Shown here: positions 1 through 64,000 of the stretch, in pieces | Layout of the letters: each line of letters starts with the position of its first letter | How positions within the stretch are numbered: position 1 is the stretch's first letter | Source: Candidatus Saccharimonadota bacterium | Lineage (GTDB): Bacteria > Patescibacteriota > Saccharimonadia > Saccharimonadales > JAICHO01 | Reading direction: 5' to 3' | Length of the DNA: 64,000 bases | Assembly: GCA_025924835.1 (NCBI GenBank) | Contig: JAICHO010000001.1 | Span: 2,553 to 66,552 of the forward strand | Position numbers and translations under genes: made by a program | Notes under the pieces: generated by a model | Told to the model about the DNA's origin: nothing | The model's database searches: none | Seen by the model: the letters and a program-made list of their open reading frames with translations, nothing else

Positions 1-2020
1 GATTGGCGACACGTTCCTCGCTCATTTCGCTGACATGCACCAGGCCGTCTTTGCCAGGCAGTATCTGTACGAACGCACCAAAATCCATAACTGTCATAAC
101 CGGTACGTTAGTATAGATTGTGCCGACTTCCGGTTCGGCCGTAATGTCACGGACCATCTTGATAGCGGCATCAATAGAGGTTTTGTCAGGACTGGCAATC
201 ATCACGGTGCCGTCATCTTTAATATCAATTTCGGCTCCCGTCTGGGCGATGATCTTGTTGATAGTTTCGCCGCCCTTGCCAATCACCTCGCGGATTTTAT
301 CGGGGTTGATCTGTATGGATTCTACGCGTGGCGCGTACGGGCTTAGCTCTGCCCGGGGGGCGGCAATCGTATCAACCATGTGTGACAAAATAAACATGCG
401 GCCGTCGCGGCTCTGTTCTAGTGCCTTTTGCAGTATCTCCACAGGCAGACCGTGGACTTTCATGTCCATCTGCAAGGCCGTTATACCCTCCGTCGTACCT
501 GTAACCTTAAAGTCCATGTCTCCGGCAAAGTCCTCGGCATCGGCAATGTCACTGAGTATGTACGGCTTATCACCGTCCAGCATTAGCCCCATGGCAATCC
601 CGGAAACGGGGCGCTTCAGCGGCACGCCGGCATCCATCAGTGCCATGCACGATGAACAGGTGGCGGCCATACTGGTGCTGCCGTTCTGGCTCATGATCTC
701 GGTTACGGAACGGATCATGTAGGGGAATTCAGCCTCGGTAGGCAGTACGGCGGTCAAAGCCCTCTCTGCCAGATAACCGTGGCCGATTTCACGACGCCCC
801 GGCGAGCCCAAGCGGCGAACTTCGCCAACGGTATAACCCGGTGCGTTGTAGTGATGCAGATACCGGCGCTCGCCTTCGCGCTCCATGGTATCAACCAGCT
901 GGACATAACTCAGCGGTGCCAAGGTTACTATATTCAATGCCTGGGTCACGCCGCGGGTAAACAAGGACGAACCATGCACACGGGGCAAGATGCCGACCTC
1001 ACTGGACAGCGGCCGGATTTCATCAAGCTTGCGGCCGTCAGGACGGATTTGGTCACTCACAATACCCTTGCGGACGTCTTTGTGTAGGGCCATGGTGAAG
1101 GCTTCGTCATAATCTGCCCGTTTAACCCCGTAGTCCTCCCCTATTTGCTCCGCAAATTCAGCGTGAAACTTGTCCCGCAAAACTTTAATTAGTTCATTAC
1201 GTTCAGGGTATGGGGTACGCAGGGCCTCCCCCAATTTACCGTCTACCCACTTTTCTACTTCAGACAGAATAGAGTCGTCTGGCAGTACTAGCTCGTATTC
1301 ATGCTTGGTCACACCGACTTTAGCGGCTAGTTCTTCTTGCAAGGCAATGGCGGGCTGCATGGCTTCAAAAGCGCTCTGCATAGCATCAGTAATCTGTTGT
1401 TCACTGACTTCGCTGGCACCAGCTTCTACCATCATAATGCCATCTTTGGTACCGGCCACCACTAAATCAAGCATACCCTTGTCTAGTTCCTCCGGCGAGG
1501 CAAATGCCTTGAATTTGCCGTCTGCCAACCCGACGCGAAGTCCAGCTACAGGACCGTCAAATGGCGCGCCAGTCAGCATAAAGGCAGCACTCATAGCAAT
1601 CATTGCCACCATGTCTGGCCGGAATCCAGGGTCCATGCTCAGTACCGTAGCCACGCCTTGCACTTCCTGCCGGTAGCCTTTGGGCCACAAGGGACGAATC
1701 GGGCGATCAATCAGGCGGCCGATCAAGATAGCGTCGTCAGATGGGCGGCCCTCGCGCTTAATAAACCGCGAGCCACTGACTTTGCCCGAAGCATACATTT
1801 TTTCTTCATAATCTATTGATAGCGGAAAATAATCCATGCCGCTAATCGAGCGGTCACTGACCATGGCCGTCCCAAGCACGACCGTGTCACCATAACGCAC
1901 CAGCACGGATGCCGAGGATCTAAAGCCGACCCGGCCTACTTCCAGGCTCAGTGTCCGGCCGCATAACTGCGTTTCTACTTTAATAATATCTTTGCCAAAG
2001 GGGTTAATGATCTGTCCCAT
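1..2020 (-). CDS. pnp: polynucleotide phosphorylase (PNPase), 3' (C-terminal) end runs off the window start
   Basis: Reverse-strand translation from ATG at 2018-2020 gives MGQIINPFGKD..., RNase PH-like domains, a KH motif IGKGGETINKI and an S1 domain near position 1. The six-frame plus ORFs here are antisense artefacts. Conserved rpsO-pnp synteny. Confidence 0.93.
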   Translation of the reverse strand, partial: MGQIINPFGKDIIKVETQLCGRTLSLEVGRVGFRSSASVLVRYGDTVVLGTAMVSDRSISGMDYFPLSIDYEEKMYASGKVSGSRFIKREGRPSDDAILIGRLIDRPIRPLWPKGYRQEVQGVATVLSMDPGFRPDMVAMIAMSAAFMLTGAPFDGPVAGLRVGLADGKFKAFASPEELDKGMLDLVVAGTKDGIMMVEAGASEVSEQQITDAMQSAFEAMQPAIALQEELAAKVGVTKHEYELVLPDDSILSEVEKWVDGKLGEALRTPYPERNELIKVLRDKFHAEFAEQIGEDYGVKRADYDEAFTMALHKDVRKGIVSDQIRPDGRKLDEIRPLSSEVGILPRVHGSSLFTRGVTQALNIVTLAPLSYVQLVDTMEREGERRYLHHYNAPGYTVGEVRRLGSPGRREIGHGYLAERALTAVLPTEAEFPYMIRSVTEIMSQNGSTSMAATCSSCMALMDAGVPLKRPVSGIAMGLMLDGDKPYILSDIADAEDFAGDMDFKVTGTTEGITALQMDMKVHGLPVEILQKALEQSRDGRMFILSHMVDTIAAPRAELSPYAPRVESIQINPDKIREVIGKGGETINKIIAQTGAEIDIKDDGTVMIASPDKTSIDAAIKMVRDITAEPEVGTIYTNVPVMTVMDFGAFVQILPGKDGLVHVSEMSEERVAN

Positions 2021-2181
2021 TTATGCCTTTCTATGAGTGGTCCTTGCTTGCAGGGTGCAAATATACTGTTGCCCTTGTGCTGCATAACGTGGCACGTGTA
2101 TATCTGGTCTCCGCAAACAAAGATGGTTATTTAATGTGCACAAGTTTATCCCGATGAGCTCGGGACTATAATCTGTACAAA

Positions 2182-2448
2182 TTACTTTCTAAGACCAAGC
2201 TTTTCTATAAGTGATAGGTAAGCTTTGCCATCCTGCTCGGCCAAGTACTTCAGCAGACGTTTGCGCTTGCCTACAGCCTGCAGTAAGCCGCGGCGAGCCA
2301 TAAAATCATGCTTGTTTAGCTTTAAATGCGCCGTCAGTTCCTTGATGCGCTCCGTAAGTATCCCTACCTGTACGGCTGGACTGCCTGTATCTTTTTTGTC
2401 TCTCTGTAAGTCAGCAACAATCTTGCTTTTCTTTTCGGTTGAAATCAT
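2182..2448 (-). CDS. rpsO: 30S ribosomal protein S15
   Basis: 88 aa with typical S15 sequence (LTERIKELTAHLK..., GLLKMVGKRRRLL-like); lies immediately upstream of pnp as in most bacteria. Confidence 0.95.
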   Translation of the reverse strand: MISTEKKSKIVADLQRDKKDTGSPAVQVGILTERIKELTAHLKLNKHDFMARRGLLQAVGKRKRLLKYLAEQDGKAYLSLIEKLGLRK

Positions 2449-2579
2449 CTATTTCCAATCTGTTAGGTAATAAGAGTTTGTGATGGCGTTACGCCTATAT
2501 TATCACAGCCGCCCCTGTTAGGCAAGTATTAATTTAGCTAGACAACTTCCAGCACGTGTTAGCTGACGAGGATTAAAGA

Positions 2580-3023
2580 TTATTCCGTCCATACTATGAA
2601 AGGGTGCAACGGCTTAAGCAGCCCGACTATATCCCTCAGGGGTGGTTCATACTCTGGCTTGAAACCGGGGCTTGTACTCTGCACAACTAAATGTGCACCT
2701 GGGCCGTCATTTTCATACCAATATAAGCTGCCGACCGGAATGCTACTTTTTTCGCCCACTACCAGCCTGCGTTCATGACGTACACCTTCGGCCAAGTCTA
2801 CCGCTATAAGCCTGCCCAGCCCGTCTAATATCCTGTCATTAAAAGGTTCGCCGGTTATAAGCACGCACGGTTCAGTCGCCGACCGGACGGTCATCAGGAC
2901 ACGGTCGTCCGGACCAAGACCAGGCCCAGCCACGGGGATCATGTCAAAATCTACGTTATCATGCTGAAAAGTCTCCGGCTTGCCAGCGGTTTCGTCTTTA
3001 CCTAAAAATTCCTCATAAGACAT
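2580..3023 (-). CDS. hypothetical protein (147 aa)
   Basis: Intact ORF between the ABC-F gene and rpsO with no competing ORF; no motif recognised. Confidence 0.5.
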   Translation of the reverse strand: MSYEEFLGKDETAGKPETFQHDNVDFDMIPVAGPGLGPDDRVLMTVRSATEPCVLITGEPFNDRILDGLGRLIAVDLAEGVRHERRLVVGEKSSIPVGSLYWYENDGPGAHLVVQSTSPGFKPEYEPPLRDIVGLLKPLHPFIVWTE

Positions 3024-3046
3024 GACAGTACTATATTATATCACTA

Positions 3047-4726
3047 TTACTGCGTATTAGCAATACCCGAGAGGCCGATTTGGACTGTTTCGCCGCCAAG
3101 GTTGCGCACAAAGTAACTGTCATGAGAGATATAGAGAATGGCGCCGTGGTACTGCCTCAGGGCATCCTCCAGCTCCTCAATACTAGGCAAATCAAGATGA
3201 TTGGTCGGCTCGTCCAGGATAAGCATATGCGGGTCGTTAGCTAACATCTGGATAAGCTGGAACCGAGCTTTTTGGCCGCCGCTGAGACGGGATATCGGCA
3301 TCTCCCCATCCGTAGCCGGGTTAAACAAATAGTCGCCTAGGAACTGCTTGATCTTTTGCTCATTGATAATCAGCCCACTGTCACGGCAAGCCTGTTCGAT
3401 GGCATCGTGCAGGCTCATATCCAGATACTTTGAGTCAATTTCTTGTTCGTACACACCGATACTAATAGCCGGTTCGATGGCTATGTGTCCACCGTATTGC
3501 TCAGACGCTGTTTTTGAATCTGTCGCTTTGGCTAATATAGCCTTAACCAGTGTTGATTTGCCAGCTCCGTTACGGCCGTGTAGACGCAGGCGTTCGCCTT
3601 CACGCAAACTAAAACTCACATCCTTAAAAAGCGGCTGGCCTCCGTAACCCAAGCTTATGTTGCTGACCTCCATCAGTAATCTGTCCGATTTGGTGTCCTG
3701 GCTTCGTGTCCGGACTTTGATGTTGCGCGATTTATGCTCTTGGTAGGCGCTGCTCATTTTGGTGTTCAGACCAGTCACTGACTCGCGGTCAATCCAGAAC
3801 GACGGCTTATCTTTGCCCTGCAGTACATTCAACTCCGTTTCGGCCTTGGTTTGGAGAGATTTGAAACGCTGGATCGTGCCAGGATCACGTGAGCGTTCCT
3901 TGAGCCGGCGGAAACGGATGACTTCTTCTTTGAGATTAGAGATACGGCGCTGGGTGATTTCGTATTCGTTAACCGCCGAAACGACTTTGTTGGCATTGAT
4001 ACGCAAATAATCATCGTAGTTGCCCGGAAAGTTAAACACCTGCCCATCACGAATTTCCACAACTAAATCTACTGCCCGTAACACATCCCGGTCATGAGTA
4101 ATAACAACGACTGCGTCTTTGGTCGTATTGAACCAATCCAGAAATACTTCTTTGGCGGCATAGTCCATATGGTTAGTCGGCTCATCAATCAGGGCCAGAT
4201 CAGCCCGGGCATGCTGAACCTTGACCAGCTCAATGAATCGTTTCTGGCCGCCGGATAGGTTGCCCAATGTACCGTTAATCTGTTCCTGGTTTAATTGGTA
4301 AGCCAGCAAGCTGCGAACTATTTCTTCTTCAACCATGAAATAACCGAGCACGTTAAAGCGTTCCAGTGCCTCGCTGTATTCATGCAATTTTTTCATATTG
4401 CTGCCCATTGTTTCCGGATAGGTATCCAAAATGTGTTTGAGCTTGGCATACTCCGGCAGGTCATCCAAAATATAGGCGAGTACGGGCAGTTGTTCATACC
4501 CATGAAGCTCCTGGCGCGAATTAATTACTATAAGGTTTTTCTTAAACTCAATTTCGCCAGCATAGTCCTTGTCTTCCCCGGTCAATATATGGAATAAGGT
4601 CGTCTTGCCGCTGCCATTGCGTCCAATTAGACCAACTTTTTCATGGGCGCGAAGCTGAAACGACAAATTCCGGTAGAGAATTTTGTCGCCAAACGATTTT
4701 TCGGTAACCGAGATACTGGCAATCAT
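3047..4726 (-). CDS. ABC-F family ATPase (EttA/Uup-like translation factor), two tandem ABC domains and no TM domain
   Basis: Two Walker A motifs (GRNGSGKTTL and GRNGAGKSTL), two signature motifs (LSGGQKRF and LSGGQKARF), and a charged linker between the domains. Confidence 0.9.
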   Translation of the reverse strand: MIASISVTEKSFGDKILYRNLSFQLRAHEKVGLIGRNGSGKTTLFHILTGEDKDYAGEIEFKKNLIVINSRQELHGYEQLPVLAYILDDLPEYAKLKHILDTYPETMGSNMKKLHEYSEALERFNVLGYFMVEEEIVRSLLAYQLNQEQINGTLGNLSGGQKRFIELVKVQHARADLALIDEPTNHMDYAAKEVFLDWFNTTKDAVVVITHDRDVLRAVDLVVEIRDGQVFNFPGNYDDYLRINANKVVSAVNEYEITQRRISNLKEEVIRFRRLKERSRDPGTIQRFKSLQTKAETELNVLQGKDKPSFWIDRESVTGLNTKMSSAYQEHKSRNIKVRTRSQDTKSDRLLMEVSNISLGYGGQPLFKDVSFSLREGERLRLHGRNGAGKSTLVKAILAKATDSKTASEQYGGHIAIEPAISIGVYEQEIDSKYLDMSLHDAIEQACRDSGLIINEQKIKQFLGDYLFNPATDGEMPISRLSGGQKARFQLIQMLANDPHMLILDEPTNHLDLPSIEELEDALRQYHGAILYISHDSYFVRNLGGETVQIGLSGIANTQ

Positions 4727-4740
4727 AGCGTCCTGCTAGT

Positions 4741-5424
4741 CTACCGTGTCCGCAGACCGGCCACAATGCGATCGACTGTCAGGCCATCCATATTGAGAGC
4801 ATCTTTAACGTCCCAGCTGGCAACACTCACGCGGCGGAGTCCGGACATATAAGCGCCCGTTCCTAGACACGTGCCGATGTCTTCTGCTAATGTCCGGATA
4901 TAGGTACCGGATGAGACACGAGCGGTAAATTTAATATCAGGATAGGTGTAGGACGTTAACTGCAAGTCGTAAATTGTTACTTGCCTGGGTTCAATATGCA
5001 CTTCTTTACCTGCCCGTGCCAGTTTATAGGCGCGTTGTCCGTTTACCTTAATCGCCGAGTACGCCGGCGGTATTTGCATGATTTTACCCGTAAACTGCGC
5101 TAAGGCTGATTGTATGGCCTCGGCGATGGGTTGAATATCTGAAATTGATTTTTTGTCGCCCTCGTCATCACCGGTCGTGCTGGTTTGGCCCAAACGCATG
5201 GTCACCTCATAGGTTTTATCGGCTTTACTAAATTCATGTGCCCGTTTGCAATAATCGCCCAGCACTAACACCAAAAGCCCCGTAGCCAGCGGATCCAGCG
5301 TGCCGGTATGCCCCACTTTAGGCTTTTTTATACCCGCTTCGTGTTTAATAATGCCTCTTACCTTGGCTACCACGTCAAAACTGCTCCAGCCAGAGGGCTT
5401 ATCTATCAGTAAAATACCGTCCAT
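4741..5424 (-). CDS. truB: tRNA pseudouridine(55) synthase TruB
   Basis: MDGILLIDKPSGWSSFDVV...HTGTLDPLATGLL catalytic Asp motif. Start chosen at MDGILL (5424) rather than the ORF-track start 5490, which would overlap the upstream gene. Confidence 0.88.
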   Translation of the reverse strand: MDGILLIDKPSGWSSFDVVAKVRGIIKHEAGIKKPKVGHTGTLDPLATGLLVLVLGDYCKRAHEFSKADKTYEVTMRLGQTSTTGDDEGDKKSISDIQPIAEAIQSALAQFTGKIMQIPPAYSAIKVNGQRAYKLARAGKEVHIEPRQVTIYDLQLTSYTYPDIKFTARVSSGTYIRTLAEDIGTCLGTGAYMSGLRRVSVASWDVKDALNMDGLTVDRIVAGLRTR

Positions 5425-5428
5425 AGTT

Positions 5429-6013
5429 TTAGTATAGGCCAAGGGCTTGCCGGAAGGCGGGATCGGCAGGATCACCCATGAGACCGGCAATGCGGCCTAG
5501 CGGAAAGGTCCGTAGCCCTTGCGGTTCGCCGGCAGCAGTAAATTGCTCGCCGGCAATATAAAATCCCGGATTTTCCGGAGCAATTCCTTCTTCGGGTTTG
5601 CCCATGTGGCCCTCGTGCACCCCATAATATATATCCTTAGGCTTAAACAACCGCTCGACCGCTTCTACACCGAGGCCCTGTTTGTCATAATGAATGCCTG
5701 CTACTAATCCGGCCACAGGAATTTCCGTGACGCGAACTCCCGCTAAAAATGCCACGTCTACTGTGGTCGCAAATGACCGAGACCCATAATCACCGGCGTA
5801 GCCGACAACTCTTAAAAGCAACCTCCCTGCCTCCTCATTTACGCCTAACGGCTTTAGGGGCACCGGATGGACAAACCGATTAGGGTTGGCGCCACTGCGC
5901 AGGCGGATGGGTTGGCCAAGAAGCGAAATATTAACTTCTGTAATGCGCGTATACTCAGACTGAATTAACTCACTGTCTGTCGCAGCTTCAGGGAACCCAC
6001 TAGATGTAACCAT
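5429..6013 (-). CDS. hypothetical Gly-rich protein (194 aa), no Cys
   Basis: ORF tightly packed between the DHH-like gene and truB (5-nt gap to truB); no recognisable motif. Confidence 0.5.
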   Translation of the reverse strand: MVTSSGFPEAATDSELIQSEYTRITEVNISLLGQPIRLRSGANPNRFVHPVPLKPLGVNEEAGRLLLRVVGYAGDYGSRSFATTVDVAFLAGVRVTEIPVAGLVAGIHYDKQGLGVEAVERLFKPKDIYYGVHEGHMGKPEEGIAPENPGFYIAGEQFTAAGEPQGLRTFPLGRIAGLMGDPADPAFRQALGLY

Positions 6014-6059
6014 ATGCTTATTCTAACATACTTACGCCGTTTTTACAAATTACGGCGCG

Positions 6060-7982
6060 CTACATTATGGTGGGGTCGTCACTGCCGGCAGGTGGTGCCA
6101 TAGGCGGCATCATGGGCGGCGGTACGGGTGGCGGTGCCGTAGGATCACTGACCGAGCCCGATAACTGCGCGCTGTCTTCTTGATCCTGTGTTGATGTTGG
6201 TACTACTACTGTGGGCGGCAAACCACGCCCAGACGGTACGACACTGTCAACTGCCGGAACTGTTGGGATCGGTGGTGGTAGAGGTAACGAACTATCGGCG
6301 AAAGCCGAGGCGGGAGATGTGTTAACGGCTGGGATATCACCGAGGTTTAAATCCATAGGTTGGGCGTTTAGGGATTGCACCGGCTCTAGAATTTGGGGGG
6401 TGGTAGCACTCATGGCTTGCGATACGGCATCACGGGCCGCATCCACATCAGTATCTGTGGGTATTGGCGGCTGAGGTTCGCTTGTTACCGGCTCTGTTAC
6501 TTCCATGGGCGCGCTAGATATAGATTTTTCTAAATCAGCCAGCGTCTGGGGAGCGGATTCGGTCGCAGGAAGAGTTGGTAAGGGTGGCACCGCATCGGAA
6601 GAAGACTGACCTGAATCTGCCGGAGCTGGAGCCATATCGTCAGGAGCGCTTGAAGGCTCAGGATTAAAGTCACTCAATGGCAAGGCAGGTAACGTAGCTG
6701 CTTCTGTTTCATCATCTGATGATTCAATGGCAGGAGTAGGCTCGGTCACATCTACCTGCGTTGTAGCCGCGGCGTCCTTGTCGTGGCTTAGTAGCGGTCC
6801 CCCGTTATTCAGGGGTCCCAAAATATCCGTAGCTGGTTCCAGGCTTTCGGGGTTACTGTTGGCAGTTAGAGTCCCGCCCAATGTAGGTGGCTCAAGGATA
6901 AAGCCCGAATTACCGGATTCCGGGCTTGGAGAGATTTCCTCAGTCGGTTCAGGGATTTCGGGCAACGCTGCTTCTTCCGGTTTATCACTGGGGTGAAGCC
7001 TCCCCTCGTCGTCAATGTGAATTTGCTCGGGTGGCGGAGCTGGCTCATCTTCGGCAGGAGCCTCATCCTCAACCTCAGAATGGAGCCCAAGATCTTTTAG
7101 TTGTTCGTGGTCTATTTGCAAGGTACCGGCCGGCGATTCAGCGACTGGAGGCGGCATAGGGTCACCTTCCTGGTGTTGGTCAATCTGAGGCAACTCCAGA
7201 GCTTCGTCTTCCGCCGGAACCGGAGCCGATACCGACGTAGCGGGTGGCTGCAATTGGCTGGCAACGAGTTGCTGGTTAGCTCCGGCTGACATAAGTTTGG
7301 CACTAACCTGCATTGTTTCAGAACTTGTTTTTTCGTTACTAAACCGGTTGGTTTCAGCTACGATACCGGTCAATAGCGCAGTAGACATCTGGTTATCCAG
7401 GACATCAGCCTTGATCGCCAAGCCAAGTTGCGTGAGCATTTCGCATAAACTGCTCGCCGCCTGGTCAGTCCAGTTGATACTGCCTAGCGACACATCACCC
7501 TGATTACTCATACCTATCACCGTTGCATCATGTAGAATACGTCCATGAGCCGTAATTGCCTGATCTAAATCTTCCTGTTTTTGGACGCCCAGCGCCATAA
7601 CGACATCTACATTAAAATCACCTTGGCTGAATTCCAGGTCTTTATCGCTTATTGAGGTCATGTACGGTGTAATAAAAATCTTGACCATCTGGTCTTCGAC
7701 CTTATAGCGAAGCTTGTCAGCCTTGGATTTGTCCAAAGCAATAATAAAATCACGGAGTGAGTTGGGGCTTTTTTCTAATGTTTTTTCCGGTTGCAAGAAC
7801 TGGATGGTGCTAGGAACGGCGCCACTAAAGACGGCAGTAGCATGTTTGCCCAGTTTATTAAGAAGCAGCGTTAAGCCGATAGCACCAGCTAACTGATCCA
7901 CAGACGGATTGGTGCTTACCGTTACCAATATATTTGTCGCCTGGTTAAGACGATCAGCAATCTGATTTTTTTGAGTATCCAT
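6060..7982 (-). CDS. NrnA-like DHH-family domain protein with degenerate catalytic motifs fused to a ~400-aa low-complexity Pro/Glu/Ser/Thr-rich tail; no DHHA1 domain
   Basis: N-terminal 240 aa align to the NrnA/DHH fold (LVTVSTNPSVDQLAGAIGL vs the canonical HxxPDGDAxGS; TALLTGIVAETNRFS helix), but the DHH triad is not conserved. The C-terminus is intrinsically disordered and ends PPPVPPPMMPPMAPP. Confidence 0.7.
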   Translation of the reverse strand: MDTQKNQIADRLNQATNILVTVSTNPSVDQLAGAIGLTLLLNKLGKHATAVFSGAVPSTIQFLQPEKTLEKSPNSLRDFIIALDKSKADKLRYKVEDQMVKIFITPYMTSISDKDLEFSQGDFNVDVVMALGVQKQEDLDQAITAHGRILHDATVIGMSNQGDVSLGSINWTDQAASSLCEMLTQLGLAIKADVLDNQMSTALLTGIVAETNRFSNEKTSSETMQVSAKLMSAGANQQLVASQLQPPATSVSAPVPAEDEALELPQIDQHQEGDPMPPPVAESPAGTLQIDHEQLKDLGLHSEVEDEAPAEDEPAPPPEQIHIDDEGRLHPSDKPEEAALPEIPEPTEEISPSPESGNSGFILEPPTLGGTLTANSNPESLEPATDILGPLNNGGPLLSHDKDAAATTQVDVTEPTPAIESSDDETEAATLPALPLSDFNPEPSSAPDDMAPAPADSGQSSSDAVPPLPTLPATESAPQTLADLEKSISSAPMEVTEPVTSEPQPPIPTDTDVDAARDAVSQAMSATTPQILEPVQSLNAQPMDLNLGDIPAVNTSPASAFADSSLPLPPPIPTVPAVDSVVPSGRGLPPTVVVPTSTQDQEDSAQLSGSVSDPTAPPPVPPPMMPPMAPPAGSDDPTIM

Positions 7983-8122
7983 TTTTATTTTTTGATCCTA
8001 CGCAGGGCAGATTAGCATAAACGGCAAGCCTTGTCCACTGTTAAAGTGCTTATTCCTTTACAACCAAAGCCTAACAGGGTATATTCAGAGACGATAACCA
8101 TTAAACATAAGCAGGATAAAAT

Positions 8123-8533
8123 ATGCCAATTATCAAATCAGCCAAAAAACGCGTACGGGTTGCCCGTAAGGCGACCGTCCGTAATGTCAAAACAAAGCGT
8201 GGCCTGAAGGTAGCGCTAAAAGCCTTCCACGCAAGCCTCACCAGTGGTAAAAAAACAGCTGCAGCCCACTCAAAAGCTCAAAGCCGTCTGGACAAAGCCG
8301 GTAAAAAAGGCGTTCTACACAAAAACAAAGTAGCCCGCAAAAAGAGCCAATTATCTGTTAAGGCAAAAGCCGCAGCCGGTGTTACCAAGCCCAAAGGCGC
8401 CAAAAAAGCCGTTACTAAAAAGCCAGCTGTCAAAAAAGCTGCCCCTAAAAAGGTCGTAGCCAAGAAAACCGTGGCTAAAAAACCGACTGCCAAAAAGTCC
8501 CCTGCCAAGAAAACAACAGCCAAGAAAAAATAG
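8123..8533 (+). CDS. rpsT: 30S ribosomal protein S20 with a Lys/Ala-rich C-terminal extension
   Basis: MPIIKSAKKRVRVARKA...VLHKNKVARKKSQL matches S20, followed by ~50 aa of AKK/PKK repeats; AGGA SD upstream. Confidence 0.9.
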   Translation: MPIIKSAKKRVRVARKATVRNVKTKRGLKVALKAFHASLTSGKKTAAAHSKAQSRLDKAGKKGVLHKNKVARKKSQLSVKAKAAAGVTKPKGAKKAVTKKPAVKKAAPKKVVAKKTVAKKPTAKKSPAKKTTAKKK

Positions 8534-8547
8534 CCTCTATCTGCTTG

Positions 8548-9471
8548 CTAACCCCGACAGATGGTTAGAATATAGGCCTGTAAGGCGTCGTCGGCGTCAG
8601 TAGAGGTAGTCTTAATATGTAGGTCTAAGTCCAGAAGCTGGCTTATTAATTGCGTGACTCGCGATAAGGCTAGTTCGCGGGCTATGTGCCGACTTTTACG
8701 GACCACGAATGGGCTAAGCTTGGCTTCTTTGGCAATTTCAGCGTCACTACGCTGCCCAGCACTAACAATTAAAGCTACGACGTGTAGCTGCCAGGCTAGC
8801 ATACCAATGATAGCCAGCGGCTCAGTCTTACCTGCCCGCTGCTCCTGATAGATTTTAAGAGCCTTTTTAGCATTACCGGCAAAGGCTGCGTCCAAAAGCT
8901 GAAAAATAGTGCTTTGGGGCGTCGGCTCCGTTAACAAATCTATGCTTGTACGGTTAATCTTGGGGCTGTAGGTCAAAAGTTTGGCTAGCTCACTGCTCAG
9001 TAATTGCTGGTTTAGCCCGAGCCGCTCAATAAGATACCCGGCGTCAGGCCGTCCCAATACGCCACCCTGGTTTTTAGCTTGCTCAGTCAGCCATTGTATT
9101 AAGCTGGCCTCGTCCGGTTAGTTAAACTCTTTATAGTCGGTGTTTTTTTGCAAATACTTATAGTAAACAGACCGTTTATCGAGTTTTGGCTCATGAATAA
9201 TAAGGTCGGTCGTTTCGGGCAGATTAGCCAGGAGCTGTTCGACATGAGCGACAAACTCTTTATTGACCCCTGGGTTCCTAAGTACTACCAGCTTTTTGCT
9301 GGCCAGAAACGGCAAGCTTTCTAACGCTTCCCGCATTTGATCATACTCAGCTTCTTCCCCATCAAAGCGCTGCAAACCCATATCGGTGTATTGCGTCACA
9401 AAGTCTTTAACCAGCCGGCTCAGTTCAGCTTGAACAAGAAAATGATTACTTCCCGTCAGCGTGGTTATCAT
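8548..9471 (-). pseudogene. holA: DNA polymerase III delta subunit (HolA) interrupted by a single in-frame TAA at 9118-9120 (N-terminal ORF 9118-9471, C-terminal ORF 8548-9057, same frame)
   Basis: The two ORF-track products are the N- and C-terminal parts of delta. Translation across the gap is continuous (...KEFN*PDEASLIQWLTEQAKNQGGVLGRPDAGYL...) with both ORFs in the same frame. Confidence 0.7.
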
Positions 9472-9530
9472 AAGGATTGCCCGTTCATAGATTATTCATT
9501 GTACATTGGCGCTTCATCGTTGAACATTCA

Positions 9531-10400
9531 TTACGTCGGCTTCTGGCAATGCGGGCATGTGTGGGTGCCACGGCCGGCTACACGGGTTTTTATAATGGTG
9601 GTACCACAACGCGGACATGGTTGGCCGTCACGACGGAATACCCGTGCGAAGCTGAGGTAACTGCCCTTCTTGCCTTCGGCATTCACATAGTTTTTATCCG
9701 AGGAGCCTCCTTTTTCTATGGCCAAATTCAAAATGTAGCGAACTTCCTTATATAAGTTATCTGTTTGTGTAACCGAGAGGTTCTTTACTAAGGTAGCGGG
9801 GTGGATTTTGGCTCCCCACAGCGATTCATCGGCATAGATATTCCCTACGCCGGCAATAACCGACTGATCCAGCAACGCGGCTTTAATATTTGTGTTCGGC
9901 CGCCTCATTAAACGTTCACGGAAGTCTTTGTGGGTAAAATCTTTGGCCAGCGGTTCCGGCCCGACCTTCATAAAGAAGCTGATATGGGGCACTTCAGAGG
10001 TTGGATAGAGCTTGATCCAGCCAAACTTGCGTTGATCGTTAAAGAATAGCTTGCTGCCGTCAGTAAACTCAAGCGTTACACGCGTTGATTTATCCGGCAG
10101 TTTTCCAACTAGGGAGTCGCCGGGATGACCACCACCAAAGGCCACCTTGCCCCGAAAAACCAATTGTCCAGTCATTTTGAGGTGGATTACTAAACTGTAT
10201 TCGGTGCTAAGATCAATTAGTAAAACTTTTGCTCTACGTCGCACGCCAATGATTTTTGCGCCAGCCATGTATGCCTTGACGTCCGCCGCTGGATTGGGGA
10301 AGCCCTTTTCCCAATCATGTTCGATATGCGCGATGACCTTGCCCGGCAATAACTTGGCAAGTCCAGACCGTATTGTTTCAACCTCGGGGAGCTCTGGCAT
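9531..10400 (-). CDS. mutM: formamidopyrimidine-DNA glycosylase (Fpg/MutM)
   Basis: N-terminal MPELPEVE with catalytic Pro2/Glu3, an H2TH region and a C-terminal zinc finger CPRCG...CPHCQ. Confidence 0.92.
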   Translation of the reverse strand: MPELPEVETIRSGLAKLLPGKVIAHIEHDWEKGFPNPAADVKAYMAGAKIIGVRRRAKVLLIDLSTEYSLVIHLKMTGQLVFRGKVAFGGGHPGDSLVGKLPDKSTRVTLEFTDGSKLFFNDQRKFGWIKLYPTSEVPHISFFMKVGPEPLAKDFTHKDFRERLMRRPNTNIKAALLDQSVIAGVGNIYADESLWGAKIHPATLVKNLSVTQTDNLYKEVRYILNLAIEKGGSSDKNYVNAEGKKGSYLSFARVFRRDGQPCPRCGTTIIKTRVAGRGTHTCPHCQKPT

Positions 10401-10420
10401 AGTGCTTTTATTGTAGCAAG

Positions 10421-11212
10421 CTACAGATCGTTGCGGACTATCTGCCCGCTACGCTTGGCGGCCGCAAGTTGCCTAGAAAATATGTAGCAACCAGCGAGCA
10501 AATACACGAGATTAAGTGCAGTAGCGAGTATTATTTTATGTACTTCGTAAGAAGCGCCGGCTTGAAGCGCCCTAAGCCACTCAAAGAAATAGGTTACGGG
10601 GAAAAGATAAGCAACCGGCTGGATAACGGCCGGCAGTACGCCCACTGGGAAAAAAACAGCACAAAGCGGCTCAATGGCATAAATGGTCGCCCAGGTTAAC
10701 ACTTGGATTTGCGTGCCGTATTGAAACACAAGCCCAATCAACACCACACCAATCGCGACTGAAAAAATTACCATATTAATATAACTGAATAAGACCGGAA
10801 AGGCTCCGAGCCGCAAGACACTGACGTGAAATACGTACCTGGCAATGATAAGAGCGTTCACGAAAATAAATAACGATTTAATGACCGCTGTCATTACATG
10901 GGCACAAAAGTATTCGCCAACCCGGATAGGAGCAATGAACATATTACTCAGGTTATGCGACCAGACATTCCACATGCTGCTTACAGATGTGCTGTACTGC
11001 GTAATTCTAATTACCTCCCAAAAAATAACGGCCACTAATAAACTTTGGGCTTCAAAACCTTTATTACCCCCCTGTGACAAATATCTAGATATAAAGCCAA
11101 ACAACAAAATGTTAATGGAGGTAAACACAAAGACGTCAAAAATTACTTCCATCGAACCTTTGGTGAGATAGAGATCTTGCAGCAATACTGCCCGGATATT
11201 ACGCCATTTCAT
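10421..11212 (-). CDS. ABC-2 family transporter permease
   Basis: 263-aa polytopic membrane protein whose start overlaps the stop of the upstream ABC ATPase by 4 nt. Confidence 0.8.
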   Translation of the reverse strand: MKWRNIRAVLLQDLYLTKGSMEVIFDVFVFTSINILLFGFISRYLSQGGNKGFEAQSLLVAVIFWEVIRITQYSTSVSSMWNVWSHNLSNMFIAPIRVGEYFCAHVMTAVIKSLFIFVNALIIARYVFHVSVLRLGAFPVLFSYINMVIFSVAIGVVLIGLVFQYGTQIQVLTWATIYAIEPLCAVFFPVGVLPAVIQPVAYLFPVTYFFEWLRALQAGASYEVHKIILATALNLVYLLAGCYIFSRQLAAAKRSGQIVRNDL

Positions 11213-11928
11213 TCTTCGCTTGTCTCCCTGGCAATTTGTAAAAACAGGTTATGCAAGCTTGGCAAGTCCTTTGGCACGGCTTCTTTAACAATCTTCCCGT
11301 GCGACATAAAAATCACCCTGTCACATATTCGCTCTACTTCATGCAAATTATGGCTTGTATACAAAATGGAAAGTTGCCGTTCCCTCCTAAACTGCTCTAT
11401 CATACTTAGTACCTTGTCGACAATATCCGGGTCAAGCGAAGCCGTCGGCTCATCCATTAAAACCAGTTCCGGATCGTTCAAAAAGGCTTTTGCAAGGTTA
11501 ACGCGTGTCCTTTGGCCGGCGGAAATGTGCTGGTAACGTTCATTTTTAAGATGCAAAACGCCAAAAAAATCCAGCAGTTCATCAATTTTATGTTTAGATT
11601 TTTTGACATTATAGGCGACCGCAAACACATGCAAATTTTCCCGAACGGAAATCATTTCTTGTAGTGTATTAAAGGCAGAGAGGTAGTTGATGCGTTGCAA
11701 AACTTCCAGTCGGTGTTTGTTAAAATCCTTGTTAAAAAACCTGATTTGACCATCCGAAGGAGTAAGTAACCCCAGCAACATCTGTATCGTACTGCTCTTG
11801 CCCGCCCCGTTAGGGCCTAACAGGCCAACAATTTCACCTCTGGCAATGGAAAAGTCTATATTATTTACGGCCACGAACTTGCCAAAACGCTTGGTCAAAC
11901 CCGTAACTTCTAAAACCGTTTCACTCAT
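11209..11928 (-). CDS. ABC transporter ATP-binding protein
   Basis: Walker A GPNGAGKSS, signature LSAGQRTRV and Walker B LVLMDEPTASLD. The start may be 11961 (ORF track) or 11928 (MSETVLEV). Confidence 0.88.
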   Translation of the reverse strand: MSETVLEVTGLTKRFGKFVAVNNIDFSIARGEIVGLLGPNGAGKSSTIQMLLGLLTPSDGQIRFFNKDFNKHRLEVLQRINYLSAFNTLQEMISVRENLHVFAVAYNVKKSKHKIDELLDFFGVLHLKNERYQHISAGQRTRVNLAKAFLNDPELVLMDEPTASLDPDIVDKVLSMIEQFRRERQLSILYTSHNLHEVERICDRVIFMSHGKIVKEAVPKDLPSLHNLFLQIARETSEE

Positions 11929-11982
11929 TTGGTGTGTATTGTAGTGGGTTTGAGGCAACAATACTATTGCTTAGCAATGGTA

Positions 11983-12351
11983 TCAGGCCACGTCAGACGG
12001 ATTAACAAAGACCATCTCTTGGCTTACAGTCGCAAAACCTAAAGATTGCAGATCAAAACCTAGAATATGGGCGCACTCTGCTTTTGTTCCTTGGTTAGGA
12101 ACTTGTCCGTCAGGCTTGATACGGGATGCATCTATATAATCTTGCAAGGCTCCCATCATAACATCCCTTTCTTCGCCCCAAAAAGCAGGGACTGTGGGAG
12201 TGTTCTCGTCTAGCTCATATACTATTCCCAGTAATCTTTCAGCTATTGGGTGTTCGGGACCTAAGGAATACCTAGCTGCGGCACTGGCTGCAATAATCTC
12301 ACTATTTCGTTTCAAAACTAACCGTTCACTTCTTGCTGGTTTGACCGACAT
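11983..12351 (-). CDS. hypothetical protein (122 aa)
   Basis: ORF only; no motif recognised. Confidence 0.45.
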   Translation of the reverse strand: MSVKPARSERLVLKRNSEIIAASAAARYSLGPEHPIAERLLGIVYELDENTPTVPAFWGEERDVMMGALQDYIDASRIKPDGQVPNQGTKAECAHILGFDLQSLGFATVSQEMVFVNPSDVA

Positions 12352-12416
12352 ATTTGTTTATCCTTGCGAGATATGAAATCTAATCTATACATCTGACTAT
12401 AGTCCGAGCATAAGCG

Positions 12417-12445
12417 TTGTCAATGATTAAGCCGGCCTGTAATAT
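12417..12445 (+). promoter_or_regulatory. sigma70-like promoter, TTGTCA-N17-TAATAT
   Basis: Read directly: -35 at 12417-12422, 17-nt spacer, -10 at 12440-12445, about 55 nt upstream of the 12501 ATG. Confidence 0.3.
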
Positions 12446-12500
12446 AAATTACATATTTTATCTCATACGAGGTATTTTTTAGGTGGGGTACAATACTAAC

Positions 12501-12743
12501 ATGACAGATTCGATTAAAGACTTGTTGCTGGCTAAAGATTACGACGAACCACCGGAAATAAAAACGGTAAAGGGTTTTTTACGCACCCATTATAGTTCTG
12601 ACTGCCATGTTACCGTGCAGTCACAGCAAATTATTATCGCTGTTAAAGGCGCTGCCCTGGCCGGTGCATTAAGACTGCGCCTGCACGAGCTCCAAACCCT
12701 ATGCCATACTGATAAACGGCTAGTTTTAAGAATAATCAGCTAG
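12501..12743 (+). CDS. hypothetical small protein (80 aa)
   Basis: ATG at 12501 is preceded by AGGTGGGG SD. The ORF-track start at 12483 is a GTG with no SD. Confidence 0.4.
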   Translation: MTDSIKDLLLAKDYDEPPEIKTVKGFLRTHYSSDCHVTVQSQQIIIAVKGAALAGALRLRLHELQTLCHTDKRLVLRIIS

Positions 12744-12765
12744 GCTTAGAGCTATCCAGAGTCAC

Positions 12766-13341
12766 TCACAAATGGCGTAATAACAGCTGCAGTTCAGCCT
12801 TGAGATGGCTTAAATCCTGGTAATGGACAGCCTGCATACCCAGGCTGCGGGCGGCTTCACAATACCCCTCGCTGTCATCTATGAAAACACATTCTCCTGA
12901 CTGAACACCCAGTTGGTCTGCGGTATATGTATAAATATCGAGGTCAGGCTTGGTCATGCCTACATCGGCCGACACCACAACCGCGTCAAATAAACTTAGC
13001 TGCTCCGGGCTTAATTTACGGTTTAAAACACCGGTGTTGGCATTGCTCAAAATAGCTAGCCGATATTCCCCTGCAAGCTGTTTTATATATTCAAAAAGTT
13101 CTTCGTTGGGCTTATCGGCTCCAGCGACTACCTCCTGCCAGACTTGATCAGATATCCCAAGCTGGCGAGTAATCTGACGAGACATTTCGGCGGAGGTGAT
13201 TAATCCCATGCTGGCATTATCCAGTATCTCAGTTATAAACGCTCTGTCTTTAAGCGGATCGCCACCTGCCTGCCGATAAGTTTCTTTGAAGCCGCCACCA
13301 ACCAGCACCCCAAAACAGTCAAAAATAATAGCCCTAATCAC
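12766..13341 (-). CDS. HAD-superfamily hydrolase
   Basis: N-terminal MIRAIIFDCFGVL (DxD motif I) and a typical HAD length. Confidence 0.8.
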   Translation of the reverse strand: MIRAIIFDCFGVLVGGGFKETYRQAGGDPLKDRAFITEILDNASMGLITSAEMSRQITRQLGISDQVWQEVVAGADKPNEELFEYIKQLAGEYRLAILSNANTGVLNRKLSPEQLSLFDAVVVSADVGMTKPDLDIYTYTADQLGVQSGECVFIDDSEGYCEAARSLGMQAVHYQDLSHLKAELQLLLRHL

Positions 13342-13361
13342 AGATTAACTGTACCAGATGG

Positions 13362-13928
13362 TTACAGCTGGACGCCAGTTGTGAGCTTGAAGTAGTCAGT
13401 AATCTGATTTTTGAACAACTGGGCAACTAGTGTCGGGTTACCAGAAAACGGACCGTCGGCAGTCAAACAACTATCTGACCAGGTGCGCATAACTTCTTGC
13501 CCCTCGGTCAGACGATAAATATAACGGTCGCCCAAGGGACAGACTCCCCTTTCGTCAACCAATTTTACCGTGCGTTCTTTGCCAAAGTTAGCCAGATCAA
13601 GCGCCCTTGTAAACGCCTGGAAGGCTTCGGGGGTATTATTGTATTCCTGCTGGCGTATCGGGATTAACTTGTAACCATCCAGAATTTCGATAGTCCGGTT
13701 GCGGCGAGTTACGGTGATACGAATCGCCTTAAACTGGTCCTCGCCGACTATGCGCCCTTGCATGGTCCAGCTAATACTGGCCGCGTCGTTATCGGCATAA
13801 TCCGATATCTTGGTAATACGCGAGGCCGCGGCACTACTGCGGGTCGTAGTACCGGTACTTCGCCCAAGAGTCACAATGGCGATAATTGCGAACACGATGA
13901 TTAAAAATATTGCGATTGCGTATCTCAT
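13362..13928 (-). CDS. membrane-anchored hypothetical protein (N-terminal TM helix, 188 aa)
   Basis: N-terminal MRYAIAIFLIIVFAIIAIV hydrophobic helix followed by a soluble domain. Confidence 0.5.
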   Translation of the reverse strand: MRYAIAIFLIIVFAIIAIVTLGRSTGTTTRSSAAASRITKISDYADNDAASISWTMQGRIVGEDQFKAIRITVTRRNRTIEILDGYKLIPIRQQEYNNTPEAFQAFTRALDLANFGKERTVKLVDERGVCPLGDRYIYRLTEGQEVMRTWSDSCLTADGPFSGNPTLVAQLFKNQITDYFKLTTGVQL

Positions 13929-14003
13929 AACACCTCAAATCCAGACTAATAATAACACAAATTCGTGCTAAATACAATACTTGTTTTGAACAATCTGTTG
14001 CCC

Positions 14004-14531
14004 CTACAACAGATGGGCGATGCCTTCAGTCAGTTCATCTTCTACAATTTCTGCCAGCGGTCGATTATTGAGCTTAACCTCTTGGCCTTGGCTGTTCAGC
14101 TTAATATTTATCCAGTCGTGGCCGGGATTTGAGCGTTGTTGAAAGGGTACGCCCCGCTTCTGTAAAATTTCTGCTATTTCGCCAAAATTAGGGTAGTAAA
14201 ATTCCATATGGTCCACTCCTATCAGGGTTTCGCTTGTTTTGTCTGGGCGCGGCTCCATAATTTCTGCCCACGATACATCGCCCATACTACCCACCGGTTG
14301 GGCTGAGGTTAGCAGCAGCGCCGCTAAATGCCTGCCATCCAAATACACCTGGGATGCTTGCCGCGCATCAGCCAGCAAATCCTGAAGTCGGTATTCATAG
14401 TCGTCCGCGTCCGCACATTTTATGGCTATGTGGTCAGCCTTTTTAAACCATGTAGGCGGCAGTTCGTTCCGAATTATAAAATCTTCCAGGCTCTGCGCAT
14501 ACTCCGCGATGGCGTCTTGGTAGTCAAACAT
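14004..14531 (-). CDS. VOC (glyoxalase/bleomycin-resistance-like) family protein, tentative
   Basis: Two modules resembling the VOC beta-alpha-beta-beta-beta metal-binding pattern (DHIAIKCADADDYEY and GVDHMEFYYPNFGE). Confidence 0.45.
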   Translation of the reverse strand: MFDYQDAIAEYAQSLEDFIIRNELPPTWFKKADHIAIKCADADDYEYRLQDLLADARQASQVYLDGRHLAALLLTSAQPVGSMGDVSWAEIMEPRPDKTSETLIGVDHMEFYYPNFGEIAEILQKRGVPFQQRSNPGHDWINIKLNSQGQEVKLNNRPLAEIVEDELTEGIAHLL

Positions 14532-14939
14532 TTAGTTGGCAAAAGCCTTATGAATTGCCGGGTGAATATGTTGCTCGGTAAGCTGTAAGGCCAAGTCTTT
14601 ACCGGCCCATTGCACGGCAACGTGTTCATTACTAAACTGTGGTTCACCCTCAAAATCGGCGTTGACTCGATAAAAGATAAGCACCAGGCTTTTGTCGCCA
14701 TCAATATCCCAAGGCAAGCGATGGGCATACAACAGCTCGCCCGGTTCAATATTTTTAATATTTGGCAGCTCTTCTTTTAACTCCCGCACCAACGCCTCTT
14801 CAATCGTTTCACCGGCATTAATGCGGCCACCCGGCATTTCCCACATATCACGTCGGCCTTGGGCTTTGTTGGCCCGCAATACCAAAACCTTGCCTTCCCT
14901 AACAATTACGCCTTTAATACCAACATAAAAAGTCTTCAT
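14532..14939 (-). CDS. Nudix hydrolase
   Basis: Nudix box GGRINAGETIEEALVRELKEELP. Confidence 0.85.
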   Translation of the reverse strand: MKTFYVGIKGVIVREGKVLVLRANKAQGRRDMWEMPGGRINAGETIEEALVRELKEELPNIKNIEPGELLYAHRLPWDIDGDKSLVLIFYRVNADFEGEPQFSNEHVAVQWAGKDLALQLTEQHIHPAIHKAFAN

Positions 14940-14987
14940 AGCCTGCTCTTTACTTTATAGGAGTTGCTTCTCGGCACAAGCTGCGGA

Positions 14988-15392
14988 TTAGTCAAGACTT
15001 ATCCTGTCTACTTTCATGGGCCGCTCCAGCTTGGATGCCAAATCTTCAAGCGATAAGCCGTTAAACTCGTACGCTAGCCAGGCTGGTTTTGGGCGGGTGT
15101 ATACTACCCTTTCAATTCCAGCCCATGTCGCACAACAAAAACACATGACGCACGGCTCGTCGCTACAATACATAACGCACCCTTCCAGACGATTACTGCC
15201 GAGTTTCTGGGCGGCACTCCTAATTGCCGAGACGCCGTCATGCGCCGACGGATCGTGATTTCCGTATACATGTTCGGTTTCAGCCGCGATGACTTGGCCG
15301 TCTTGTACGATTAGGGCCGCAAAATTATACGGAGGTTGTTTGGTGCTGGCCAGACTGATTGCTTTTTTCATATAATATTGGTCGGTTTTCAT
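14988..15392 (-). CDS. TadA-like CDA-fold nucleoside deaminase domain protein with HAE->HDG substitution (catalytic Glu absent)
   Basis: Aligns unambiguously to TadA (DPSAHDGVSAIR vs DPTAHAEIMALR; PCVMC zinc motif present). Start uncertain (15392 or 15371); it overlaps the otsAB 3' end in another frame. Confidence 0.75.
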   Translation of the reverse strand: MKTDQYYMKKAISLASTKQPPYNFAALIVQDGQVIAAETEHVYGNHDPSAHDGVSAIRSAAQKLGSNRLEGCVMYCSDEPCVMCFCCATWAGIERVVYTRPKPAWLAYEFNGLSLEDLASKLERPMKVDRISLD

Positions 15393-17598
15393 GTAGATGA
15401 TTATACGCCGGGCGGCGGACGGCCGCTGGCTGCTTAAGCAGATCTTGCAACAACCGTGAAACGTCTTCATACGACCGCAGCCGATATTTAGCCAGTGTCT
15501 TGCCAGGTCCAACCTTTACGGTGTACGCATGGTCCGGCATAACCGTAAACATATCTTCATCGGTAAAATCATCGCCGATGCACAAAATAAAATCCTCGGT
15601 GCCGTACAGCCATTCTTTGACGATCTTTCCTTTGTTCGCGCTACCCATGGCCTTCAGCTCCAGGATCATATGGCCGCTATATAGGACCAAGCCATAGGTT
15701 TTTAGAATTGGGCGCAATACACGCTTTAAGATGGTGATATTTTTTTGGGCGTAATACGGTGGCGCCTTGCGGTAATGCCACACCAGCGAAGTTTCTTTTT
15801 CTTCCACTGCGGCTCCTGGGGTTTTAGCGGCGTACTTTTGGAGTGTAGGCAGCAAGATTTGTTTCCAGCCCTGGTTCAAAATTGGTTCGGCTTGCCATTT
15901 TTTGCCATACGGACGCACCAAAGCCCCATGTTCCGCGGCCAAAGTAGCTGGCAGCGCATCAAACCACTTTTCAATGTCTTTTCTGCTGCGCCCGCTAATG
16001 ATAAGCAGATTATTGCGGACTTTCCGTGTTAGTTTTTCAAGCAGCGCGAAGACTGCCTTAGTAGGCTTGGCGTGTTTCGGCTCATCAAAAAATGGTGAAA
16101 GTACCCCATCATAATCCAGAATAATAGCCGGTCGCTCGGCATTGGCGAAGTCATTCAGCAATTGCCGGTAATACTGGTCCTTTAAACGATGGGTCCTAGG
16201 CTGCAAAACCAGGCTGGAAGATTGTAAGGTTTGGGCAAATTTACGCTTCCACTTATGGATGGTGTTGTCGGCCAAATGTTTCTGCATATCGTTTAATCGT
16301 TGCTGCAATTCAGCGGGCGTCATGGTCATGGCCTTGGTCAGCCCTGCCACAAGTGAAGCCTGCTTTTGGGGGTTAACCAGCAAGGCATCGGTGAGTTCCT
16401 GGGCGGCCCCCGCCGTTTCGCTTAAAATAAGCACGCCCTTTTTATTGGCTTTGCTAGCCACGTATTCCTTGGCCATAAGGTTCATACCATCACGCAACGG
16501 GGCTATAAAGGCCACGTCAGCGAGCTGATAATAGGCCGGCATCTCTTCAAACGGAATCATTTTGTACATATAATTGACCGGCATCCAGTCAGCGGTACCA
16601 AAATCAGTGTTAATCCTGGCCACCAACTTTTCTACATCTTCTTTTAATTGCCTGTAGACGGGTATGTCCGTCCTGGAAGGCACAGCGATCATGATCATAA
16701 TTACCTTGCCATGAAACTGTGGATTGCGTTTTAAAAACTCACGGTACGCCTGCAGTCGCTCTATAAATCCCTTGCTTGGATCAAGCCGTTCACAGGCCAG
16801 AATAACTTTGTACTTGCCGAACTTTTGCTTTAATTTTTGGTAATTGGTTTTCACGATTTCAGAGTTGTTAGCTTCGGCAAACTTTTCATAATCGATACTA
16901 ATCGGAAAGTCTCCAACCTGTACTGCTCGGTTGGACAATATAACCTGGCCGGCTGATGGAATACCCACGCGCAGTTCCCCGCAGGCATCGGTAAAATTCT
17001 GCACGTATTCCTGGGTATGGAATCCAATGAGGTCAGAGCCTAGCAACCCCTTGACTATGCTTTTGCCATGCGGTAATTTGGCAAACTCCTTAATCGGAGG
17101 AAATGGGGTGTGTAGAAAAAACCCAATAACTTCGTGGGGGCGGCTGAGTCGTATCATTTGTGGCACCAGCATCAGTTGGTAATCATGCACCCATACTGTG
17201 CTGTTCGGCCTGGTTACGCCCATGACAACGTCCGCAAATAGCAAATTTACGTGTTTATAGGTTGACCAGTATTGATCGAGTTTGTCCTCCGCTACTGGCA
17301 AGCTGTGAAAAAAGGGCCATAACACTTCGTTAGAATAGCCGTTATAGAACTCGTCGGTCTGTTTCTTGGTTAGGAATACGGGATAGCAGTTGCGCTTGCG
17401 AAGTTCAGTGGTAATTTCGTGTTTCTCGTCTTCGGTCAAATCTTCTGAATTTAGGCCGGGCCAGCCAATCCAGATATTTTTTCGGCTTTTAGTGTACGAC
17501 GCCAAACCCGTCGCCAGGCCACCCACACTCTGGTGAAACTCTAGCCTTCCATGTACTTTCTTAACACTAAAAGGTAACCGATTAGAAACTATAATCAT
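15325..17598 (-). CDS. otsAB: bifunctional trehalose-6-phosphate synthase / trehalose-6-phosphate phosphatase (OtsA-OtsB fusion)
   Basis: N-terminal GT20 domain (MIIVSNRLPF, ~470 aa) fused to a C-terminal HAD T6PP domain (AIILDYDGVLSPF). Confidence 0.9.
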   Translation of the reverse strand: MIIVSNRLPFSVKKVHGRLEFHQSVGGLATGLASYTKSRKNIWIGWPGLNSEDLTEDEKHEITTELRKRNCYPVFLTKKQTDEFYNGYSNEVLWPFFHSLPVAEDKLDQYWSTYKHVNLLFADVVMGVTRPNSTVWVHDYQLMLVPQMIRLSRPHEVIGFFLHTPFPPIKEFAKLPHGKSIVKGLLGSDLIGFHTQEYVQNFTDACGELRVGIPSAGQVILSNRAVQVGDFPISIDYEKFAEANNSEIVKTNYQKLKQKFGKYKVILACERLDPSKGFIERLQAYREFLKRNPQFHGKVIMIMIAVPSRTDIPVYRQLKEDVEKLVARINTDFGTADWMPVNYMYKMIPFEEMPAYYQLADVAFIAPLRDGMNLMAKEYVASKANKKGVLILSETAGAAQELTDALLVNPQKQASLVAGLTKAMTMTPAELQQRLNDMQKHLADNTIHKWKRKFAQTLQSSSLVLQPRTHRLKDQYYRQLLNDFANAERPAIILDYDGVLSPFFDEPKHAKPTKAVFALLEKLTRKVRNNLLIISGRSRKDIEKWFDALPATLAAEHGALVRPYGKKWQAEPILNQGWKQILLPTLQKYAAKTPGAAVEEKETSLVWHYRKAPPYYAQKNITILKRVLRPILKTYGLVLYSGHMILELKAMGSANKGKIVKEWLYGTEDFILCIGDDFTDEDMFTVMPDHAYTVKVGPGKTLAKYRLRSYEDVSRLLQDLLKQPAAVRRPAYNHLHENRPILYEKSNQSGQHQTTSV

Positions 17599-17687
17599 AA
17601 TTTACTAAGCTAGCAAAAGCTTGTCCCTATTATTAACCAAAACGTATTGCTGTTCTGCGAGATAATTCTCATTCTCTGTGCTGGCAA

Positions 17688-18254
17688 TCACTGACTTACC
17701 TCACCTTTTACGCGTTTACGGATCTCTTCTATAGCAACGCTGTAAATGTATGGATTACGCCCAGCATAGTATTTCTTCCAGCCCGGTTGGTTCAGCTCAG
17801 CCTGTAACTGATCTGCTGAGAGCCATTTGGCGTTGGTAACTTCTGATTGTTGCAGCGTTAATTGATCATCAGTTATCTCGGCCGATAATAGAAAGATCCA
17901 ATCATGTTCCCGGTGCATTTTGCCAGTCATCATTTTGGCCTCGTCCTTACAGTGTCCCAGCTGGATAAGTTCACCGGCTTTTATATTCACTCCCAGCTCT
18001 TCACCGGCCTCACGTACTGCCGTTGTTATGGGGTCGTCTCCGGCGCTTATGTGCCCGCCTACTGAAACATCCCACACGTCCGCGTACAGTTTTTTGTCTG
18101 GCGCCCGGAACTGTAATAGCACTTCTCCTTTGGCGTTATAAATCCAGATAAAAGCCGTCCCATGCCACAGTTCCTGATCATGTACCACCGATTTTGGCAG
18201 TGATTTGCCGGTTTTATTACCCAGCTCATCTAATACATCGTATTGTTCTTCCAC
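17688..18254 (-). CDS. Nudix hydrolase
   Basis: Nudix box GGHISAGDDPITTAVREAGEELG. Confidence 0.85.
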   Translation of the reverse strand: MEEQYDVLDELGNKTGKSLPKSVVHDQELWHGTAFIWIYNAKGEVLLQFRAPDKKLYADVWDVSVGGHISAGDDPITTAVREAGEELGVNIKAGELIQLGHCKDEAKMMTGKMHREHDWIFLLSAEITDDQLTLQQSEVTNAKWLSADQLQAELNQPGWKKYYAGRNPYIYSVAIEEIRKRVKGEVSQ

Positions 18255-18338
18255 TATCGATTTACCTTACCTATTACTACACTCAGCACAACCTCGTCCC
18301 CATTCTTGAATATTTGGTAGCCCACGGATTGGTCTTAT

Positions 18339-19157
18339 TCATGTTACGTGGGTCGGATCCCACGCGGTTCGGAAACCCTTGTCCAGGGTTTTAAGCTTAG
18401 CCATATCTTGCGCGTCTAATGAAAAGCCAAAAACATCAATATTCTCTGTAATACGATCTGGATGAGCAGATTTTGGCAATACCACAAAGCCCTGCTCAAT
18501 GCACCACCTAATCATTATTTGGGCAGTGGTTTTGCTATGCTTGCTGGCAACTTGCTGCAAGGCAGGGTCGTCCATGTGATATCCATGCGCCAGCGGCGAG
18601 TAGGCTTCCAGCACAATTCCGTTTTGTTGGCAGTATGCAACCAATTCGGGTTGTTGCAAAAAAACATGCAGCTCTACCTGGTTTACTACCGGCTTAACGC
18701 TACACTCGCGGAGCAATTCCTCAAGGTGTGCCACGGTATAATTACTGACCCCGATTGCTTTGGCTTGGCCTTTTTTAAACTTCTCTTCCATTTTGTACCA
18801 AGCCGGGCGGCGCTGATTGGTGACGGGAAAGTGGATTAACAAGAGGTCTACGTAGTCTGTTTGTAGTTTCTGCAACGACTCGTCAAAAGAAGGGTCGAAT
18901 CCGTCCCACCAGAGGTTTTCGTTCCAGATTTTAGTGGTAATAAACACGTCCTGACGTGGCGTGCCCGCTTCTTTTAGAGCTGCCCCCAGGTAGGCTTCAT
19001 TTGCATAAATTTGGGCCGTATCAAAATGCCGGTAACCTGCCTTTAGCGCATGCTTAACGGCCGCTTTGCACGTTTCTTCATTTTTATTAAGCCACAAGCC
19101 TAAACCAATTTGCGGAATAGCAATACCACTATTCAGCTTTAGATCGGGTACTGTCAT
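18339..19157 (-). CDS. aldo/keto reductase (DkgA-like)
   Basis: AKR N-terminal signature LNSGIAIPQIGLGLW...GYRHFDTAQIY, 272 aa. Confidence 0.9.
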   Translation of the reverse strand: MTVPDLKLNSGIAIPQIGLGLWLNKNEETCKAAVKHALKAGYRHFDTAQIYANEAYLGAALKEAGTPRQDVFITTKIWNENLWWDGFDPSFDESLQKLQTDYVDLLLIHFPVTNQRRPAWYKMEEKFKKGQAKAIGVSNYTVAHLEELLRECSVKPVVNQVELHVFLQQPELVAYCQQNGIVLEAYSPLAHGYHMDDPALQQVASKHSKTTAQIMIRWCIEQGFVVLPKSAHPDRITENIDVFGFSLDAQDMAKLKTLDKGFRTAWDPTHVT

Positions 19158-19237
19158 AAATTTCTCCTATAACAATTATAACCTACTGTTCTTTACTTAA
19201 CAGGAGTTATGAAAACTTTACTGTTAGTCAAGGTTGT

Positions 19238-19573
19238 TTAGGTTTGTGTTTTTTCACGCGGGCTTCCACCCAGCCATATGTTCAGAATACTGTTTACGAT
19301 ACCCAAAACACCTAAATCTGCAATGGCGGCAGCTACCGAAGTAACGGCCGCAGCCTCATGCTGGCGGTAAGCTCCGTTATCACCAGATGCCGTACTAGTA
19401 TTATGGGGGTTGGGTATTAGCAATTTATCGTCCGCGTTTAGGCGCAAGGACGTGCTGACAGCTAATAACCCGGCGACATCAGCCCTTGTCATGATCCTGG
19501 CTTCGCTGGTTACTCCATCTATGAGAAAACCTTCACGTGAGCCAGCTAAATATAGCCCGTTCATATTAGCCAA
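19238..19573 (-). CDS. hypothetical protein with a C-terminal hydrophobic segment (111 aa)
   Basis: ORF only; the C-terminus AAAIADLGVLGIVNSILNIWLGG is a likely TM helix. Confidence 0.4.
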   Translation of the reverse strand: MANMNGLYLAGSREGFLIDGVTSEARIMTRADVAGLLAVSTSLRLNADDKLLIPNPHNTSTASGDNGAYRQHEAAAVTSVAAAIADLGVLGIVNSILNIWLGGSPREKTQT

Positions 19574-19655
19574 ACTATCTCATATTACTGTCAAAACTAC
19601 AAACAGTTATTTGCCTCAAATTTCTTGTCTCTTGTGCGACCATCCTCAGTGTTAA

Positions 19656-22322
19656 TTATAGTTCGCCCCAGTTTTTACCTATTGATGTATCCACGTCTAG
19701 TTTTACGGGGAGCTTGTAGATATTTTCCATGGTTTCTTTTAGCATGGCAGCCATGCTCTCCGCTTCCTGTTCCGAACACTCCACCATGATGGAGTCGTGG
19801 ATTTGAAGCAGCTGCATGCATTCAGTACCCGCGATCTTCTTATCAACGGCGATCATAGCCATTTTCATCAGATCGGCTTCTGTTCCCTGGATCGGCATGT
19901 TTATAGCGGCGCGTTCGGCAGCTTGGCGGACCATAAAGTTGGACGAATGTATATCAGGAGTCGGCCGGCGGCGGCCGAACAGTGTTTCGACATAACCATC
20001 GGTGCGCGCCTTTTCCTTAAGGTGGTTCATATAATCCAGCAGCGGCTTGCGCAGTTCAAAATATTTATCAATGAAACTTTTGGCTGCGTCATACGTCATG
20101 CCCGTTGCAATACTAAGGCCATGGGGGCTCATGCCATAAATGATGCCGAAGTTTACCACTTTTGCTTCCCGACGCATATTTTTGGTTACCTCTTCGGGGT
20201 CCCGGCCATAAACCTGGGCGGCGGTCATAGTATGGATATCCGCCCCATCGTTAAACATATCTATCAGCTCTTTGTCGCCTGCCAAATAGGCCGCCAAGCG
20301 TAATTCAAACTGGGAGTAATCGGCACTAACAAATAACTTGCCGGGTCCGGCCACGAATGCCGTCCGGATCTGTTTGCCCAGTTCAGTGCGGACGGGGATG
20401 TTTTGCAGATTGGGGTCCGTAGAGCTTAGTCGGCCGGTTTGAGCGATGGTGAGGTTAAAAGTTGTGTGCAAGCGCGAATTTTCATCGATTAACAACGGCA
20501 ATGTGTCAACATAGGTATTCTTGAGCTTCATAACCTCGCGGTACTGGCTAATGAAGTCAACGATGGGGTGCGCCTCACGCAGCTTTAACAGTTCGCTGGC
20601 AGCCGTTGAGTAACCGGTTTTGCCTTTCTTGATTCCTGTGGCAGGTAGTTTCATTTTGACGAACAACACATCGGCCAGTTGCGAGGGGCTGCCGATGTTA
20701 AATTCCTGGTCGGCATAGCCGTAAATTTGTTGCTCAAGGTCGGAAACGGCGTCATTTAATTTCTCCGCCATTAAATGCAAGTATTCGGTATCCAGCTGAA
20801 TACCCTCGTACTCCATACGGGCCAGCACCGGGATAACTGGCCATTCGATCTGCTCCGCCAACTTGCGTACTTTGGGCATTTTGTCCAAGCCACCGATCTG
20901 CTGCGAGTAAAGGGCGCTAATTATGGCGATAATTTCCGCCTCCGAACCAATCATTTCCTCCGGAGTAAGGTTCTCGAAGCTATGGCCATCGTAGCCCAAA
21001 TCGGCGACAGCTAATTCCGTAAGCGCCTGTTCCCGGCGTAACGAATTAAGTAAAAAGGCACCTATCAAAACGTCATGGCCAACGCGCGGCAGGTCAATGC
21101 CCAGCCCAAGCAAGGCTTTAAGCGATGATTTAACATCGTATCCGATCAGTCTGGTATCAGCCGACAAAATATCTTTCAGTTTTTCGGCGACACGCGTCTG
21201 GTCTAGTGCCGCGAGGTCCAATGTGTACACGGTTTTGTTGTCACTACTTAATGCCAATACAAGCGGATTACGGCCATGTTTGCCAGCCGCAAAGCTGTGC
21301 ACATAAAGTTGTTCAGCGTCTCGGATTTTTACTTCTGACAACTTTTGAGGAGTGTTAACGTACACACTTTTACCTACATCAACGGTGCTATGCTCACCTG
21401 CTGACTGTGATTCAGTAGCTTCTGGGACACGCATGACATCCGGCAGTTGACGGACTAAGGTGCGGAATTCGTACTTTTGCAAAATATCCCTGACCTTGGC
21501 GGGATCGCAGAGACGTCCATCTACTTCCTCCAGGTTCAGCTTCAGCGGCGCGTCTGTCCAAATGGCGGCTAATTTTTTGCTCAGGTAAGCCAGGTCTTTG
21601 CCGGCTTCCAGTTTCTTGCGCATACTGTCTTTGATCAATACCAAATTGTCATAGACCCCGTCCAGCGTTTCGTATTGTTTTAGGAGCTCAAGGGCACCCT
21701 TTTCGCCGATTCCAGGTACGCCAGGAATATTATCGGAGCTGTCGCCTTTAAGTGCCTTCATGTCCAAAAACTGCGTCGCTTTAATCCCATACTTGGCCTC
21801 AAAGCTTTTGGGACTATATAGTTCTATGTTGCTTAGGCCCGTTTTAAGGGCAAAAACGTGAATATGCGGGTCCACCAGCTGCAGCATGTCCAGGTCGGAG
21901 GTAATCAACATAGTTTCGATATCCTGTTTGGCCGCTTGGGTAGCCAGCGTACCCATAATGTCATCCGCCTCATAATCATCCAGCTCATACAGTGGCCAAC
22001 CAAACGCGCCTAACAGTTCATGCAGAATCGGAATTTGTTCATAAAAGTCGGGGGGCGGTGGTTTGCGGCCTGCCTTATACTCCGGGTACAGCTCCAAACG
22101 CTTACGAATGTTAGTCTTTGGCTTGTCCCAGGCTACAGCGACATAATCCGGCTTAAGCCGTTTAATAACTTCCAGCGCCATAGTTGCGAAGCCGTAAACA
22201 CCACCCGTGGGCGTACCGTCTTTAGTACTTAAACCCCCCATGGCAAAATAGCCGCGGTAAAAGACCGACTTGCCGTCAATAATGGCCAATTTCTTCTTGT
22301 TGGCCGGGATTACCTCGCTCAT
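19656..22322 (-). CDS. polA: DNA polymerase I
   Basis: 888 aa with a 5'-3' exonuclease N-terminus, 3'-5' exonuclease-like domain and polymerase motifs (RRAAKVVNFGIIYG, QIHDSIMVE). Confidence 0.95.
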   Translation of the reverse strand: MSEVIPANKKKLAIIDGKSVFYRGYFAMGGLSTKDGTPTGGVYGFATMALEVIKRLKPDYVAVAWDKPKTNIRKRLELYPEYKAGRKPPPPDFYEQIPILHELLGAFGWPLYELDDYEADDIMGTLATQAAKQDIETMLITSDLDMLQLVDPHIHVFALKTGLSNIELYSPKSFEAKYGIKATQFLDMKALKGDSSDNIPGVPGIGEKGALELLKQYETLDGVYDNLVLIKDSMRKKLEAGKDLAYLSKKLAAIWTDAPLKLNLEEVDGRLCDPAKVRDILQKYEFRTLVRQLPDVMRVPEATESQSAGEHSTVDVGKSVYVNTPQKLSEVKIRDAEQLYVHSFAAGKHGRNPLVLALSSDNKTVYTLDLAALDQTRVAEKLKDILSADTRLIGYDVKSSLKALLGLGIDLPRVGHDVLIGAFLLNSLRREQALTELAVADLGYDGHSFENLTPEEMIGSEAEIIAIISALYSQQIGGLDKMPKVRKLAEQIEWPVIPVLARMEYEGIQLDTEYLHLMAEKLNDAVSDLEQQIYGYADQEFNIGSPSQLADVLFVKMKLPATGIKKGKTGYSTAASELLKLREAHPIVDFISQYREVMKLKNTYVDTLPLLIDENSRLHTTFNLTIAQTGRLSSTDPNLQNIPVRTELGKQIRTAFVAGPGKLFVSADYSQFELRLAAYLAGDKELIDMFNDGADIHTMTAAQVYGRDPEEVTKNMRREAKVVNFGIIYGMSPHGLSIATGMTYDAAKSFIDKYFELRKPLLDYMNHLKEKARTDGYVETLFGRRRPTPDIHSSNFMVRQAAERAAINMPIQGTEADLMKMAMIAVDKKIAGTECMQLLQIHDSIMVECSEQEAESMAAMLKETMENIYKLPVKLDVDTSIGKNWGEL

Positions 22323-22364
22323 AGGTATGAGTATACACTTTGGCCTATCTGTGAGCCACCGTAA

Positions 22365-23039
22365 CTAGGTGCTCGCGACTTCGTCATTGAATGGCACAAA
22401 CTCAATCTGCAATTCGTGTCCTACGACCGCGGCCGCGGTTCCAATGCGATATAAAGCGTGCATGGCAGCTGTCGGCGCGGTTTCAAGTAAATCAGACAGC
22501 CCTCCCGGAGCAGCCATGTCCACGAACCCGGCGATAATCCTGACAAAAGTGTGTGGTTTCATCCCCAGCAGTGCCACCCTTTCCTTGGCAGCTTCATCCC
22601 AATTGGATGCTATGTCACTACCAGCCCTTAAAAGAGATGGATCCAATACACTGTGCATCAAGTCTACGGCTCTACGGCCTATATCATGAATAGTCCTAAT
22701 GGCCACCTCGCGCGGGCTGTCCTTAAGTTCTGTCCTGGGGACTAACGCGGCTTTCAGCCGCCGATCAGCCAGTGCCGCGCATTGGGCTGCTCTTAAGGGG
22801 AACTTCCAATTGTCAGCATAGGGTACCGAACCCACGGATGTATAAGACAGCATCCTTAGTGCCTTATCAACACTTATGGGTACAATTTCCCAATACTCAG
22901 CAATGCGTGGAGCAACAACATCTTGTGGGTGGCCTGCGATTAAATCCTGCAGCCTTGGAATAATGGCACCATCAGCACCAATAAATTCCTGGTAGATACC
23001 TCTACCTAAATTGCTTGCCGTCTTGCTGTAATCCGTCAT
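22365..23039 (-). CDS. hypothetical protein (224 aa)
   Basis: ORF only. Confidence 0.5.
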   Translation of the reverse strand: MTDYSKTASNLGRGIYQEFIGADGAIIPRLQDLIAGHPQDVVAPRIAEYWEIVPISVDKALRMLSYTSVGSVPYADNWKFPLRAAQCAALADRRLKAALVPRTELKDSPREVAIRTIHDIGRRAVDLMHSVLDPSLLRAGSDIASNWDEAAKERVALLGMKPHTFVRIIAGFVDMAAPGGLSDLLETAPTAAMHALYRIGTAAAVVGHELQIEFVPFNDEVAST

Positions 23040-23145
23040 TTATTTATTTTATCAATGTATTTGTGCTGGTGGCAACTATAAGCTTTATGTAAATTTTGGT
23101 TTGAGTCTCGGCGCGCCGTGGCAGTAGCGTATACTTATAGTTAAT

Positions 23146-25953
23146 ATGGGTGGCGACAAACAGTTGGCTTATTATAGGCAGGATGGCAAAGCCGTACTGA
23201 ATCAGCTCGGCTCGGATTTAAAACTGGGCCTGCGCAGTCAGGAAGCCGCTGACAGGCTGAAGCAGTACGGACCCAATAAGCTGGAAGAGCTCAGCCGCGA
23301 GTCCTTGCCACGTAAATATTTGCGCCAGTATAAAGATCTTATGATACTGCTGCTTTTAGCCAGCGCTATTATCAGTGCCCTGTTACGTGACGGCCAAACG
23401 GCAGCGGTCCTTTTGGCACTGGTTCTATTCAATACTATTATCGGCTTCAGCCAGGAGTTTAAGGCCGAAAAGCTAATGGAAAGCTTGGAAAAGCTAGTAG
23501 TTACCGAAGCCAAAGCCATCCGCGGGGGCGAGCTGGCTACCATTGCCGCCGCCGATTTGGTCCCAGGTGATATTGTCTATATAGAAGAGGGCGATAGCGT
23601 CCCGGCTGATCTGCGCGTCATCAGCGAGTCAGAGCTAAGTAGTAACGACTTTGCCCTCACCGGCGAAAGTAACCCCTCGCGTAAGTTTACCCATGCCATA
23701 AGTGACAGCGTGGAACTCGCCAACCGTCATAATTTAGTGTTCATGAGCACCACCATTGCCACTGGTCATGGCTATGGGATTGTTATCGCCACGGGCATGC
23801 AAACAGAACTAGGGCGAATAGCGTCTTTAAGCGCTGATACGTCAGCCGATCTCAGCCCTTTGCAGCGTGAACTCAATCATATTGCCGGCCGGGTGACCCA
23901 GGGAACAGTTATACTTTGCGCCATTCTGCTGCCAGGTATTATCTACCTTGGGATGGGAGTTAAATATGCCTTTTTATACGCCATTGCCATTGCCAGTTCA
24001 ATTATTCCCCAGGGCCTACCGGCCGAAATTAATACCGGTCTGGCACGGGCAGCCGGTAAATTAGCGCGGGCCCGAGCCCTAGTCAAAAAGCTGTCCGCCG
24101 TCGAAACCCTAGGCGCTACAACTGTTATCTGTACAGATAAGACCGGGACGCTTACCAAAAATCAGATGACGGTAGAGCGGCTATTGATTGGCCATAGCGT
24201 ATATGACGTTACCGGCACCGGTTACGAACCGATTGGTGAGATCAAAAATCGTCATGGCAAAACAGTTGCGGCAAATGATCTCAAGGAGCTTGCCCTCTTC
24301 TTTGCCTGCGGCGTCATGGCCAGCAACGCCCGTGTCTGCGGACCGGACGACGAGCACGCTACCTGGTATACCATAGGTGATCCCACTGAAGGGGCGCTGG
24401 TGACATTGGCCCAAAAAGGCGGCATAGATACCATCCACACCGATGACAATTCCCCCGAGCTCAAAGAGTTTGCGTTTGATTCAGCCCGTAAGCGCATGAG
24501 CTCGATCAGAAGCTACGGCCCGCAAAACAAACTATACGTCTTCGTCAAAGGCGCACCGGAAAATATTCTGCACCGGTGCGATGATATTTGGGACGGCGGA
24601 CACGTGCGGTCCATTACCCAAAAAGACCGTGACATGATAGACCGGGAAAATCATGCGTGGGCTACCCAGGCTTCCCGCAATCTCGGTTACGCTTTTAAGG
24701 TTTTGCCAAAAGGGACCAATCCCAAAAAACTGAGCATGGAAGAAGCCGAAAGCGGCCTAACCTGGTTGGGCATGGTTGGTATGGTCGATCCTTTGCGGGA
24801 GGAAGTGCCAGGCGCTATGGCGGCGGCCCACCGGGCGCATATCAAAGTATCCATAGTTACCGGGGACTTCGCCGTTACGGCCGAGGCAATTGCACGCAAG
24901 GCCGGTTTGGCCAAAAAAGGCCAGGATATTATTGTCGTTAGCGGCGAAGAATTAAGACAGCTGGATGATGCGCGGGTGTTGCGACTGGCGACCCGTGGCG
25001 GTGTTATTTTTAGCCGTGTTAGCCCGGAGGATAAATTACGCATCGTAGACCTGGTAAAAGCCCATGACAACGTCGTAGCCGTCACCGGGGACGGCATCAA
25101 TGATGCGCCGGCGCTAAAACGGGCGGATATAGGCGTAGCTATGGGCAAAACCGGTACGGACGTCGCGAAACAATCAGCCGAAATAGTACTATTGGATGAT
25201 AGCTTTTCTACGCTTATCAACGCCGTTCAGCAAGGCCGAGTAATTTTTCAGAATATCAAAAAAAGTACGCTTAGTTGTTTTACCAGCAACTCGGCCGAAC
25301 TGGTGGTAAACCTGGTCAGTCTGGCAGCCTTCGCCCTGTTTAAGGTGCCGCTGGCCATGAGTGTTATGGAAATATTAGCGATAGATATGATTGCCGAGCT
25401 GTTCCCCATTGCAGCGCTGGGCTGGGACCAAGCCGATGGCGAGTTAATGCATGACAAGCCCCGTAGTACGCACGACCATATTTTAAATTCTGCCACCATC
25501 GGTGATTTGTTGTGGTGCGGATTGCTGATTGGCGGCTTGGCATTTGCCAATTTTATTTTATTTTTCTGGCGACACGACTTGCCTGCCGCTCGGGCCGTTG
25601 CAACCAATCCGGCGCTTTATATGAAAGCGACTGCCCTAACCTACTTAACTATCGTGCTGTGCCAGCTGCTCAACATTTTGCAGCGCCGGTCCCGCCGTGG
25701 GCTGTTTACCCGCTACCAGTTCCACAATAGGGCCTTATTAATAGCCATGACATTTTCCCTGGTGTGTGTACTAAATATTATTTATAATCCGTACCTTAAT
25801 GTATATTTTGGTGCCGGCCCCTTGCAGTTAACCGACTGGCTGTACGCTATAGGTGCGGCCGCAATCTTCATAGCCATTCGTGAACTCCAACGCTACGCCA
25901 ACACTCACCACTCCCGCGACCAAGTGCTGGAATTGTTAGGCCAACAAAGCTAA
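23146..25953 (+). CDS. cation-transporting P-type ATPase (type II, Ca2+/Mg2+-like)
   Basis: Phosphorylation site ICTDKTGTLT, hinge TGDGINDAPALK, cation-ATPase N-terminal domain and about 10 TM helices. Confidence 0.93.
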   Translation: MGGDKQLAYYRQDGKAVLNQLGSDLKLGLRSQEAADRLKQYGPNKLEELSRESLPRKYLRQYKDLMILLLLASAIISALLRDGQTAAVLLALVLFNTIIGFSQEFKAEKLMESLEKLVVTEAKAIRGGELATIAAADLVPGDIVYIEEGDSVPADLRVISESELSSNDFALTGESNPSRKFTHAISDSVELANRHNLVFMSTTIATGHGYGIVIATGMQTELGRIASLSADTSADLSPLQRELNHIAGRVTQGTVILCAILLPGIIYLGMGVKYAFLYAIAIASSIIPQGLPAEINTGLARAAGKLARARALVKKLSAVETLGATTVICTDKTGTLTKNQMTVERLLIGHSVYDVTGTGYEPIGEIKNRHGKTVAANDLKELALFFACGVMASNARVCGPDDEHATWYTIGDPTEGALVTLAQKGGIDTIHTDDNSPELKEFAFDSARKRMSSIRSYGPQNKLYVFVKGAPENILHRCDDIWDGGHVRSITQKDRDMIDRENHAWATQASRNLGYAFKVLPKGTNPKKLSMEEAESGLTWLGMVGMVDPLREEVPGAMAAAHRAHIKVSIVTGDFAVTAEAIARKAGLAKKGQDIIVVSGEELRQLDDARVLRLATRGGVIFSRVSPEDKLRIVDLVKAHDNVVAVTGDGINDAPALKRADIGVAMGKTGTDVAKQSAEIVLLDDSFSTLINAVQQGRVIFQNIKKSTLSCFTSNSAELVVNLVSLAAFALFKVPLAMSVMEILAIDMIAELFPIAALGWDQADGELMHDKPRSTHDHILNSATIGDLLWCGLLIGGLAFANFILFFWRHDLPAARAVATNPALYMKATALTYLTIVLCQLLNILQRRSRRGLFTRYQFHNRALLIAMTFSLVCVLNIIYNPYLNVYFGAGPLQLTDWLYAIGAAAIFIAIRELQRYANTHHSRDQVLELLGQQS

Positions 25954-26927
25954 GTTTGTAGTTCGGATTTGAGCTTCTGCAACTTATCAAAATAGATAAT
26001 GCGCAGCTCACTCGGCAGCTGATTTATCGGACTCTCTGCGGGAATATTTGGAGCACCGGTATTCCTAAGGGTTTCGCGACCATACATACCAACTCTAAAG
26101 TTCCGTCCCGCCCTTAAACTAGCGCGCACCGTATCGATAGCTCGCGAGGCATACGTGCTACTTGTATTGAAGCCTATGCTGCCTGTCTCGTCTCCGGTTG
26201 CGCTCAGTACTTCTGATATAAATAGCATCATTGCGGCACTGTCAGGACGATTTTCCGGTTTGCGTTTGGGTTGACCGGTTTGCTCATCAATACCTTCAAC
26301 CCAATCATTATCAATTCTGGCCAGCAATACGGGTATGCCATCAATTGAACCAATCTTTACTAACTGTCCGGTAGCTTCAGCTACCAGCTGGTGATTATTA
26401 TGGATATCATATCCAAATGGTTGTATTTCATCGGCTTCATCTGCGACAAAACCTTCTTGCAGCTCCGCTAGCTGGCGCACCATTTCATATTCATCTGACG
26501 GTGCTATACCGTATTTAGTATCTAGGTACCCTAACTCATCAGGCCCTAGTTTCCGGCCGGGCCAGCCGCACATAACAATACTTCTCGTGCCCGGACCTTT
26601 TGATATAGCAAGTTGGGCTTCAACTTTCCAGGGCTTACCACCTTCTTGTACTTGATGCTCTGCATTACTTGGAATGTCCAAATGACCTCCCAGGCCAAAT
26701 CGGCCGGCAATCTCACGAAGCGACTGCTCCTGCTCGACAGTTAAGGCAAGCCCCAAGGTATCGTCTCTGGCAACGCCTTCTTCGTGCATAGTACGCTCTT
26801 GAAGCGCGACCGCTGGATCCGTATTACGGTCACCTGTAAGTACCTCAATCGCGTCGCCTATCCATTCTTCGCGAACTGCTATATATGTCTCAATGCCGTC
26901 GCGGACATTTTCGTAACTCCCTGACAT
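25950..26927 (-). CDS. hypothetical acidic protein (325 aa)
   Basis: ORF only; no TM helix and no recognisable motif. Confidence 0.5.
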   Translation of the reverse strand: MSGSYENVRDGIETYIAVREEWIGDAIEVLTGDRNTDPAVALQERTMHEEGVARDDTLGLALTVEQEQSLREIAGRFGLGGHLDIPSNAEHQVQEGGKPWKVEAQLAISKGPGTRSIVMCGWPGRKLGPDELGYLDTKYGIAPSDEYEMVRQLAELQEGFVADEADEIQPFGYDIHNNHQLVAEATGQLVKIGSIDGIPVLLARIDNDWVEGIDEQTGQPKRKPENRPDSAAMMLFISEVLSATGDETGSIGFNTSSTYASRAIDTVRASLRAGRNFRVGMYGRETLRNTGAPNIPAESPINQLPSELRIIYFDKLQKLKSELQT

Positions 26928-26975
26928 ACTGCTCCTTCATTAAGGAGTATATTATACCATATCTGTCAATTTGTG

Positions 26976-28073
26976 TTAAGTCGTACGTGTTGTTATGTAC
27001 TCGGCTAGGCCGCGTAAAAATTGTGTGCCCTCGGGTGCCCAGTGACCAGATCCGGCGCTTAATGAACTAATTGCTTGACGGGCATATTTTTTAGCGGCAC
27101 TTTTAGCGTGCTTTAATGCTCCCACGCTTATTAGTATGTCTTTGCAGCGTTCAAATTCAGCTGTGGTTATATCCTGATTACCCAGCATTTTATGTAGAAA
27201 ACTTGCGTCCACAGTTACAGCGTTCTCAAGAGCATATACCGTTAAAATAGTACGTTTGCCGTCCCGTATATCATCTATGGAACCGTCCAGACCGAAGGTA
27301 TCGGAAATATCGTCAGAAATCTGGTAGGCTTTGCCGATATTGATGGCGTAATCCGTGATCGCGTCGGTAGCATGGCAATCAGCGCCAGCCAGCACCATTC
27401 CAACATGAAGCGGATTTAAAAAGCTGTACTGTGATGTTTTCCAGGCCATAACTTTTTCTATATCCTCCATACCAATGGAGTCGACAGCTTCGTGCATGAT
27501 GTCGCTGGTTTGGCCATGAGCGGTAATTACCATGGTGCGATTAATGATTGATGACGCATTGAGACGCAAGTGTTCAGGCGCGTCAATGTTAGCCAGGATC
27601 ATTTGGGCGGCATGAGCCCCCGACAAGGCAGCGTTAAGCGCTATTGAGACTCCAAAGTGCCCGCTATCCCCTGCCAAATGATGTTGTTGGTGATAATCAC
27701 GCAGTACGACGTGGGCCGCCAGCCCCCCGCGGCGCACTACCGAACGGTCTTGTATGTCATCAATGATTAAAATGTAAGCGTGCAGCATTTCTATTGCCCG
27801 GGCTGCCTGTAGGATCATTTGCTGTTTTTGGCCACCGCACATTTGATAACCCACCATTGTCAAAGCACCCCGAACGCGCTTACCACCGCGGGATAAAATG
27901 TCCAAAAAGACATCTATCTCCAATCGCGCGTCAGTTCCGTACTGCTGCAGCGTAACGTCCTTAATGTGTTTACTGTACGTGGCAATATCGGCGTCAATGC
28001 TGTCTTTGCAAGCTTTTAATTTAGTCTCAAAGGCTTCAGTATCAGAACGATCCGCGGTTTTATTTGTAGGCAT
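26976..28073 (-). CDS. polyprenyl diphosphate synthase (trans-isoprenyl diphosphate synthase family)
   Basis: First Asp-rich motif IIDDIQD and second Asp-rich motif ISDDISD. Confidence 0.85.
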   Translation of the reverse strand: MPTNKTADRSDTEAFETKLKACKDSIDADIATYSKHIKDVTLQQYGTDARLEIDVFLDILSRGGKRVRGALTMVGYQMCGGQKQQMILQAARAIEMLHAYILIIDDIQDRSVVRRGGLAAHVVLRDYHQQHHLAGDSGHFGVSIALNAALSGAHAAQMILANIDAPEHLRLNASSIINRTMVITAHGQTSDIMHEAVDSIGMEDIEKVMAWKTSQYSFLNPLHVGMVLAGADCHATDAITDYAINIGKAYQISDDISDTFGLDGSIDDIRDGKRTILTVYALENAVTVDASFLHKMLGNQDITTAEFERCKDILISVGALKHAKSAAKKYARQAISSLSAGSGHWAPEGTQFLRGLAEYITTRTT

Positions 28074-28123
28074 AGCAGGTCTAAATTATACGCTGTTAAC
28101 ACTTTTTTAGTACAATACCCTCT

Positions 28124-28690
28124 ATGGATGAACAAAAAGTTATAGCATTTGTCGGCATGCCCGGATCTGGTAAAGGCACCTGCACAAGTTATCTGCACGA
28201 AAAGTACGGCTGGCCGGTTGTTCATCTTGGTAATATGTTGTATGAAGAGGTCCAAAGGCGCGGCCTGGACAATGTCAAAGACGAAACCTTTGTCCAAAAA
28301 GACTTACGTGACAAAGAAGGCCCAGCCGTGCTGGCCAAGCATGCTCTCAAGAAAGCCCGGGGCTATTTTGAAGCTGGCAATCCAGTGGTGGTGCTGGACG
28401 GCTTATACATGTGGTCCGAATATAAATACCTGGACCAAGAGTTAGGCGGCAACTTAACCGTTATTGCCATAACCGCCCCTAAAAAATTACGGCGCCAACG
28501 AGTCCTGGACCGTAAAGACAGCCATCGGCAATATACGTTGGAACAATTGATTAAACGTGAAATCGGCGAAATAGAAAACATAGAAAAAGGCGGGCCCATC
28601 GCCTATGCCGATTACACCGTCGTTAACGACGCCACCCCCGAAGAGCTGCGAGCGCAGTTAGATAAAATCATGGCCGATTTGCATTTATAA
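28124..28690 (+). CDS. P-loop nucleotide/nucleoside kinase-like protein (adenylate/dNMP/dephospho-CoA kinase fold)
   Basis: Walker A GMPGSGKGT within the first 20 residues; 188 aa. Confidence 0.6.
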   Translation: MDEQKVIAFVGMPGSGKGTCTSYLHEKYGWPVVHLGNMLYEEVQRRGLDNVKDETFVQKDLRDKEGPAVLAKHALKKARGYFEAGNPVVVLDGLYMWSEYKYLDQELGGNLTVIAITAPKKLRRQRVLDRKDSHRQYTLEQLIKREIGEIENIEKGGPIAYADYTVVNDATPEELRAQLDKIMADLHL

Positions 28691-28732
28691 CATTGTAAAT
28701 AGCAGAAGACTTGATATTATTATCTAACTATT

Positions 28733-29464
28733 ATGAGTGACCTCGGCTTAGAAGTGCCCCGCGGGAGTTTGGGCATAGCAGATACTGTGCAATGCATGGA
28801 ACCAGTCCCACAATCCATGCATGTGGCTAACGTTGCCTTAGCGGCTGCAGTGGCCGGCATTGAACTTATCATATCTGACAATAGTCCTGCCCCGACCCTC
28901 TCTGCGATGCATCACACGGCCGATGGAGCTGCACCATTCCCGCGCAGGCGCTGGCTTGCACGCCCAGGCACACTGACGACCGCTTCTGGCATGGAACTTA
29001 AAAGCAGGCTAGAATTTGTCCGCCGCGATAGGCCTAATCGTAATTTACCAACTGCATTAGACGACGCGCTGCTGAGCCACGACCATGCTGGCTTTAGTGT
29101 AGCCTTCTCCAAAGTTACGCTTGAACGGCCATCACCCGTTATTGATACCGTGAGGACAATCGTGGGTATCCAGATGGATCATGCGCCCCACCATAGACAG
29201 CCTGAGGTTGAATTTATCAATGGTGGCGCCGGCCCTGTGGCTTTTAGCGGTCTACTGCTATTATTGAGGTCTGTAAGCCGCTCGCGGGTTGATTACTCGA
29301 TCCTAGAAGATTGGCTTACCCATATAGAGGTGATATCTCCTACGCAACCCTTTATAGATCACTTCTCATTTGATCAAAATCTAGGTACGCCGCCAGAAGT
29401 TGTTTTAAGAGCACAACAAAATTTTGCAGCTATTACAGAAGTTATCGACCGCGCAACTATTTAA
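28733..29464 (+). CDS. hypothetical protein of unusual His/Arg/Ala-rich composition
   Basis: Only long ORF in this interval, but its composition is atypical compared with its neighbours. Confidence 0.35.
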
Positions 29465-30596
29465 TATAGTCGTGTAGCTTTTTAGCGTCTTTATGTTTGC
29501 GGAGTTTGGCGAGTGCTTTGGCCTCAATCTGGCGGATGCGTTCACGGGTCACCAAGAACTCCTGCCCCACTTCTTCCAGCGTGTGGCTTTTGCCATCTTC
29601 CAACCCAAAACGTAGTTTCAATATCTTTTGCTCGCGTTCCGTTAGCGCCCCCAACATATCTTTGACATGTTCTTTTAGCAGCTGGTTCGTAGCCGATTCT
29701 TCGGGGCTTACGGTGTCTTCGTCCTCAATAAAATCAGCCAAAACCGAGTCTTCTTCGTCGTCACGCACAGACGCGTCTAGACTGGAAATATCCTGTTTAA
29801 TCTTCATGATGTGTTCGACTTTTTCAACCTCAATCTCCATGGCCTTGGCAATTTCCTCATTGGACGGTTCGCGGTTAAGTTCTTGTGTCAGCCGACGCTG
29901 GGTACGCAGCAGTTTGTTGATGGTTTCTACCATGTGTACCGGTATGCGGATAGTACGCGCCTGATCAGCGATAGCCCGGGTAATTGCCTGTCTAATCCAC
30001 CAGGTCGCATAGGTAGAAAACTTAAAACCCTTATCCGGGTCAAACTTTTCAACAGCGCGCAGTAAGCCGGTATTTCCCTCCTGAATAAGGTCTAATAAAT
30101 CCAGACCGCGGCCCACATATCGTTTGGCGATAGATACGACTAAACGCATATTGGCTTCGGCCATTTTGTCCTTGGCACCCTTGTCGCCAGCGACCACTTG
30201 CTGGGCAAGGGCAAGCTCTTCCTGGGCGGTCAAAAGCGGGATTTTGCCAATTTCACGCAAATACAGACGGACCGAGTCATCGGCGATGTCATCCATGTAC
30301 ATTTTTTCGTCAATAACGATCTCTTCATCGTCCTCGGCTGTCCACTCGTCGCTGAGACCCGTCGCTGGCTCGGCGCCGCTAATAATAATACTGGCATCAG
30401 CCAGCTCAGTGTACAGCTGATCTAAAATATCCACGTGCTCCGGCGTATCCGCAATAGCGGCAAAGATATCACGCTGATCTATCTTGCCATCTTTTTTAGC
30501 TTTGGCGAACAGTTCGTCCTTGGTCTGCAACAGAGCTGGGTCAACCGCTTCGTCCGCAGCTGGTAGTGTCTTATCCTTATCTGCCATCTTAAACAA
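29457..30596 (-). CDS. rpoD: RNA polymerase sigma factor RpoD (sigma-70)
   Basis: Region 2 [24 protein letters not shown] and region 4 HTH; located downstream of dnaG. Confidence 0.95.
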
Positions 30597-32343
30597 CCTC
30601 CTGACTGGTCTTAAGTAGCCTATCGTATGCTTTGGCCCTGGCTAGGAGCTTTTGGGCGGTCACCTCGTCAGCCTCATAGAGTGCCTCGGATATAGCCGAT
30701 TTTTTTGTTTTAACAAACATATCGATTAGGCGGATCCGGAGCCGATTGGCGGTATACCGCGCCTCGTGCTCATCAAGATCAATAAATAACGCCTCGTATT
30801 GTAGTGCTACTATTTTGACATAGTCAGCAATACTTTGCAACATAGGGGCTTGCTTTAGATTACCAGTAAAGTCAGGATGCGCCTGTAAGTATTCCAATAG
30901 TTGGCGCCCAGAGGGCTGGGGCAACATTTCCGGATCAAGCAGTTCGATCTGATCACGCAAATCCGGCCGCATTAGCGCTAGTGCCAATAAATGGTCCTGG
31001 GTTTTGGCCCATTCCAGCTGCATTCGGCTGTTTTGGACTTGGTCGGCCATATTCTTTTTGCGTAAAGGCTTAGGATGATCGACCGTCTTAAATTTTGTAT
31101 TCAGCGCCTCAACGCTCACACCTGTTAAATTGGCAATTTCATGCAGGTAATGATCTTGTTCAACAGGATCTTTGAGAGCCCGTATGGTTGGCAATAATTT
31201 GTCGCTAAACTGCCGTTTGCCCTGCCCACTCGTAATGTCGTACTGGTGTTTATACCGGTCAATCAGCCAGTCAACCGCATAGTGCGGCGCCTCTATAGCC
31301 TTTTCCCACTCCCCCGGCTTATTCTTGATCAGCTCATCAGGGTCCTTGCCTTCCGGCAGCGTTACGATGTGCAGCGAAACGCCGACTTTGCTGGCAATTG
31401 GTATGGCACGTTCAGTAGCCGCCACGCCCGCTTTATCAGCGTCGAAACTGAGCCGTATGTCCCCGGCAAAACGGCTAATTGCTTTTAGGTGAGCCTCCGT
31501 GAGAGCCGTACCGGCTGTGGCCACCACATTGCTCACCCCGGCTTGATGGCTGGCGATTACATCCAGATTCCCCTCTACCAACACCGCAAATCCTACCCGC
31601 CTGATTTGGTCCTTGGCGAGATGCAGGCCGTAAACATGGCGCGACTTATCATACAGCAGGGTCGCTGGCGTATTAATATACTTAGGCGCGTCTGGCGCGT
31701 CTTCTAACTGCCTCGCCGTAAAGCCGATAACATTGCCCATGGAGTCTTGCAGCGGTATCATTAATCGTCCGCGGAACATATCACCTACGCCGTTATAGCG
31801 TTTGGTTATCAGCCCCGCTTTTTTTAGTTCTTCGTCAGTAAATCCCTGCTTTTTCATAAAATCATATAGGGCCGTTCCGTTATTGGGCGAATAGCCGAGC
31901 AAGAATGTCAGGGCAGTTTCTTTGGTAAATTTGCGCTGGTGCAGTACATAGTTCAACGCCGTTTTATTACGGCTAAATTGAACCTGGTAGAACTTTGCGG
32001 CTAACGCGAGAGCCTGGCGTAATCGTTCTTTTGCCTCGGCATTACCACCACTACGGCCTTTAAACTGCTCCAGGTCAATGCCCGCCCTGCGAGCCAGCAG
32101 CTCCAGTGCCGCCTTGAAGTCCAAGCCCTCCATTTCCATCACAAAACTAAACATATCGCCGCCTTTGCCGCTGCTAAAGTCATGCCAGATCTGCTTTTCC
32201 GGACTGACGATAAAACTGGGTGTTTTTTCGTTGCCAAACGGGCTCAGACCCTTAAAGTTCCGGCCAGCACGCTTAAGAGCCACATATTCGCCGATTACAT
32301 CTTCAATGTTCAACCTAGCCCTAATTTCGTCTACCGCATCCAT
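30589..32343 (-). CDS. dnaG: DNA primase
   Basis: CHC2 zinc-finger N-terminus and TOPRIM motif (LVEGNLDVI); 8-nt overlap with rpoD. Confidence 0.95.
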
Positions 32344-32384
32344 CTGTTAATATTGTACTCGTGGCCTGGTCAGATTGATACTGC

Positions 32385-33035
32385 ATGTGCTTAAATATGG
32401 CAATGAATCCGCTTGCGCCCCCAGCGCCCCCACCACTGCCGGTTACTCCATCCCATAATCCCTACGACTTTATCACTCAGCCATCCGCGCCCAAACGCCG
32501 AGGCTTATTATCCGGAGGCAGTTCTAAAAGACAACGCATTTTAATTATCGCAATCGGGGCATTTATTCTGCTGCTGGCTGCCATTGGCGTCATCGGGTTG
32601 CTAGGCAGTAGCGACGATGGGCTGAAGGCCGACTACTTAAGCCTGGCTCAGCAACAGGCCGAATTAGTGCGCGTTTGCGATATTGGCATTTCCCAGGCGC
32701 GCAGCTCCGAAGCCAAAAATTTAGCAATTACCACCAAATACAGCATACTGTCAGAACAGCCCGGGGTTCTCGGTTTAGCCAAAAAAGCCCACGCGCAAAC
32801 TGACGCCAAAAGTATAGCCGCCGGCAAAAATAGCCAAACCGATACGCAGCTGACCACGGCCTCCCAAACCAACCAGTTTGACACCGTCTTTATTAAAATC
32901 TTGCAGACAAACCTGACAAAATATCAGCAAACGCTCAAAAAAATACACGACGAAGTGCCCGACAACAAAACCAAAGACATATTATCCAAAGACTACGCCA
33001 ACGCCGCCCTCCTGATAGGCGACCCCAAGCCATAA
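32385..33035 (+). CDS. membrane-anchored hypothetical protein with a Pro-rich N-terminus
   Basis: PAPPPLPVTP, then TM helix ILIIAIGAFILLLAAIGVIGLLG, then a soluble domain. The start may be 32397. Confidence 0.5.
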   Translation: MCLNMAMNPLAPPAPPPLPVTPSHNPYDFITQPSAPKRRGLLSGGSSKRQRILIIAIGAFILLLAAIGVIGLLGSSDDGLKADYLSLAQQQAELVRVCDIGISQARSSEAKNLAITTKYSILSEQPGVLGLAKKAHAQTDAKSIAAGKNSQTDTQLTTASQTNQFDTVFIKILQTNLTKYQQTLKKIHDEVPDNKTKDILSKDYANAALLIGDPKP

Positions 33036-33042
33036 ATGTCCC

Positions 33043-33393
33043 TTAGTGTTGTGCCGGTGCGGACTGGTCGCCCTCGCCGCTAACCAGGTTGTACGAATGC
33101 ACTATCAGACCTACAACTTCCTCCCAGGGTAACTGCCCGGTCAAGATAATTGTATTCCAGTGTTTTTTATTCAGGTGATACCCCTCCAGCACGGTTTCAT
33201 ATTTTTTCCGCAGCACGATCGCTAACTGCGGATCGCACTTTAGGCTAATCCACAGCGGGTCTTTGACCTCTTGTATAATGGCGAACATTTTGTCTTTGAC
33301 TTTATAAACCGCCACACCCTCGCCAAACGGATAGTCCAGCCGGGCATTCGGCAGGCTCAAAATATATTCTTCAACCGTTTTATGGTCCATCAA
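33043..33393 (-). CDS. MmcQ/YjbR family protein
   Basis: 116 aa with the KHWNTI motif characteristic of the YjbR family. Confidence 0.7.
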   Translation of the reverse strand: MMDHKTVEEYILSLPNARLDYPFGEGVAVYKVKDKMFAIIQEVKDPLWISLKCDPQLAIVLRKKYETVLEGYHLNKKHWNTIILTGQLPWEEVVGLIVHSYNLVSGEGDQSAPAQH

Positions 33394-33405
33394 TTGCCTG
33401 GGTGG

Positions 33406-33702
33406 TTAAGATGATTCGAAAGTCCCGCAGCTGGTAATAGCCTGCGCACGCAGAGCATTAGTGTGAAATGACCCATTAAAGCCATTCTGGAATGGGTCTG
33501 GAATCATATCGGGCTTGCGGCCAGAAGCATGGATGCCCGCACGTTCTCTGTCGGTTCTATCAAGCATCCCTGCGTACAAGAGCCCCACATCCGTCGGGGG
33601 CACTTCTTCAAAAAAACCCGCTTCTAGCTCCCTGCGGTATTGGTCTTCTTCCCATAACTCCGACCCACCTGCCATTCCTTCCATCATATTTCCTGCAGCC
33701 AT
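33406..33702 (-). CDS. hypothetical small protein (98 aa)
   Basis: ORF only. Confidence 0.3.
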   Translation of the reverse strand: MAAGNMMEGMAGGSELWEEDQYRRELEAGFFEEVPPTDVGLLYAGMLDRTDRERAGIHASGRKPDMIPDPFQNGFNGSFHTNALRAQAITSCGTFESS

Positions 33703-33778
33703 TGTTTTTCCTTTTCGCTCTTAACCTTATACCTAATATTTATACCTGGATACTAAGTTTGTCAACCGTTGCTTGTTG

Positions 33779-34330
33779 TTAGGTATTTTTAAAGTAGTCT
33801 AGGTAATATTGGAGTTCGGCGATACTTGCCTGTATGTCGTCATAAGCCCGATGGACTTCCTTTTTTTCGTACATGACACCATATTTAGCTTGCATTATGA
33901 TTTTCCAGGCGCTGACGTCCAGCATGCGGTAATGCAACTTTAGATCCAGCGCAGGCATCCAGCGTTTAATGAACCCCCGGTCGTTGTGTATGGAGTTACC
34001 AGCTAATATTGCCGACTCATTGCCAAAATGTTTTTCCACCAAAGCAACCATTTCTTGTTCAGCTATCTGAAGCTGCTTGCCGCTATCCAGTTTTTGAACA
34101 AAAGAATCGCGGTTCTCCGGATAATCGCGCCACCATATATTGGCTTGCATGCGGTCCAATACCTTGGCGCGGTCTTGCTTAATGCACGTTTCATAACTTT
34201 CTAGCGTCTTAAAGTCACAATCAGTAATCTCCGCCGCGATCTCCAGGATTACATCTTTGTTTGGATCCAGCCCGGTCATTTCCAGATCAACCCAAAGCAG
34301 CTTGGTCGGAATAATATCGTTTGCACTCAT
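33779..34330 (-). CDS. orn: oligoribonuclease (DEDDh 3'-5' exonuclease)
   Basis: LLWVDLEMTGLDP motif and H-x4-D near the C-terminus; 183 aa. Confidence 0.9.
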   Translation of the reverse strand: MSANDIIPTKLLWVDLEMTGLDPNKDVILEIAAEITDCDFKTLESYETCIKQDRAKVLDRMQANIWWRDYPENRDSFVQKLDSGKQLQIAEQEMVALVEKHFGNESAILAGNSIHNDRGFIKRWMPALDLKLHYRMLDVSAWKIIMQAKYGVMYEKKEVHRAYDDIQASIAELQYYLDYFKNT

Positions 34331-34360
34331 TACTGGCTATTATAACCGCTCGCGTTAAAT

Positions 34361-35020
34361 TTAACCTACTAGATCAACCGCCGGCCGGAAACCAATAAGA
34401 CAATCATTATTTTTTCTATTAACTGCCTCAAAAGTTCTGCTTGCCACACCACCCGGGAGAAACATAATCATAGGTACATAACGTGATTCGAGCTCAACTG
34501 GTTCGCCTGTGAGGAGTATGTATTCTTTTTCCATTGGCAGCAGCTCGCGCACTAATGGCTCTAACCGATCACGCGTTTGAGTAGTTCTTAAATCTACCTG
34601 GTGGCTCCCTGTCTCTAGGGTGAATTTTGCAGAATCAGCCAAGAGAACTCCATCCCAACTACGCCCGTCATGCCATATACCACCCTCCTTTCCTACCACA
34701 TCTATTTTCGGCCCTGAATATACAACAGAGTGCCGCAAGTTTTTACCTGAGCCGGTTTTTAACACTCTAAAGTCATCGGCATTTGCAGGCCTATTAACCA
34801 GTCCTGAACGCCCCTCTTGTACCAAGGGCATTGCACATAATGCTTTAACAATTTCTCTGGATTCTTCACGCTGGGCTTCAGTAAGATAATCCCATATAAA
34901 AGAGGACTCTACCCCCAATGGTTCTTGCTCTGCTAATTCGGAGGCCGATGCTATTTTACCAACAGACTCTGCTACGACATTCTGCTGGTTGAGATCTGGG
35001 GGAAGATTATGATTTGTCAT
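34361..35020 (-). CDS. hypothetical protein (219 aa)
   Basis: ORF only. Confidence 0.5.
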   Translation of the reverse strand: MTNHNLPPDLNQQNVVAESVGKIASASELAEQEPLGVESSFIWDYLTEAQREESREIVKALCAMPLVQEGRSGLVNRPANADDFRVLKTGSGKNLRHSVVYSGPKIDVVGKEGGIWHDGRSWDGVLLADSAKFTLETGSHQVDLRTTQTRDRLEPLVRELLPMEKEYILLTGEPVELESRYVPMIMFLPGGVASRTFEAVNRKNNDCLIGFRPAVDLVG

Positions 35021-35071
35021 ATTGCCTCCTTTGGTTTAATAAATTTGCAAGCCGCAAATAAAGGTATTCCA

Positions 35072-35923
35072 TTAAATAACGACTGATAACATTAAAATCA
35101 AGCAAGCAGTAGCAACCTTCCGAAAAGTTAATCGCTCACGCAAAAAGACGGCCGCCAACAAAAAAACGAAAATGGGAGTAATATTAGCGAGTGTAACAGT
35201 TACCCCGGCGTTACCCAGCGTAAGCGCATAATAAAGCAGCAACCACTGGCTTATAACAAATAAACCCCGAAGAAAAATAATGCGATACTGCTTTGTACTT
35301 ATCTCCGTTATAGGAAACCCAAAAATAATAAGCGCAAACAACGCAATCAGGCCCGCCCGCAACATGTATAAGGTCGGGACATTTACTAACCGAAGAGAGT
35401 TCAAAAGGTATTTAGAGGGAATGGCAGATATCCCAAATAGCAAAGAAGCAGAAAGAGCTGGTTTTAGTGTAGCCGATCGGAATTTTGTGAGACTTTTAAA
35501 ATCACTTGAGAAGATAATAACCAGCACAATAATAACGCCCGCTAATATATAGGTGCCAAGACTTACGGTGTCATTTAAGAAGAGCCAGCCAAAAAGAAAT
35601 GTAAAAGCTGGTGCGAGGGAAAGCAAAGGGGTTGCTACACTAGCCTCAGTTTTTTCAAAGGTTTTAAAGTAAAAAAAGTTTGCCAGCATATCTATGAAGG
35701 CGATGAGGATTACCAACGCTATGGACTTAGGTGTAACCGAAAACTTATAGAACAAAGGTGACAACAAAGCTAATGTGGCAGCCATTGTCAGAAAATTAAT
35801 ACCCAATACGCTCTGGGATTTCAGATCCTTAAGAAGTGTACGAGCAAGAATATTTGCTATGGAAGCAAATAAAGCAGAAGCTACCGCAATGAGAGTAAAA
35901 CTTATCCCGTGCATAAGTGCCAT
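35072..35923 (-). CDS. EamA/DMT-family transporter
   Basis: About 10 TM helices and a two-repeat EamA-like topology. The start is trimmed to MALMHG. Confidence 0.75.
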   Translation of the reverse strand: MALMHGISFTLIAVASALFASIANILARTLLKDLKSQSVLGINFLTMAATLALLSPLFYKFSVTPKSIALVILIAFIDMLANFFYFKTFEKTEASVATPLLSLAPAFTFLFGWLFLNDTVSLGTYILAGVIIVLVIIFSSDFKSLTKFRSATLKPALSASLLFGISAIPSKYLLNSLRLVNVPTLYMLRAGLIALFALIIFGFPITEISTKQYRIIFLRGLFVISQWLLLYYALTLGNAGVTVTLANITPIFVFLLAAVFLRERLTFRKVATACLILMLSVVI

Positions 35924-36008
35924 TATTTTGAGATACCGGTTGACAAATGCATAATAAATAATATAAAATGTCATATTATCGTCAATATGACGAAAATTAG
36001 TCAAATAT

Positions 36009-36680
36009 ATGCGTAGTATTTCTCAGGCAGTTCGCGACCACGTACAAAGCTCTCCCCTGTTAATCAGTGGTTTAAGCCGTGATGTTTTAAACTTATCGGC
36101 AGTTGCAAGAGAATTGCGCCCCGTATTGCAGCGTCAGCTTTATAAAGAAATAACGAGCAATGCCATTCAACTTGCCTTACAGCGCTTTGGCGAAGAGTTA
36201 ACCACTAAGATCAAATCAACCAAAATCACAATTGAACGGAGCGAAGTAATATCGGATATTGTGGTCTTCTTTTCGCCCAGGCGAGCATCGGTACTAAAAG
36301 CGGTCGCGCAAGCATCGCAGCGTATTCATGACTTATCAGAGACTTATTTGGACATCATAACTGAAGAGAAAATTATAGTGATTGCCGTGTCGCGACATCT
36401 TGAGCCTGCCTTACGTGATGCTTTACCGGCGGGTGATACAAAACACATTCAGGTGGACTACCACAAGGTTGCAGTTAAACTAGCCTTAAGCGAGAAGAGT
36501 TCGCTAACAGATGCATTAGCAGTGATTACCCACCTACTCCATTGGCATGGGGTGACAATTAACGGATTAAGCACGCAAAACCAGGCCGTGACCCTTATTA
36601 CTGATCAGAGAAACGTAGGTAGATTGTTAAGCGCACTTAGTCTATTGATTGAACAAGGAAGCGATGCGACGGTTCTCTGA
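36009..36680 (+). CDS. hypothetical protein (223 aa)
   Basis: ORF only. Its 3' end overlaps the convergent asparaginase-N gene by about 39 nt. Confidence 0.5.
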   Translation: MRSISQAVRDHVQSSPLLISGLSRDVLNLSAVARELRPVLQRQLYKEITSNAIQLALQRFGEELTTKIKSTKITIERSEVISDIVVFFSPRRASVLKAVAQASQRIHDLSETYLDIITEEKIIVIAVSRHLEPALRDALPAGDTKHIQVDYHKVAVKLALSEKSSLTDALAVITHLLHWHGVTINGLSTQNQAVTLITDQRNVGRLLSALSLLIEQGSDATVL

Positions 36681-37172
36681 TACTCCTAATATCATTTCAT
36701 CAGGCTTAAAGACGCGACCATTCATACACGCATAAATACCCGGCACAAGAACCCCAACCTGAGCATAGGCGTAGCCTAAATTGAACAAACCGTCACTCAT
36801 CGTGAATCCTTCTACGGGCGTAACAGCGCCCGTGAGGACAATAATTTTTTCATCTTGACTCTTTAAATGTTGCTTGATGTAGCGAGCAGTATCAGGAATA
36901 GTGTAGGTACCGTGTGTAATAATAAAGCGCTTGGCTTCAGATTCATTTATAGCATCAACCATTTTTTTACGATCTTCGGCTGAAATATGACGACTATCTT
37001 TAAGGCAAACCACGCTATACGCGGACTCTGTATAAAGTTGCAGGCTCTCAATAACCTGGGGGATTATGGAAGTCTGGAGAGGCTTAACTGCATCTTGGAT
37101 GCCATCGTAGCGTGAATCTATAGTGCCACCCGTAATAATAAAATGCACCAAACTATCATCAGCATTGTTCAT
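36642..37172 (-). CDS. L-asparaginase N-terminal-domain-only paralog (176 aa)
   Basis: ITGGTIDS (TGGTIAG-like) and ITHGTYT (HGTDT-like) motifs are present; there is no C-terminal domain. Confidence 0.7.
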   Translation of the reverse strand: MNNADDSLVHFIITGGTIDSRYDGIQDAVKPLQTSIIPQVIESLQLYTESAYSVVCLKDSRHISAEDRKKMVDAINESEAKRFIITHGTYTIPDTARYIKQHLKSQDEKIIVLTGAVTPVEGFTMSDGLFNLGYAYAQVGVLVPGIYACMNGRVFKPDEMILGVSENRRIASLFNQ

Positions 37173-37214
37173 GGCTACATTCTAATACCGTGAAGTGATT
37201 ATATCCAGCTGGCG

Positions 37215-38309
37215 TTAAATCAGTTCGCTGCCAATGTGGATTTCGCCGTGATGATCTTCAATCATTTTGTACTTAATGGTTTCATAACTCAGTCCCTGGG
37301 CTAGTAGCCACGCCATTTTGACCGTCATAGATTCAATACTCATATCATAGGCGGGAATAGCTAGGTCATTTTCTTTAAGGTATTGGCCGGTTTCATTTAC
37401 TTGGAAGTTAGCAAGTCCGCTTGGCGCCTGGGTGGTTACGATAATCGGAATTTGTTTCTGCTTTAAATATTCAAAGGCACGAAATAATTGAGCATTTGGG
37501 TCGCCGGCTCCGAAGGACCGTAGCACAAAGGCTTTAGCACCAATATTGTCCACTAGTGATGTGATAATGTCTGGTGACATGCCCGGAAATTCCGTAAGCG
37601 ACACAATTTTATCTGCATCAAAATCTTTCTTTATACTCAATACCCTAGACTGGATCGCCAGAGGCTTATACTTGGACAGATAGCTGACATGTTTTTGCAT
37701 CGCTACATCATCAATCTTCATAAAACGACCGATTTGCCCCAAAGAACCGGTTTGAAATGAGCTGAAAGGGTCGTAGTCAAAGTCAGTCCCCTTCTTGACC
37801 CTGGTACCGGTAATGATTTTACTGCCAAACACAGCCATAACCCCTTTAATTTCGTGGTAGCCCCACACTGAAATTCTTAAAGCGTTCACCAGGTTCGTCG
37901 TCGCGTCTGAACCAAGATAGCCCAATGGTACTTGAGCACCTGTAAATACGACCGGTTTGTTGATATTTTCCAGTGCAAACGATAGTGCCGCTGCTGTATA
38001 ACCCATGGTGTTAGTGCCATGCAAGATTATGAACGCGTCAACATCATCGTAGGTCTCTTGGATTGCCTCAGCCAATTTGGTCCAATTTTCAGGCAAAATA
38101 TTAGAGCTATCGAGATTAAAAAGCTCTGTAATTGAGGGCTCAATCTCAATATTCCAGTTCTTTTTAAGGATATCGATTGAATCGTCCAGGGAACCTAAAA
38201 AAGTGTTTGGATCAGATTTTGTGTTTTGCGATACATTGCTATTTGCAACATTTCCGGCAACAGTTCCGCCGGTAAAAATTATTTTTACTCGTTTATGTAC
38301 ATAGCTCAT
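37215..38309 (-). CDS. L-asparaginase (type I family)
   Basis: IFTGGTVAG and ILHGTNTMGYTAAALSF motifs; 364 aa. Confidence 0.88.
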   Translation of the reverse strand: MSYVHKRVKIIFTGGTVAGNVANSNVSQNTKSDPNTFLGSLDDSIDILKKNWNIEIEPSITELFNLDSSNILPENWTKLAEAIQETYDDVDAFIILHGTNTMGYTAAALSFALENINKPVVFTGAQVPLGYLGSDATTNLVNALRISVWGYHEIKGVMAVFGSKIITGTRVKKGTDFDYDPFSSFQTGSLGQIGRFMKIDDVAMQKHVSYLSKYKPLAIQSRVLSIKKDFDADKIVSLTEFPGMSPDIITSLVDNIGAKAFVLRSFGAGDPNAQLFRAFEYLKQKQIPIIVTTQAPSGLANFQVNETGQYLKENDLAIPAYDMSIESMTVKMAWLLAQGLSYETIKYKMIEDHHGEIHIGSELI

Positions 38310-38356
38310 TTCGCAATTATAGCATTAGACCTTAACCAAACACATTACCGGCATAC

Positions 38357-39571
38357 TTACGGACCAGCTGACTGCAATGCCTGCAGTGTTTGAGGCCAGT
38401 TAGTACGGTCTTCTATGGCTTTTTGGGTGGCGTCGTCGGCTTTGTGAGTAATCTGCTTGTAGCCATTTTGGCCGGCGATTACGCCGTATTTGAGCTGCAA
38501 TTTTACTTTAGTGAGACCCTGTGCTTCGGCTTTGGCCAGACAGTCGTCATGGAAGGCCTTGCACTGGGGCGCCAAGGCCACCCATTTGGCGACATTATCG
38601 TCATACGGCACAGTCATTGTCACGTCTATGCTGGCGCTGCGTTGGGTTTCTGTGTCCAGCTGGTCAAATATAAAGTTGCCGGTGGAGTACACGATCAGTT
38701 TACCCCTGTAAACTTCGGTGTTTTGAACCCAATGGGGATTATTGGCAATCAAAAATTCCGGGCCATGGTCAATAATCTGATGGGCGATTTCTATCTGCGT
38801 GTCGTCGGCCTTAGGGTGGTACTCGACCCCCATTTCGGCAAAGGCGAATACCGGCATAACTCGTGCATATTTGTCCATGACGTCAATTTCACCGGGTTGT
38901 GGCTTGCGGTAAAAATAGTGCCAGCCGCAGAAAGCCACCGGAAGGGCAGATTTTTGCTCGGATTTGTCGGCTTGCAAAATGCGCACGGGCAAGGCTATGA
39001 CTTCGCATACATTTTGTGAATCAGCCGGGTCAAAAGTTCCAAAATATTGTACGCCGGCGGCCTCTAAATGCTGCCGAGTTTCATCCAAACCTTTTTCCCC
39101 GCCCTGGTTATCAGTATGGTTGTTGGCGAGGTCAAAAATGTTGAAGTACTTGGCGGCGAACGGTAAAAACTCCGGGCGACAATTAAACACAAGCGTATCA
39201 ATTTGCGCCTGGTAAGGCACGGTATTGTTAGTAATGGGACATTCAAAGTCCGTTGACCAGGCATCGTATTGGCTGCGGCCAAAGCTGTCCAGCTGGCTAA
39301 AAGGCTGGGCGTAGTCGCCGTGGGCTTGCTGCTCGACCGCCCTGGCCCAGGTTACCGTACCATTTAATAAATACTTGCCATTAACAGCGGTGGGCGTGGC
39401 AACAGGAGCCGGGGGAGTAGACGAAGCCTGTGTTGTGGCTGGCTGTTGCGCCATTTTAGACCTAAACAACAACTGATAGCTGATTATTGCCAAGATTATC
39501 AGAGCCAATCCGATGAGTCCTGCTACGAGGCGGTGAGTTTTTCTGTATGTGTGTCCGGCCTCGTAACGCAT
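38357..39571 (-). CDS. CapA/PGA_cap family metallophosphatase-like envelope protein
   Basis: N-terminal TM anchor and FDLANNHTDNQG motif. Confidence 0.75.
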   Translation of the reverse strand: MRYEAGHTYRKTHRLVAGLIGLALIILAIISYQLLFRSKMAQQPATTQASSTPPAPVATPTAVNGKYLLNGTVTWARAVEQQAHGDYAQPFSQLDSFGRSQYDAWSTDFECPITNNTVPYQAQIDTLVFNCRPEFLPFAAKYFNIFDLANNHTDNQGGEKGLDETRQHLEAAGVQYFGTFDPADSQNVCEVIALPVRILQADKSEQKSALPVAFCGWHYFYRKPQPGEIDVMDKYARVMPVFAFAEMGVEYHPKADDTQIEIAHQIIDHGPEFLIANNPHWVQNTEVYRGKLIVYSTGNFIFDQLDTETQRSASIDVTMTVPYDDNVAKWVALAPQCKAFHDDCLAKAEAQGLTKVKLQLKYGVIAGQNGYKQITHKADDATQKAIEDRTNWPQTLQALQSAGP

Positions 39572-39607
39572 ATGCCTATTCTAACGCTTAGGGACTATAA
39601 TAAGAAC

Positions 39608-40372
39608 ATGCGTAAAAAAGCATTTTATGGCCTTGTAACCTTCATAAGCCTGATGCTTACTGTTTGGCTAACCCTTTATAAGCCTGATAATAAAGCGACA
39701 GCGCCCAGCGCCAAATCAACGACCCAGACTACTGCAGATACCACAAGCACGTTTAATAAACAGCTTTATTCTATAGACCAGCCGGGCAGTATCTGGTGGA
39801 TCGTTAATAAAGTCCGCCCCGTCAACCCTGCTACCTATGCTCCTGATGATTTAGTCGTTCCGGCCGTGCCTTTGCGTGTCAGCGCCGGTGACGGTGAAAT
39901 GCGTCTGCGCAAAGAAGCTGCGACGGCTTTAGAAAAACTAGTACAAGCCGCCACGCAAGACAAAATAAATCTCATGCTGGCCAGTGGCTATCGGTCTTAC
40001 CAGTTACAAGTCGCCGTCTATAATGCTAACGTCCAAAAATACGGCCAAGCTGGTGCCGACAAGCAAAGCGCCCGTCCCGGCACCAGTGAACATCAAACCG
40101 GCTTGGCGGCCGATATGGAGCCAGTTAGCCGACAGTGTGAAACCGAGCAATGTTTTGGCGATTTGCCGGAAGGTCAATGGCTTGCCGCCAACGCGTATAA
40201 GTATGGTTTTGTTATTCATTACCAGGAAAACAAAGATGCGGTGACCGGCTATGAATACGAGCCGTGGCATATCCGGTACGTCGGCACCGATCTATCGACG
40301 GAATTACATAATCAAAATAACCTGACGCTTGAAGAGTTTTTTGACATCGTCCCCGACCACCAGCCGTATTAG
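39608..40372 (+). CDS. D-alanyl-D-alanine carboxypeptidase (VanY/M15B peptidase)
   Basis: SGYRSYQ...PGTSEHQTGLAADM...EPWHIRYVG motifs. Start at MRKKAF (39608) preceded by a TM anchor. Confidence 0.85.
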   Translation: MRKKAFYGLVTFISLMLTVWLTLYKPDNKATAPSAKSTTQTTADTTSTFNKQLYSIDQPGSIWWIVNKVRPVNPATYAPDDLVVPAVPLRVSAGDGEMRLRKEAATALEKLVQAATQDKINLMLASGYRSYQLQVAVYNANVQKYGQAGADKQSARPGTSEHQTGLAADMEPVSRQCETEQCFGDLPEGQWLAANAYKYGFVIHYQENKDAVTGYEYEPWHIRYVGTDLSTELHNQNNLTLEEFFDIVPDHQPY

Positions 40373-40434
40373 CAAATAGGAATTAGCGCTTAAAACAATC
40401 TTGAGAGCAAGACTAAGCTAAATGCCAAAAAAGT

Positions 40435-41874
40435 TTAAAATTCGGTGGACTTAATGACACTTATGGGGGCGAATTTGGTAATAATACCCGTTACGCGGTC
40501 AGTTTGAGCCTGCACGGTCGTACCGTTCTGTGAGCGAGCTAAAGCGTCGGCGGCTTGGTCAAGCGGATATAATTTAAAGTCATGTCGGGCTAGTAGGTCC
40601 GCGTGCGACTGATTTTTCTTTTGGGCCGCCGTCCATTCGTAATGCATATAAAAAGGTAGGAGTTTAGGATTTTTAATCTGCTGGCTGGCAACATCAACAT
40701 CCATGATTGCCATACCGCCAATTAGATTTTCTATAGGGAGCTGGGAACTTATAAAACTACCCAGCGAATACCAGACCAGCGTTTGATGCCCGTCGCTACC
40801 ACTTAAGACCTTAGCCGGTTGCAGTACATGCGGTCCGACGCCAACAATCACATCCGCATTATAGCTAGCCAAGGTTTGGGAAATACGGTCCTGGTCAGCG
40901 CTAATATCACCGCTGTTTTCATTGCCCCAACTAATGCTGACGATAACAAAGCCGGCATTCTTGCGAGCCTCTTCAATTTGTTGTTTGGCGAGAGCATCGT
41001 TATACATATTGACACCGAAAGAAGTGGTCTGCGCGTTATTTGTACGCGTCGTGTATGACAAAAACGCGAACTTCACGCCTTTTACCTCAAAATATCGGAT
41101 TTTGTTTTGCTCCTCGGCGGATCGGTTGGCGCCCGCTACCGCTAGTATGTTTTTTTGACTATCCCAGCCCGCTAGCATGGCGTCAATTGCCGGTTGTCCT
41201 TTGTCATTGGTATGATCGGTGCCAAGATTCATGACATTGCAGCCAACCGCAGCAAAAGCCGTAGACCAGGCGGCCGGAGCATTAAAATTAGGATACGTGC
41301 TAATCCCCAGTCCTTCGCCGCCGGCAGGTGATGATTCGTTGCACAGTCGTATATCCGACTTATCAAAAAAGGGCTTCAGACTGCTCATAAGTGGCAGGTA
41401 ATCATAACCGCCGCTGGGCTGTTTGGCGGCATTATTAATCGATTCAAACGCCAGGTTATCCCCCGTAGCAACCAAACGTATACTTCCAGACGGCTGTGGC
41501 GCGGCGGCCGTAGTAGGTGTTACATGTACCTGGCTGGCTGGTGGAGCGGCCTTCTTAAAGTACTTATCGTACGAAACAAAAGACGCGCTGGCAGCTAAAC
41601 CAATCAGTAGAAGAAGGATCAGAACAGTTCGGAGGACCTTGGTCTTCTTGCGTTTTTTAATTGGTTGCGGCGCTCTGGCAACAGGTGCTGTGGGTGCGCT
41701 TGTCTCGGGCGCCGGAGACGGCTGCAGGTTACTAGCTGGAGCTAGCGGGCGGGGCGGCGGTATCGTACCCAGGCGGGATGAGCCCGCCCGTTGCTGTGGC
41801 CGCCCATAATAACCGGGAGCCGATCGCTGGCTCCCCCGAGCCCCTCTGAACCGGCTGCGAATATCATCATCCAT
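40435..41874 (-). CDS. CapA/PGA_cap family metallophosphatase-like envelope protein, paralog
   Basis: Low-complexity cytoplasmic N-terminus, a TM helix and MNLGTDHTNDKG motif. Confidence 0.75.
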   Translation of the reverse strand: MDDDIRSRFRGARGSQRSAPGYYGRPQQRAGSSRLGTIPPPRPLAPASNLQPSPAPETSAPTAPVARAPQPIKKRKKTKVLRTVLILLLLIGLAASASFVSYDKYFKKAAPPASQVHVTPTTAAAPQPSGSIRLVATGDNLAFESINNAAKQPSGGYDYLPLMSSLKPFFDKSDIRLCNESSPAGGEGLGISTYPNFNAPAAWSTAFAAVGCNVMNLGTDHTNDKGQPAIDAMLAGWDSQKNILAVAGANRSAEEQNKIRYFEVKGVKFAFLSYTTRTNNAQTTSFGVNMYNDALAKQQIEEARKNAGFVIVSISWGNENSGDISADQDRISQTLASYNADVIVGVGPHVLQPAKVLSGSDGHQTLVWYSLGSFISSQLPIENLIGGMAIMDVDVASQQIKNPKLLPFYMHYEWTAAQKKNQSHADLLARHDFKLYPLDQAADALARSQNGTTVQAQTDRVTGIITKFAPISVIKSTEF

Positions 41875-41942
41875 CTCTACCTATTATACCTAAAAAGCAT
41901 GAGAGGTTTTAGGGCTTTTTAAGTATGGAACATAGGCTACAA

Positions 41943-42344
41943 TTACTGTTTTTTTCTATCCAGCCTATCCAATTTAAGACCTTTGACTACAAAATAGACG
42001 GCCGCGGACACGATAATAAAGCTCATGAGGGCATTAATAAAACTACCGTAACCGAGCTTACTCTTACACTCGCTGCCTATGGTTTTCAGACAGACATAGC
42101 GGGTGCTAAAATCTCCGCCGCCGTAAAGCAACCCAATAAGTGGGCTAAATATATTTTGGACCAGGGAGTCCACCACGCTTTTGGCCGCAACCCCCAAAAT
42201 TAAACCAACCGCCAGTCCGACTACTCCTTGCTCGCGGACAAAGTCTAAGAACCCCTGTATCCAGCCAGGTGCCTTAATCGGCGGAAACACAATAACAACT
42301 TCTTTGCCGGTGTGATGCTTGGTAACAGGTGGCTTATCGGACAT
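41943..42344 (-). CDS. mscL: large-conductance mechanosensitive channel
   Basis: GFLDFVREQGVVGLAVGLILGVA with two TM helices. Start 42344 avoids overlap with gdh. Confidence 0.9.
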   Translation of the reverse strand: MSDKPPVTKHHTGKEVVIVFPPIKAPGWIQGFLDFVREQGVVGLAVGLILGVAAKSVVDSLVQNIFSPLIGLLYGGGDFSTRYVCLKTIGSECKSKLGYGSFINALMSFIIVSAAVYFVVKGLKLDRLDRKKQ

Positions 42345-42345
42345 G

Positions 42346-43587
42346 TTATGACTCCTTTTTCCGTGACATTTTAGCATCTCTGGTTTCTAGGATCCGCCGC
42401 ATGGCCACTGCCATAGCCGCTTCTTTTAAGGATACCTGCGCTTTGTCAGCATATTCCAGAGCCTTTTTGGTAGCCGGTATTAGGTACCCTTCCAGCTTTT
42501 CGTTAACTTTGGCTTCTTCCCAGTGTTCGCCCGCACGGTTTTGCAACCATTCCAAGTAGCTTACTATAACGCCGCCAGCATTAGCTAAAATATCGGGGAT
42601 GACTGTAATGCCACGGCTCGTTAACAGATCATACGCGCTATCTGATATGGGACCGTTAGCCAGTTCGAGTATGATTTTGGCCCGCACGGTGTCAGCGTTT
42701 TTTTCTGTAATAACATCTCCCAGCGCGGCTAAGACTAAAATATCTGCTTCTTCTGCCAGTAGCTGGTCGTTGGTAATTGTTACCGCGTCTTCGGCTTTAT
42801 GCTCATTCAGTTTACCGCCTTGTTTTTTATATTCAGCCAACTCATCAGGGTCAAGTCCAAAAGCTGAGCTTATACCACCACTGCTGTCCGTGGCCGCAAT
42901 TAACTGCAAATTTGGCAGCATCTGACCGGCTATAACTCCAAAAAATAAACCTACATTTCCAAAACCCTGTATGGCGTATGTCAATTCTTTTTTATCTGTT
43001 TTTAGATGCTCTAAGACTGTTCTTAAGGCTATGACGCCGCCTCGGCCAGTGGCCGCTTCACGTCCATTGCTACCACCTTTTGCTACGGATTTGCCGGTAA
43101 AGCTGGCTTTCGTGGTATCCCCGGTTATTTGCTCGTACTCATCAGTCATCCAATCAATAATCTGAGAGTTGGTGTTCACATCAGGTGCCGGTATATCTTT
43201 ATCGGGGCCAATGTGCGGATGCAAATGCCGTACATAAGCCCGGGATAATTCTTCCAGCTCGGCTTCGCTTAACTTGCGCGGATCGGTAGCCACTCCTCCC
43301 TTTCCGCCCCCCAGCGGCAAACCTACAGCGGCGTTTTTTAGGCTCATAAGCGTGGCCAGCGCCCGCACTTCGTCTAAGTCTACCCCTGGGTGAAACCGGA
43401 TACCGCCCTTGTACGGCCCGAGCGTATTCTTGTGCTGTACCCGGTAAGCTTTATGCGTGGTGCCGTTTTTAAGGGTGATATCAAAGATATGTTCCTGATC
43501 GATGCTAAGCAAAAAGTCTATGTCTTCTGAGCTAAGGCCCAAAGACTTCCCTACCCGCTCAATCAAATGGTGTGCGCTCTCCAGCAT
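42346..43587 (-). CDS. gdhA: glutamate dehydrogenase (Glu/Leu/Phe/Val dehydrogenase family)
   Basis: KGGIRFHPGV...LPLGGGKGG active-site region and a Rossmann fold; 413 aa. Confidence 0.92.
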   Translation of the reverse strand: MLESAHHLIERVGKSLGLSSEDIDFLLSIDQEHIFDITLKNGTTHKAYRVQHKNTLGPYKGGIRFHPGVDLDEVRALATLMSLKNAAVGLPLGGGKGGVATDPRKLSEAELEELSRAYVRHLHPHIGPDKDIPAPDVNTNSQIIDWMTDEYEQITGDTTKASFTGKSVAKGGSNGREAATGRGGVIALRTVLEHLKTDKKELTYAIQGFGNVGLFFGVIAGQMLPNLQLIAATDSSGGISSAFGLDPDELAEYKKQGGKLNEHKAEDAVTITNDQLLAEEADILVLAALGDVITEKNADTVRAKIILELANGPISDSAYDLLTSRGITVIPDILANAGGVIVSYLEWLQNRAGEHWEEAKVNEKLEGYLIPATKKALEYADKAQVSLKEAAMAVAMRRILETRDAKMSRKKES

Positions 43588-43639
43588 CTTAAAACCTCCA
43601 GATAGTAGATTTGATTGTACGCCTATAGCTGCGACTTAT

Positions 43640-45130
43640 CTAGAGGCTCGTATGTTGACGCAAAAAGTCCTCTGCCCGATAATAAATTATCCGTTTGTGG
43701 TCAGCATCCAGCCGCTTAAGCCGCTGGGCCATAACCCGCATCCGTGGGTTCTTACTGAGGCTTAATTCGTGTTTCTCTATAAACCGCCAAAAAAGGCCGT
43801 CCCAAATGTCAGACCAGACACCACGCTGGTAATCACTAAGGCCCAAAATATCATTACTGGGACCAACATAGGCCTTGCAATCCGCAGCATTTTCATGCGC
43901 GTCGAACTGGCTCAGACTGTTCACGTTTGGCACGACCGTCCAATCATAGGCGTCAATAAATAACTCCTGGTGCCACTGGTATATTTGAGAAGGCTCAATT
44001 TCGCATAATATCATGAGGTTACCGGCCAGTTTTCGGCGCTCGGCATCATGGGCATAGGCGTGTTCGCGCAGCTTTTTAATCATATCGTCCAAAGGCGGCA
44101 ACCCGGTTGTGCCGTTGTACCACGCACCGGTCAATTTACGATGATGATTAAATGGATTTTGTTGGCGCAGCGGAGTAGTCTGGTTCAGATATATGCCACG
44201 AACATACTCACGCCAGCCTAAAATTTGGCGAATAAAACTTTCTAAACTCTGCAGTGGCACTGGCCGCTCAGCATGCCGATCCAGAGCTGCCTGAATTACC
44301 TCTTGCGGTTTCAAGAGCCCTATATTTAGACTACCCTGCAGTAAGCTATGGTACAGCCAAGGTGATTGACCGCTCAATGTTTCCTGATACGGGCCATACT
44401 GGTCGATACGATTTTCAAGGAAATCACTGAGCCAAATCTGAGCTTCGGCGTGGTTTGTGGGCCACATAAACTCCGAGCTGCCCGGGTTATCCGGAAAGTG
44501 TTCGCCCGCCCAGGCAAGTGCCTCGGTCACAAACTTATTATCACCAAATACCGGAAAACTGGGCAGTACGACACCAGTGGGTAATTTCTGGGGCGTGGCC
44601 GCAAAGCTCCATTTGCCGCCCACAGGTTTATAGTTGTCCCCTATAAGCACGTTAAAACGTTCCCGCTGCCATTGATAAAAATCGGCAAAGGGATGTTTAT
44701 GGCGCTCATTAAAATACTGTCTTACTTCTTGCTCCTTCAAATAAAAATTTGGGCTGGGCAGAAAGGTAATAGTAGGCAGATCAGGCTGTTCGCGTCGTGC
44801 TTGCAGCAAGCGTTTTGTCAGCACGTCGTCGGTTGGATCAATGATAAAAATTTGATCAGCTTTATTCACACGCCTCAGAATATCGCCGCTTTTAGAAAAG
44901 ACGTCCAGATCAATATATTCAGTCTTAAAACCAGCCGGCCACAGGACCTCCTCGGCGTAACGCCGCATGCTGGCCCGGTGTAAAATAAGTTTTTGTTTAT
45001 GTACCCGCCGCGGAAACTCGTTATCTACTCCAAAATAAAGCGGCTCGTTAATCATGACAATGGTGTCAACCTTGGGCAGGTCACTTAAGCGATAGAGTTG
45101 GTGAGGATATAAAAGCAGGACGGATTTCAT
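43640..45130 (-). CDS. cryptochrome/photolyase-family FAD-binding protein (COG3046-like photolyase-related)
   Basis: C-terminal FAD_binding_7-like pattern TGLPPLDDMIKKL...HAYAHDAERRKLAGNLM...W. Confidence 0.65.
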   Translation of the reverse strand: MKSVLLLYPHQLYRLSDLPKVDTIVMINEPLYFGVDNEFPRRVHKQKLILHRASMRRYAEEVLWPAGFKTEYIDLDVFSKSGDILRRVNKADQIFIIDPTDDVLTKRLLQARREQPDLPTITFLPSPNFYLKEQEVRQYFNERHKHPFADFYQWQRERFNVLIGDNYKPVGGKWSFAATPQKLPTGVVLPSFPVFGDNKFVTEALAWAGEHFPDNPGSSEFMWPTNHAEAQIWLSDFLENRIDQYGPYQETLSGQSPWLYHSLLQGSLNIGLLKPQEVIQAALDRHAERPVPLQSLESFIRQILGWREYVRGIYLNQTTPLRQQNPFNHHRKLTGAWYNGTTGLPPLDDMIKKLREHAYAHDAERRKLAGNLMILCEIEPSQIYQWHQELFIDAYDWTVVPNVNSLSQFDAHENAADCKAYVGPSNDILGLSDYQRGVWSDIWDGLFWRFIEKHELSLSKNPRMRVMAQRLKRLDADHKRIIYYRAEDFLRQHTSL

Positions 45131-45181
45131 AATGATTATGCTTATTGTAACGTACCGCGGCGTCTCCAGATAGTGAGAAGT

Positions 45182-45814
45182 TTAAGGCGTAGCAATGAGT
45201 ATATCCAGCAAGTCGGTTGGGTGACCGGCGACCGCATCAGGCGCCATGTTTTTAAGGATATTGCTGGTCTGTAAGCCCCAGCTCACGGCGGCGGCTTTTA
45301 CACCCGCCCGTTTAGCGGCTTCAATATCACGAACCTCGTCTCCTACCATCCAGACACTATCCGGTACATACTTATGCTTGGAGATCAGGTGCCGAATAGC
45401 ATAGTGCTTCCCAAACAAAGCCGAACGCCGCAGTACCATAACCTTGTCTTCCAGTTTATAACGGCCCAAAACATCTCTTATAGTTTCAGGGTGATTAGTG
45501 CTGAGGATATAAAGATTGTTACCGGAAGCCGCCAGCCGCGTTATCACTTCCGGTATGCCGTCAAATAATTTAATATCTTTGCTGTGTTCGCGAAATCGCT
45601 TTAACCCTTCGCGCATCAGGCCCGGGATTTGCCAGGACTTAAGGCCTATCCAGCGCTGTAATTGTGTTGCCTTAAGCCCGCGCAAACGCTGATATTCGGT
45701 TTCGTTCATGTGAGGCCATCCATTCTCGGCTGCCATTTCGTTATAGACGGATCTAATTAACGCCGAGCTATCCGCGATCGTACCATCAAAATCAAAGATG
45801 ATGGTTGTAGACAC
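45182..45814 (-). CDS. HAD-superfamily hydrolase (phosphatase)
   Basis: MSTTIIFDFDGTIADS motif I. Confidence 0.8.
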   Translation of the reverse strand: MSTTIIFDFDGTIADSSALIRSVYNEMAAENGWPHMNETEYQRLRGLKATQLQRWIGLKSWQIPGLMREGLKRFREHSKDIKLFDGIPEVITRLAASGNNLYILSTNHPETIRDVLGRYKLEDKVMVLRRSALFGKHYAIRHLISKHKYVPDSVWMVGDEVRDIEAAKRAGVKAAAVSWGLQTSNILKNMAPDAVAGHPTDLLDILIATP

Positions 45815-47514
45815 TACATGTGCTCCGGGGCGGGAATATTCAGTAATTCCAAGCCTTTTTTTAAGGTGTCGGCGTACGACGTGACTAATTGCAGGCGCAA
45901 CTCTTGGCGCGGATCGTTTAAAACCCTGCTGTGTTCATAAAAGCGGTTAAAAACCTGGGCTAGTTCATACAAATACGTGCATATATGATGCGGCATTAGC
46001 TCGGCGGTAGCTTTATCTACGGTTTCTGCATATTCACTGATTTTTCGTACTAACTTCCGCTCTTCAGTGTCCAGGGCTGGAACACCTGGACTGTCTGCTG
46101 AAGCGGGGTCGGACTTGGCTAAAATAGAACGTGCCCGCGCATGCGCATACTGCAGATACGGGCCGCTATTGCCCTCAAGCGCTACGGATTCAGCCGGGTC
46201 ATACACGATGTCACCGCCAATGCGTTGTTTAAGAAAGGCGTATTTTACTGCCGCCAAAACTGTTTGCTCATTATCATGACCCATAGCCGCTTGGTTTGCT
46301 TCGCGGGCGGCGTCCAAAATATCGGTCGCACGCAAAATATTGCCTTTGCGACTGCTCATTTTGACGCCACCGGGCAGCTTAATGACCCCGTGTGTAAAGT
46401 GCTTGCTCCGGCTGACCACTTCCGGATAAAAATGTTCCAGGGCCTTAAGGACAACCTTCATATATTCCACGATGTCGTTAGCGGTAATAATAACACTCAG
46501 GTCAAACTGGTATTCCTGCCATTTACTGGCCGCCAAGCCCAAATCTTTGGCTTCGTACGTTGGCAAACCACCCGAGTTAATAAACACTCTGGTGTGCAGG
46601 TCGTGTGGCTCGCCCTTAAATACAATAGCGCCATCGGACCGCTCAAATACGCCTTCACGTAATCCCTTTTGCACCATGTCTATGCCAAGCTGGGTAACCG
46701 TACTTTCGGGTACATATTTTTCGAACTTACTAATATGCAGTTGTTCATAAAACATGTCAAAGCCGTCGTAGCTCCACTGCCGGCATGTCCAGTAAATTTG
46801 GGCAAAAGGCGTATCATGATCATTCCGAGCATGCAGCTCATATACCTGCTTATTTACGGCAACTATCTGAGCTTTAGCCTGCTCATTTTCCTCATACGCT
46901 GTATTACCTTCTATGTAGCGTTCGCTAAGCCACTCGAGCCTAGTAACCGCCTCTACGGATTCAAGCTGCTCTGGGTGCTCACCGCCCACAAACCGCAAAA
47001 TCGCCCACATCGTCTTACCAACATGCAATCCAACATCGCCACCGTAATTTAGCCTATGGACAGTTGCGCCAGCATTTTCCAGCAATTTGGCAATAGCGTC
47101 GCCCGTGATGGTGGTGTATAAGTGCCCCGCATGCAGTACCTTGAACGGGTTAGGGTCAGAGTACTCGGCTACGACCGTCTTACCCGCTAAGCTCTGAGTT
47201 GGTTTGCTTTGGGCACCTTTAAGCAGCGCCAGATCACTTAACCTAAAGTTAATAAACCCCGGGCCAGCGACAGCGACCTCTTCAATATCGCTCATCTTCC
47301 CTTTAACATGTTCGGCTATTGCCTGGGCAATCTCTCTCGGATTGATATTCAATTGTTTGCTTAAATGCAACGCGACATTGGTTGCATAATCACCAAATTG
47401 TTCATCCGGCCGTGTGAGCTCAACAGCTATCTCAAGCCTATATAAAGCTTGGCATGCCGTAACAACCGCTTGTTCTATTTTCTGTCTCATTGCATTAACT
47501 ATAACAGAGATCAC
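45814..47514 (-). CDS. argS: arginine--tRNA ligase
   Basis: Class I HIGH region (NPFKVLHAGHL), C-terminal DALR anticodon-binding domain; 566 aa. Confidence 0.93.
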   Translation of the reverse strand: MISVIVNAMRQKIEQAVVTACQALYRLEIAVELTRPDEQFGDYATNVALHLSKQLNINPREIAQAIAEHVKGKMSDIEEVAVAGPGFINFRLSDLALLKGAQSKPTQSLAGKTVVAEYSDPNPFKVLHAGHLYTTITGDAIAKLLENAGATVHRLNYGGDVGLHVGKTMWAILRFVGGEHPEQLESVEAVTRLEWLSERYIEGNTAYEENEQAKAQIVAVNKQVYELHARNDHDTPFAQIYWTCRQWSYDGFDMFYEQLHISKFEKYVPESTVTQLGIDMVQKGLREGVFERSDGAIVFKGEPHDLHTRVFINSGGLPTYEAKDLGLAASKWQEYQFDLSVIITANDIVEYMKVVLKALEHFYPEVVSRSKHFTHGVIKLPGGVKMSSRKGNILRATDILDAAREANQAAMGHDNEQTVLAAVKYAFLKQRIGGDIVYDPAESVALEGNSGPYLQYAHARARSILAKSDPASADSPGVPALDTEERKLVRKISEYAETVDKATAELMPHHICTYLYELAQVFNRFYEHSRVLNDPRQELRLQLVTSYADTLKKGLELLNIPAPEHM

Positions 47515-47553
47515 ATGCAGTTAGGTGCCGAATGCTCGTGCTTGTTTTGCTGT

Positions 47554-48024
47554 TTACCTGCCGGTTCTAAGTACATATCTGACTTTCTTGGGTAAGGCAA
47601 ACACCGGCTCGTAACCGGATGCCACAAACGCAGGGGCAGTTTTGCTATTACAGTCGGCGACACAGCCTGCCAGATCAGGCCAGGTATCAAGCACTCGTTC
47701 GTTAATGCTCGCCGCCAATAATCTGCCTAAAGACCTGTGAGGATACCCCAATTTAACAGACAGCCCGCCAAGTACTGCGAACTCTTTTCCCGGTGGCGCA
47801 GCAATACCCGCGATATCCTCCCCGGCCAGGATTTCTGTACAGGCAACATAGCCGATTGCCGGGGCGCCATTACCCACACCTTCCGTCAAAAATAGGCCTA
47901 GCTCATGACTGCTAATGCTTGCAAATGTCAACGCTTCCTGTGCCGTAACAGCCAAAAGCGCAGAGCAATCCACCAACTCGCCTAAAAAGCTATGGCTATC
48001 CACTATAAAAAATTCGGTACTCAT
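47554..48024 (-). CDS. hypothetical protein (156 aa), first gene of a putative operon with argS
   Basis: GGAGAAG SD 6 nt upstream of the ATG. Confidence 0.5.
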   Translation of the reverse strand: MSTEFFIVDSHSFLGELVDCSALLAVTAQEALTFASISSHELGLFLTEGVGNGAPAIGYVACTEILAGEDIAGIAAPPGKEFAVLGGLSVKLGYPHRSLGRLLAASINERVLDTWPDLAGCVADCNSKTAPAFVASGYEPVFALPKKVRYVLRTGR

Positions 48025-48037
48025 ATATCTTCTCCAA

Positions 48038-48071
48038 TTAAAAAAGCTCCTGGAATAATCCGGGAGCTGTC
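48038..48071 (-). terminator. intrinsic terminator/attenuator hairpin (GCUCCCGG-AUUAUU-CCAGGAGC + U6) in the leader of the 47554-48024/argS operon
   Basis: Read directly: an 8-bp GC-rich stem with one mismatch, followed on the minus strand by TTTTTTAATT. Confidence 0.4.
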
Positions 48072-48160
48072 TGAAGCCTTAAATAGTTTAACAATTACAA
48101 GGACAGCCCCCGTTAATACGGTTGCTGCGGCGGATAATATCAGTATATGACTTACAGATC

Positions 48161-48197
48161 ATGACCTAAATTATAATATAATGTTGTAGATTGTCAA
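48161..48197 (-). promoter_or_regulatory. consensus sigma70 promoter, TTGACA-N16-TATAAT
   Basis: rc(48192-48197)=TTGACA and rc(48170-48175)=TATAAT. The -35 overlaps the stop codon of the upstream membrane-protein gene. Confidence 0.45.
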
Positions 48198-48874
48198 TTT
48201 TTAGCCTGACCATTTGGGTCAAGTGCGCATACAAATTCCCAGACGACTATATATATGCTTCCCAGCAAGGCAAAGAACGTCAGGGTTGTCACTAGTACCT
48301 GCGGATGCGCGAGCGGATTAATAACGCGCTCCGATACGTCAAACAAGATCCCTGCCGGATTCACCAGCACGTCCCACGTGTTCCAGCGCAAAGTCCGGCC
48401 CAAATAAATCGCAAAGCTCGTGATTGCAAACACTACTCCTATTATGGTGGCCGCAATAAGTCGTCCCCTCCTTTTAAGGATGGCCCTGTGTACCCAGACA
48501 ATACTTAACATGCCAGCCACTGCACCATTCCATATACATGACAAAAATAGTACTGCATCAAACAATATTCCTATATCACCGGTATTCTGCAAATGAATGA
48601 GGTCGCTCATCAGATAAAAACTATTCGGTAAAAAGCCAAGCCACAAAAAAGTTAACGCTATGGGTATTGGTTCCTTCCAGCTCTTGTGCTTAAGCTGCCG
48701 CCTTAGCAGTAAAATGAATATAATCGGCACCCAAGCCAGTAACAGATTCCACAATAAGAACCAGTAATAGGTGCTATGAGTCGCCATTATCCTCAGCCCA
48801 AACAGCACGACACTAATTAGATTGGATATAAGTATGGCTTTTGCGATCCGAAGCCTGGCGGCAAGTGTTGCCAT
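48194..48874 (-). CDS. integral membrane protein (6 TM; DUF1361-like, tentative)
   Basis: Hydrophobicity pattern; WNLLLAWVP motif. Confidence 0.6.
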   Translation of the reverse strand: MATLAARLRIAKAILISNLISVVLFGLRIMATHSTYYWFLLWNLLLAWVPIIFILLLRRQLKHKSWKEPIPIALTFLWLGFLPNSFYLMSDLIHLQNTGDIGILFDAVLFLSCIWNGAVAGMLSIVWVHRAILKRRGRLIAATIIGVVFAITSFAIYLGRTLRWNTWDVLVNPAGILFDVSERVINPLAHPQVLVTTLTFFALLGSIYIVVWEFVCALDPNGQAKN

Positions 48875-48997
48875 AATACTGTTCTATTATAACATCCGGG
48901 AGTAACGAACAAGACCGTTGGCGCAGGCTAAGGTACCCGAATAGCAAAAATATTACAGCTTCTTGTTGTCCTTTGCTTTTATACTGTCAACTCATAC

Positions 48998-49576
48998 TTG
49001 TCTAAAATAAGGGAGACCGTGGTGCAATTAATGGTTATCAATGGCAGCGTCCGCGAAGGCCGAGCGGCTGATAAAGTCCAAGCTTGGGCACTGGAAGTCT
49101 TAAAGCAAATTCCTGGCCTAGAAACTGATCTGGCCGATCTCAAAGAAATTGACCTGCCATTTTTTAATGAGCCCGTCATCCCATCTATGGCCAAGGGTCA
49201 GTATCAAAACCCTAAAGGCACCGCCTGGGCCAAGCGTGTTGCCGAAGCTGAGGCGTTTATAATGCTAACCGCCGAATACAATTACGGACCGACAGCGGTC
49301 TTAAAAAACGCTATAGACTGGGTGTATGAGGGCTGGATGAACAAGCCGGCCGGTTTTATCAGTTACGGCGGCGTGGCCGCCGGTACCCGAGCGGTTCAGC
49401 AACTGATACAAAACTTCGTAAACGTTAAGCTCTTTCCGATTTCGGGCAATATCCATATCCCCCATATCCGTCAAGCCTTTGACGACCATGGGCGCCCTGT
49501 TTACTCCGGCCTGGACGAAAATTTGAAAACGTTGGTTGCCGAGCTTACCGATTTGCAGAAACGCCTTTCCCGGTAG
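48998..49576 (+). CDS. NAD(P)H-dependent FMN reductase (flavodoxin-like fold)
   Basis: MVINGSVREG...NYGPTAVLKNAIDW pattern typical of the FMN_red family. Confidence 0.8.
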   Translation: MSKIRETVVQLMVINGSVREGRAADKVQAWALEVLKQIPGLETDLADLKEIDLPFFNEPVIPSMAKGQYQNPKGTAWAKRVAEAEAFIMLTAEYNYGPTAVLKNAIDWVYEGWMNKPAGFISYGGVAAGTRAVQQLIQNFVNVKLFPISGNIHIPHIRQAFDDHGRPVYSGLDENLKTLVAELTDLQKRLSR

Positions 49577-49754
49577 CCACATTAACCAAATTCGGTTATA
49601 CCTGATGGCTTCACCGGCTAAGACAGCACGCGGGGAGGCTTCTAAGGTATAATGACAGCAATGAATCCCGCTAGACTCCAAAGAGCTGCCTCATGTACTG
49701 GGACGGTTAAGCGCCAATATGGCTTTTCGGCCGTTAAACAATTGGAACAGTTAG

Positions 49755-50399
49755 ATGCAATCTAATGGGATGAAGCTGCTCGATCCTATCCGGGACCTCG
49801 TAAGAACCGTAATGCGTAGTTTTGCCCGCCTTCTCAACCACCTCAGTGGCGGCAAACTGACCCCAAACCAGGTAACAATCGCAGGCCTGTTAGCGCACTT
49901 GCCCATAGTGTGGCTGATTGCCACCAGGCACAACTTGTCAGCTGCTATTCTCTTAATACTATTTGGCCTGTTTGATACGCTTGACGGCGAACTCGCTCGT
50001 TTGCAGAAATGGACGACGCCGCTCGGAATGTTTATGGATTCATCAACTGATCGAATGAAAGAGATATTGCTGTACTGCGGCATAGTGTCTGTCTTGCTCC
50101 AAACAGGTCACCGGCTTGTTATTATTGCTGCCGTTGGGGCTCTCGGAGCCTCACTCTGCACAAGCTACCTGAATGCCTGGGGCGAAGCGGTACTTGCCAC
50201 CGTTCAGAACAGTCAGGCTCACAAAGTTAATAAAAGCTTTCGTAGTGGGTTGCTGAGCTTTGAGCTGCGTATAGTCTTGATTATTGGAGGCCTTTTATTT
50301 AATAGGCTGGACGTGGTGGTGTATATAATTTTGGTATTGGCTACTATAACTGTTGTGCAACGGTTTATGCATATTACCGGGCAGCTAAAAAATGTATAA
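49755..50399 (+). CDS. CDP-alcohol phosphatidyltransferase
   Basis: DTLDGELAR...G...D signature; polytopic membrane protein. Confidence 0.85.
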   Translation: MQSNGMKLLDPIRDLVRTVMRSFARLLNHLSGGKLTPNQVTIAGLLAHLPIVWLIATRHNLSAAILLILFGLFDTLDGELARLQKWTTPLGMFMDSSTDRMKEILLYCGIVSVLLQTGHRLVIIAAVGALGASLCTSYLNAWGEAVLATVQNSQAHKVNKSFRSGLLSFELRIVLIIGGLLFNRLDVVVYIILVLATITVVQRFMHITGQLKNV

Positions 50400-51048
50400 A
50401 ATTGACCTGCACACCCACTCTGTTAACAGTCCTGATGGTGGTATTACCCCCGAACAATATGCCGCCGCCCTGGACAGTAACCTACTGGACATGGTTGCCG
50501 TAACCGACCATAACCAGGTGGATTTTGCGCTGGGCTTGCAGCAGCAACTCGGTGAGCGCATTATTGTGGGCGAGGAAATTATGACTACCAGTGGCGAAAT
50601 TATAGGGTTATACCTGAAACAACTCATCCGACCTGGCTTGGCACCGCAGGAAACCATTCAACACATTAAGGATCAAGGCGGTCTGGTCTATGTGCCTCAT
50701 CCCTTTGAAAGCGTACGTCACGGTTTGCATCCAAGCGTTCTGGAAGAACTAGCCGACCAGATAGATATTATAGAGGTCTGCAACGGACGTGCCTTCCTGC
50801 AGAACCGGAGTGCGCAAGCAGTTATTTGGGGCAAGTTAAACCGTGTCATCGGCGCTGCCAGTAGCGACGCTCATGGAGCACGCGGCTTGGGAAAAACCTA
50901 CACCCGCGTACCAGAGTTACCCCCAGAAGATGGTCTGCTAAACGCGCTCAGACACGGAATTCCGGTAACCGACCGACCCGGCGTGCGGGCTCTGCTGTAC
51001 CCAAAATATCATGTGTGGCGCAAAAAAATCAAAGGCAGCCGATCTTAA
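50392..51048 (+). CDS. PHP-domain phosphoesterase
   Basis: N-terminal IDLHTHS motif; 8-nt overlap with the upstream gene. Confidence 0.8.
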   Translation: MYKIDLHTHSVNSPDGGITPEQYAAALDSNLLDMVAVTDHNQVDFALGLQQQLGERIIVGEEIMTTSGEIIGLYLKQLIRPGLAPQETIQHIKDQGGLVYVPHPFESVRHGLHPSVLEELADQIDIIEVCNGRAFLQNRSAQAVIWGKLNRVIGAASSDAHGARGLGKTYTRVPELPPEDGLLNALRHGIPVTDRPGVRALLYPKYHVWRKKIKGSRS

Positions 51049-51570
51049 ATGAATGACTATATCGCCGCTCTATTGTTCTTCTTGCCAGCCGGCCTGGCCA
51101 ATATGACACCGCCTTTAGCCAATAAAATTCCGATACTCAACCAGTGGAAAACGCCGTTAGACTTTGGCAAAACCTGGCGCGGCAAAAGACTGTTCGGCAA
51201 TAATAAAACCTGGCGCGGGCTAGTGAGCGGCACAATTGTAGGCGGAGTTACTGCCATGATAATCAGCAAGTTAAATACCAATACCGTCGTCACTCTGGCA
51301 CCGTTTTTAGTGGGGAGTCTGTTGGGGCTGGGAGCTTTGATGGGTGACGCCGTAGAAAGTTTCTTTAAACGCCAACGAGGCTTTAAGCCTGGCCAGTCGT
51401 GGTTTCCCTTTGATCAAATTGATTATATCTTAGGCGGTCTGCTCATTATTGCGCCCGTAATACGTCTGCCGTTGTGGGCAGGCTTCACGATTGCTATCGT
51501 CTATTTTGGATTGCACCTGCTGACGGCCTATCTTGGATACTTGCTTAAACTCAAAGACAGCCCCATCTGA
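51049..51570 (+). CDS. CDP-archaeol synthase (CarS)-like CTP-transferase family membrane protein
   Basis: LPAGLANMTPPLA...GKTWRG...NKTWRGL pattern matches the CarS/DUF46 family. Starts 1 nt after the PHP gene stop. Confidence 0.7.
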   Translation: MNDYIAALLFFLPAGLANMTPPLANKIPILNQWKTPLDFGKTWRGKRLFGNNKTWRGLVSGTIVGGVTAMIISKLNTNTVVTLAPFLVGSLLGLGALMGDAVESFFKRQRGFKPGQSWFPFDQIDYILGGLLIIAPVIRLPLWAGFTIAIVYFGLHLLTAYLGYLLKLKDSPI

Positions 51571-51598
51571 GATTCCTTCAAAAACCCTATATTTCAAA

Positions 51599-52630
51599 TT
51601 ACTCGTCAAGTGAAATCTTAAGTTTTTCTACAAGATCCACTGGTGTAGGGTTGAGACCATTTAATAACGCTAGATATACGCTTACATGATCCCCCAGCAT
51701 GACACTCCCCAATAATTGCTGTATAAGAGTTTCGCCCCTTGGTCTAACTATGTTGGGGTGAGGCCGTTTACCTGATAGTAAGCGCTGAGATACCTCAAAA
51801 CGTTTTTGAACACGAGGATGCTCTAAATCGCTTTGAATTTCTACAACAGCAAAAGGCTTATCGGTCGGGTGGCTGGACCAACCGATAAACTCATTGTGAT
51901 TGAATTCCGGATACTGATTACTCCATGCCAAGTTCTTGGCATTTTCATTCATGCATATTTTCCATTTGTTGGCGGCTGGAAATAATAATGGTCCGCTGTA
52001 CACAATAACCGTTTTGCCCATCAACTCCAGCGCAATTTGTTTGGCCAAATTTTTTGCCGTCGGAACAGTGGGACCCCAAGATTCAGCTTCTTCTTTTAGC
52101 CAGTTTGCTACGTCAGTCAGTTCGCCTCTACTATCGGCCGGGATTAAACCGGCGGGTTCCAGCAGCTGTATAAAAGCATTGATGAAATAAAACGTAGACA
52201 TGCGAGGCTGAATGCCGTCAGGCAAAACAAACAGGGGGTAACCTTTGTCGTGTGCCCTTTCCATAAGTTTACCGCCCGCGGCAACGACTACAATTTGCGC
52301 TCCTTTGGCTTCGGCGTCATCTAGCGCCGACAAAGTTTCTTCCGTATTGCCTGAATAGCTAGAAGAAATTACTAAGGTTTGCTCGTTAACATATTGCGGC
52401 AAGCTGTAGTTGCGTACAATTTCAAAGGGCACCGTGAGCCCAGGCCATGAGTTTAAAAACAATCCTGGCAGCGCTGATCCCCCCATTCCAGCCAGCACCA
52501 CGTTACGTATTTCTCCCTTTGACTCAAAGTTAGCATCAAAATCATGAGATAGTTGTTGCCATTCTTTCCCAGCGATTCCCAGGGCGTCTTGGGCGTCACG
52601 TTCATGGATAAATTTAAGGTCATCAAGCAT
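51599..52630 (-). CDS. bifunctional phosphoglucose/phosphomannose isomerase (SIS-domain, archaeal-type PGI/PMI)
   Basis: SIS domain (VVLAGMGGSALPG, SSYSGNTEET); 343 aa. Confidence 0.8.
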   Translation of the reverse strand: MLDDLKFIHERDAQDALGIAGKEWQQLSHDFDANFESKGEIRNVVLAGMGGSALPGLFLNSWPGLTVPFEIVRNYSLPQYVNEQTLVISSSYSGNTEETLSALDDAEAKGAQIVVVAAGGKLMERAHDKGYPLFVLPDGIQPRMSTFYFINAFIQLLEPAGLIPADSRGELTDVANWLKEEAESWGPTVPTAKNLAKQIALELMGKTVIVYSGPLLFPAANKWKICMNENAKNLAWSNQYPEFNHNEFIGWSSHPTDKPFAVVEIQSDLEHPRVQKRFEVSQRLLSGKRPHPNIVRPRGETLIQQLLGSVMLGDHVSVYLALLNGLNPTPVDLVEKLKISLDE

Positions 52631-52713
52631 GTGGTCCGCTCCCGTTTACTGCCTCTCATTATATATGATATAGTGCTAATGAATTGATAGTAAATTGAAA
52701 TAAGAGGTGGGAA

Positions 52714-53229
52714 ATGTTCGGTCACGACGACGATAATCAACAGCAGCCAACGCAAGATACTAATACGCTCATGCAGGCGGCCATGCCTGAACCTCTCGGT
52801 GACGACCGCCCTGCGTCAGCCCCTATGCCAGACAACATCGGTGTAGGCGCAATGGGTGCACCATCTATGTCCCCTGCGTCAGCCCCGCATATCGTGACAT
52901 CCAACTTTTCAGCCGTTGGTACCGATACCACACCACCGGCCGTACCAGCTTCGACGCCATCACCCGATCCGGCTGGTGGCGGCAGCGACGATCTGCTTAA
53001 TCTCAAGCAGCAAGCCCTGCAACACCTCAGCCCACTAGTAAGTCAGCTCGATCAAACCCCAGAAGAAAAATTCCGCACCACAATGATGATGATTCAAGCC
53101 AGTGACGATCGCACCCTTATCAAAACCGCTTTTGAGGCCGCCCAGGCCATCAAAGACGACAAAGCTCGCGCCCAGGCTCTACTAGACATTATCAACGAGA
53201 TTAATTACTTTACCCAGCACCAGGCTTAA
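52714..53229 (+). CDS. hypothetical protein, low-complexity N-terminus and helical C-terminus
   Basis: ORF only. Confidence 0.45.
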   Translation: MFGHDDDNQQQPTQDTNTLMQAAMPEPLGDDRPASAPMPDNIGVGAMGAPSMSPASAPHIVTSNFSAVGTDTTPPAVPASTPSPDPAGGGSDDLLNLKQQALQHLSPLVSQLDQTPEEKFRTTMMMIQASDDRTLIKTAFEAAQAIKDDKARAQALLDIINEINYFTQHQA

Positions 53230-53268
53230 TAAGCTAAGCCGAGTGTTTTGGCCTTACTCTAGTACTTT

Positions 53269-53784
53269 CTATTGTTCTGATGGGCCCAACAGATATCGGT
53301 GAACAACATATGCAAACACCGATATAGCCAAGAAAATAGCTATCGTATCCCCAGGCCCAGTATTTGGTAGGCCATTTTGATTATTCTGTGGTGGCGTAGT
53401 GGTAGTAGGTGCCGGGGTAGTAGCGGCCGGAGCCGGGGTAGGCGTGGTAGGAGCATTCACATTGCCATTGCTCGGAGCGGTTCCGGTGGTGGGGTTGCTG
53501 GCCGCTGGTTTATTAGCAGTATCATCTTTCTTGGGTGCTGGTGATTCGCTTGGCTGGGTGGTCGCAACTGGGCTACCCGAATCCGAACTAGGGCGAAGCT
53601 TGCGATACACCCAACGACCGCCAAAAAATAAGCCCATAACCACCAGGGCAGTAACGGCTAGGCTAAGCAAGGCTAGCAGCCATGCCATCCAGGCACGGTC
53701 GCGCTTTTCAGCCTGATAATAACTGGTTACTTCTTCCGGCACGCTGGCCGAATCGTCTGACTTATTACGGCGAAATAATGCCAT
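53269..53784 (-). CDS. LPXTG cell-wall-anchored Thr/Pro-rich surface protein
   Basis: C-terminal sorting signal: LPNTG, hydrophobic segment IAIFLAISVFAYVV, then HRY. N-terminal signal-anchor after about 30 residues. Confidence 0.7.
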   Translation of the reverse strand: MALFRRNKSDDSASVPEEVTSYYQAEKRDRAWMAWLLALLSLAVTALVVMGLFFGGRWVYRKLRPSSDSGSPVATTQPSESPAPKKDDTANKPAASNPTTGTAPSNGNVNAPTTPTPAPAATTPAPTTTTPPQNNQNGLPNTGPGDTIAIFLAISVFAYVVHRYLLGPSEQ

Positions 53785-53809
53785 TCCTAGTTCTCCTTAG
53801 AATGGTACT

Positions 53810-53838
53810 ATCATAGTACAAACTGGCATATTTTGCAA
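53810..53838 (-). promoter_or_regulatory. sigma70-like promoter TTGCAA-N17-TATGAT for the LPXTG gene
   Basis: Read directly on the minus strand; AAGGAGAA SD precedes the ATG at 53784. Confidence 0.35.
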
Positions 53839-53902
53839 CATTAAGATTATGCGACTATGTTCTCCTTAGTTTAAAGCTGTGCAATATCATGATTATATAA
53901 AA

Positions 53903-53934
53903 TACAAAAAGACCGGAGTGGATCCGGTCTTTTT
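53903..53934. terminator. bidirectional intrinsic terminator (GACCGG-AGUGGAU-CCGGUC flanked by A5 / T5)
   Basis: Read directly; likely terminates groEL (on the minus strand it is followed by TTTTTGTATTTT). Confidence 0.5.
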
Positions 53935-53992
53935 GTATCCGTATTCAGGAAGGAGCAGTCCGAGCAGACGATTCATTCGGCTGCCCGGCACG

Positions 53993-54026
53993 ATGAGGGA
54001 ACCTATCCCGGTTCCCTCATTTTTTT
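53993..54026 (+). terminator. perfect 11-bp stem-loop (AUGAGGGAACC/GGUUCCCUCAU) + T6 oriented for the plus strand, abutting the groEL stop codon
   Basis: Read directly; the T-tract overlaps the groEL stop. There is no plus-strand gene upstream. Confidence 0.35.
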
Positions 54027-55671
54027 ACATCCCCATCATCCCACCCATGTCAGGCGCCCCACCGGCAGGAGCCTTAGGCTCAGGCACTTCTACCACTAAA
54101 GCACCCATTGTCATGCTAGTGCCAGCAATGGATACGGCATTTTGCAGTGCCTCTTTAGTGACACGAGCCGGGTCAATTACACCCACACTTCTCAGGTCAA
54201 CTAGTGCCGTCGGACTATTGACGTTTACCCCAAAACCAGGCTTGCCTGCTTTTACTTGGGGCAACCATTCATCAGCGTTCAAGCCGGCATTGGTCAGCAA
54301 GATACGGAAAGGCTGTTCCAAGGCCTTTTTCAACAGTTGTCGGCCAGCCGTTACCGAGTCATCATCGTCATCCGTGGTAATTGTAGAGCTTAGGTTAATC
54401 AGCGTGACACCACCACCAGCTACAATGCCTTCGTCCAGAGCCGCCTTCACAGCTGCTACGGCATCATCAACCCGGAATTTCTTTTCTTCAATCTCGGTTT
54501 CGGTAGCACCGCCAACTTTAATAACGGCAACCTTACCGGATAGCGCCGCCCGGCGCTTTTCCAGGTTTTCTTTGTCGTACTCGCTGGTCGCGGACTTAAT
54601 CTGGGCATTAATCTGGTCAACGCGGGCTTGAATTTCAGCGGCGGAGCCAGCACCCTCGATAATGGTTGTTTCATCTTTAGTAACCAACACTTTACGAGCC
54701 GTCCCCACTACGTCCATATCGACGTTTTCAAAGGTCATGCCGCGGTCTTCAGTTATTACCTCCGCACCCGTCAAAACGGCAATGTCGTTCAGGACGTCTT
54801 TGCGACGGTCACCAAACGCCGGTGCCTTAATGGCGGTCGTGTTAAAGACGCCCTTCAGCTTGTTCAGGATTAGCGTCCCCAAGGCTTCGCCTTCAACATC
54901 TTCGGCAATCAGCACCAGATCTTTCTTGCCGGCTTGCGCCAGCTTTTCTAGCAGCGGCAAAAATTCCTGGATCGAAGTAATCTTTTTATCGGTGATAACT
55001 ACGGCCGGCTTTTCTATTACCGATTCCATGCGGGCAGCATCCGTCACCATGTACGGGCTGACAAACCCGCGATCAAACGTAAAGCCTTCAACTACCTCGC
55101 TTTCCAGCGCCAACCCTTGGCCTTCTTCTACTGTTACCACCCCGTCTTTGCCGACTTTTTCAATCACATCGGCAATCAGGTTGCCGATTTCGGCGTCGCC
55201 GGCACTAATGGTTGCTACCTCTGCTACGCGGGACTTCTTGCCTTTGATATCTTCGGCCAGACCACCCAGTTTGGCCTGTACTTCATGGGCGGCGGCCTCA
55301 AGGCCCTTGCGTAGCAGCATCGGGTTATGACCAGCGGCAATAAGCTTATTTGCCTCATTCAAAATATGATACGTCAGCACCGTTACGGTGGTTGTACCGT
55401 CACCAGCCACATCGTTCATTTTGCTAGCGGCCTGCTTAATTAACTCGGCACCAACTTTGTAGCCCAATGTCTCGTCGTCAACGTCAGCCAGTTCTACGCC
55501 CTTGGCTACGGTTACGCCGTCATGCGTAACCGTCGGGTTGCCGTAACTCTTGCTAATAATAACGTTGCGTCCCTTAGGCCCCATCGTCGTCTTCACCGCG
55601 TCATATAAAATCTGTGCCCCGCCCAGCACCCGGCGCCGGGCATCATCATCATAAAAAACTTTCTTTGCCAT
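54025..55671 (-). CDS. groEL: chaperonin GroEL
   Basis: 548 aa with AAVEEGIVAGGG-like regions and a C-terminal GGMMGM tail. Confidence 0.97.
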   Translation of the reverse strand: MAKKVFYDDDARRRVLGGAQILYDAVKTTMGPKGRNVIISKSYGNPTVTHDGVTVAKGVELADVDDETLGYKVGAELIKQAASKMNDVAGDGTTTVTVLTYHILNEANKLIAAGHNPMLLRKGLEAAAHEVQAKLGGLAEDIKGKKSRVAEVATISAGDAEIGNLIADVIEKVGKDGVVTVEEGQGLALESEVVEGFTFDRGFVSPYMVTDAARMESVIEKPAVVITDKKITSIQEFLPLLEKLAQAGKKDLVLIAEDVEGEALGTLILNKLKGVFNTTAIKAPAFGDRRKDVLNDIAVLTGAEVITEDRGMTFENVDMDVVGTARKVLVTKDETTIIEGAGSAAEIQARVDQINAQIKSATSEYDKENLEKRRAALSGKVAVIKVGGATETEIEEKKFRVDDAVAAVKAALDEGIVAGGGVTLINLSSTITTDDDDDSVTAGRQLLKKALEQPFRILLTNAGLNADEWLPQVKAGKPGFGVNVNSPTALVDLRSVGVIDPARVTKEALQNAVSIAGTSMTMGALVVEVPEPKAPAGGAPDMGGMMGM

Positions 55672-55814
55672 TATTTCTTCTCCTTACGTGTCAAGTTATC
55701 AATCTTTTCTTCCAGTCGTTTAACTGCTTCGTCAATTCTTGCTACCTTTGTTTCTACTCTCGTGAAGCCAATCCAGAAAATAACAAAGATTATAAAGCCG
55801 AGTATTCCATCCAT
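55671..55814 (-). CDS. small membrane protein (47 aa) encoded between groES and groEL
   Basis: MDGILGFIIFVIFWIGFTRVETKVARIDEAVKRLEEKIDNLTRKEKK. Its stop overlaps the groEL start as TAATG. Not in the ORF track because it is <60 aa. Confidence 0.45.
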   Translation of the reverse strand: MDGILGFIIFVIFWIGFTRVETKVARIDEAVKRLEEKIDNLTRKEKK

Positions 55815-55818
55815 AGTA

Positions 55819-56085
55819 TTACTTAACCGTCGCGAAGATATTTTCTGCCTTAATCAGAATGTATTCCGAGCCGCCGTATTTGACGACTTCGTTACTGTAG
55901 CCACCGTAAATAATCCGGTCGCCGACCTTAACATCGTCAACTTTCTTACCGACGGCCAGAACTTTAGCCACTTTGGGCTTTTCCTGAGCGTTACCCGGCA
56001 AGTACAAGCCGCTGGCGGTTTTGGTTTCGGCCTCTTCCTGCTGGGCGACTACATAGTCTGCCAATGGATTAATAGGTACAGACAT
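55819..56085 (-). CDS. groES: co-chaperonin GroES
   Basis: 88 aa with a typical GroES mobile loop and beta-barrel sequence. Confidence 0.95.
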   Translation of the reverse strand: MSVPINPLADYVVAQQEEAETKTASGLYLPGNAQEKPKVAKVLAVGKKVDDVKVGDRIIYGGYSNEVVKYGGSEYILIKAENIFATVK

Positions 56086-56117
56086 CTAACTCCTCCTTAA
56101 TCTGTTATTCAAGAGAG

Positions 56118-56158
56118 TTAGCACACAACAAAAGTGAGTGCTAACCGCTAGCACTCAC
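56118..56158. promoter_or_regulatory. CIRCE (HrcA operator) TTAGCACAC-N9-GAGTGCTAA plus an extra inverted half-site (ccgc-TAGCACTCAC)
   Basis: Read directly; one mismatch to the consensus TTAGCACTC-N9-GAGTGCTAA. Upstream of groES. Confidence 0.8.
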
Positions 56159-56186
56159 TATACCCGACTGCCAACACCCCTGTCAA
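56157..56186 (-). promoter_or_regulatory. sigma70 promoter TTGACA-N18-TATAGT driving groES-groEL, with the -10 abutting the CIRCE
   Basis: rc(56181-56186)=TTGACA and rc(56157-56162)=TATAGT. Confidence 0.5.
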
Positions 56187-56264
56187 TATCAGCCCCGTAA
56201 CGTCGTGCCGTACTGGTCTATAGCGTCAAGCGTAAACCAAGAGCCTGTTATCGGTGTTGCTACC

Positions 56265-57557
56265 CTACTTTTGCCCCAAGCTACGTTCGGCAACACGACC
56301 CAACCATAAGGCAGTATCAATATCAGCAGCCCGGGAAGGTAAGTTACTGCCCTTAATTTCGTTTATGACCTTTTCTTTCAGCTTCTTTTTGTATAAGCGG
56401 TTAGGCGTGTCGCCATGCGCCAGTCGTAGCTGTACGGTTTCCTCCTCCCCGGCAGCGTCATTATCACTATCAACTTCTAAAATAACATAAGGATCCAAGG
56501 ACTCAGGATCCCGTTTAGCCGGTGGAATTTTACGCTTATCCCAATCTTCAAATACGGCAAAATAGATATCATCTTGTAATTTGCATACCGCTTCGGCCAG
56601 CTGTTGGCGTTCAGAAATCGATAAATCATCAGCATAATTGGCAGCGGCCAATAAATAATGGTTCATAAACAGGTCCCGAAACACCTCGTGTCTCTGCTGC
56701 CCGTTTGGGCTCTTCCCTTTGCTAACGGTAAAAAGCCCACGATTTTCCTCAAGCGATTTGTATAAGCTCGTAATGTCGGCGCCGGCCTTATTTTTAAAGC
56801 TGGCTAGCCAGTTATTAGTATCAGGAACCGTTTCGGCGCTTTCAAAATCAATAAAATGCGTTGCCCTATCTATGGTCCGTACAATGTTCCGAGTTTTAGC
56901 ATCACCATGGAAGGTGCGCCCTTTAATGTGTAGCTCCGCGAGTGCATCCGCCATATCTTCTAGTCGATCTTCCATAAAGTAGCGCTCAGGCTCACTGCTC
57001 TGCATATACGCCCAGTTTTCGTTATCTAGCGTGGAAACTGTGTCTTCGTACAAAGTTACAAGATACTCAGCGCTATCCGTAATCAGGATTCCGGCCGGCA
57101 TAAAGACGGCAAAGCCCTTTTCTGATAGCGACTTTAGCTGCACATATTCGTGAAACGCTTTCTGATGGCCTTTTTCAAACCTTTTAACAGCTACCGGCTG
57201 AGTGGCCATCTCCTGGGTCGAGGGATCTAGATAGGATATATCACCAAAGAACACCTGGTGGGCAGAACGCCTTGCGTTAAAACCTCGTGCACGCTGAAGC
57301 TCAAACTCAAACCTGGGAGGAAGCTCTCCTTCATTATGCAAAACATCAAAAGCCTTTTGATCTAAATGTAGTCCTGGCTGTGTCAGTCGAGGTGTTCTGC
57401 TAGCTACAAAGTCTTGCGGGATTTCAGGCAGGACAAATACAGGGCTGCCCGGGTAACCCGATTGCTCAACTGCCGCTACAAATTCTTTGACGTGTAGCGG
57501 CAAAGGCGCTGGCGCCTCTACATCTGTGATTAATGGTAATAATTCAACTGTAGTCAT
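56265..57557 (-). CDS. atypical protein-kinase-like fold phosphotransferase (RIO/Kdo/APH-like), paralog A
   Basis: VAVKRFEK (beta3 Lys), HEY (alphaC Glu), catalytic loop HGDAKTRN and IDFE (DFG-like Asp); 430 aa. Confidence 0.6.
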   Translation of the reverse strand: MTTVELLPLITDVEAPAPLPLHVKEFVAAVEQSGYPGSPVFVLPEIPQDFVASRTPRLTQPGLHLDQKAFDVLHNEGELPPRFEFELQRARGFNARRSAHQVFFGDISYLDPSTQEMATQPVAVKRFEKGHQKAFHEYVQLKSLSEKGFAVFMPAGILITDSAEYLVTLYEDTVSTLDNENWAYMQSSEPERYFMEDRLEDMADALAELHIKGRTFHGDAKTRNIVRTIDRATHFIDFESAETVPDTNNWLASFKNKAGADITSLYKSLEENRGLFTVSKGKSPNGQQRHEVFRDLFMNHYLLAAANYADDLSISERQQLAEAVCKLQDDIYFAVFEDWDKRKIPPAKRDPESLDPYVILEVDSDNDAAGEEETVQLRLAHGDTPNRLYKKKLKEKVINEIKGSNLPSRAADIDTALWLGRVAERSLGQK

Positions 57558-57584
57558 GATGATTTTTATTTTTATCGGAAGTTT

Positions 57585-58223
57585 TTAGCCTAACAAAGCT
57601 CTCCTTATCTTGGATACATTGCCGGGTGAAGCATTAGCTTCCCCTTCCTGAACTAGGCTAATAAGCGCGGCTTCTAGCGAACCCGGGGAAGCGGTTAAGG
57701 GGGGGATCAGTAAAACCTCGCCGCCGTTAGCCTTACTAAAAGCAAGCTTGAACCAGGTCAAGCTTTCGGGCACCGCGCCAGTTTCCCGAGCAAGACGAGC
57801 GAGTAATTCACGTGTTTTTAGTAAAACCTCTGGCAACTCCATACTTATGGGGCTTGCGGACTGTGATGGCTGCTCGGACAATAAGATCCTAGATAAAGGC
57901 CGGGCACTGCTTGGCACAGCGTATTGCGTAACTTCTTCATCTGCCCATAATCGCCTCATGTGCGGCACACCAGCGGACTCCATTAGGCTGTACATTGCAT
58001 CATCCGCTCCCGTTCGTTCACAAAACAAGCTTCGTTGGCGGCCCTGTACAACATCCACAATTTCTATGCAGCCATTTGATGGACATAAATTAAAAGTCGG
58101 ATCAGTTTCTATAAATCCACTTGCCATTAAGCGTTCGCGAATAGGCCCCAAGGCAAAATCAACGGGCTCGCCAGCTGGGGCACTATTATGTTTTGGGGAT
58201 TGATGTGTTGGTATCTGAGACAT
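57585..58223 (-). CDS. hypothetical protein (212 aa)
   Basis: ORF between the two kinase paralogs; no motif recognised. Confidence 0.5.
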   Translation of the reverse strand: MSQIPTHQSPKHNSAPAGEPVDFALGPIRERLMASGFIETDPTFNLCPSNGCIEIVDVVQGRQRSLFCERTGADDAMYSLMESAGVPHMRRLWADEEVTQYAVPSSARPLSRILLSEQPSQSASPISMELPEVLLKTRELLARLARETGAVPESLTWFKLAFSKANGGEVLLIPPLTASPGSLEAALISLVQEGEANASPGNVSKIRRALLG

Positions 58224-58281
58224 GTTAGTAAAACTATAGCATAAAACTCATTACTTTACAACAGGGCCTGCGCTCTGAGCT

Positions 58282-59301
58282 CTAGCTGCCTCCAAAGTTT
58301 TCAAGGTCAAAGTTTATGCCTTCCTGAAGAATGTCAAAATCTATCAGGTGTTTCCATCCCACATCGGTCGCAGGGTGCCTCAAAACCATGCGGTAAACTC
58401 CGAGTAAGTGCTCATCATAAAAAGCCTGCTTTTCCGCTAACGTATTCTCGGCTAATACCCCACGCTCGGACAATGAGCCGAGTAGCAGCAATAAGTCCCT
58501 AAGAACTACCTCGTGTAGCCGTACGCTATCTTCCTCGCTCAACCCGCCGTCAGGTTGCACCGTAAAGGTATTGGCGGAAAAGGTCTCCAGATCTACGAGG
58601 CGCAGGCCTGACTGGTCCCATGCCATGTTTCTAAGGCGGGCATCGCCATGTGATGGAACCACAACATCATCTTCTTGAGGATTACGGACGGGGGTAGAAT
58701 GCAACAAGCCTAGCGTTAAAGCGCACTTTTCTATGATTGCTGTCAGCATATCAGGATCGTCTTGCGTATCCAGTAAGGTGCCCCATTCAAAATTGTCAAA
58801 ACTACGCACCTGCGGTTCAAAGTCCGTAATGAGTGCCGGGTTTTTGCCGACCATTGCTAGACCGACTGGATTAAAGGTGCGAATTAAATCGGCCTGCCTC
58901 ACCAGGCGAGTTGCTGCGTATTCATGCATAGCCGCTTCCAGGTCACCCTCAAAAATTTTAACAGCGACTGGCCGGCTGATGTCTCCGTCGGGACCTTCAA
59001 AATTCATATGCCCAAAGCGCACGTCATGAGCCGAGGCTTCTCTTCCCTCGCGCCAGCTTGGTTCTTCGGTAAATGCAAAACGACTAGGCCCGGCGTGCTC
59101 TGCTCTAGACCCCAGTTCGACGGCTTTGTCGGCTGCAAGCACTAGGCCATTGTAGGCAGCCCGGCCAAGGCTCTCTGCCAAACCGCCAATAACCACCTTG
59201 CCATTTACCACTTCAGCCTGGTTTAAGGGCAAAGCAGCGGGCAAAATATCGCCCTCGAAGTGAAAGGCCGGGAATGATTCGTGTAGGTGAGTTGTTGCCA
59301 T
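58282..59301 (-). CDS. atypical protein-kinase-like fold phosphotransferase, paralog B
   Basis: VAVKIFEG...HEY...SHGDARLRN...VDLE, colinear with paralog A; 339 aa. Confidence 0.6.
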   Translation of the reverse strand: MATTHLHESFPAFHFEGDILPAALPLNQAEVVNGKVVIGGLAESLGRAAYNGLVLAADKAVELGSRAEHAGPSRFAFTEEPSWREGREASAHDVRFGHMNFEGPDGDISRPVAVKIFEGDLEAAMHEYAATRLVRQADLIRTFNPVGLAMVGKNPALITDFEPQVRSFDNFEWGTLLDTQDDPDMLTAIIEKCALTLGLLHSTPVRNPQEDDVVVPSHGDARLRNMAWDQSGLRLVDLETFSANTFTVQPDGGLSEEDSVRLHEVVLRDLLLLLGSLSERGVLAENTLAEKQAFYDEHLLGVYRMVLRHPATDVGWKHLIDFDILQEGINFDLENFGGS

Positions 59302-59419
59302 GGTTTTATTTTGTCTGTTCCATTAAGGAAATAACTTATAAAACAGAGTATACCATAAATGTTACTCTAAGTAAATATGTAGTCGGTGGCGATTGCGGTT
59401 TTGAGATATACTCTACTTA

Positions 59420-59608
59420 ATGATGACTGACCCGAATGAATCAACACTATCTGTATCGCCTGAAGACCAAGATCTTGATGTGCAGGCTGTATCGCTCGTG
59501 ACCCGTGGTTTTGCAACGGCCTTTCGGAATAGTGGGGTTGCTATTGAAGTGGTAGAAGACGGCGCTGAGATTACCTTTCCAGAGGCAGAGGCTCCAGCGC
59601 TTGATTAA
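59420..59608 (+). CDS. small acidic hypothetical protein (62 aa), divergent from kinase paralog B
   Basis: ORF only (Asp/Glu-rich). Could be spurious. Confidence 0.3.
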   Translation: MMTDPNESTLSVSPEDQDLDVQAVSLVTRGFATAFRNSGVAIEVVEDGAEITFPEAEAPALD

Positions 59609-59619
59609 TTAAAGATAGG

Positions 59620-60954
59620 TCAAACTGCGATTAAAGCGTCCGTAAACTCTTCATCAAACACCTTGAGTAGTACGCGTTGGGCGCGTCGTAAGGCTCCTTG
59701 ACTGGCTGGTAGTTTTCGGTTTTGGTAGGCAGCCAGCAAGTCATCGGCCGCTTGAGCCATTTTATCGGTACTACATCGCTTGAAGTACAGCACAGGAATG
59801 CCACCGTAATCTTCTTCTCCGACCCTATTTCGTCTACTTGCTTTGGCCCCATGAGCAGCCTTTTTGGCGTTATCCCCCTCTTCCTCTTCGCGGCTTAACA
59901 GTTTGAGCTGTATAGGCGTCGTATGAACAAAATTGCCGTCGGTATCACGCCTTTGCACAATCAAATCAAATGATCGATAAGGTCGGAGCTTCAGGGTATT
60001 CGGTTCATCCTCGTGCTTAAAGGCCCGACGCAGACCATAATCAATCGCAGCGCCTGGTTCAGAATGTACATACATTAACCCCCTGGTTACAATGGCTGCA
60101 AAGCTTTCCAGCATAAAACCCGCCCAGTCCGCACCTTCATCCCCTCCGGTTAGAGCGTCGCGTGCGTCTGCTAACTTCACTTGCCTGCCTATTTCTTGCA
60201 GGTCAACTAGTTGCTCTTCCAACAGTTCAATGGCAAGCTCCTGCAAAGACTGCAGCCACTCATTATCGCCCGCCAGCTTGGCAGCCCTCAGGTCCTGATC
60301 AAGCCACTCAAAGCGAATATCGGCCCGATACTGGCTAGCCAGCAACCTATCTGTCCATTCGGCAGTTGTATCATCGTATAAACGGTCATATGCCAAGACA
60401 GCCGTTACAAACAGAGTCTCTCGGGCGCTTGGCTCTTGCTCTACCCAGGCAGCCTTATGAATGAGCTGACCAGCCAGCAAAAGATCTTTGGTGGGTTTTT
60501 GCAATTCCCAGCTATTCTTCCCCACCAGGGTCATGAATTGTTCAGATACATGCTCTGAATCGGAACCTGTCATAATAAAGTCTTCTGGATCCCCCGAGTA
60601 ATTGGCGTAGAGCAATAGCCCGGCTGCCCGCAGCAAATCAGGCTGTCCTTCATGATATGCGTTAAAACTGCCTATCGCTTGGTCCCAGGCGGCAACAGCA
60701 TTACTTATCGTCGCTTCTTGCGGCTTACCAGTGCGCATATCGGGCATTAATTCAAAATCGGGTAACTGCCCGTCGCATACAACTCGGGCAGTAAGAGCAC
60801 CCACATAACTGCCTAACCGGCATGTTTTTAGAACATCGTCTAGATTGACAAAGTTACTAGCCTCTCTGAATTCGCTCCAGTAGTCACCATAAGGACCCGA
60901 TTGGGCGGATGGAACCTCAAAAGTGTTAGGAATTGGCTGTTTTACCTGAAGCAT
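59620..60954 (-). CDS. hypothetical protein (444 aa)
   Basis: Long ORF with no recognisable domain. Confidence 0.55.
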   Translation of the reverse strand: MLQVKQPIPNTFEVPSAQSGPYGDYWSEFREASNFVNLDDVLKTCRLGSYVGALTARVVCDGQLPDFELMPDMRTGKPQEATISNAVAAWDQAIGSFNAYHEGQPDLLRAAGLLLYANYSGDPEDFIMTGSDSEHVSEQFMTLVGKNSWELQKPTKDLLLAGQLIHKAAWVEQEPSARETLFVTAVLAYDRLYDDTTAEWTDRLLASQYRADIRFEWLDQDLRAAKLAGDNEWLQSLQELAIELLEEQLVDLQEIGRQVKLADARDALTGGDEGADWAGFMLESFAAIVTRGLMYVHSEPGAAIDYGLRRAFKHEDEPNTLKLRPYRSFDLIVQRRDTDGNFVHTTPIQLKLLSREEEEGDNAKKAAHGAKASRRNRVGEEDYGGIPVLYFKRCSTDKMAQAADDLLAAYQNRKLPASQGALRRAQRVLLKVFDEEFTDALIAV

Positions 60955-61044
60955 TTATTTTACGGGACCCGCTAACTCTAACCGTATGGTAGCACTGGCA
61001 CGGTTACGGCGTCAAAATATTGTTCGTCGGTACGCCAATGGTTA

Positions 61045-62322
61045 TTACGCCTTGGCAAGCAGCTGCCGGGCAATTTCGCGCTCATCCCAAGGGATGTTTT
61101 TGCCGCCCATGTTGCGGAAATCCTCATGGCCCATACCGGCCAATATTACAACATCACCTTTTTTGGCTTCTTTAAAAGCAGTCTGTATGGCCTTGTACCG
61201 GTCGGCAATAACTTTTGTTTTGGGCTCACCGCCAGCCTGTACAATCCCCTGGTATACGGCCTGTCGGATTGCATCCGGATCCTCGTTGTAGGTTTCGTCA
61301 TCCGTTAAATAGATGCTGTCGGCATACTTGGCGGCAAGCTGGCCCATAATCGGCCGTTTTGCCTTGTCACGGTCACCGGTAGCGCCAAAAACAATGCTAA
61401 CTCGCCCCTTGTGCTTCCCAGCTTGCAGAACCTTCTGCAAAGCATCGGGCGTGACGGCAAAGTCAACCCAGACTGTGAAATTCTGGCCTTGATCAATGTT
61501 TTCCATACGGCCCGGGACTAGCTCCAGAGTGCCTATCCCTTCCGTGATCGCATTGTCGTTCAAGCCCAAGATTATCCCCACGGCCGCTGCGGCAGTAGCG
61601 TTATATACGTTAAACAGGGCCGAGAGTTTAGTATGTAGAGAGATAGCCCGGCTCTGATAAGCCAGCTGCCACTGACTACCCTGCCCTTCCTGAATCACTT
61701 TTTCTATGCGTACCGTACTGTCAGATATCTGTCCATACGTTGCTATCTGCCCGACAGATTGCTGCTGAAAATAATCATACCAGTCATCGTCACGGTTCAG
61801 AATACAGTGCTTAGGCTTAAGATAGCCGTTGAATAAGCGCGCTTTGGCTTCAGCGTACCGCTCCATAGTTTTGTGGTAATCCAGATGGTCCTGGGTCAAA
61901 TTGGTCATGACCGCCACCTCAATCGGGATACCAACAAGCTTGTGCTGGTGCAAGGCCATACTAGTGACCTCTAGCACCACAAAGTCCACTCCTTGCTCTT
62001 TAGCAGATTTTAAGAATTCAAGTAGTTTGCCGGTTAATGCTACTGAACGGTGCGTCTTGTTCGGCTCTGGCTTGCCATTCATTTCTATAACGGCCGTCGT
62101 ATACATAGCAGTTTTGTACCCTGCAGCCTTAAGCACCTCGTTTATGTAGCAACAGGTCGTGGTCTTGCCGTTCGTCCCCGTTATGGCAATGATCCTGAGA
62201 CCTTTTGCCGGGAAACCATAACGGGCCTGCAGTGTGTACACCCGGCTTTTACGGTACGTTTCTTCTGCCAGTTTAATTCCCTGCTTTGGCAAGATTTTCC
62301 GGACCAACTTCTTTGGATTCAT
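61045..62322 (-). CDS. murE: Mur ligase family protein, MurE-like (UDP-MurNAc-tripeptide synthetase) with a short N-terminal domain
   Basis: P-loop GTNGKTTT about 50 aa from the start, middle-domain DHLDYH, MurE-type C-terminus GATGDRDKAKRP...DDETYNEDP. AGGAGG SD 5 nt before the ATG at 62322. Confidence 0.8.
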   Translation of the reverse strand: MNPKKLVRKILPKQGIKLAEETYRKSRVYTLQARYGFPAKGLRIIAITGTNGKTTTCCYINEVLKAAGYKTAMYTTAVIEMNGKPEPNKTHRSVALTGKLLEFLKSAKEQGVDFVVLEVTSMALHQHKLVGIPIEVAVMTNLTQDHLDYHKTMERYAEAKARLFNGYLKPKHCILNRDDDWYDYFQQQSVGQIATYGQISDSTVRIEKVIQEGQGSQWQLAYQSRAISLHTKLSALFNVYNATAAAAVGIILGLNDNAITEGIGTLELVPGRMENIDQGQNFTVWVDFAVTPDALQKVLQAGKHKGRVSIVFGATGDRDKAKRPIMGQLAAKYADSIYLTDDETYNEDPDAIRQAVYQGIVQAGGEPKTKVIADRYKAIQTAFKEAKKGDVVILAGMGHEDFRNMGGKNIPWDEREIARQLLAKA

Positions 62323-62344
62323 ACCTCCTAGTATACTGGTTCTA

Positions 62345-63412
62345 ATGCGGATCCTTGGAATAGAAACTAGCTGCGACGAAACTGCCTGCGGCATCGTAGA
62401 AGACGGCAAACGATTGCTGTCTAATGTTGTCTTGTCCAGTATGGACCTGCACGCCGCCTATGGTGGTGTCGTACCAGAAATTGCCGCCCGCAGCCATATT
62501 GAGGCAATTATCCCTGTTATTAGACAATCCTTGCAGCAAGCTCAGTGTACGTGGGATGACATTGATGGTATTGCCGTTACCTATGGGGCCGGCCTAGGCG
62601 GTTCCTTGCTGGTAGGCGTCATGACTGCCCGGACCCTGGCAATTACCAAAAATAAGCCGCTGTATGCCATTAACCACGTGGAGGCACACATTTACGCCAA
62701 CTTCCTCACCGACGCGGCACCTTCCTTGCAAGATTATGTACTCCCCAAACATCAGCCGGAGTTTCCAATGCTAGGGCTTATCGTATCTGGCGGCCATAGT
62801 CAGCTGGTACTGTGGCGTGGTCATTTTGATTACACCTTACTTGGCCAAACTCAAGATGACGCTATCGGCGAGGCCTTTGACAAGGTAGCTAAGGTTTTGG
62901 GCCTGCCCTACCCTGGCGGTCCCAATATTGAACGGGCTGCCGAGCACGGTGACCCTTATGCGTTTAACTTCCCCAAAGCCAAAATGCCTAACAAATATGA
63001 TTATAGCTTCTCTGGGCCCAAAACAGCCGTCCTGCGCGCTGCACAGCAGCAGATTGGTGAATCACACGACTTTCCTAGCCATAAGCTGTCACAGCGACTG
63101 TCTGAAGCCCAGAAGGCCAACATTGCTGCCAGCTTTCAGCGCATAGCTGTTGAGACCGTTGTCGACAAGACCATAATGGCATATGAGGAAGGTAAACCAC
63201 TGAGCGTGGTGATCGGCGGCGGCGTCGCCAGCAGCCCGGAGTTACGACGACAGCTAGCTCAGCGCTTGCCTATAGAGATTGCATATACTGACAGAAAGCT
63301 CTGTACCGATAACGGTGCCATGATAGCTACACTAGGCTGCTTCCATATGCTGCACAACCAGCCGGTTGCCGACCCCTATAAATTAGCCATCTCCCCTAAT
63401 CTGTCCATGTAG
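62345..63412 (+). CDS. tsaD: tRNA N6-adenosine threonylcarbamoyltransferase TsaD (Kae1/YgjD)
   Basis: MRILGIETSCDETA...HVEAH metal-binding motifs. Start at 62345, not the ORF-track 62234. Confidence 0.92.
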   Translation: MRILGIETSCDETACGIVEDGKRLLSNVVLSSMDLHAAYGGVVPEIAARSHIEAIIPVIRQSLQQAQCTWDDIDGIAVTYGAGLGGSLLVGVMTARTLAITKNKPLYAINHVEAHIYANFLTDAAPSLQDYVLPKHQPEFPMLGLIVSGGHSQLVLWRGHFDYTLLGQTQDDAIGEAFDKVAKVLGLPYPGGPNIERAAEHGDPYAFNFPKAKMPNKYDYSFSGPKTAVLRAAQQQIGESHDFPSHKLSQRLSEAQKANIAASFQRIAVETVVDKTIMAYEEGKPLSVVIGGGVASSPELRRQLAQRLPIEIAYTDRKLCTDNGAMIATLGCFHMLHNQPVADPYKLAISPNLSM

Positions 63413-63627
63413 CACTGTGCGTCGTGCCGTAGTTATGTTATGCTTATGGTTGAAAACAAAAAGTTCGCATATTGCCATGGGTGTGGCAGGTACTTTGCAA
63501 ACAAACGTAACAATTTAGGAGACAAACTTAGGGGTTTCACATGAAACCGTTGAGTTTTTTTGCTAATTTTCTGTTTATGTTCATCTGAGTGGTTATAGCG
63601 TACCAGAGGTGGTATGATGTTATTTAT

Positions 63628-64000
63628 ATGAATTTACCAAAAACGTACGAACCGGGTACCTATGAGAAGGACATCTACGCTCTCTGGGAAAGTAAGGGTG
63701 CTTTTATGGCGCATCCCGAAAAAGACGCCGAGCGGTTCGTTATTTCTATGCCGCCGCCTAACGAAACTGGTACCTTGAGCCTGGGCCATGCCATGTACAC
63801 GCTGCAGGATATTATGATCAGATACGCCCGTATGCAAGGCAAGGATGCCTTGTGGCTGCCCGGAACCGACCACGCCGCCATCGCCGTTAATGCCATTATA
63901 GAAAAGCGGCTGGCAGAGGAGGGGACCAACAAGCATGAAGTCGGCCGCGAGGAGTTCTTGCGCAGGACCAAGGAGTTTGTCGGCAATAGTCGTGACACTA
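63628..64000 (+). CDS. valS: valine--tRNA ligase, N-terminal part (continues beyond the window)
   Basis: MNLPKTYEPGTYEKDIYALWE...PPPNETGTLSLGHA (class I HIGH region, ValS-type PPPNVTG). The ORF is open to the window end. Confidence 0.75.
   Translation, partial: MNLPKTYEPGTYEKDIYALWESKGAFMAHPEKDAERFVISMPPPNETGTLSLGHAMYTLQDIMIRYARMQGKDALWLPGTDHAAIAVNAIIEKRLAEEGTNKHEVGREEFLRRTKEFVGNSRDT

Follow-up and report, generated by a model that had tools for sequence, protein, structure and literature searches.

Genomic context of the DHH-like gene

The window, i.e. the whole stretch of 64,000 nucleotides that was analysed, contains on its reverse strand a complete gene of ~1.9 kb, which encodes a DHH-like domain followed by an acidic disordered chain, the latter accounting for ~60% of the gene (Table 1). 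We refer to the protein as pseudo-NrnA. The ORF (6060..7982) starts with an ATG that is preceded by five in-frame codons only, and it is the sole ORF of the window that matches the profile of the family; no DHH paralogue came up when all ORFs of the window were searched by profile. A promoter and terminator scan of the flanks of the ORF gave background-level signals, and exact-sequence look-ups with the 640-residue protein and with P0270 returned no record.

Table 1. Position of the genes, domains and motifs discussed in the text.
Feature	Residues	Coordinates	Strand	Basis or remark
Complete CDS, pseudo-NrnA (DHH-like) protein with disordered tail	1-640	6060..7982	-	640 aa + stop
DHH-like domain	1-245	7248..7982	-	AF2 core, Foldseek, profile vs PDB
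Degenerate motif I, NPSVD	25-29	7896..7910	-	alignment to TmPDE
Ultra-conserved family-specific segment	54-126	7605..7823	-	conservation, pLDDT, no relatives
Lost DHH motif position, VIGMSNQ	155-161	7500..7520	-	aligned to 'KIDHH' of 3dev/8iu7
Degenerate motif IV, GIVAETNRF	206-214	7341..7367	-	alignment to TmPDE
Acidic Pro-rich intrinsically disordered tail	246-640	6063..7247	-	composition, pLDDT
S1, GTLQIDH	286-292	7107..7127	-	family consensus DGTLEIxH
S2, QIHIDDEGRLH	320-330	6993..7025	-	predicted beta-hairpin
S3, FILEPPTLGGTLTANSNPE	361-379	6846..6902	-	78/149 relatives vs 0 shuffled
S4, QTLADLEKSISSAP	479-492	6507..6548	-	123/149 relatives vs 11 shuffled
S5, DVDAARDAVSQAMSA	512-526	6405..6449	-	97/149 relatives vs 2 shuffled
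S6, ILEPVQSLNAQPMDLNLG	531-548	6339..6392	-	60/149 relatives vs 0 shuffled
S7, C-terminal polyproline DPTAPPPVPPPMMPP	613-627	6102..6146	-	125/149 relatives vs 15 shuffled
truB		4741..5424	-	Pfam TruB_N E 3.6e-51; conserved downstream neighbour
rpsO (S15)		2182..2448	-	downstream; 70/83 loci
pnp (PNPase)		2..2020	-	runs off window; 68/83 loci

A previous reading of the DNA, made from the sequence only, had placed the gene in a rbfA/truB/rpsO/pnp neighbourhood. This holds for truB, rpsO and pnp, which all lie downstream on the same strand, but rbfA is not adjacent. The upstream genes are rpsT, which is divergently transcribed and separates the DHH-like gene from holA, then holA and mutM. The arrangement mutM-holA-(rpsT)-X-truB-rpsO-pnp, where X is the DHH-like gene, is found in about 70 of the 83 loci. 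The downstream truB is present in 72/83 loci, the median distance from the stop of the DHH-like gene to the truB start being 30 nt, and RNase J is encoded close by in the loci inspected. In species-representative genomes, the family comprises 550 confirmed stretches, nearly all labelled Saccharibacteria, and it is essentially confined to this group. Literature searches on DHH, NrnA or disordered proteins of Saccharibacteria and on DHH pseudoenzymes gave nothing on the pseudo-NrnA family, and the terms DHH, disordered and phosphoesterase are all absent from the main text of the Cell 2023 paper.

Fold of the N-terminal domain

Residues 1-245 keep a DHH fold of the NrnA/TmPDE type, as had been suggested for the first ~240 residues. 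The AF2 model exhibits a core pLDDT >85 over this domain and the five-stranded parallel alpha/beta arrangement of DHH domains (strands 17-22, 47-53, 127-131, 154-159, and 169-172), with terminal helices at 221-243. With this model, Foldseek retrieved TmPDE, NrnA, and GdpP (E about 1e-11, probability 1.0). The family profile matched SH1221/NrnA in the PDB (E 5e-16), and phmmer against the PDB matched TmPDE (E 4e-9). RecJ-like proteins rank below NrnA/TmPDE in the profile and Foldseek match lists.

The domain models of NrnA-type enzymes, by contrast, barely recognise the protein. The Pfam DHH score (PF01368) is 16.6 bits, under the gathering threshold of 28.1, and the NCBIfam NrnA equivalog (NF053633) scores 33.9 bits against a cut-off of 350 and covers residues 160-245 only. 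A precomputed PF01368 match is present in some homologues, and no Pfam domain other than DHH was found in the 640-residue protein. Comparison with an orthologue of 644 residues (L004) gave a dN/dS of about 0.04 for the DHH-like domain.

Loss of the active site and of DHHA1

The active site of NrnA comprises seven residues: H20, D24, D26, D80, H103, H104, and D156 in the B. subtilis numbering (PMC9757072). Five or six of these are replaced in pseudo-NrnA. The sole certain survivor is D29; D84 counts as retained under the HMMER registration, whereas the AF2 registration puts G132 at this position. In motif I, the canonical H..D.D becomes S23..S27.D29 in the alignment to TmPDE, in agreement with the PSVD noted earlier, with S27 present in 105/121 and D29 in 118/121 homologues. 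At the position of the DHH motif, the window protein exhibits S, N, and Q, and the columns vary among the 121 homologues (S/T/G, I/V, N/S/T, ...). In motif IV, the catalytic Asp (D154 of TmPDE, the D154N position of 5o4z) is replaced by E210, a column occupied by E, A, and S in 84, 21, and 9 of the 121 homologues, respectively. The absence of a DHH triad had also been noticed from the sequence, and neither a 'DHH' nor a 'GGGH' string occurs in the 640-residue protein.

The DHHA1 domain supplies substrate recognition in NrnA-type enzymes. Pfam DHHA1 gave no match to the 640-residue protein at E<=0.1, and the GGGH-x-x-ASG and RxRxR motifs of the C-terminal DHHA1 of NrnA are missing. The tail alone matched nothing in Pfam at E<=10. 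As the profile of the proximal tail (S1-S3) gave 0 matches against the PDB, there is no support for the idea that the tail motifs descend from a melted DHHA1 domain.

Taken family-wide, these replacements indicate that the two-metal active site of the nanoRNase-like domain is gone. The proposed catalytically dead pseudo-enzyme has good support in the loss of active-site residues, in the absence of DHHA1 and in the occurrence of a canonical NrnA and of Orn elsewhere in the genome of a cultured relative (see below), and we infer that it does not hydrolyse nucleotides.

A conserved segment specific to the family

Conservation peaks in a family-specific segment of ~60-70 residues inside the DHH core. 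It reads ...SLRDFIIALDKSKADKLRYKVE..VKIFITPY....DL.FSQGDFNVD and includes D84, the residue aligned by HMMER to the motif-II Asp. Among 31 non-redundant sequences, 30 of its 71 columns are invariant, and the segment is under extreme purifying selection. Its pLDDT is <50 in both AF2 runs; residues 60-121 were modelled no better in the second one, for which the N-domain was supplied with 150 full-length relatives. The segment alone matched nothing in Pfam at E<=10 and gave no significant match in the PDB, either as a single sequence or as a profile; relationships with the phage Ltp lipoprotein (4eqq, E 0.016-0.037) and with GINS Sld5 (E 0.3) were rejected as not significant. Many polar residues of the folded domain are invariant (D29, D78, D84, D89, D140, H146, H151, D152, E96, K87, and K94), and a new site for catalysis or for a ligand could be built from them. 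A conserved basic patch is formed by K85/K87/K90/R92/K94.

The disordered tail and its motifs

In place of DHHA1, the protein exhibits a long acidic Pro-rich region, as the sequence-only reading had stated. This tail of 395 residues contains 19% Pro and 70 D+E versus 7 K+R, lacks W, Y and C, and ends with ...APPPVPPPMMPPMAPPAGSDDPTIM. Its net charge of -63 places it on the disordered side of the charge-hydropathy boundary, and its AF2 pLDDT is mostly <50, with no folded C-terminal domain. Alignment, structure prediction and disorder scoring had been proposed as checks on the reading; an intact set of catalytic residues was not recovered, the DHH fold was modelled and the tail came out as disordered. 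Being purely acidic, the tail cannot itself bind RNA.

The 149 relatives considered here are the best 50%-identity cluster representatives among those not already retrieved. A long tail is the norm of the family, since these representatives measure 495-867 aa and the median for the complete ORFs from species-representative loci (n=78) is 578 aa. The family tails have a median length of 364 aa, with 20.7% Pro and a charge of -0.116 per residue. A homologue search with the C-terminal 136 residues alone found nothing at E<=1e-3.

Many database copies end early inside the tail, some with frameshift-like Arg-rich ends, which could point to an artefact of mis-assembly, to a frameshifted fusion or to non-coding sequence. 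The tail is almost certainly none of these: TRF detected no tandem repeat (5900-8100), the tail is colinear with those of hundreds of orthologues and aligns over its whole length, in frame, with that of L004, with in-frame indels and a pN of 0.21, well below the pS of 0.76, the 83 codons of the conserved islands differ from those of L004 by 41 synonymous changes and 0 amino-acid replacements, and the order S1-S7 is kept across the 149 representatives. The repeat artefact that had been envisaged can therefore be set aside.

The tail contains seven short motifs (S1 to S7), which are conserved, colinear and enriched over shuffled tails in the 149 representatives. S1 is present in 140/149 relatives versus 0/149 shuffled tails, with nearly invariant G, L, I, and H residues. 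S2 is present in 97/149 relatives versus 4 shuffled tails, and AF2 models short strands at 322-323 and 329-330, with a mean pLDDT of 79 over residues 321-330. S3 is identical in L004, although the 20-codon stretch GNSGFILEPPTLGGTLTANS carries 13 synonymous differences. S5 shows 6 synonymous and 0 amino-acid differences with L004, and the 35-codon block containing S6, PQILEPVQSLNAQPMDLNLGDIPAVNTSPASAFAD, shows 16 and 0, respectively. The series is closed by the near-C-terminal polyproline APPPVPPPMMPP (DPxAPPPVPPPMMPP), S7, which lies at a median relative position of 0.97, has a pLDDT of 73 and exhibits 6 synonymous and 0 amino-acid differences with L004. No other ORF of the window or of the 83 loci contains the tail motifs. 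The QPMDLNL of S6 was considered as a beta-clamp-binding motif and rejected, as it matches neither the QL[SD]LF nor the QLxLxL consensus. The seven colinear tail motifs and the ultra-conserved core segment specific to the family are new here.

A relative in Southlakia epibionticum

The gene SEML1_0073 of S. epibionticum is an apparent orthologue of the pseudo-NrnA gene, based on synteny, length, and fold: it occupies the same position and encodes 603 aa with an ECOD DHH-fold assignment (PMC10633639). This 'core family' gene has a growth defect in Tn-seq (calls NE/GD/GD), with insertions decreasing from 69 to 22, 17, and 10 (PMC10633639). The downstream truB is non-essential (PMC10633639), so polarity on truB does not account for the defect. 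The gene rpsO is not a direct neighbour in S. epibionticum. The same species possesses a separate canonical NrnA, an essential DHH-family phosphoesterase (K06881), as well as Orn (PMC10633639).

Comparison with known DHH proteins and scaffolds

The closest relatives of pseudo-NrnA are the NrnA/NrnA'/TmPDE proteins (B. subtilis NrnA, S. aureus Pde2, M. tuberculosis Rv2837c CnpB, and T. maritima TM1595), with which it shares the DHH-domain fold, the terminal helices and the linker region. In the actinobacterial NrnA' clade, the gene occupies an infB-rbfA-nrnA' position (PMC4081065), and the pseudo-NrnA gene likewise sits in a translation/RNA-decay supercluster. Unlike NrnA, pseudo-NrnA keeps only one or two of the seven active-site residues, lacks DHHA1 with its GGGH and RxRxR motifs, falls under the Pfam and NCBIfam cut-offs, adds a core segment of 60-70 aa and a disordered tail of ~400 aa, and coexists, in a relative, with a separate canonical NrnA. 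In the c-di-AMP phosphodiesterase GdpP, TM helices, a PAS domain and a degenerate GGDEF precede DHH-DHHA1; pseudo-NrnA has none of these and opens directly with the DHH-like domain, without TM segment.

A dead DHH domain is also found in Cdc45, where it serves as a docking surface and carries an acidic disordered region (PMC4873980). As in Cdc45 and archaeal RecJdbh, most DHH active-site motifs of pseudo-NrnA are inactivated and an acidic low-complexity region is attached to the DHH domain. In these scaffolds the DHH surface is reused as a site on which other proteins dock (PMC4873980), and we propose the same for pseudo-NrnA. Nevertheless, the sequence relationship is at the superfamily level only: Cdc45 belongs to the RecJ branch, is eukaryotic or archaeal, and exhibits a CID insertion and a DHHA1-like C-terminal domain. 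The disordered region of Cdc45 is short and inserted internally, whereas pseudo-NrnA has a 400-aa C-terminal tail with motifs. Pseudo-NrnA does not exhibit the RecJ-type succession of DHH, CID, and DHHA1-like domains, nor an association with CMG, which is to our knowledge absent from bacteria.

With the C-terminal scaffold of RNase E and with similar bacterial disordered hubs such as PopZ and HubP, pseudo-NrnA shares a long disordered region of biased composition with conserved microdomains, one of them at the extreme C-terminus, and its short linear motifs are under purifying selection. The extreme C-terminal microdomain of RNase E recruits PNPase, which is paralleled by the linkage of the pseudo-NrnA gene to pnp. 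None of these proteins is homologous to pseudo-NrnA, the tail of which is uniformly acidic, without Arg-rich RNA-binding segments or membrane-targeting helix, and the folded domain is a dead enzyme instead of an active endonuclease.

Probable function

Pseudo-NrnA probably acts as a multivalent docking hub and not as an enzyme. The sequence-only reading had proposed a scaffold or surface-associated protein; the scaffold is plausible and is strengthened by the seven conserved colinear motifs of the tail, and the surface location finds no support. The explanation towards which we lean, by a modest preference, is that of a cytoplasmic pseudo-nanoRNase, a core protein of Saccharibacteria, in which the DHH-like docking module and the multivalent tail form a hub with partners that are most likely RNA-related. 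In NrnA-type enzymes, dimers form via the linker and the terminal helix of the DHH domain. As the corresponding helices are invariant in the pseudo-NrnA family, the folded domain may have been kept as an oligomerisation or docking module, while the tail would be a flexible multivalent tether, each motif of which recruits one partner. The most speculative step is that these partners would be RNA-processing, RNA-decay, or ribosome-biogenesis proteins, which would make of pseudo-NrnA a degradosome-like organiser analogous to the C-terminal scaffold of RNase E. The tight coupling with truB, the linkage with rpsO-pnp in most loci and the descent from an RNA-decay enzyme make such partners the most likely ones. 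Against this step, the only basis of the RNA-decay assignment is gene order, which may be inherited from the ancestral position of nrnA, rpsO lies elsewhere in S. epibionticum, and the acidic tail is itself unable to bind RNA.

A more elaborate form of the hub, which we advance tentatively, is that pseudo-NrnA organises a hitherto unrecognised assembly specific to Saccharibacteria, either a degradosome-like RNA-processing body or a polar or condensate-type compartment, with the domain oligomerising and the motifs recruiting clients. The dead domain would then oligomerise through the ultra-conserved segment that AF2 leaves unmodelled, and each of the seven motifs would bind a different client, e.g. 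PNPase, RNase J, TruB, or ribosomal proteins. Pseudo-NrnA would thereby be the bacterial equivalent of Cdc45 as a dead-DHH scaffold.

The hub could also serve a process unrelated to RNA, as a polar or division organiser resembling PopZ or HubP or as a replisome-associated adaptor, which we consider rather unlikely. Acidic disordered regions that are rich in Pro, Glu and Asp and have interaction motifs at their end are typical of bacterial polar hubs, and the DHH-like gene lies between the holA/rpsT and truB clusters. Cdc45 is a dead-DHH scaffold of the replisome (PMC4873980), and the conserved segment gave weak matches to the B-domain of GINS Sld5. However, neither these matches nor those to Ltp are significant, the sole tight coupling is with truB, and holA lies beyond the divergently transcribed rpsT.

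There is little reason to expect that pseudo-NrnA is still an enzyme, i.e. a neofunctionalised hydrolase or transferase with a new site made of the invariant Asp, His, and Lys of the segment and of the HGRILHD loop, the tail merely localising or regulating it. The extreme purifying selection on the N-domain and its many invariant charged residues, including D29, D84, H146, H151, and D152, would fit such a site, and a pocket is possible in the unmodelled segment. Nevertheless, most canonical metal ligands have given way to other residues, the columns of DHH and motif IV are free to vary, the source of substrate recognition is gone with DHHA1, and the cultured relative already has canonical NrnA and Orn. 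Moreover, H151 and D152 precede strand 4, so in the AF2 model of the DHH fold they probably lie on the sheet edge opposite the canonical site.

Catalytically dead NrnA (D80N D156N) still binds dinucleotides (PMC9757072), so the degenerate domain might be a sensor that binds nanoRNA, pApA, pAp, or c-di-AMP without cleavage and thereby alters the exposure of the tail motifs. D29 and D84 are retained, the basic patch could contact phosphates, and autoinhibition by mimicry is a possible role of the acidic tail. We consider this sensor improbable, as binding by NrnA required a divalent metal (PMC9757072), the ligands of which are mostly gone in pseudo-NrnA, and as the contribution of DHHA1 to substrate recognition is missing.

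Gram-positive surface proteins can contain Pro-rich acidic regions in the parts that span the wall. That pseudo-NrnA is a proline-rich protein of the surface, or a secreted one, is nevertheless very unlikely: the N-terminus is hydrophilic and the folded domain is of a cytoplasmic enzyme type, the window protein has no signal peptide, LPxTG or TM segment (maximum 19-residue hydropathy 1.01), and the 149 relatives likewise lack these signals, save one that just passes the TM hydropathy threshold. The absence of such signals supports a cytoplasmic location of the pseudo-nanoRNase.

The genomes of Saccharibacteria, which are ultrasmall epibionts, measure roughly 1 Mb, and much of the core gene set is without a known function. 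A core, fitness-relevant gene that mostly encodes disorder is an unusual investment for such a reduced genome. Some copies are labelled 'nanoRNase/pAp phosphatase' or 'DHH family phosphoesterase' in databases. As the sequence evidence argues against a nanoRNase identity, metabolic reconstructions that count pseudo-NrnA as a nanoRNase would be wrong. Should pseudo-NrnA prove to be a hub, bacteria too would have turned a dead DHH domain into a scaffold, for which we found no bacterial case in the literature searched, and the protein would offer an entry point to the organisation of RNA metabolism or of the cytoplasm in Saccharibacteria. The seven motifs and the conserved inserted segment provide concrete handles for mutagenesis in the genetically tractable Southlakia and Nanosynbacter.

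The NrnA-type domain and its active site

The N-terminal domain of the 640-aa protein is securely homologous to NrnA-type DHH proteins. On the protein alone, the Pfam DHH model scored 16.6 bits, under its cut-off of 28.1, and the NCBIfam NrnA model 33.9 bits (cut-off 350). The DHH/NrnA fold proposed by the sequence-only reading is nevertheless borne out by phmmer against PDB, which matched TM1595 of T. maritima (TmPDE, E 4e-9), and by a family profile of 121 members, which retrieved SH1221, S. aureus NrnA, TmPDE, B. subtilis NrnA, GdpP, and Rv2837c from PDB (best E 5e-16). The AlphaFold model of the domain has a core pLDDT of >85-90, and Foldseek found the same NrnA-type structures with it (E ~1e-11, probability 1.0). 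Compared with the closest orthologue (644 aa, locus L004), the domain shows 91.8% identity, with a dN/dS of ~0.04 and a dS of ~1.3.

The active site of NrnA comprises H20, D24, D26, D80, H103, H104, and D156, and activity is lost in the D80N/D156N mutant (PMC9757072). The corresponding residues of the 640-aa protein are listed in the table. The former DHH columns vary freely across 121 homologues, and the motif-IV column contains E in 84, A in 21, and S in 9 of them. The placement of motif II is ambiguous: in the HMMER registration, D80 of TmPDE pairs with the near-invariant D84 of FIIALD, and in the AlphaFold model the third core strand corresponds to residues 127-131, so the invariant G132 takes this position. 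Under either registration, one or two of the seven NrnA ligands are kept. Judged from these alignments, the active site is dismantled, as had been claimed. The absence of DHHA1 is likewise confirmed: Pfam gives no match to this domain in the protein, the GGGH string is absent, and a profile of the proximal tail has zero matches in PDB, although PDB holds many DHHA1-containing chains.

The best-conserved region of the protein is a family-specific segment between core strands 2 and 3, reading ...SLRDFIIALDKSKADKLRYKVE..VKIFITPY....DL.FSQGDFNVD, for which an alignment of 31 non-redundant sequences has 30 invariant columns out of 71. It has no relative in Pfam and no significant relative in PDB, and its pLDDT is <50 in two independent AlphaFold runs with different alignments. 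We take this segment to be a putative functional surface of the folded domain. With residues 66-95 (PEKTLEKSPNSLRDFIIALDKSKADKLRYKV), the phage Ltp lipoprotein (4eqq) was matched weakly at each of its two repeats (E 0.016-0.037), as was GINS Sld5 at its B-domain (E ~0.3). Neither match is significant; they are noted solely since a GINS B-domain is where Cdc45, likewise a dead DHH protein, docks.

Features of the pseudo-NrnA gene, its product, and other genes of the window
Feature	Window position	Strand	Residues	Description
Pseudo-NrnA ORF	6060..7982	(-)	640 aa	
Motif I			S23..S27.D29	canonical H..D.D; alignment to TmPDE, profile vs PDB
Canonical IDHH			158-161	within VIGMSNQ; alignment to PDB relatives
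Motif-IV Asp			E210	TmPDE D154 (D154N position of PDB 5o4z); alignment
Family-specific segment	7605-7823	(-)	~54-126	
Tail motif S1			286-292	GTLQIDH
Tail motif S2			320-330	QIHIDDEGRLH
Tail motif S3			361-379	FILEPPTLGGTLTANSNPE
Tail motif S4			479-492	QTLADLEKSISSAP
Tail motif S5			512-526	DVDAARDAVSQAMSA
Tail motif S6			531-548	ILEPVQSLNAQPMDLNLG
Tail motif S7			613-627	DPTAPPPVPPPMMPP
147-aa ORF	2580-3023	(-)	147 aa	
ABC-F ATPase	3047-4726	(-)		
Extra ORF before truB	5429-6013	(-)	194 aa	
S20 (rpsT)	8123-8533	(+)		52-aa C-terminal extension
holA	8548-9471	(-)		DNA polymerase III delta; in-frame TAA at codon 118 (9118-9120, ...KEFN*PDEASL...)
PGA_cap homologue	38357-39571	(-)		
PGA_cap homologue	40435-41874	(-)		Pro-rich N-terminal region, 17 Pro in 100 aa

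The acidic tail

Residues 246-640 comprise 19% Pro, 11% Ala, 10% Ser, and 18% Asp+Glu, with 7 Lys+Arg and without Trp, Tyr, or Cys, which amounts to a net charge of -63; the pLDDT is <50 for nearly the entire tail. A repeat or assembly artefact, raised earlier as a possible source of the tail, is excluded by TRF, which found no tandem repeats, by the lengths of the relatives, and by the alignment with the L004 orthologue, in which every indel is in frame (67% identity; pN 0.21, pS 0.76, saturated). The best 149 representatives of 50%-identity clusters, taken beyond those already retrieved, measure 495-867 aa; the median values for their tails are 364 aa in length, 20.7% Pro, and a charge of -0.116 per residue. 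The complete ORFs of species-representative genomes (n=78) have a median of 578 aa.

Regular expressions for seven short motifs, S1-S7, matched in 60-140 of the 149 relatives, compared with 0-15 among shuffled tails, and the motifs are colinear, their median relative positions increasing monotonically along the protein. Over 83 codons, four of these islands differ from L004 by 41 synonymous changes and by no amino acid, so selection acts on the peptide rather than the DNA. Within the tail, the pLDDT is raised only at S2 (79) and S7 (73).

The best 120 matches in a 90%-clustered protein database are all 209-427 aa long, below every one of the 149 full-length representatives. Of the 17 matches with an NCBI name, 16 are marked 'partial', several of them lying on long contigs, and some short copies terminate in Arg-rich strings resembling frameshift products. 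It seems that assemblies break or are mis-called within the Pro-rich tail, and such breaks may reflect population-level variability of the tail.

The protein was also suspected to be surface-associated, which the hydropathy and LPxTG checks do not support. Because its N-terminus is hydrophilic, its maximum 19-residue hydropathy is 1.01, and an LPxTG motif is absent, it is predicted to be cytoplasmic; the same picture is observed in the 149 relatives, bar one just over the TM hydropathy threshold.

Distribution and gene order

The ORF begins at its first start codon, an ATG at 7982, upstream of which the frame stays open for just five more codons. The window contains a saccharibacterial gene set (pnp, rpsO, truB, rpsT, holA, mutM, polA, dnaG, argS, groEL, murE, and otsA/B), and the close relatives of the protein were all found in Saccharibacteria / Saccharimonadales assemblies. 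Scanning one genome for each species yielded at least 550 confirmed stretches of the family, nearly all labelled Saccharibacteria / Saccharimonadales; the few exceptions probably stem from problems of binning or labelling.

The order mutM - holA - (rpsT, divergent) - pseudo-NrnA gene - truB - rpsO - pnp is observed in ~70 of 83 loci, followed by UDG and RNase J in the loci inspected. The pseudo-NrnA stop and the truB start are separated by a median of 30 nt, and by <300 nt in 59 of 70 cases, which argues for co-transcription with truB. The expected neighbour rbfA is not adjacent at the window locus. As the NrnA' clade of Actinobacteria lies in an infB-rbfA operon (PMC4081065), it is plausible that the pseudo-NrnA gene derived from an nrnA in the nusA-infB-rbfA-truB-rpsO-pnp supercluster.

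Apparent orthologue in Southlakia epibionticum

Based on synteny, length, and fold, SEML1_0073 of S. epibionticum ML1 is an apparent member of the family. It lies between rpsT (SEML1_0072) and truB (SEML1_0076), with mutM and holA upstream (Wang et al., Cell 2023, PMC10633639). In the same study, this gene of 1812 bp (603 aa) has no Pfam match, is assigned by structure to ECOD 'DHH phosphoesterases' (e5o25B1, residues 1-75 + 91-260, probability 0.997), and is marked as belonging to a core family; the main text leaves it undiscussed. Its Tn-seq calls over three passages are NE/GD/GD, with the 69 insertions of the input DNA declining to 22, 17, and 10 (PMC10633639). These published data on the apparent orthologue support core-family status and a contribution to fitness. 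The defect is not polar on the downstream truB, since truB is non-essential (PMC10633639). In S. epibionticum, SEML1_0394 (K06881, 996 bp) is annotated as a 'DHH family phosphoesterase' and is essential, and the genome also encodes an oligoribonuclease (SEML1_0058) and RecJ (PMC10633639), so nanoRNase function is covered by other genes.

Possible function

For a protein combining a DHH fold that has a dismantled active site and no DHHA1, a motif-bearing acidic disordered tail, tight linkage to truB, and conservation across Saccharibacteria, we infer a role as a non-catalytic hub. The folded domain would supply oligomerisation or docking, since terminal helices form the NrnA' dimer interface (PMC4081065) and their counterparts here are the invariant ...LMAAGANQQL... 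helices. The tail would act as a flexible acidic tether displaying several partner-binding motifs. Most speculatively, operon context and ancestry suggest that the partners could be RNA-processing or RNA-decay proteins; a hub serving another process is a rival to this proposal. Cdc45 provides a precedent, as it likewise has inactivated DHH motifs and an acidic disordered region, and its DHH surface serves as a docking site for proteins (PMC4873980). Other rivals to the non-catalytic hub are a nucleotide sensor that does not hydrolyse its ligand and a new cryptic enzyme activity.

We found no paper characterising the family in the searchable literature, and databases name its members 'hypothetical protein', 'DHH family phosphoesterase', or 'nanoRNase/pAp phosphatase'. 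The DHH fold assignment is already known from a supplementary table (PMC10633639); as far as we can tell, the new observations are the catalytic-residue loss, the conserved segment, the tail motifs, and the statistics on synteny. The protein is a pseudo-enzyme that descends from a known family of enzymes and has a disordered, putative hub region attached, and not a new type of system.

Other genes of the window

ARAGORN found no tRNA or tmRNA gene in the whole 64-kb window, and no Rfam family reached the gathering threshold across positions 1-64000. The 194-aa ORF between the pseudo-NrnA gene and truB (46-nt gap to the former, stop 4 nt ahead of the truB ATG) has no match in Pfam or NCBIfam and is absent from the 83 related loci, including L004, where the intergenic region is ~470 nt shorter. 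A database protein is 100% identical to it (P0270), and a 195-aa homologue (P0271, 62% identical) occupies exactly the same position in loci L084/L085, which shows that the ORF is real; it is a putative lineage-restricted extra operon member. The ABC-F gene and the 147-aa ORF lie between truB and rpsO; the former is missing in L004 and follows truB in several other loci (L005, L006, L009, L019), and the latter has a match in L004 only.

holA is a single intact gene of 304-305 aa in related loci and is essential by Tn-seq in S. epibionticum (PMC10633639). The interrupted codon corresponds to Glu in 38 of the 71 homologues aligned, so the stop would be accounted for by one GAA->TAA substitution; it reflects a sequencing error, a nonsense mutation of recent origin, or read-through. 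The two PGA_cap homologues are CapA-like (poly-gamma-glutamate capsule synthesis). rpsT adjoins the pseudo-NrnA gene in 78 of 83 loci. The S20 extension in the window, transcribed divergently from the gene of the tail protein charged -63, contains 21 Lys/Arg and zero acidic residues; it is AKK/PKK-rich and histone-H1-like, with a weak match to Pfam HC2.

Follow-up and report, generated by a model that had tools for sequence, protein, structure and literature searches.

The delta subunit of the clamp loader (HolA) is normally essential, and domain I of the Escherichia coli protein binds the beta clamp. The family is described by the NCBIfam equivalog TIGR01128 and by solved structures from Bacillus subtilis (3ZH9_B) and E. 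coli (1JQJ and 1JR3), and a holA gene is expected to be one uninterrupted ORF of ~300 amino acids. Two kinds of described system bear on a gene of this family that is interrupted by an in-frame stop. In Salmonella, certain pseudogenes still yield protein; these pseudo-pseudogenes are mostly non-essential genes in which a C>T or G>A transition created the stop, the stops that are read through are enriched in C at positions -1 and +4, and most of the events involve UAG (Feng et al. 2022, PMC9122581). Programmed readthrough and recoding include selenocysteine insertion at UGA with a SECIS element, as well as phage and viral cases. Outright loss of the gene is a possibility only among extremely reduced endosymbionts of insects, such as some Portiera, which lack holA, dnaN, and dnaX (PMC12911140).

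The holA gene analyzed here lies in a stretch of DNA of 64 kb, referred to in its entirety as the window. It resembles described HolA in its full-length equivalog match, in the presence of both Pfam domains of the family, and in a predicted architecture of three domains with a mostly helical C-terminal part, but its frame is broken by a TAA at codon 118, whereas all 92 of the relatives compared are unbroken. It shares with the Salmonella pseudo-pseudogenes (PMC9122581) an otherwise whole gene interrupted by one in-frame stop and a cytosine on either side of that stop, although it differs in having UAA as the stop, a G>T transversion as the presumed change, and a normally essential gene as its setting, and the case is known from sequence alone. 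The likeness to programmed readthrough or recoding extends to an in-frame stop followed by conserved coding and to nothing more, as the stop is not conserved, is UAA rather than UGA or UAG, and is accompanied by neither a downstream structure nor an Rfam element.

Results

The holA frame and its interruption

The sequence-only reading had described N- and C-terminal pieces of a delta subunit lying in the same frame and parted by one TAA, and its coordinates and the peptide it quoted both proved exact (Table 1). Translated from the minus strand (9471..8548), the sequence across the stop is ...TDYKEFN-stop-PDEASLIQWLTEQAKNQGGVLGRPDAGYL..., and the tryptic peptide spanning codon 118 is EFN-x-PDEASLIQWLTEQAK, where x is the residue at the stop position. 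The ORF list splits the gene into 9118..9471 (117 aa) and 8548..9057 (169 aa, from a TTG), and the frame is open from 9117, upstream of this listed start. The TTG (9055-9057), 21 codons after the TAA, has no rival nearby as a canonical restart codon in the holA frame. The stretch between the two, codons 119-138, makes up the beginning of the first domain II helix and includes the family-invariant residues L124 and W127, and 14 of the 21 residues at 119-139 are identical to those of the homologue P0001; judged from this alignment, the delta-like coding between the TAA and the TTG is far beyond chance. The single uninterrupted ORF of ~300 aa expected of HolA is thus not what is found here, as a TAA breaks the frame at codon 118.

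Table 1. Coordinates of the holA gene and its parts in the window
Feature	Position	Strand	Evidence or remark
holA (DNA polymerase III delta subunit), complete frame	9471..8548	minus	307 sense codons plus an internal TAA
Codons 1-117, delta domain I	9121..9471	minus	PF06144, residues 5-116 on profile positions 3-123 of 124
Premature TAA, codon 118	9118-9120	minus	Sequence; context AAC-TAA-C
Codons 119-138, open delta-like stretch 3' of the stop	9058..9117	minus	Alignment; 20 codons
Codons 139-307, rest of domain II and C-terminal collar domain	8551..9057	minus	PF21694, E 7e-21
Natural holA terminator TAG	8548-8550	minus	Translation

The identification of the gene as holA, also proposed in that reading, is borne out by a single match that runs across the stop. 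When the stop was written as X in the protein used for the profile search, the TIGR01128 score was 220.4 bits (E 3.5e-65; cut-off 80), and the match was unbroken, with residues 4-304 aligned to profile positions 3-316 of 316. At the level of domains, PF06144 (delta N-terminal domain) matched the first piece (E 3.4e-16), its profile ending at residue 116, two residues short of the TAA, and PF21694 (delta C-terminal domain) matched the second. Searching 5.8 billion proteins gave 2,941 relatives, and the 120 matches listed were 284-320 aa in length, mostly ~300-306, with a few that were shorter at the N terminus. Few of these 120 carried names, and among those that did, Saccharimonadales and DNA polymerase III subunit delta were the prevailing labels. 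The best protein match was 80% identical over residues 1-305, and the orthologues are uninterrupted proteins of 306 aa. The family profile also matched the B. subtilis delta subunit (3ZH9_B, E 1.7e-27) and that of E. coli (1JQJ, chain 1JQJ_C, E 1.5e-07). By these matches the gene is an ordinary HolA, a family marked by binding and opening of the beta clamp within the DnaX complex.

An AlphaFold2 model of the product (mean pLDDT 89) consists of an alpha/beta domain I (residues 1-115) followed by helical domains. The last strand of domain I comprises residues 112-115 and the first helix of domain II residues 121-134, so that codon 118 falls within the loop (116-120) that joins the two domains. 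Since the model places the stop in this inter-domain loop, a clean truncation would release a folded domain I, and domain I is the sole product if termination at the TAA is complete.

The neighbors of holA are the usual ones, fpg/mutM upstream and rpsT, which is convergent, downstream. The ORF layout around the gene in its closest relative, L003, matches this arrangement when the flanking ORFs are compared by layout only, with a 290-aa ORF upstream, an intact holA of 306 aa, and a 160-aa convergent ORF downstream. The rpsT gene itself (ribosomal protein S20; window 8123-8533, plus strand) encodes 136 aa, of which residues 4-81 form the S20 domain and the following ~55 aa a Lys/Ala-rich, histone-H1-like tail with AKKxxAKK repeats, and its stop lies 14 nt from that of holA.

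Codon 118 and the downstream sequence in relatives

For comparison, holA was collected from 92 related loci in GTDB species-representative genomes and in metagenomes. Codon 118 was GAG in 46, GAA in 22, CAG in 6, GAT in 5, CAA in 2, and another sense codon in the remaining 11, and none of the 92 had a stop at this column or anywhere else inside holA. The comparison of orthologues at this site, which the sequence-only reading had called for, therefore gave a sense codon in every relative and a codon for Glu (GAA or GAG) in 68 of the 92. When 33 close homologues were aligned, at least 90% of them had Glu at this position; the other residues found there among relatives were Q, K, D, P, G, V, M, and S. 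None of the 92 relatives had a split holA. No conspecific holA was found, the best matches reaching 80% in the scan of GTDB species representatives and 72% in that of metagenomes, and a search for exact matches to five window proteins (the N and C fragments, Fpg, S20, and S15) returned none. As the closest relative, L003 (80% identity), has GAA at this codon, the lesion would most simply be GAA>TAA, a single G>T change that corresponds to C>A at plus-strand base 9120.

The sequence 3' of the stop shows no decay. All family-invariant residues in the alignment are kept there, from L124, W127, R150, and G152 through D294 and D295. Constraint was gauged by a relative-rate count, with P0001 as the sister and 32 other homologues as the reference, in place of dN/dS, synonymous sites being saturated at 80% amino-acid identity. 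Before the stop there were 7 lineage-specific replacements in the window gene against 8 in the sister, and after it (codons 119-307) 13 against 13. With all invariants kept and replacements so evenly matched, the stop would have to be very young or unreal, or the downstream part still under selection. A decaying pseudogene was rejected on these grounds, the single lesion, the 13 replacements on each branch, and the retained invariants all speaking against it.

Signals around the stop and other genes of the window

Several searches for a signal that could act at the site were negative. ARAGORN found no tRNA gene in the 64-kb window, and hence no suppressor tRNA within it, and no Rfam family reached its gathering score in the same 64 kb. 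No promoter-like site was found between 8300 and 9800, and the 121 nt around the stop fold no better than shuffled sequences (z = +0.48). The stop stands in the mildly leaky context C-UAA-C, with cytosine at both -1 and +4. A Shine-Dalgarno-like GGGTGG precedes the TTG at 9057 and forms an anti-Shine-Dalgarno duplex of -6.7 kcal/mol, a value reached by ~10% of random positions; the motif is no more than the Gly-Gly codons. Starting at this TTG would drop 21 residues, including the invariant L124 and W127.

Three mechanisms by which the frame might be bridged or divided were considered and rejected. A ribosome hop in which tRNA-Asn moves from AAC to the overlapping AAC (A-AC-U-AAC) enters the +1 frame and meets a TAA five codons on. 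Programmed readthrough was dismissed on the grounds that the stop is absent at this site in all 92 relatives. An evolved split gene lacks a good start or ribosome binding site, a start at the TTG would lose L124 and W127, and the gene is split in 0 of the 92 relatives.

TAA is a regular terminator in this DNA. Among 66 non-overlapping ORFs of at least 90 aa, 36 end in TAA, 21 in TAG, and 9 in TGA, and with holA left out, TAA terminates 35 of the 65 others, which agrees with the earlier statement that other genes end in TAA and that recoding is unlikely. Coding density is 92% over the 64 kb, and 29 same-frame neighboring open segments of at least 60 codons are present. Pfam scans covered the plausible same-frame pairs and those overlapping ORF pairs in which a frameshift might be concealed. 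All of the other pairs checked are distinct genes; partners with a Pfam hit match different families, mostly over nearly the whole profile, and several partners are without any Pfam hit. Examples of such separate genes are NUDIX/YecM, PHP/CarS-like, HAD/photolyase-related, OtsAB/deaminase, and TruB, and in several of the genes that end in TAA (NUDIX/YecM, PHP/CarS, and HAD), the Pfam match reaches the end of the profile and the next gene follows immediately. Long ORFs of 548-935 aa are intact. The check for further genes with an in-frame TAA, also raised at the outset, found none in the window, and no second interrupted gene of any kind was seen in the 64 kb besides holA. A frame apparently split by TGA upstream of groEL was considered as a broken groES and rejected, as groES is intact in another frame.

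Other features of the window

Many genes of the window, with starts such as 41874, 38309, 23146, and 22322, have no Shine-Dalgarno match, and in some a TATAAT-like box precedes the ATG by a mere 5-10 nt. The combination of starts lacking a Shine-Dalgarno sequence with such close boxes suggests that the organism may use leaderless or very short-leader mRNAs.

Between groES (55819-56085) and groEL (54025-55671), the 147-nt spacer is filled by an ORF of 47 aa (55671-55814, minus strand) with a hydrophobic helix followed by a charged helix, which may represent a genuine small membrane protein encoded within the groESL operon. At 6060-7982 (minus strand), a protein of 640 aa without a Pfam hit has an ordinary-looking N-terminal part of ~230 aa and then ~400 aa of low complexity rich in Pro, Ala, Ser, and Glu. 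At the start of the window (1-2450, minus strand), rpsO (S15) at 2182-2448 is followed by a high-GC stretch (54%). The plus-strand ORFs in this stretch look like antisense artefacts, and a gene on the minus strand probably extends past the start of the window, perhaps pnp, to judge from the usual rpsO-pnp order. Also worth a glance as gene content of a small-genome Saccharibacteria-like organism are a CarS-like protein of the CDP-archaeol synthase family (51049-51570, plus strand), a fused trehalose-6-phosphate synthase/phosphatase OtsA-OtsB of 757 aa (15325-17598, minus strand), and a photolyase-related DPRP/FAD-binding protein (43640-45130, minus strand).

Discussion

The most plausible account of this locus is a single-base nonsense change that has left no mark on the rest of the gene. 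The gene would be an ordinary, single-copy-type holA of a Saccharimonadales-like (Saccharibacteria/TM7) bacterium in which one substitution put TAA in place of the GAA of a conserved glutamate at codon 118, where the linker joins domain I to domain II. The TAA may be missing from the living majority population, either as a sequencing or consensus error or as a minority or lethal allele caught by the assembly, or it may be so recent that no further decay has followed. It is the absence of any evolutionary trace of the change that points to these two outcomes, a stop that is absent from the majority population or one that is very recent. In support of this account, the TAA is the sole lesion, the gene is otherwise perfect, and the TIGR01128 match runs across the stop. 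Two points count against the error reading: good assemblies seldom contain substitution errors in their consensus, and the rest of the window looks clean. Taken jointly, however, an artefact of sequencing, assembly, or consensus, a captured minority allele, and a very recent mutation are likely to include the true explanation, and we infer that the TAA is artefactual or transient. The sequence-only reading had put error, population variant, and recent nonsense mutation forward as the leading explanations; the sense codon in each of the 92 relatives supports them, and their ranking was sound. Stop-codon readthrough, the remaining option of that reading, has nothing positive on its side apart from the mildly leaky C-UAA-C context.

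The opposing view, that the TAA is real and has reached fixation in a Saccharibacteria lineage that remains viable, with delta made by readthrough of UAA or as two polypeptides split at the linker between domains I and II, is improbable as a whole. Its readthrough form, for which we hold out little likelihood, supposes that the stop is tolerated by leaky termination, with near-cognate tRNAs (Gln, Lys, Tyr, or Glu) now and then reading UAA; a little full-length delta would be made, which would suffice for an episymbiont that grows slowly, and free domain I would be in excess. The part of the gene 3' of the stop is fully preserved, as such a mechanism would have it, and the residues likely to be inserted should be acceptable, as relatives carry E, Q, and K at the site. 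Indeed, with column 118 accepting E, Q, K, D, P, G, V, M, and S, a readthrough product would probably work. However, UAA is the tightest stop, and its basal readthrough in bacteria is, as a matter of general knowledge, very low, so that a tiny fraction of the normal yield would result. TAA is moreover the preferred terminator in the window, none of the 92 relatives has the stop, and no stimulatory RNA structure surrounds it. The context AAC-UAA-C fits the enrichment of C at -1 and +4 among Salmonella read-through stops, but in the same data UAA is the least represented of the stops read through, which are mainly UAG (PMC9122581). The form with delta in two pieces is very unlikely. It holds that domain I (117 aa) is released, that domains II and III are restarted at the TTG at 9057 or at a non-canonical codon nearer the stop, and that the pieces associate non-covalently within the clamp loader. 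The position of the stop, in the modelled loop 116-120 and at the end of the PF06144 profile, suits such a division, and an in-frame TTG with an SD-like GGGTGG before it lies 21 codons on. Against this, a restart there costs 21 residues, two of them the invariant L124 and W127, the SD-like motif is accounted for by Gly-Gly codons and about one random position in ten does as well, the gene has no internal promoter, and no split holA occurs among the 92 relatives; from general knowledge, the clamp-opening domain must also be tethered to the collar for loading.

It is just as hard to credit that holA is a newly dead pseudogene whose role is filled by another delta gene in the genome or is no longer needed. 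The absence of holA, dnaN, and dnaX from some Portiera genomes offers a precedent for dispensability (PMC12911140), but the window contains no second holA in its 64 kb, the gene is intact at all 92 related loci, and its one lesion is not accompanied by accelerated change. Nothing specific on interrupted holA or on Saccharibacteria pseudogenes was found in the literature. The decoding of TAA as an amino acid, through reassignment of the code or a dedicated ochre-suppressor tRNA, has the in-frame TAA itself in its favor and nothing further; with TAA terminating 35 of the 65 other ORFs, no other window gene carrying an in-frame TAA, and no tRNA gene in the window, reassignment is effectively refuted.

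It follows that holA is not a programmed recoding site, does not reflect a change in the genetic code, and is not an evolved split gene, and on present evidence, the single-base stop is no new biology. Its practical importance is as a quality flag: annotation pipelines will call the gene a pseudogene, and surveys of completeness or of essential genes in this genome would wrongly score delta as missing. Should the TAA be fixed in a growing population after all, the locus would show, as few natural ones do, an essential replication gene that relies on ochre readthrough or on a split protein, and it would hold moderate interest for the study of translation fidelity in episymbionts with reduced genomes.

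Follow-up and report, generated by a model that had tools for sequence, protein, structure and literature searches.

Layout of the groESL locus

The window, a 64,000-nt stretch of a Candidatus Saccharimonadota contig, carries a groESL operon on its minus strand in which an additional open reading frame (ORF) lies between the genes for GroES (Cpn10) and GroEL (Cpn60) (Table 1). The groES–groEL spacer is 147 nt long and contains a 47-codon ORF, hereafter the mini-gene or X, whose translation, the mini-protein, is MDGILGFIIFVIFWIGFTRVETKVARIDEAVKRLEEKIDNLTRKEKK. The ATG of the mini-gene lies 4 nt (TACT) past the groES TAA, and its own TAA (55673–55671) has one base in common with the groEL ATG (55671–55669), forming TAATG. 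An earlier note on this DNA had described the position of the ORF and both of its junctions, and every detail matches the window sequence. The premise of that note, that groES and groEL are normally adjacent, also holds for the lineage: across 78 related species of Saccharibacteria the median spacer is 14 nt, and it is at most 30 nt in 61 of them. An ORF filling the spacer equally fully appeared in 63 of 20,000 mononucleotide shuffles of the window spacer, and the chance of a spacer-filling ORF per locus is 0.15–0.8% of shuffles. No paralogue of the mini-gene was found elsewhere in the window.

Table 1 Features of the groES–X–groEL locus in the window
Feature	Position	Strand	Basis or remark
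Sigma-70-like promoter (TTGACA, 18-nt spacer, TATAGT)	56157..56186	-	11/12 consensus matches; consensus match only
Second, degenerate CIRCE-like repeat (3 mismatches)	56148..56174	.	Between promoter hexamers, overlaps -10 hexamer
CIRCE operator (HrcA repressor site), TTAGCACTC-N9-GtGTGCTAA	56118..56144	.	1 mismatch; about 32 nt upstream of groES ATG
groES Shine-Dalgarno AAGGAGGA	56091..56098	-	Read from sequence
groES (Cpn10), 88 aa	55819..56085	-	Pfam PF00166, E = 3.9e-22
Mini-gene (X), 47 aa	55671..55814	-	ORF call, homologue conservation and AlphaFold2
AAGGAGAAGAAA: mini-protein codons K44-E45-K46-K47 plus groEL Shine-Dalgarno and start-codon spacing	55674..55685	-	Purine-rich block in all members
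groEL (Cpn60), 548 aa	54025..55671	-	Pfam PF00118 Cpn60_TCP1, E = 2.2e-67
12-bp GC-rich hairpin directly past groEL stop	53992..54021	.	Hairpin and T-run scan

Signals for transcription and translation

The promoter in Table 1 is the sole strong promoter-like site upstream of groES on the minus strand. It is followed by a CIRCE operator that closely matches the full inverted-repeat consensus TTAGCACTC-N9-GAGTGCTAA, for which 0.02 matches are expected by chance. The proposal that the operon is under CIRCE control fits the wider lineage as well as the window: all 89 of the 89 related loci carry a CIRCE with at most 3 mismatches ahead of groES. A 12-bp hairpin at 56159–56133, which appeared terminator-like in the scan, is the product of both CIRCE repeats together. 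No promoter-like site was found on either strand inside the mini-gene or beside it, and no terminator-like site inside it. The hairpin past groEL probably marks the end of the operon; its T-run is on the plus strand only, and its role as a terminator of this minus-strand operon is putative.

In these respects the locus resembles canonical HrcA/CIRCE groESL operons, which have the same gene order, a sigma-70-like promoter followed by CIRCE and a groEL Shine-Dalgarno sequence at the normal distance. Canonical groESL, however, consists of two genes, with groEL directly after groES, whereas the window has a conserved 47-codon cistron between them.

The end of the mini-gene overlaps the translation signal of its downstream neighbour, in that its last four codons contain the groEL Shine-Dalgarno sequence, and the mini-gene is an example of a gene whose C-terminal codons serve at the same time as the ribosome-binding site of the next one. 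In relatives without the mini-gene, GGAG stands equally far from the groEL ATG. The C-terminal residues KEKK are conserved, yet this conservation is largely that of the groEL Shine-Dalgarno sequence and carries no evidence on the protein.

A family of homologues within groESL

Homologues of the mini-protein in public data amount to 31 distinct sequences of 41–48 aa. Searched with a profile, 1.84 billion representative proteins yielded about 15 small homologues; a word-index search returned 24, and a hand-built DNA pattern scan of metagenomes gave 10 matches, 8 of which are true loci; the other two (L096 and L099) are unrelated to the family. The closest homologue to the mini-protein of the window (P0004) shares 66% identity with it. 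All 17 of the 17 distinct homologues with readable context sit between Cpn10 and Cpn60 genes, with junctions as tight as those in the window: relative to the groES stop, the start is at −1 to +4 nt, and the stop overlaps the groEL ATG or precedes it by 0–3 nt. The earlier note had suggested looking in related genomes for an ORF of similar length with a hydrophobic N-terminus, and relatives with such long spacers do keep one of the same length and character.

Comparison with curated families (Pfam, NCBIfam, PHROGs and PDB sequences) yielded only sub-threshold matches to the mini-proteins, and the matched entries (DUF948, DUF6019, YebO, FtsL, the BAX BH3 helix and SNAP-25) are either proteins that combine a membrane helix with a coiled coil or are amphipathic helices. 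An automatic JGI label of ‘YqiK’ on one homologue (P0009) is unsupported by this comparison. In the full-text literature that we searched, a gene lying between groES and groEL is nowhere described. The family is new, being absent from the curated families and from the literature searched.

The junctions bear on the possibility that the locus is a recoding module, in which frameshifting or readthrough fuses the mini-protein to GroEL as a membrane-anchored isoform, and readthrough of the groES stop likewise extends GroES. A-rich runs do precede the mini-gene stop, and at one locus (L081) A-AAA-AAA-TAA forms a formal −1 slippery heptamer in the right frame. Fusion to GroEL, however, would need a −1 shift in the TAATG types, readthrough in L059, L086, L097 and L100, and a +1 shift in L054, and the start relative to groES varies over the range given above. 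These varying frame relations mean that no single recoding mechanism is conserved, and the Shine-Dalgarno sequence is enough to account for the richness in A and G. We regard recoding as extremely improbable.

Purifying selection on the reading frame

Among the first 11 lineages pN is 0.24–0.49 and pS is 0.65–1.0, and in the closest pairs the values are 0.16 and 0.71, and 0.20 and 0.80, respectively. One further pair (L091 and L092) differs by one synonymous change and zero non-synonymous changes. Because dS is saturated, dN/dS is bounded and not a measured value. Nucleotide identity by codon position is 0.51, 0.69 and 0.33, with the second position the most conserved, a three-base period. These substitution patterns indicate that the reading frame and its amino-acid pattern are under purifying selection across synonymously saturated lineages. 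The earlier reading of the ORF as a gene is thereby upheld (31 homologues, every readable context in groESL, pN far below pS and three-base periodicity), and the mini-ORF is almost certainly a genuine gene.

The same periodicity counts against the idea that the ORF is incidental and that the spacer acts as a structured, non-coding RNA, for example a thermometer, partial terminator or processing site. The position does tolerate RNA elements, as shown by 13 related species with non-coding groES–groEL spacers of 55–141 nt, several of which contain hairpins. In the mini-gene family, however, RNAalifold placed zero conserved pairs across 11 diverse members, the window spacer folds no better than its shuffles (z = −0.58) and it has no match in Rfam. 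The structured-RNA reading is effectively refuted. In the 13 non-coding spacers, three-frame translations compared with the family HMM revealed no decayed mini-gene (best E = 1.1), a comparison that full decay may escape at such divergence.

A second alternative grants that the ORF is translated and holds that translation alone matters, the mini-gene serving as a coupling or spacer device that prevents ribosomes from leaving the mRNA and sets the GroES:GroEL ratio, with the peptide as a by-product. The extremely tight start and stop junctions would suit such a device, as would the groEL Shine-Dalgarno sequence in the last codons and the lack of a clear ribosome-binding site of their own in most members. 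A by-product, however, would not be expected to keep R19, E21, L31, R33, I34, E35 and L38 together with a hydrophobic and heptad pattern, nor to show pN well below pS with second codon positions the most conserved, and relatives achieve coupling with a spacer of 10–14 nt. On this evidence we consider a translation-only role very improbable.

Architecture of the mini-protein

AlphaFold2 predicts a single helix spanning residues 2–46 (pLDDT 84.8). Residues 3–18 are uniformly hydrophobic (mean Kyte-Doolittle 3–4), forming a segment of about 16 residues, which is short for a membrane span. The charged tail, residues 19–47, contains a heptad repeat, and its conserved motif is R-[VI]-E...L-x-R-I-E-K-x-L; the most conserved columns are R19 (30/31 sequences), E35 (29/31), L38 (29/30) and I34 (27/31). 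Hydrophobic residues are kept over the 31 sequences at columns 20, 24, 27, 31, 34 and 38 (spacing 4-3-4-3-4), and, as in coiled-coil helices, hydrophobic a/d spacing extends over at least three heptads. Across the family, net charge ranges from 0 to +5 in the tail and is −1 or 0 in the N-terminal segment. The predicted helix and the column analysis of the 31 sequences agree with the proposed membrane helix and charged, heptad-bearing tail. We consider it likely that the mini-protein is a membrane-anchored helix, and the charged tail is probably cytoplasmic.

Distribution and descent

The mini-gene is rare and its carriers are a small number of uncultured Saccharibacteria. It is present in 2 of the 78 related species, and the other 76 have a spacer that is 3–34 nt long or non-coding; its absence from these 76 indicates that it is dispensable. 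The carriers are scattered over the GroEL tree. Divergence of the mini-protein is not significantly correlated with that of GroEL (Mantel r = 0.06 with p = 0.39 over 10 lineages, and r = 0.17 with p = 0.11 over 14). Where GroEL is most similar (three lineage pairs, 90–93%), mini-protein identity is also high (60–70%), which fits long residence in the operon. The mini-gene had been described as inserted between groES and groEL. That is correct as a statement of location; insertion as an event is not established, and ancestral presence followed by many losses fits at least as well.

A patchy distribution of this kind could also arise if the mini-gene were a selfish or toxin-like small hydrophobic gene, resembling a type I toxin or holin, that spreads by homologous recombination through its groES and groEL flanks. 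The non-significant Mantel correlation is compatible with such spread, as is the GC3 of the mini-gene, which lies below that of groEL in several genomes including the window (0.375 versus 0.55). In half of the genomes, however, GC3 tracks the host, and the pairs with the closest GroEL also have close mini-proteins. A toxin is implausible where the mini-gene lies, in sense orientation and coupled within an essential operon of very high expression; the mini-gene has no promoter-like site of its own, with no antisense promoter-like site in or beside it; no flanking repeats surround it; and it has no phage-family or defence-like match (none significant in PHROGs). We reject the assignment to type I toxins or holins and consider a selfish origin very improbable.

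An orphan 53-aa membrane ORF occupies the groES–groEL spacer of one further locus (L044, Saccharibacteria UBA5148). Like the mini-gene, it has tight junctions, with an ATGA overlap with the groES stop and a TAG directly before the groEL ATG, and it encodes one hydrophobic helix and a basic C-terminus over the groEL Shine-Dalgarno sequence. Unlike the mini-protein, its product has no coiled-coil tail. We do not count it as a member of the family, as homology is not detectable (E = 1.7), and a search of 5.8 billion proteins found no relatives. It could be a chance ORF or newly arisen.

Comparison with known small membrane proteins

Bacterial small membrane proteins (at most 50 aa) are recognized as conserved short ORFs under purifying selection, and the mini-gene presents the same picture. 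KdpF (in kdpFABC), CydX (in cydABX) and AcrZ (with AcrB) are operon-embedded small membrane accessory subunits, and proteins of this type are often dispensable and missed by annotation. They are shorter than 50 aa, as is the mini-protein, and have one membrane helix, as is predicted for it; their genes are co-transcribed with those of much larger partners in tight coupling, as the mini-gene probably is with groES and groEL. These partners are membrane complexes, in contrast to the soluble GroEL and GroES; there is no sequence similarity; and the mini-protein differs further in its charged coiled-coil tail of about 28 residues.

We know of no DUF948 gene in groESL. DUF948 proteins (PF06103; S. 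aureus FacZ) have the architecture predicted for the mini-protein, with a membrane helix at the N-terminus and then a cytoplasmic region that is helical or forms a coiled coil, and 5 of 24 family members match DUF948 weakly at profile positions 7–43. Membership is not supported: no member scores above 19.8 bits, where the gathering score is 37.2, the protein of the window has no match at E ≤ 1 and the domain model, at 89 positions, is about twice as long as the mini-protein. DUF948 has been mapped mainly across Firmicutes (PMC10914604).

DUF6019 (PF19483) and YebO-like (PF13974) proteins are likewise short and combine a single hydrophobic helix at the N-terminus with a helical tail that is charged. 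One homologue (P0028) scores 22.7 bits on DUF6019, for which 2 of 24 members have E ≤ 0.1, and three members reach E of about 0.01 on YebO. All are below the respective cut-offs of 23.6 and 27, the protein of the window matches neither profile and membership is not supported for either. DUF6019 and YebO-like proteins are both of unknown function, and membership would explain nothing.

Proposed role of the mini-protein

On balance, we lean towards the view that the mini-gene is a genuine third cistron of a groES–X–groEL heat-shock operon that encodes a new family of single-pass membrane microproteins. On this model, ribosomes ending groES would re-initiate on X, and those ending X would pass on to groEL. 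The mini-protein would thus be made together with the chaperonin and, to judge from the sequence, be heat-induced through HrcA/CIRCE. Its 16-residue N-terminal segment is predicted to enter the cytoplasmic membrane with the N-terminus outside, and the tail of about 28 residues would remain cytoplasmic, forming a short coiled coil for self-association or for binding to a partner.

When a small membrane protein is encoded among the subunit genes of a complex, it usually binds to that complex. By this analogy, our leading guess is that the mini-protein is an accessory, itself dispensable, that connects the chaperonin system with the membrane; there it could tether GroEL/GroES, or their clients that are membrane-bound or secreted, under proteotoxic stress. 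A function tied to the chaperonin is a suggestion that we make tentatively. The stronger version, in which the mini-protein is a dedicated third chaperonin component and uses its cytoplasmic coiled coil to dock GroEL/GroES or clients as a membrane anchor or adaptor, is doubtful. No GroEL or GroES column is associated with mini-gene presence beyond multiple testing (best p = 0.003–0.004), which argues against a tightly co-evolved physical partnership, and the C-terminal tails of GroEL were alike in this comparison.

It is also possible, though less likely than not, that the mini-protein is real but independent of the chaperonin, with groESL as a strong heat-inducible expression platform; the mini-protein might then stabilize the membrane or modulate an FtsH-like protease, a transporter or a sensor. 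The absence of any correlated GroEL or GroES residue favours this alternative, as does the repeated loss of the mini-gene without visible change in the flanking genes. Most studied small membrane proteins (AcrZ, MgrB, MgtS, KdpF and CydX) bind larger membrane proteins, and GroEL and GroES are soluble, which points the same way. An expression platform alone, however, does not readily account for the confinement of the family to groESL in every readable context despite deep divergence, with no copy found elsewhere, or for the fusion of the gene end with the groEL ribosome-binding site.

To our knowledge, groESL is among the most conserved and best-studied bacterial operons, and its two-gene layout is treated as given; the locus adds to it a conserved and selected third cistron tied into the translation signals of both neighbours. 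How the chaperonin, as a soluble folding machine, can serve proteins that are secreted or belong in the membrane is an old question, and so is the reason for which GroEL is often found at membranes; if the mini-protein works with the chaperonin, it would bear on both. Saccharibacteria are ultra-small, envelope-dependent epibiotic cells, and a dedicated anchor or adaptor would concentrate folding capacity at their membrane during heat stress and would give a group I chaperonin its first described small membrane subunit. If the mini-protein works alone, it would still represent a new heat-shock membrane microprotein family in Saccharibacteria, for which we know of almost no experimentally characterized small proteins. 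The mini-protein is small enough for quick testing in a surrogate host. Trypsin would leave very short pieces of its tail, and the useful tryptic peptide is the hydrophobic MDGILGFIIFVIFWIGFTR.

The groES–X–groEL locus

The 147-nt spacer between groES and groEL of the window contains a 47-codon ORF (the mini-gene, X) that begins 4 nt past the groES stop and ends in a TAA whose final base also supplies the A of the groEL start codon, ATG. The earlier note described this arrangement correctly in its coordinates and all its details, and most of its interpretation is borne out as well. Only 63 of 20,000 shuffles of the spacer contained a spacer-filling ORF as complete. A signal scan of the window detected no promoter-like or terminator-like site inside the mini-gene on either strand, and the remainder of the window holds no paralogue of it.

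Features of the groES–X–groEL locus in the window
Feature	Position	Strand or location	Details
groES (Cpn10), 88 aa	55819-56085	minus	Pfam Cpn10, E=3.9e-22
Mini-gene, 47 codons, encoding MDGILGFIIFVIFWIGFTRVETKVARIDEAVKRLEEKIDNLTRKEKK	55814-55671	minus	ATG four bases (TACT) past groES
groEL (Cpn60), 548 aa	55671-54025	minus	Cpn60, E=2.2e-67
Sigma-70-like promoter, TTGACA-18-TATAGT	56186-56157	upstream of groES	11/12 consensus matches
CIRCE operator	56118-56144	upstream of groES	one mismatch; 0.02 chance matches expected
Second, degenerate CIRCE-like copy	56148-56174	between -35 and -10 hexamers, overlapping -10	3 mismatches
12-bp hairpin		just past groEL stop	
Consecutive ORFs of 430, 212 and 339 aa	56265-57557, 57585-58223, 58282-59301	minus, upstream of groES	no significant Pfam match

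Within 56118-56174 the two CIRCE-like repeats sit side by side, and their inner halves pair as a perfect 12-bp hairpin (56159-56133), which scored terminator-like in the signal scan. The 430-aa and 339-aa ORFs upstream of groES give only faint matches, to APH and Pkinase (E=0.003-0.03), and the ORFs in this stretch may be divergent kinase-fold paralogues.

The groES–groEL spacer in relatives

Scanning one genome per species with the window GroEL yielded 80 loci (79-89% identity), nearly all labelled Saccharibacteria or Saccharimonadales. Positions for both genes were obtained in 78 of these loci. There, groES and groEL are usually adjacent, as the earlier note had assumed: the median spacer is 14 nt, and 61 of 78 measure at most 30 nt, in essence just a GGAG ribosome-binding site. 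The window's nearest relatives (loci L008, L022 and L002) have spacers of 8-14 nt. Sixteen spacers reach 55 nt or more; two of these (L054 and L059, 142 nt each) are filled by a 46-codon ORF with 30-33% identity to the window peptide, and 13 are non-coding, several with hairpins.

At locus L044, the remaining one of the 16 (Saccharibacteria UBA5148, contig DHXU01000009.1; L044:2840-3003), a 53-aa hydrophobic ORF, MIMLFATAGLGEMSDMESSILGAVAGFMVISGLAVLAVVVVREMNKFMKQRRK, fills a 158-nt spacer with junctions to groES and groEL as tight as those of the mini-gene. It has no homology to the mini-protein family (E=1.7) and no relatives among 5.8 billion proteins; it may be open by chance, be a young gene, or represent a second membrane peptide that came to this position independently. 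The spacers of two non-sister lineages (L028 and L041; 118 and 126 nt) share a non-coding motif, GAGAAAAACCGC-AG-TTTGTCTCATTACCCGAAGGGA, which has no Rfam match and holds a hairpin (TGAGA...TCTCA) directly upstream of the groEL start (near L028:1801 and L041:3001); L036 and L039 carry GC-rich hairpins at the corresponding site. The groES–groEL junction in this clade seems to be a hotspot of varied insertions.

A protein family confined to one slot

A HMMER search of 1.84 billion representative proteins with a four-sequence profile recovered 15 proteins, 34-48 aa long, that share the layout of the mini-protein, together with three longer proteins whose matches lie in short repeated stretches. 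Seventeen sequences used as queries in a word-index search gave 24 proteins, each on only 1-11 contigs and without a meaningful name, and a degenerate DNA pattern (conserved codons, purine-rich end and ATGGC) run on metagenomes found 10 contigs, eight with further family members and two unrelated. The family totals 31 distinct sequences of 41-48 aa, of which P0004 is the closest to the window mini-protein (66% identical). All 17 distinct members with readable surroundings are flanked by genes for Cpn10 and Cpn60. Relatives with a long spacer of this type do keep an ORF of similar length in it, and the mini-gene is a conserved protein-family gene confined to this slot among the contexts read. 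Relative to the groES stop it starts at -1 to +4 nt, with a TAATG or TGATG overlap in four lineages; its stop codon runs into the groEL ATG in nine lineages and precedes it by 0-3 nt in the others, and fusion of the mini-ORF to GroEL or GroES by recoding is unlikely.

One member (at L100:1619-1756 and L104:2544-2681, reverse-complement coordinates) is apparently GTG-initiated, one base past the groES stop. The automatic JGI label of another, P0009 (46 aa; L081-L083 and L095), 'uncharacterized membrane protein YqiK', is unsupported, with no Pfam match at E<=0.05.

Among 11 diverse members, pS is 0.65-1.0 (saturated) versus a pN of 0.24-0.49. Of the closest non-identical pairs, one, L059 and L100, has a pN of 0.16 and a pS of 0.71, a nominal dN/dS of ~0.08 that, because dS is saturated, bounds the ratio rather than measuring it. 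The other, L093 and L102, gives 0.20 and 0.80, and L091 and L092 differ by a single synonymous change. Mean pairwise nucleotide identity at codon positions 1, 2 and 3 is 0.51, 0.69 and 0.33. A structured RNA in the spacer is improbable: RNAalifold found no conserved base pairs across 11 mini-genes, the window spacer folds no more stably than shuffles (z=-0.58) and the mini-gene spacer has no Rfam match. Judged by these substitution and folding results, the spacer is conserved as coding sequence, not as RNA.

No model in Pfam, NCBIfam or PHROGs reaches threshold for the family, and PDB sequences give no significant match. Recurring weak matches are proteins with a membrane helix and a coiled coil, or amphipathic helices, and include YebO, FtsL, the BAX BH3 helix and SNAP-25. 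Members score 19.8 bits or less against DUF948 (threshold 37.2), the family of Staphylococcus aureus FacZ (PMC10914604), and one scores 22.7 bits against DUF6019 (threshold 23.6). A full-text literature search turned up neither a description of any gene lying between groES and groEL nor one of such a protein from Saccharibacteria. We therefore class the mini-proteins as a new family, and groES–X–groEL as a new, three-gene form of a very familiar operon; small membrane proteins embedded in operons are already known as a broader class. The finding stands as a real and unusual one that annotation has missed, yet it concerns a rare gene.

Anatomy of the mini-protein

The family pattern opens with M-[ED]-x and ~15 hydrophobic residues, continues as [WG]-[AF]-x-R-[VI]-E-x-N-x-A-K-x-x-E-x-L-x-R-I-E-K-x-L and, after a variable stretch, closes with K-E-K-K. 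Conservation is highest at columns R19 (30/31), E35 (29/31), L38 (29/30), I34 (27/31), E21 (26/31) and R33 (25/31); a role purely as a translated spacer is unlikely. Hydrophobic columns 20, 24, 27, 31, 34 and 38 have the 4-3-4-3-4 spacing of a heptad repeat over about three turns, and AlphaFold2, given a 24-sequence alignment, predicts one helix spanning residues 2-46 (mean pLDDT 84.8). Net charge is 0 to +5 in the tail and -1 or 0 in the N-segment, a bias that, by the positive-inside rule, would put the tail on the cytoplasmic side of the membrane and the N terminus on the outer side. Together, heptad columns, charge bias and predicted helix agree with the hydrophobic helix and charged, coiled-coil-like tail proposed earlier. 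The codons of the C-terminal KEKK, AAGGAGAAGAAA, are the groEL Shine-Dalgarno sequence, at a normal distance from the groEL start, and KEKK should therefore not be taken as a protein motif. The purine block at the 3′ end of the gene is kept in every member.

Proposed expression

The three genes would be transcribed as a single mRNA from the sigma-70-like promoter under CIRCE repression. Of the heat-shock regulation claimed in the earlier note, the operator is present upstream of groES, and induction is predicted from sequence. Most members lack their own ribosome-binding site; this and the junction of -1 to +4 nt are compatible with ribosomes that terminate on groES and then re-initiate. In several loci groES ends in VKG rather than VK, and the extra glycine codon yields AAGGGG or AAAGG, resembling a ribosome-binding site, ahead of the next gene, which is the mini-gene in L081, L084, L086 and L098 and groEL in L043, L060 and L078, where the mini-gene is missing. 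groEL could start via the embedded Shine-Dalgarno sequence or via coupling at TAATG. The microprotein would be made alongside GroES and GroEL, rising with both in heat shock.

Function and history

By analogy, X might be a heat-induced, membrane-anchored coiled-coil accessory connecting chaperonin activity to the membrane, our leading reading, held tentatively. KdpF and CydX, similarly placed small membrane proteins, are subunits of the neighbouring complex. A chaperonin link is favoured because the mini-gene is kept exclusively between the two chaperonin genes and because the translation signals of all three are fused. A tight partnership is disfavoured because mini-gene presence is not correlated with any column of either GroEL or GroES (best p=0.003-0.004 across hundreds of columns), the mini-gene is often lost, and GroEL and GroES are soluble. 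About equally likely is an independent role in membrane stress, with the operon used merely for expression.

Apart from the window, the mini-gene occurs in just two of the 78 related species, and carriers are scattered in a rough neighbour-joining GroEL tree, each beside short-spacer lineages. Its two subtypes, '...VGF[TM]R...' (window, P0004, P0005 and L086) and '...IWA[FS]R...' (most other members), fall in different large groups of that tree. No flanking repeats marking an insertion were seen at the mini-gene, and a toxin-like or selfish cassette is unlikely. The mini-protein evolves much faster than GroEL. On how the mini-gene was inherited, the signs point both ways. Divergence of the mini-protein and that of GroEL show no significant correlation (Mantel r=0.17, p=0.11; 14 lineages); in the three pairs where GroEL is most alike (90-93%), the mini-proteins are alike too (60-70%). 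GC3 of the mini-gene tracks the host in about half of the genomes and is lower in others, the window among them (0.375 versus 0.55). We read this history as a long-standing presence in the operon followed by many clean losses, the alternative being spread by recombination through the conserved groES and groEL flanks; under either mode, the mini-gene is dispensable.

Follow-up and report, generated by a model that had tools for sequence, protein, structure and literature searches.

Part of the class Saccharimonadia (Patescibacteria/CPR) carries a conserved unit of two genes, one for a protein-kinase-like enzyme, called K here, and one for a short protein, Y, predicted to adopt a kinase fold devoid of catalytic residues. 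The pair was found in the window (the whole 64,000-nucleotide stretch of DNA analysed) and in L001, L002, L003, L004, L005, L011, L012, L013, L014 and L016, and in 11 out of these 11 loci Y is positioned immediately upstream of a member of the K family, usually between murE and groES. The gaps between the two genes range from -17 to +40 nt (nine loci measured), and in L003 they are found together although both murE and groES are absent. No Y-K fusion was encountered among the top 150 members of the kinase family (lengths 192-432 aa). Because the two genes are closely spaced or overlap, and are probably coupled in translation, we infer a partnership of approximately 1:1, and the best model, which we regard as on balance probable, is a pseudokinase-kinase complex acting on some substrate. 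K (in the window, K1) would be an active ATP-dependent phosphotransferase, and Y its non-catalytic partner, serving as an allosteric activator, a scaffold or a substrate adaptor.

In the window, the pair belongs to a run of five genes flanked by groES (55819-56085, minus strand) on the side of K1 and by murE (61045-62409, minus strand) on the side of X. All four large ORFs claimed in an earlier note on this DNA are present, at exactly 56265-57557 (K1, 430 aa, an atypical protein-kinase-like enzyme), 57585-58223 (Y, 212 aa), 58282-59301 (K2, 339 aa, a paralog of K1) and 59620-60954 (X, 444 aa, an ORF of unknown function). They all lie on the minus strand, so the cluster is co-oriented as proposed, with the exception of the fifth gene, S (59420-59608), a 62-aa ORF with a predicted pI of 4.05, which is on the plus strand and convergent with X. 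The description of the locus as lineage-specific applies to X, S and K2, but not to Y-K1, as the kinase family comprises at least 523 cluster representatives at E<=1e-10 (912 at E<=1e-3 and 87 at E<=1e-30). With a GC content of 0.486, against 0.485 for the window, the locus does not look recently imported. Each of the five proteins is acidic and soluble, and neither a signal peptide nor a transmembrane segment was found in any of them, which suggests that they are located in the cytoplasm; secretion or direct interaction with a host, one of the functions considered earlier, is therefore not indicated. Scans of the locus for promoters and terminators revealed no enrichment over shuffled sequences.

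K1 and K2 are paralogs beyond any reasonable effect of chance (BLASTP E-value 5e-13, 27% identity over 157 aa). The motifs quoted in the earlier note were all located in both proteins: VAVK with the β3 Lys (residues 122-125 in K1, 112-115 in K2), HEY with the αC Glu (136-138 and 126-128), the catalytic loop (HGDAKTRN at 217-224 and HGDARLRN at 218-225) and, at the position of DFG, IDFE in K1 and VDLE in K2 (236-239). In K1 these catalytic core motifs, together with the Gly-loop SAHQVFFG, map to positions 56838..57266 (minus strand), and the key residues are Lys125 (β3), Glu137 (αC), Asp219, the basic Arg223, Asn224 and the metal-binding Asp237. The motif coordinates and the composition of the corresponding columns in 78 sequences confirm that the full set of catalytic residues (β3 Lys, αC acidic residue, H-x-D...N loop and metal-binding Asp) is retained: K125, E/D137, N224 and D237 are conserved in 78/78 family members, H217 in 76/78 and D219 in 77/78, and a basic residue four positions after the catalytic Asp (D+4; K/R223) is again present in 78/78. 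This supports the prediction that K1 and K2 are protein-kinase-like enzymes with the appearance of active ones.

K1 consists of an N-terminal extension (residues 1-97) and a minimal kinase core (~98-330), followed by a C-terminal tail (~340-430) that varies and is shared by close relatives only. The core would be of the minimal Bud32/Kdo-kinase-like type, with a nucleotide loop of the form SxHxVFFG (the atypical Gly-loop reads SAHQVFFG in K1 and SAHDVRFG in K2) and a catalytic loop of the form HGDxxx[K/R]N. An additional N-terminal domain of about 120 aa that differs between the paralogs had been proposed; the extension indeed exists, but it covers only ~97 aa (K1) and ~89 aa (K2) ahead of the P-loop equivalent, and its second half is homologous between K1 and K2 and conserved across the kinase family. 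Homologs of K1 exhibit 43-63% identity. K2 has an ortholog in L002 (62% identity) and is missing from L001/L015, L005, L013 and L016; it is a lineage-specific duplicate of the kinase gene, which probably shares Y with K1.

Comparison with family models (Pfam, NCBIfam, PADLOC, PHROGs) yielded only sub-threshold kinase matches for K1 and K2, and the profile searches proposed in the earlier note accordingly placed neither protein in any curated family. With the gene order conserved in related genomes as well, the outcome that the note had named as speaking against its reading did not occur. The nearest kin are nonetheless the small atypical kinases anticipated there. Among the 78 family members the commonest NCBIfam match is arch_bud32 (66/78, best E-value 2.3e-9), with Kdo kinase matched by 49/78 and, weakly, MADS6 kinase by 6/78, and the commonest Pfam match at E<=1e-3 is Kdo/WaaP (27/78), with APH matched by 10/78. 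The kinase of L005 exceeds the Pfam Kdo threshold (28.5 vs 21.3 bits), while K1 and K2 have no match to this model (PF06293, gathering threshold 21.3 bits) at E<=1 and remain under the gathering threshold of APH (PF01636, 23.2 bits) with 14.9 and 17.7 bits, respectively. By these profile scores the Kdo/WaaP family is related, but K1 and K2 themselves are not recognised members of it. The profile of the K family also matched solved structures of protein kinases (E-value 5.8e-5 with 10 sequences, 1.1e-8 with 78 sequences), and these matches span the region from the Gly-loop to DFG. We found no paper dealing with these kinases in either Saccharibacteria or Patescibacteria; the family appears to be uncharacterised, but it belongs to a known enzyme superfamily. 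Weak matches to LanKC/LxmK would suggest a RiPP/lanthipeptide context, which was rejected because the matches lie in the generic kinase core, S contains no Cys and no cyclase or lyase is encoded nearby.

The Kdo/WaaP and APH matches also allow K1 and K2 to be read as small-molecule kinases of the KdkA/WaaP or APH/choline-kinase style, which would act on sugars of the envelope, on lipid-linked precursors or on compounds resembling antibiotics, with Y, a degenerate paralog, in a structural role. We regard this as rather unlikely. The D-x-E sequence that replaces DFG in the K family fits it, as D-[FWL]-E at this position is typical of small-molecule kinases, and so do the neighbouring murE and a DDAH-like gene located upstream in several loci. 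However, the scores of K1 and K2 are far under the family thresholds, the solved structures matched by the family profile are protein kinases (best E-value 1e-8), and the fully conserved basic residue at D+4 corresponds to the Arg that tyrosine kinases carry in HRDLAARN, a residue to our knowledge absent from KdkA, APH, RIO and Bud32. Moreover, as far as we know, Saccharibacteria have no LPS. For the pseudokinase-kinase complex we slightly favour a cytoplasmic protein over a small molecule as the putative substrate, although the best Pfam match (Kdo/WaaP, a family of sugar kinases) and the D-[FWL]-E motif tell against a protein.

The frequent arch_bud32 matches, together with tsaD located one gene away and divergent from murE (in the window, L001, L004, L007, L008, L013 and L016), raise the question whether Y and/or K could be the bacterial counterpart of Bud32, i.e. 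a KEOPS-like regulatory ATPase that cooperates with TsaD in the synthesis of tRNA t6A. Such a partnership, mentioned in the earlier note, has been weakened by the comparisons and we find it highly improbable: K1 reaches only 18.8 bits against the cutoff of 125 bits for Bud32 (TIGR03724) and its 78 relatives are also far below it, Y has none of the ATPase residues, transcription of tsaD points away from the locus, and in L003 the Y-K pair is away from tsaD. The proximity of tsaD and groESL is, besides, an old feature, seen in Mycobacterium tuberculosis without any kinase (PMC5335608). According to Tables S1/S2 of PMC10633639, the cultivated Southlakia epibionticum possesses the divergent tsaD/murE pair with no Y-K behind murE, and has the bacterial partners TsaB and TsaE. 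As far as these tables reveal, the Y-K module appears to be absent from Southlakia altogether, and would consequently not be essential to the lifestyle of Saccharibacteria in general.

Y had been described as an unknown protein without recognisable motifs, a description that the structure prediction supersedes. The AlphaFold model exhibits a bilobal kinase fold with a pTM of 0.70, in a calculation based on 7 sequences in which 1 of 5 models exceeded a pLDDT of 70. The residues invariant in the Y family (P27, D41, G85, P109, L110, P152, A161, L172, P174, L190 and I206) include none at catalytic positions; the equivalents of the catalytic loop and of DFG read GAVPES and LLIPPL, and all four residues that characterise an active kinase (β3 Lys, catalytic Asp, Asn and metal-binding Asp) are missing. 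On the basis of this model, we predict that Y is a catalytically dead minimal kinase fold, i.e. a pseudokinase. Profile-profile comparison, searches of the PDB with the Y profile and family searches detected no kinase signal at the sequence level, and the direct profile-profile comparison of Y with K was not significant (probability 0.2%), for which reason paralogy of Y and K cannot be called from sequence. A match of Y to IBR (E-value 0.0096) was discarded, as the underlying Cys residues are not conserved in the Y family, and PDB matches to designed PPR repeat proteins were spurious, being sums of 8-9 repeats of <5 bits each.

The remaining genes occupy a slot between murE and Y whose contents vary: it is empty in L013 and L016, contains other genes in L004, L005 and L017, and across the loci is filled with X and S, with K2, with the DDAH-like gene or with nothing. 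S is conserved in position: small ORFs like it, similar to each other, lie immediately beyond the 3' end of X in L001, L007 and L008/L010, and in L002 upstream of K2, at the end of the contig. L017 encodes at the position of S a 64-aa ORF that BLAST did not match to any member of the S family at E<=0.01. S has no family match in Pfam, NCBIfam or PHROGs. It is not a relic of the DDAH-like gene; such a relic is only a separate 57-aa ORF of L001. The metagenomic loci were retrieved with a narrow alignment as the query.

X has 8 detectable homologs and no match in Pfam, NCBIfam, PADLOC or PHROG. Its AlphaFold2 model (pLDDT 75.9, pTM 0.82) comprises a helical N-terminal domain (~21-269) and an α/β C-terminal domain (~273-411; positions 59722..60138, minus strand, delimited from DSSP of the model and from conservation), in which a helix with E283 is followed by a strand, the sequence HED (314-316), a strand starting from D330, a strand with Q349-x-K351, a helix, a strand and a helix. 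E283, E315, D316, D330 and K351 are invariant, and position 349 is Q or E. The predicted helix-strand-strand-strand-helix-strand order fits the PD-(D/E)xK nucleases, as do the invariant Glu in helix 1, the Asp at the start of strand 2 and the (Q/E)-x-K of strand 3; the C-terminal domain may be PD-(D/E)xK-like. Fold searches reported helical bundles only and no nuclease, the full profile of X found nothing in the PDB, and a match of the C-terminal profile to a repeat antifreeze protein was spurious (~5 bits per repeat).

With a nuclease-like X, all five genes could constitute one functional module, such as a signalling or defence island, with X as the effector, S as an inhibitor of X and the kinases in a regulatory role. 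This reading of the whole cluster as one unit, also advanced in the earlier note, is quite unlikely in our opinion, and only its Y-K part holds firmly (linked in 11/11 loci), since X, S and K2 sit in the variable slot. The order X-S-K2-Y-K1 recurs in part (S, K2, Y, K1 in L002; X-S in L001). K1 gave weak PADLOC matches to mad6 (E-value 1e-3) and PD-T4-6 (E-value 3e-3), and the weak MADS6 matches of six family members likewise favour this reading. On the other hand, X occurs without K2 in L001 and L005, Y-K without X in L003, L004, L013 and L016, and in L001 an unrelated 427-aa protein takes the place of K2. No anti-phage system was matched in PADLOC, where X, Y, S and K2 have no match to any defence model; the fold searches do not support a nuclease, the neighbourhood is a housekeeping one, and the GC content of the locus is that of the genome. 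We prefer to regard X-S as an unrelated pair probably inserted into the murE-Y slot.

The pseudokinase-kinase model can be extended, tentatively and with considerable doubt, to an obligate Y-K heterodimer constituting a hitherto unrecognised, Saccharimonadia-specific protein-phosphorylation system, encoded next to murE and groESL and with a tyrosine-kinase-like HGDxxx[K/R]N loop, that would regulate envelope synthesis or proteostasis and to which K2 and X-S would be lineage-specific additions. The tiny genomes of Patescibacteria encode few recognisable regulators, and a conserved pair whose kinase component is represented by hundreds of clusters, with K1 and K2 passing no curated model, would be among the few candidate signalling devices of the CPR. 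No new biochemical principle is indicated, as both fold and chemistry are familiar from the known kinase superfamily.

Among the known systems, Bud32/PRPK of KEOPS (~19 bits for K1 against the 125-bit cutoff) differs from K by the lack of the 90-100-aa N-terminal extension, of the SxHxVFFG loop and of the conserved basic residue at D+4, and the locus described here has a partner protein without catalytic residues and neither an operon nor a fusion with tsaD. KdkA/WaaP (PF06293) is separated from K1 and K2 by its threshold, and we know of no pseudokinase partner described for it. RIO and the APH/choline-kinase type likewise give K no match above threshold, and the N-terminal extension and the signature motifs of K are unlike theirs. 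The pseudokinase-kinase pairs known from other contexts, STRAD-LKB1 in eukaryotes and the bacterial MviN kinase-homology domain (PDB 3uqc), have no sequence relationship with Y-K, whose partnership is deduced from gene adjacency. We know of no minimal pseudokinase partner encoded by a gene of its own that has been described in bacteria, and the Y-K pair could show how regulation of a kinase by a dead paralog arises outside eukaryotes.

The locus under study comprises four minus-strand genes between murE (61045-62409, minus strand) and groES (55819-56085, minus strand) in our ORF list, namely X (59620-60954, 444 aa), K2 (58282-59301, 339 aa), Y (57585-58223, 212 aa) and K1 (56265-57557, 430 aa), and a small plus-strand ORF, S (59420-59608, 62 aa), convergent with X. 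K2 and Y are separated by 58 bp, Y and K1 by 27 bp, and K1 and groES by 179 bp, while in the 318 bp from X to K2 there is no minus-strand ORF of note, S lying there on the plus strand. The GC content is 0.486 for the locus vs 0.485 for the window. The complete order is tsaD (opposite strand), murE, X, S (opposite strand), K2, Y, K1, groES and groEL.

Comparison with the loci of relatives revealed that a kinase of the family of K1 and K2 (K family) is located directly downstream of Y in 11 out of 11 loci, with gaps of -17 to +40 nt in the nine loci measured. L002 has the order S (opposite strand), K2, Y, K1, groES, groEL. Y and K are followed by groES and groEL in L012, likewise in L013, where they are preceded by tsaD (opposite strand) and murE, and L016 has this tsaD-murE-Y-K order up to K. 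In L003 the pair persists away from murE and groES, between genes for a beta-propeller and an MFS protein, both on the opposite strand. The murE-Y stretch, on the other hand, is a variable slot. L007 and L008-L010 exhibit tsaD (opposite strand), murE, X and S (opposite strand). K2 was found, among the loci compared, only in the window and L002. The earlier note had considered the five genes consistent with one functional module; the invariable pairing and the variable slot uphold this view for Y and K, but not for the whole set.

In L001 and L015 the order is as in the window, except that K2 is replaced by an unrelated 427-aa protein without any family match (L001 3819-5102, plus strand), followed by a 57-aa ORF (L001 5099-5272, minus strand; present also in L015), the N-terminal relic of a DDAH/amidinotransferase-like gene, which indicates gene decay and turnover in the murE-Y slot. 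The C-terminus of the 427-aa protein in L001 contains a 'VDAVV...YQVK' stretch resembling the D...QxK region of X, without significance (E-value 0.026-0.89). The DDAH-like gene itself is found on the opposite strand directly upstream of Y-K in L011 and L014, in L005 (murE, X, DDAH-like gene, Y, K, groES, groEL) and in L004 (tsaD on the opposite strand and, further on, murE, ORFs of 177 and 113 aa, DDAH-like gene, Y, K, groES, groEL), as well as in L017 (murE, X, a 64-aa ORF on the opposite strand, DDAH-like gene). It belongs to the DDAH/arginine-deiminase superfamily (PF19420, E-value 2.8e-12; L004 8253-9140, L005 2649-3476, L017 2402-3088, all minus strand) and is a recurrent divergent neighbor of Y-K in several Saccharimonadia.

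The K family is not tiny, but fairly large, with its own signature motifs. A word-indexed search with K1 reported only 8 relatives; an exhaustive HMMER run of the family profile retrieved 912 cluster representatives with E<=1e-3 (523 with E<=1e-10, 87 with E<=1e-30), most of them 320-370 aa long. Scanning of 78 members against Pfam and NCBIfam yielded matches, with scores far under the curated cutoffs, to Kdo/WaaP (27 members), Pkinase (10) and APH (10) in Pfam, and to arch_bud32 (66, best E-value 2.3e-9), Kdo kinase (49) and LanKC (43) in NCBIfam. This pattern bears out the initial placement of the kinases near RIO, Bud32, Kdo kinase and APH. The orthologous kinase from L005 (294 aa) exceeds the Pfam Kdo threshold (28.5 vs 21.3 bits); K1 and K2 are recognized by no curated family model. 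Single-sequence searches with K1 and K2 reported only sub-threshold similarities (APH, Pkinase, Kdo kinase, Bud32, LanKC, LxmK; RNase L kinase domain, E-value 0.03). The 10-sequence family profile matched solved Ser/Thr kinases across the region of the catalytic loop and DFG (5.8e-5), and the 78-sequence profile matched protein kinases (1.1e-8) from the Gly-loop to DFG.

K1 and K2 (BLASTP 5e-13 to each other) contain all the catalytic motifs quoted at the first reading, and judging from their sequences they are active-looking paralogous atypical kinases. K125, W182, N224 and D237 (K1 numbering) are invariant in the 78 family sequences, D219 is kept in 77 and H217 in 76, and all 78 exhibit an acidic residue in helix alphaC and K or R at position D+4. 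The nucleotide loop is S-x-H-x-V-F-F-G, in place of GxGxxG. The basic D+4 residue occupies what we take to be the position of the Arg in HRDLAARN of tyrosine kinases, and to our knowledge it is not present in Bud32, RIO, KdkA or APH; it points, weakly, to a protein as the substrate. A protein is slightly favored over a small molecule as the substrate of K, and we regard a small-molecule kinase similar to KdkA, WaaP or APH, in line with the Kdo/WaaP and APH matches, as a possible but rather unlikely alternative.

Y exhibits no sequence-level match in family library searches. Its AlphaFold2 model, built from 7 sequences (pLDDT 72.8, pTM 0.70; confident in the best of five models only), reveals the kinase order of secondary structure elements, and structural comparisons scored Bud32 (12.1, 11.0, 10.7, 10.3), WaaP (10.6), LxmK (10.6), RIO (9.5-10) and APH enzymes (about 9-10). 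In the shallow alignment no Lys, His or Asn is found among the invariant columns, the sole invariant Asp (D41) precedes the first strand, and the positions of the catalytic loop and DFG are occupied by GAVPES and LLIPPL, respectively. Because the kinase-like model is thus combined with the loss of catalytic residues, Y is best described as a predicted minimal pseudokinase, the third kinase fold of the locus; the profile-profile comparison of Y with K was not significant. A sub-threshold IBR match is due to Cys47/Cys52 ('FNLCPxxGC') and Cys68; all three are found in the window, L001 and L002, the first two only in L016, and none in the orthologs from L003-L005. They could constitute a metal or disulfide site specific to the lineage, or be due to chance.

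No library yielded a family match for X. In its model (pLDDT 75.9, pTM 0.82), a helical N-domain (residues 21-269) precedes a C-domain with the order helix-strand-strand-strand-helix-strand-helix. The X family has 8 members; its invariant residues are E283 (first helix), E315/D316, D330 (where the second strand starts) and K351 (third strand), with position 349 being Q, or E in one member. X and a small ORF travel together across loci. S is acidic (pI 4.05) and has no known relatives. Its position is maintained across five to six lineages, five of which also show weak sequence conservation; the ORF in this position in L017 shows no detectable similarity to S. It is conceivable that S is an inhibitor or partner of X.

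Taken together, we lean, by a modest degree, towards a reading in which Y joins K in a pseudokinase-kinase complex, with K as the catalytic part and Y possibly serving in regulation or substrate recruitment; K2 would be a recent additional catalytic subunit, and X-S an insertion independent of Y-K. For all proteins of the locus, a soluble state and a cytoplasmic location are predicted. That the five genes form a defense or signaling island appears improbable.

On the groES side, a near-consensus sigma-70-like promoter (56157-56186, minus strand) is followed by a CIRCE operator with one mismatch, TTAGCACTC-N9-GAGTGCTAA (56118-56144), located between this promoter and groES, unique in the window and matched in 0 of 100 shuffles. 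This sequence evidence points to groESL being under heat-shock control of the HrcA type in this CPR genome, and thus groES would be a separate unit. Two 171-aa ORFs without Pfam matches lie between a PGI-like gene and groEL (52714-53229, plus strand; 53269-53784, minus strand); the product of the latter is rich in Pro, Thr and Ala, has hydrophobic stretches around residues 30-55 and close to its C-terminus, and may be located in the membrane or at the surface. Rfam reported no family at gathering score across the 64-kb window, and no tRNA, rRNA or riboswitch match. On the other side, the ORF calls of murE and tsaD (62234-63412, plus strand) overlap by 176 bp, a longest-ORF artefact; the true starts are likely MNPKK (about 62322) and MRILGIETS (about 62378), giving a divergent pair that shares about 55 bp.

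Bud32 exhibits the highest similarity to both K and Y, which leaves some room for the idea, raised as weak speculation in the earlier note, of a Bud32-like partner of the neighboring TsaD. This idea is weakened by the gene order and content around tsaD and groESL here and in two other bacteria. According to PMC10633639, which also demonstrates natural competence, the cultivated Southlakia epibionticum likewise exhibits tsaC and tsaD opposite to murE (SEML1_0047-0049, with SEML1_0048/0049 as the divergent tsaD/murE pair), with a FemAB-family gene after murE and groESL elsewhere; it possesses TsaB (SEML1_0713) and TsaE (SEML1_0714), and within the supplementary tables considered the 'Protein kinase' fold label stands on UbiB only. 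M. tuberculosis carries tsaE-tsaB-rimI-tsaD-groES-groEL1 as a single operon (PMC5335608); therefore the proximity of tsaD and groESL is old and requires no kinase. We consider such a partnership very improbable. Our literature search found no paper describing the K family. Both chemistry and fold fall within the known kinase superfamily; new is an uncharacterized family of kinases in a CPR lineage, invariably accompanied by a partner pseudokinase that is encoded by a gene of its own.
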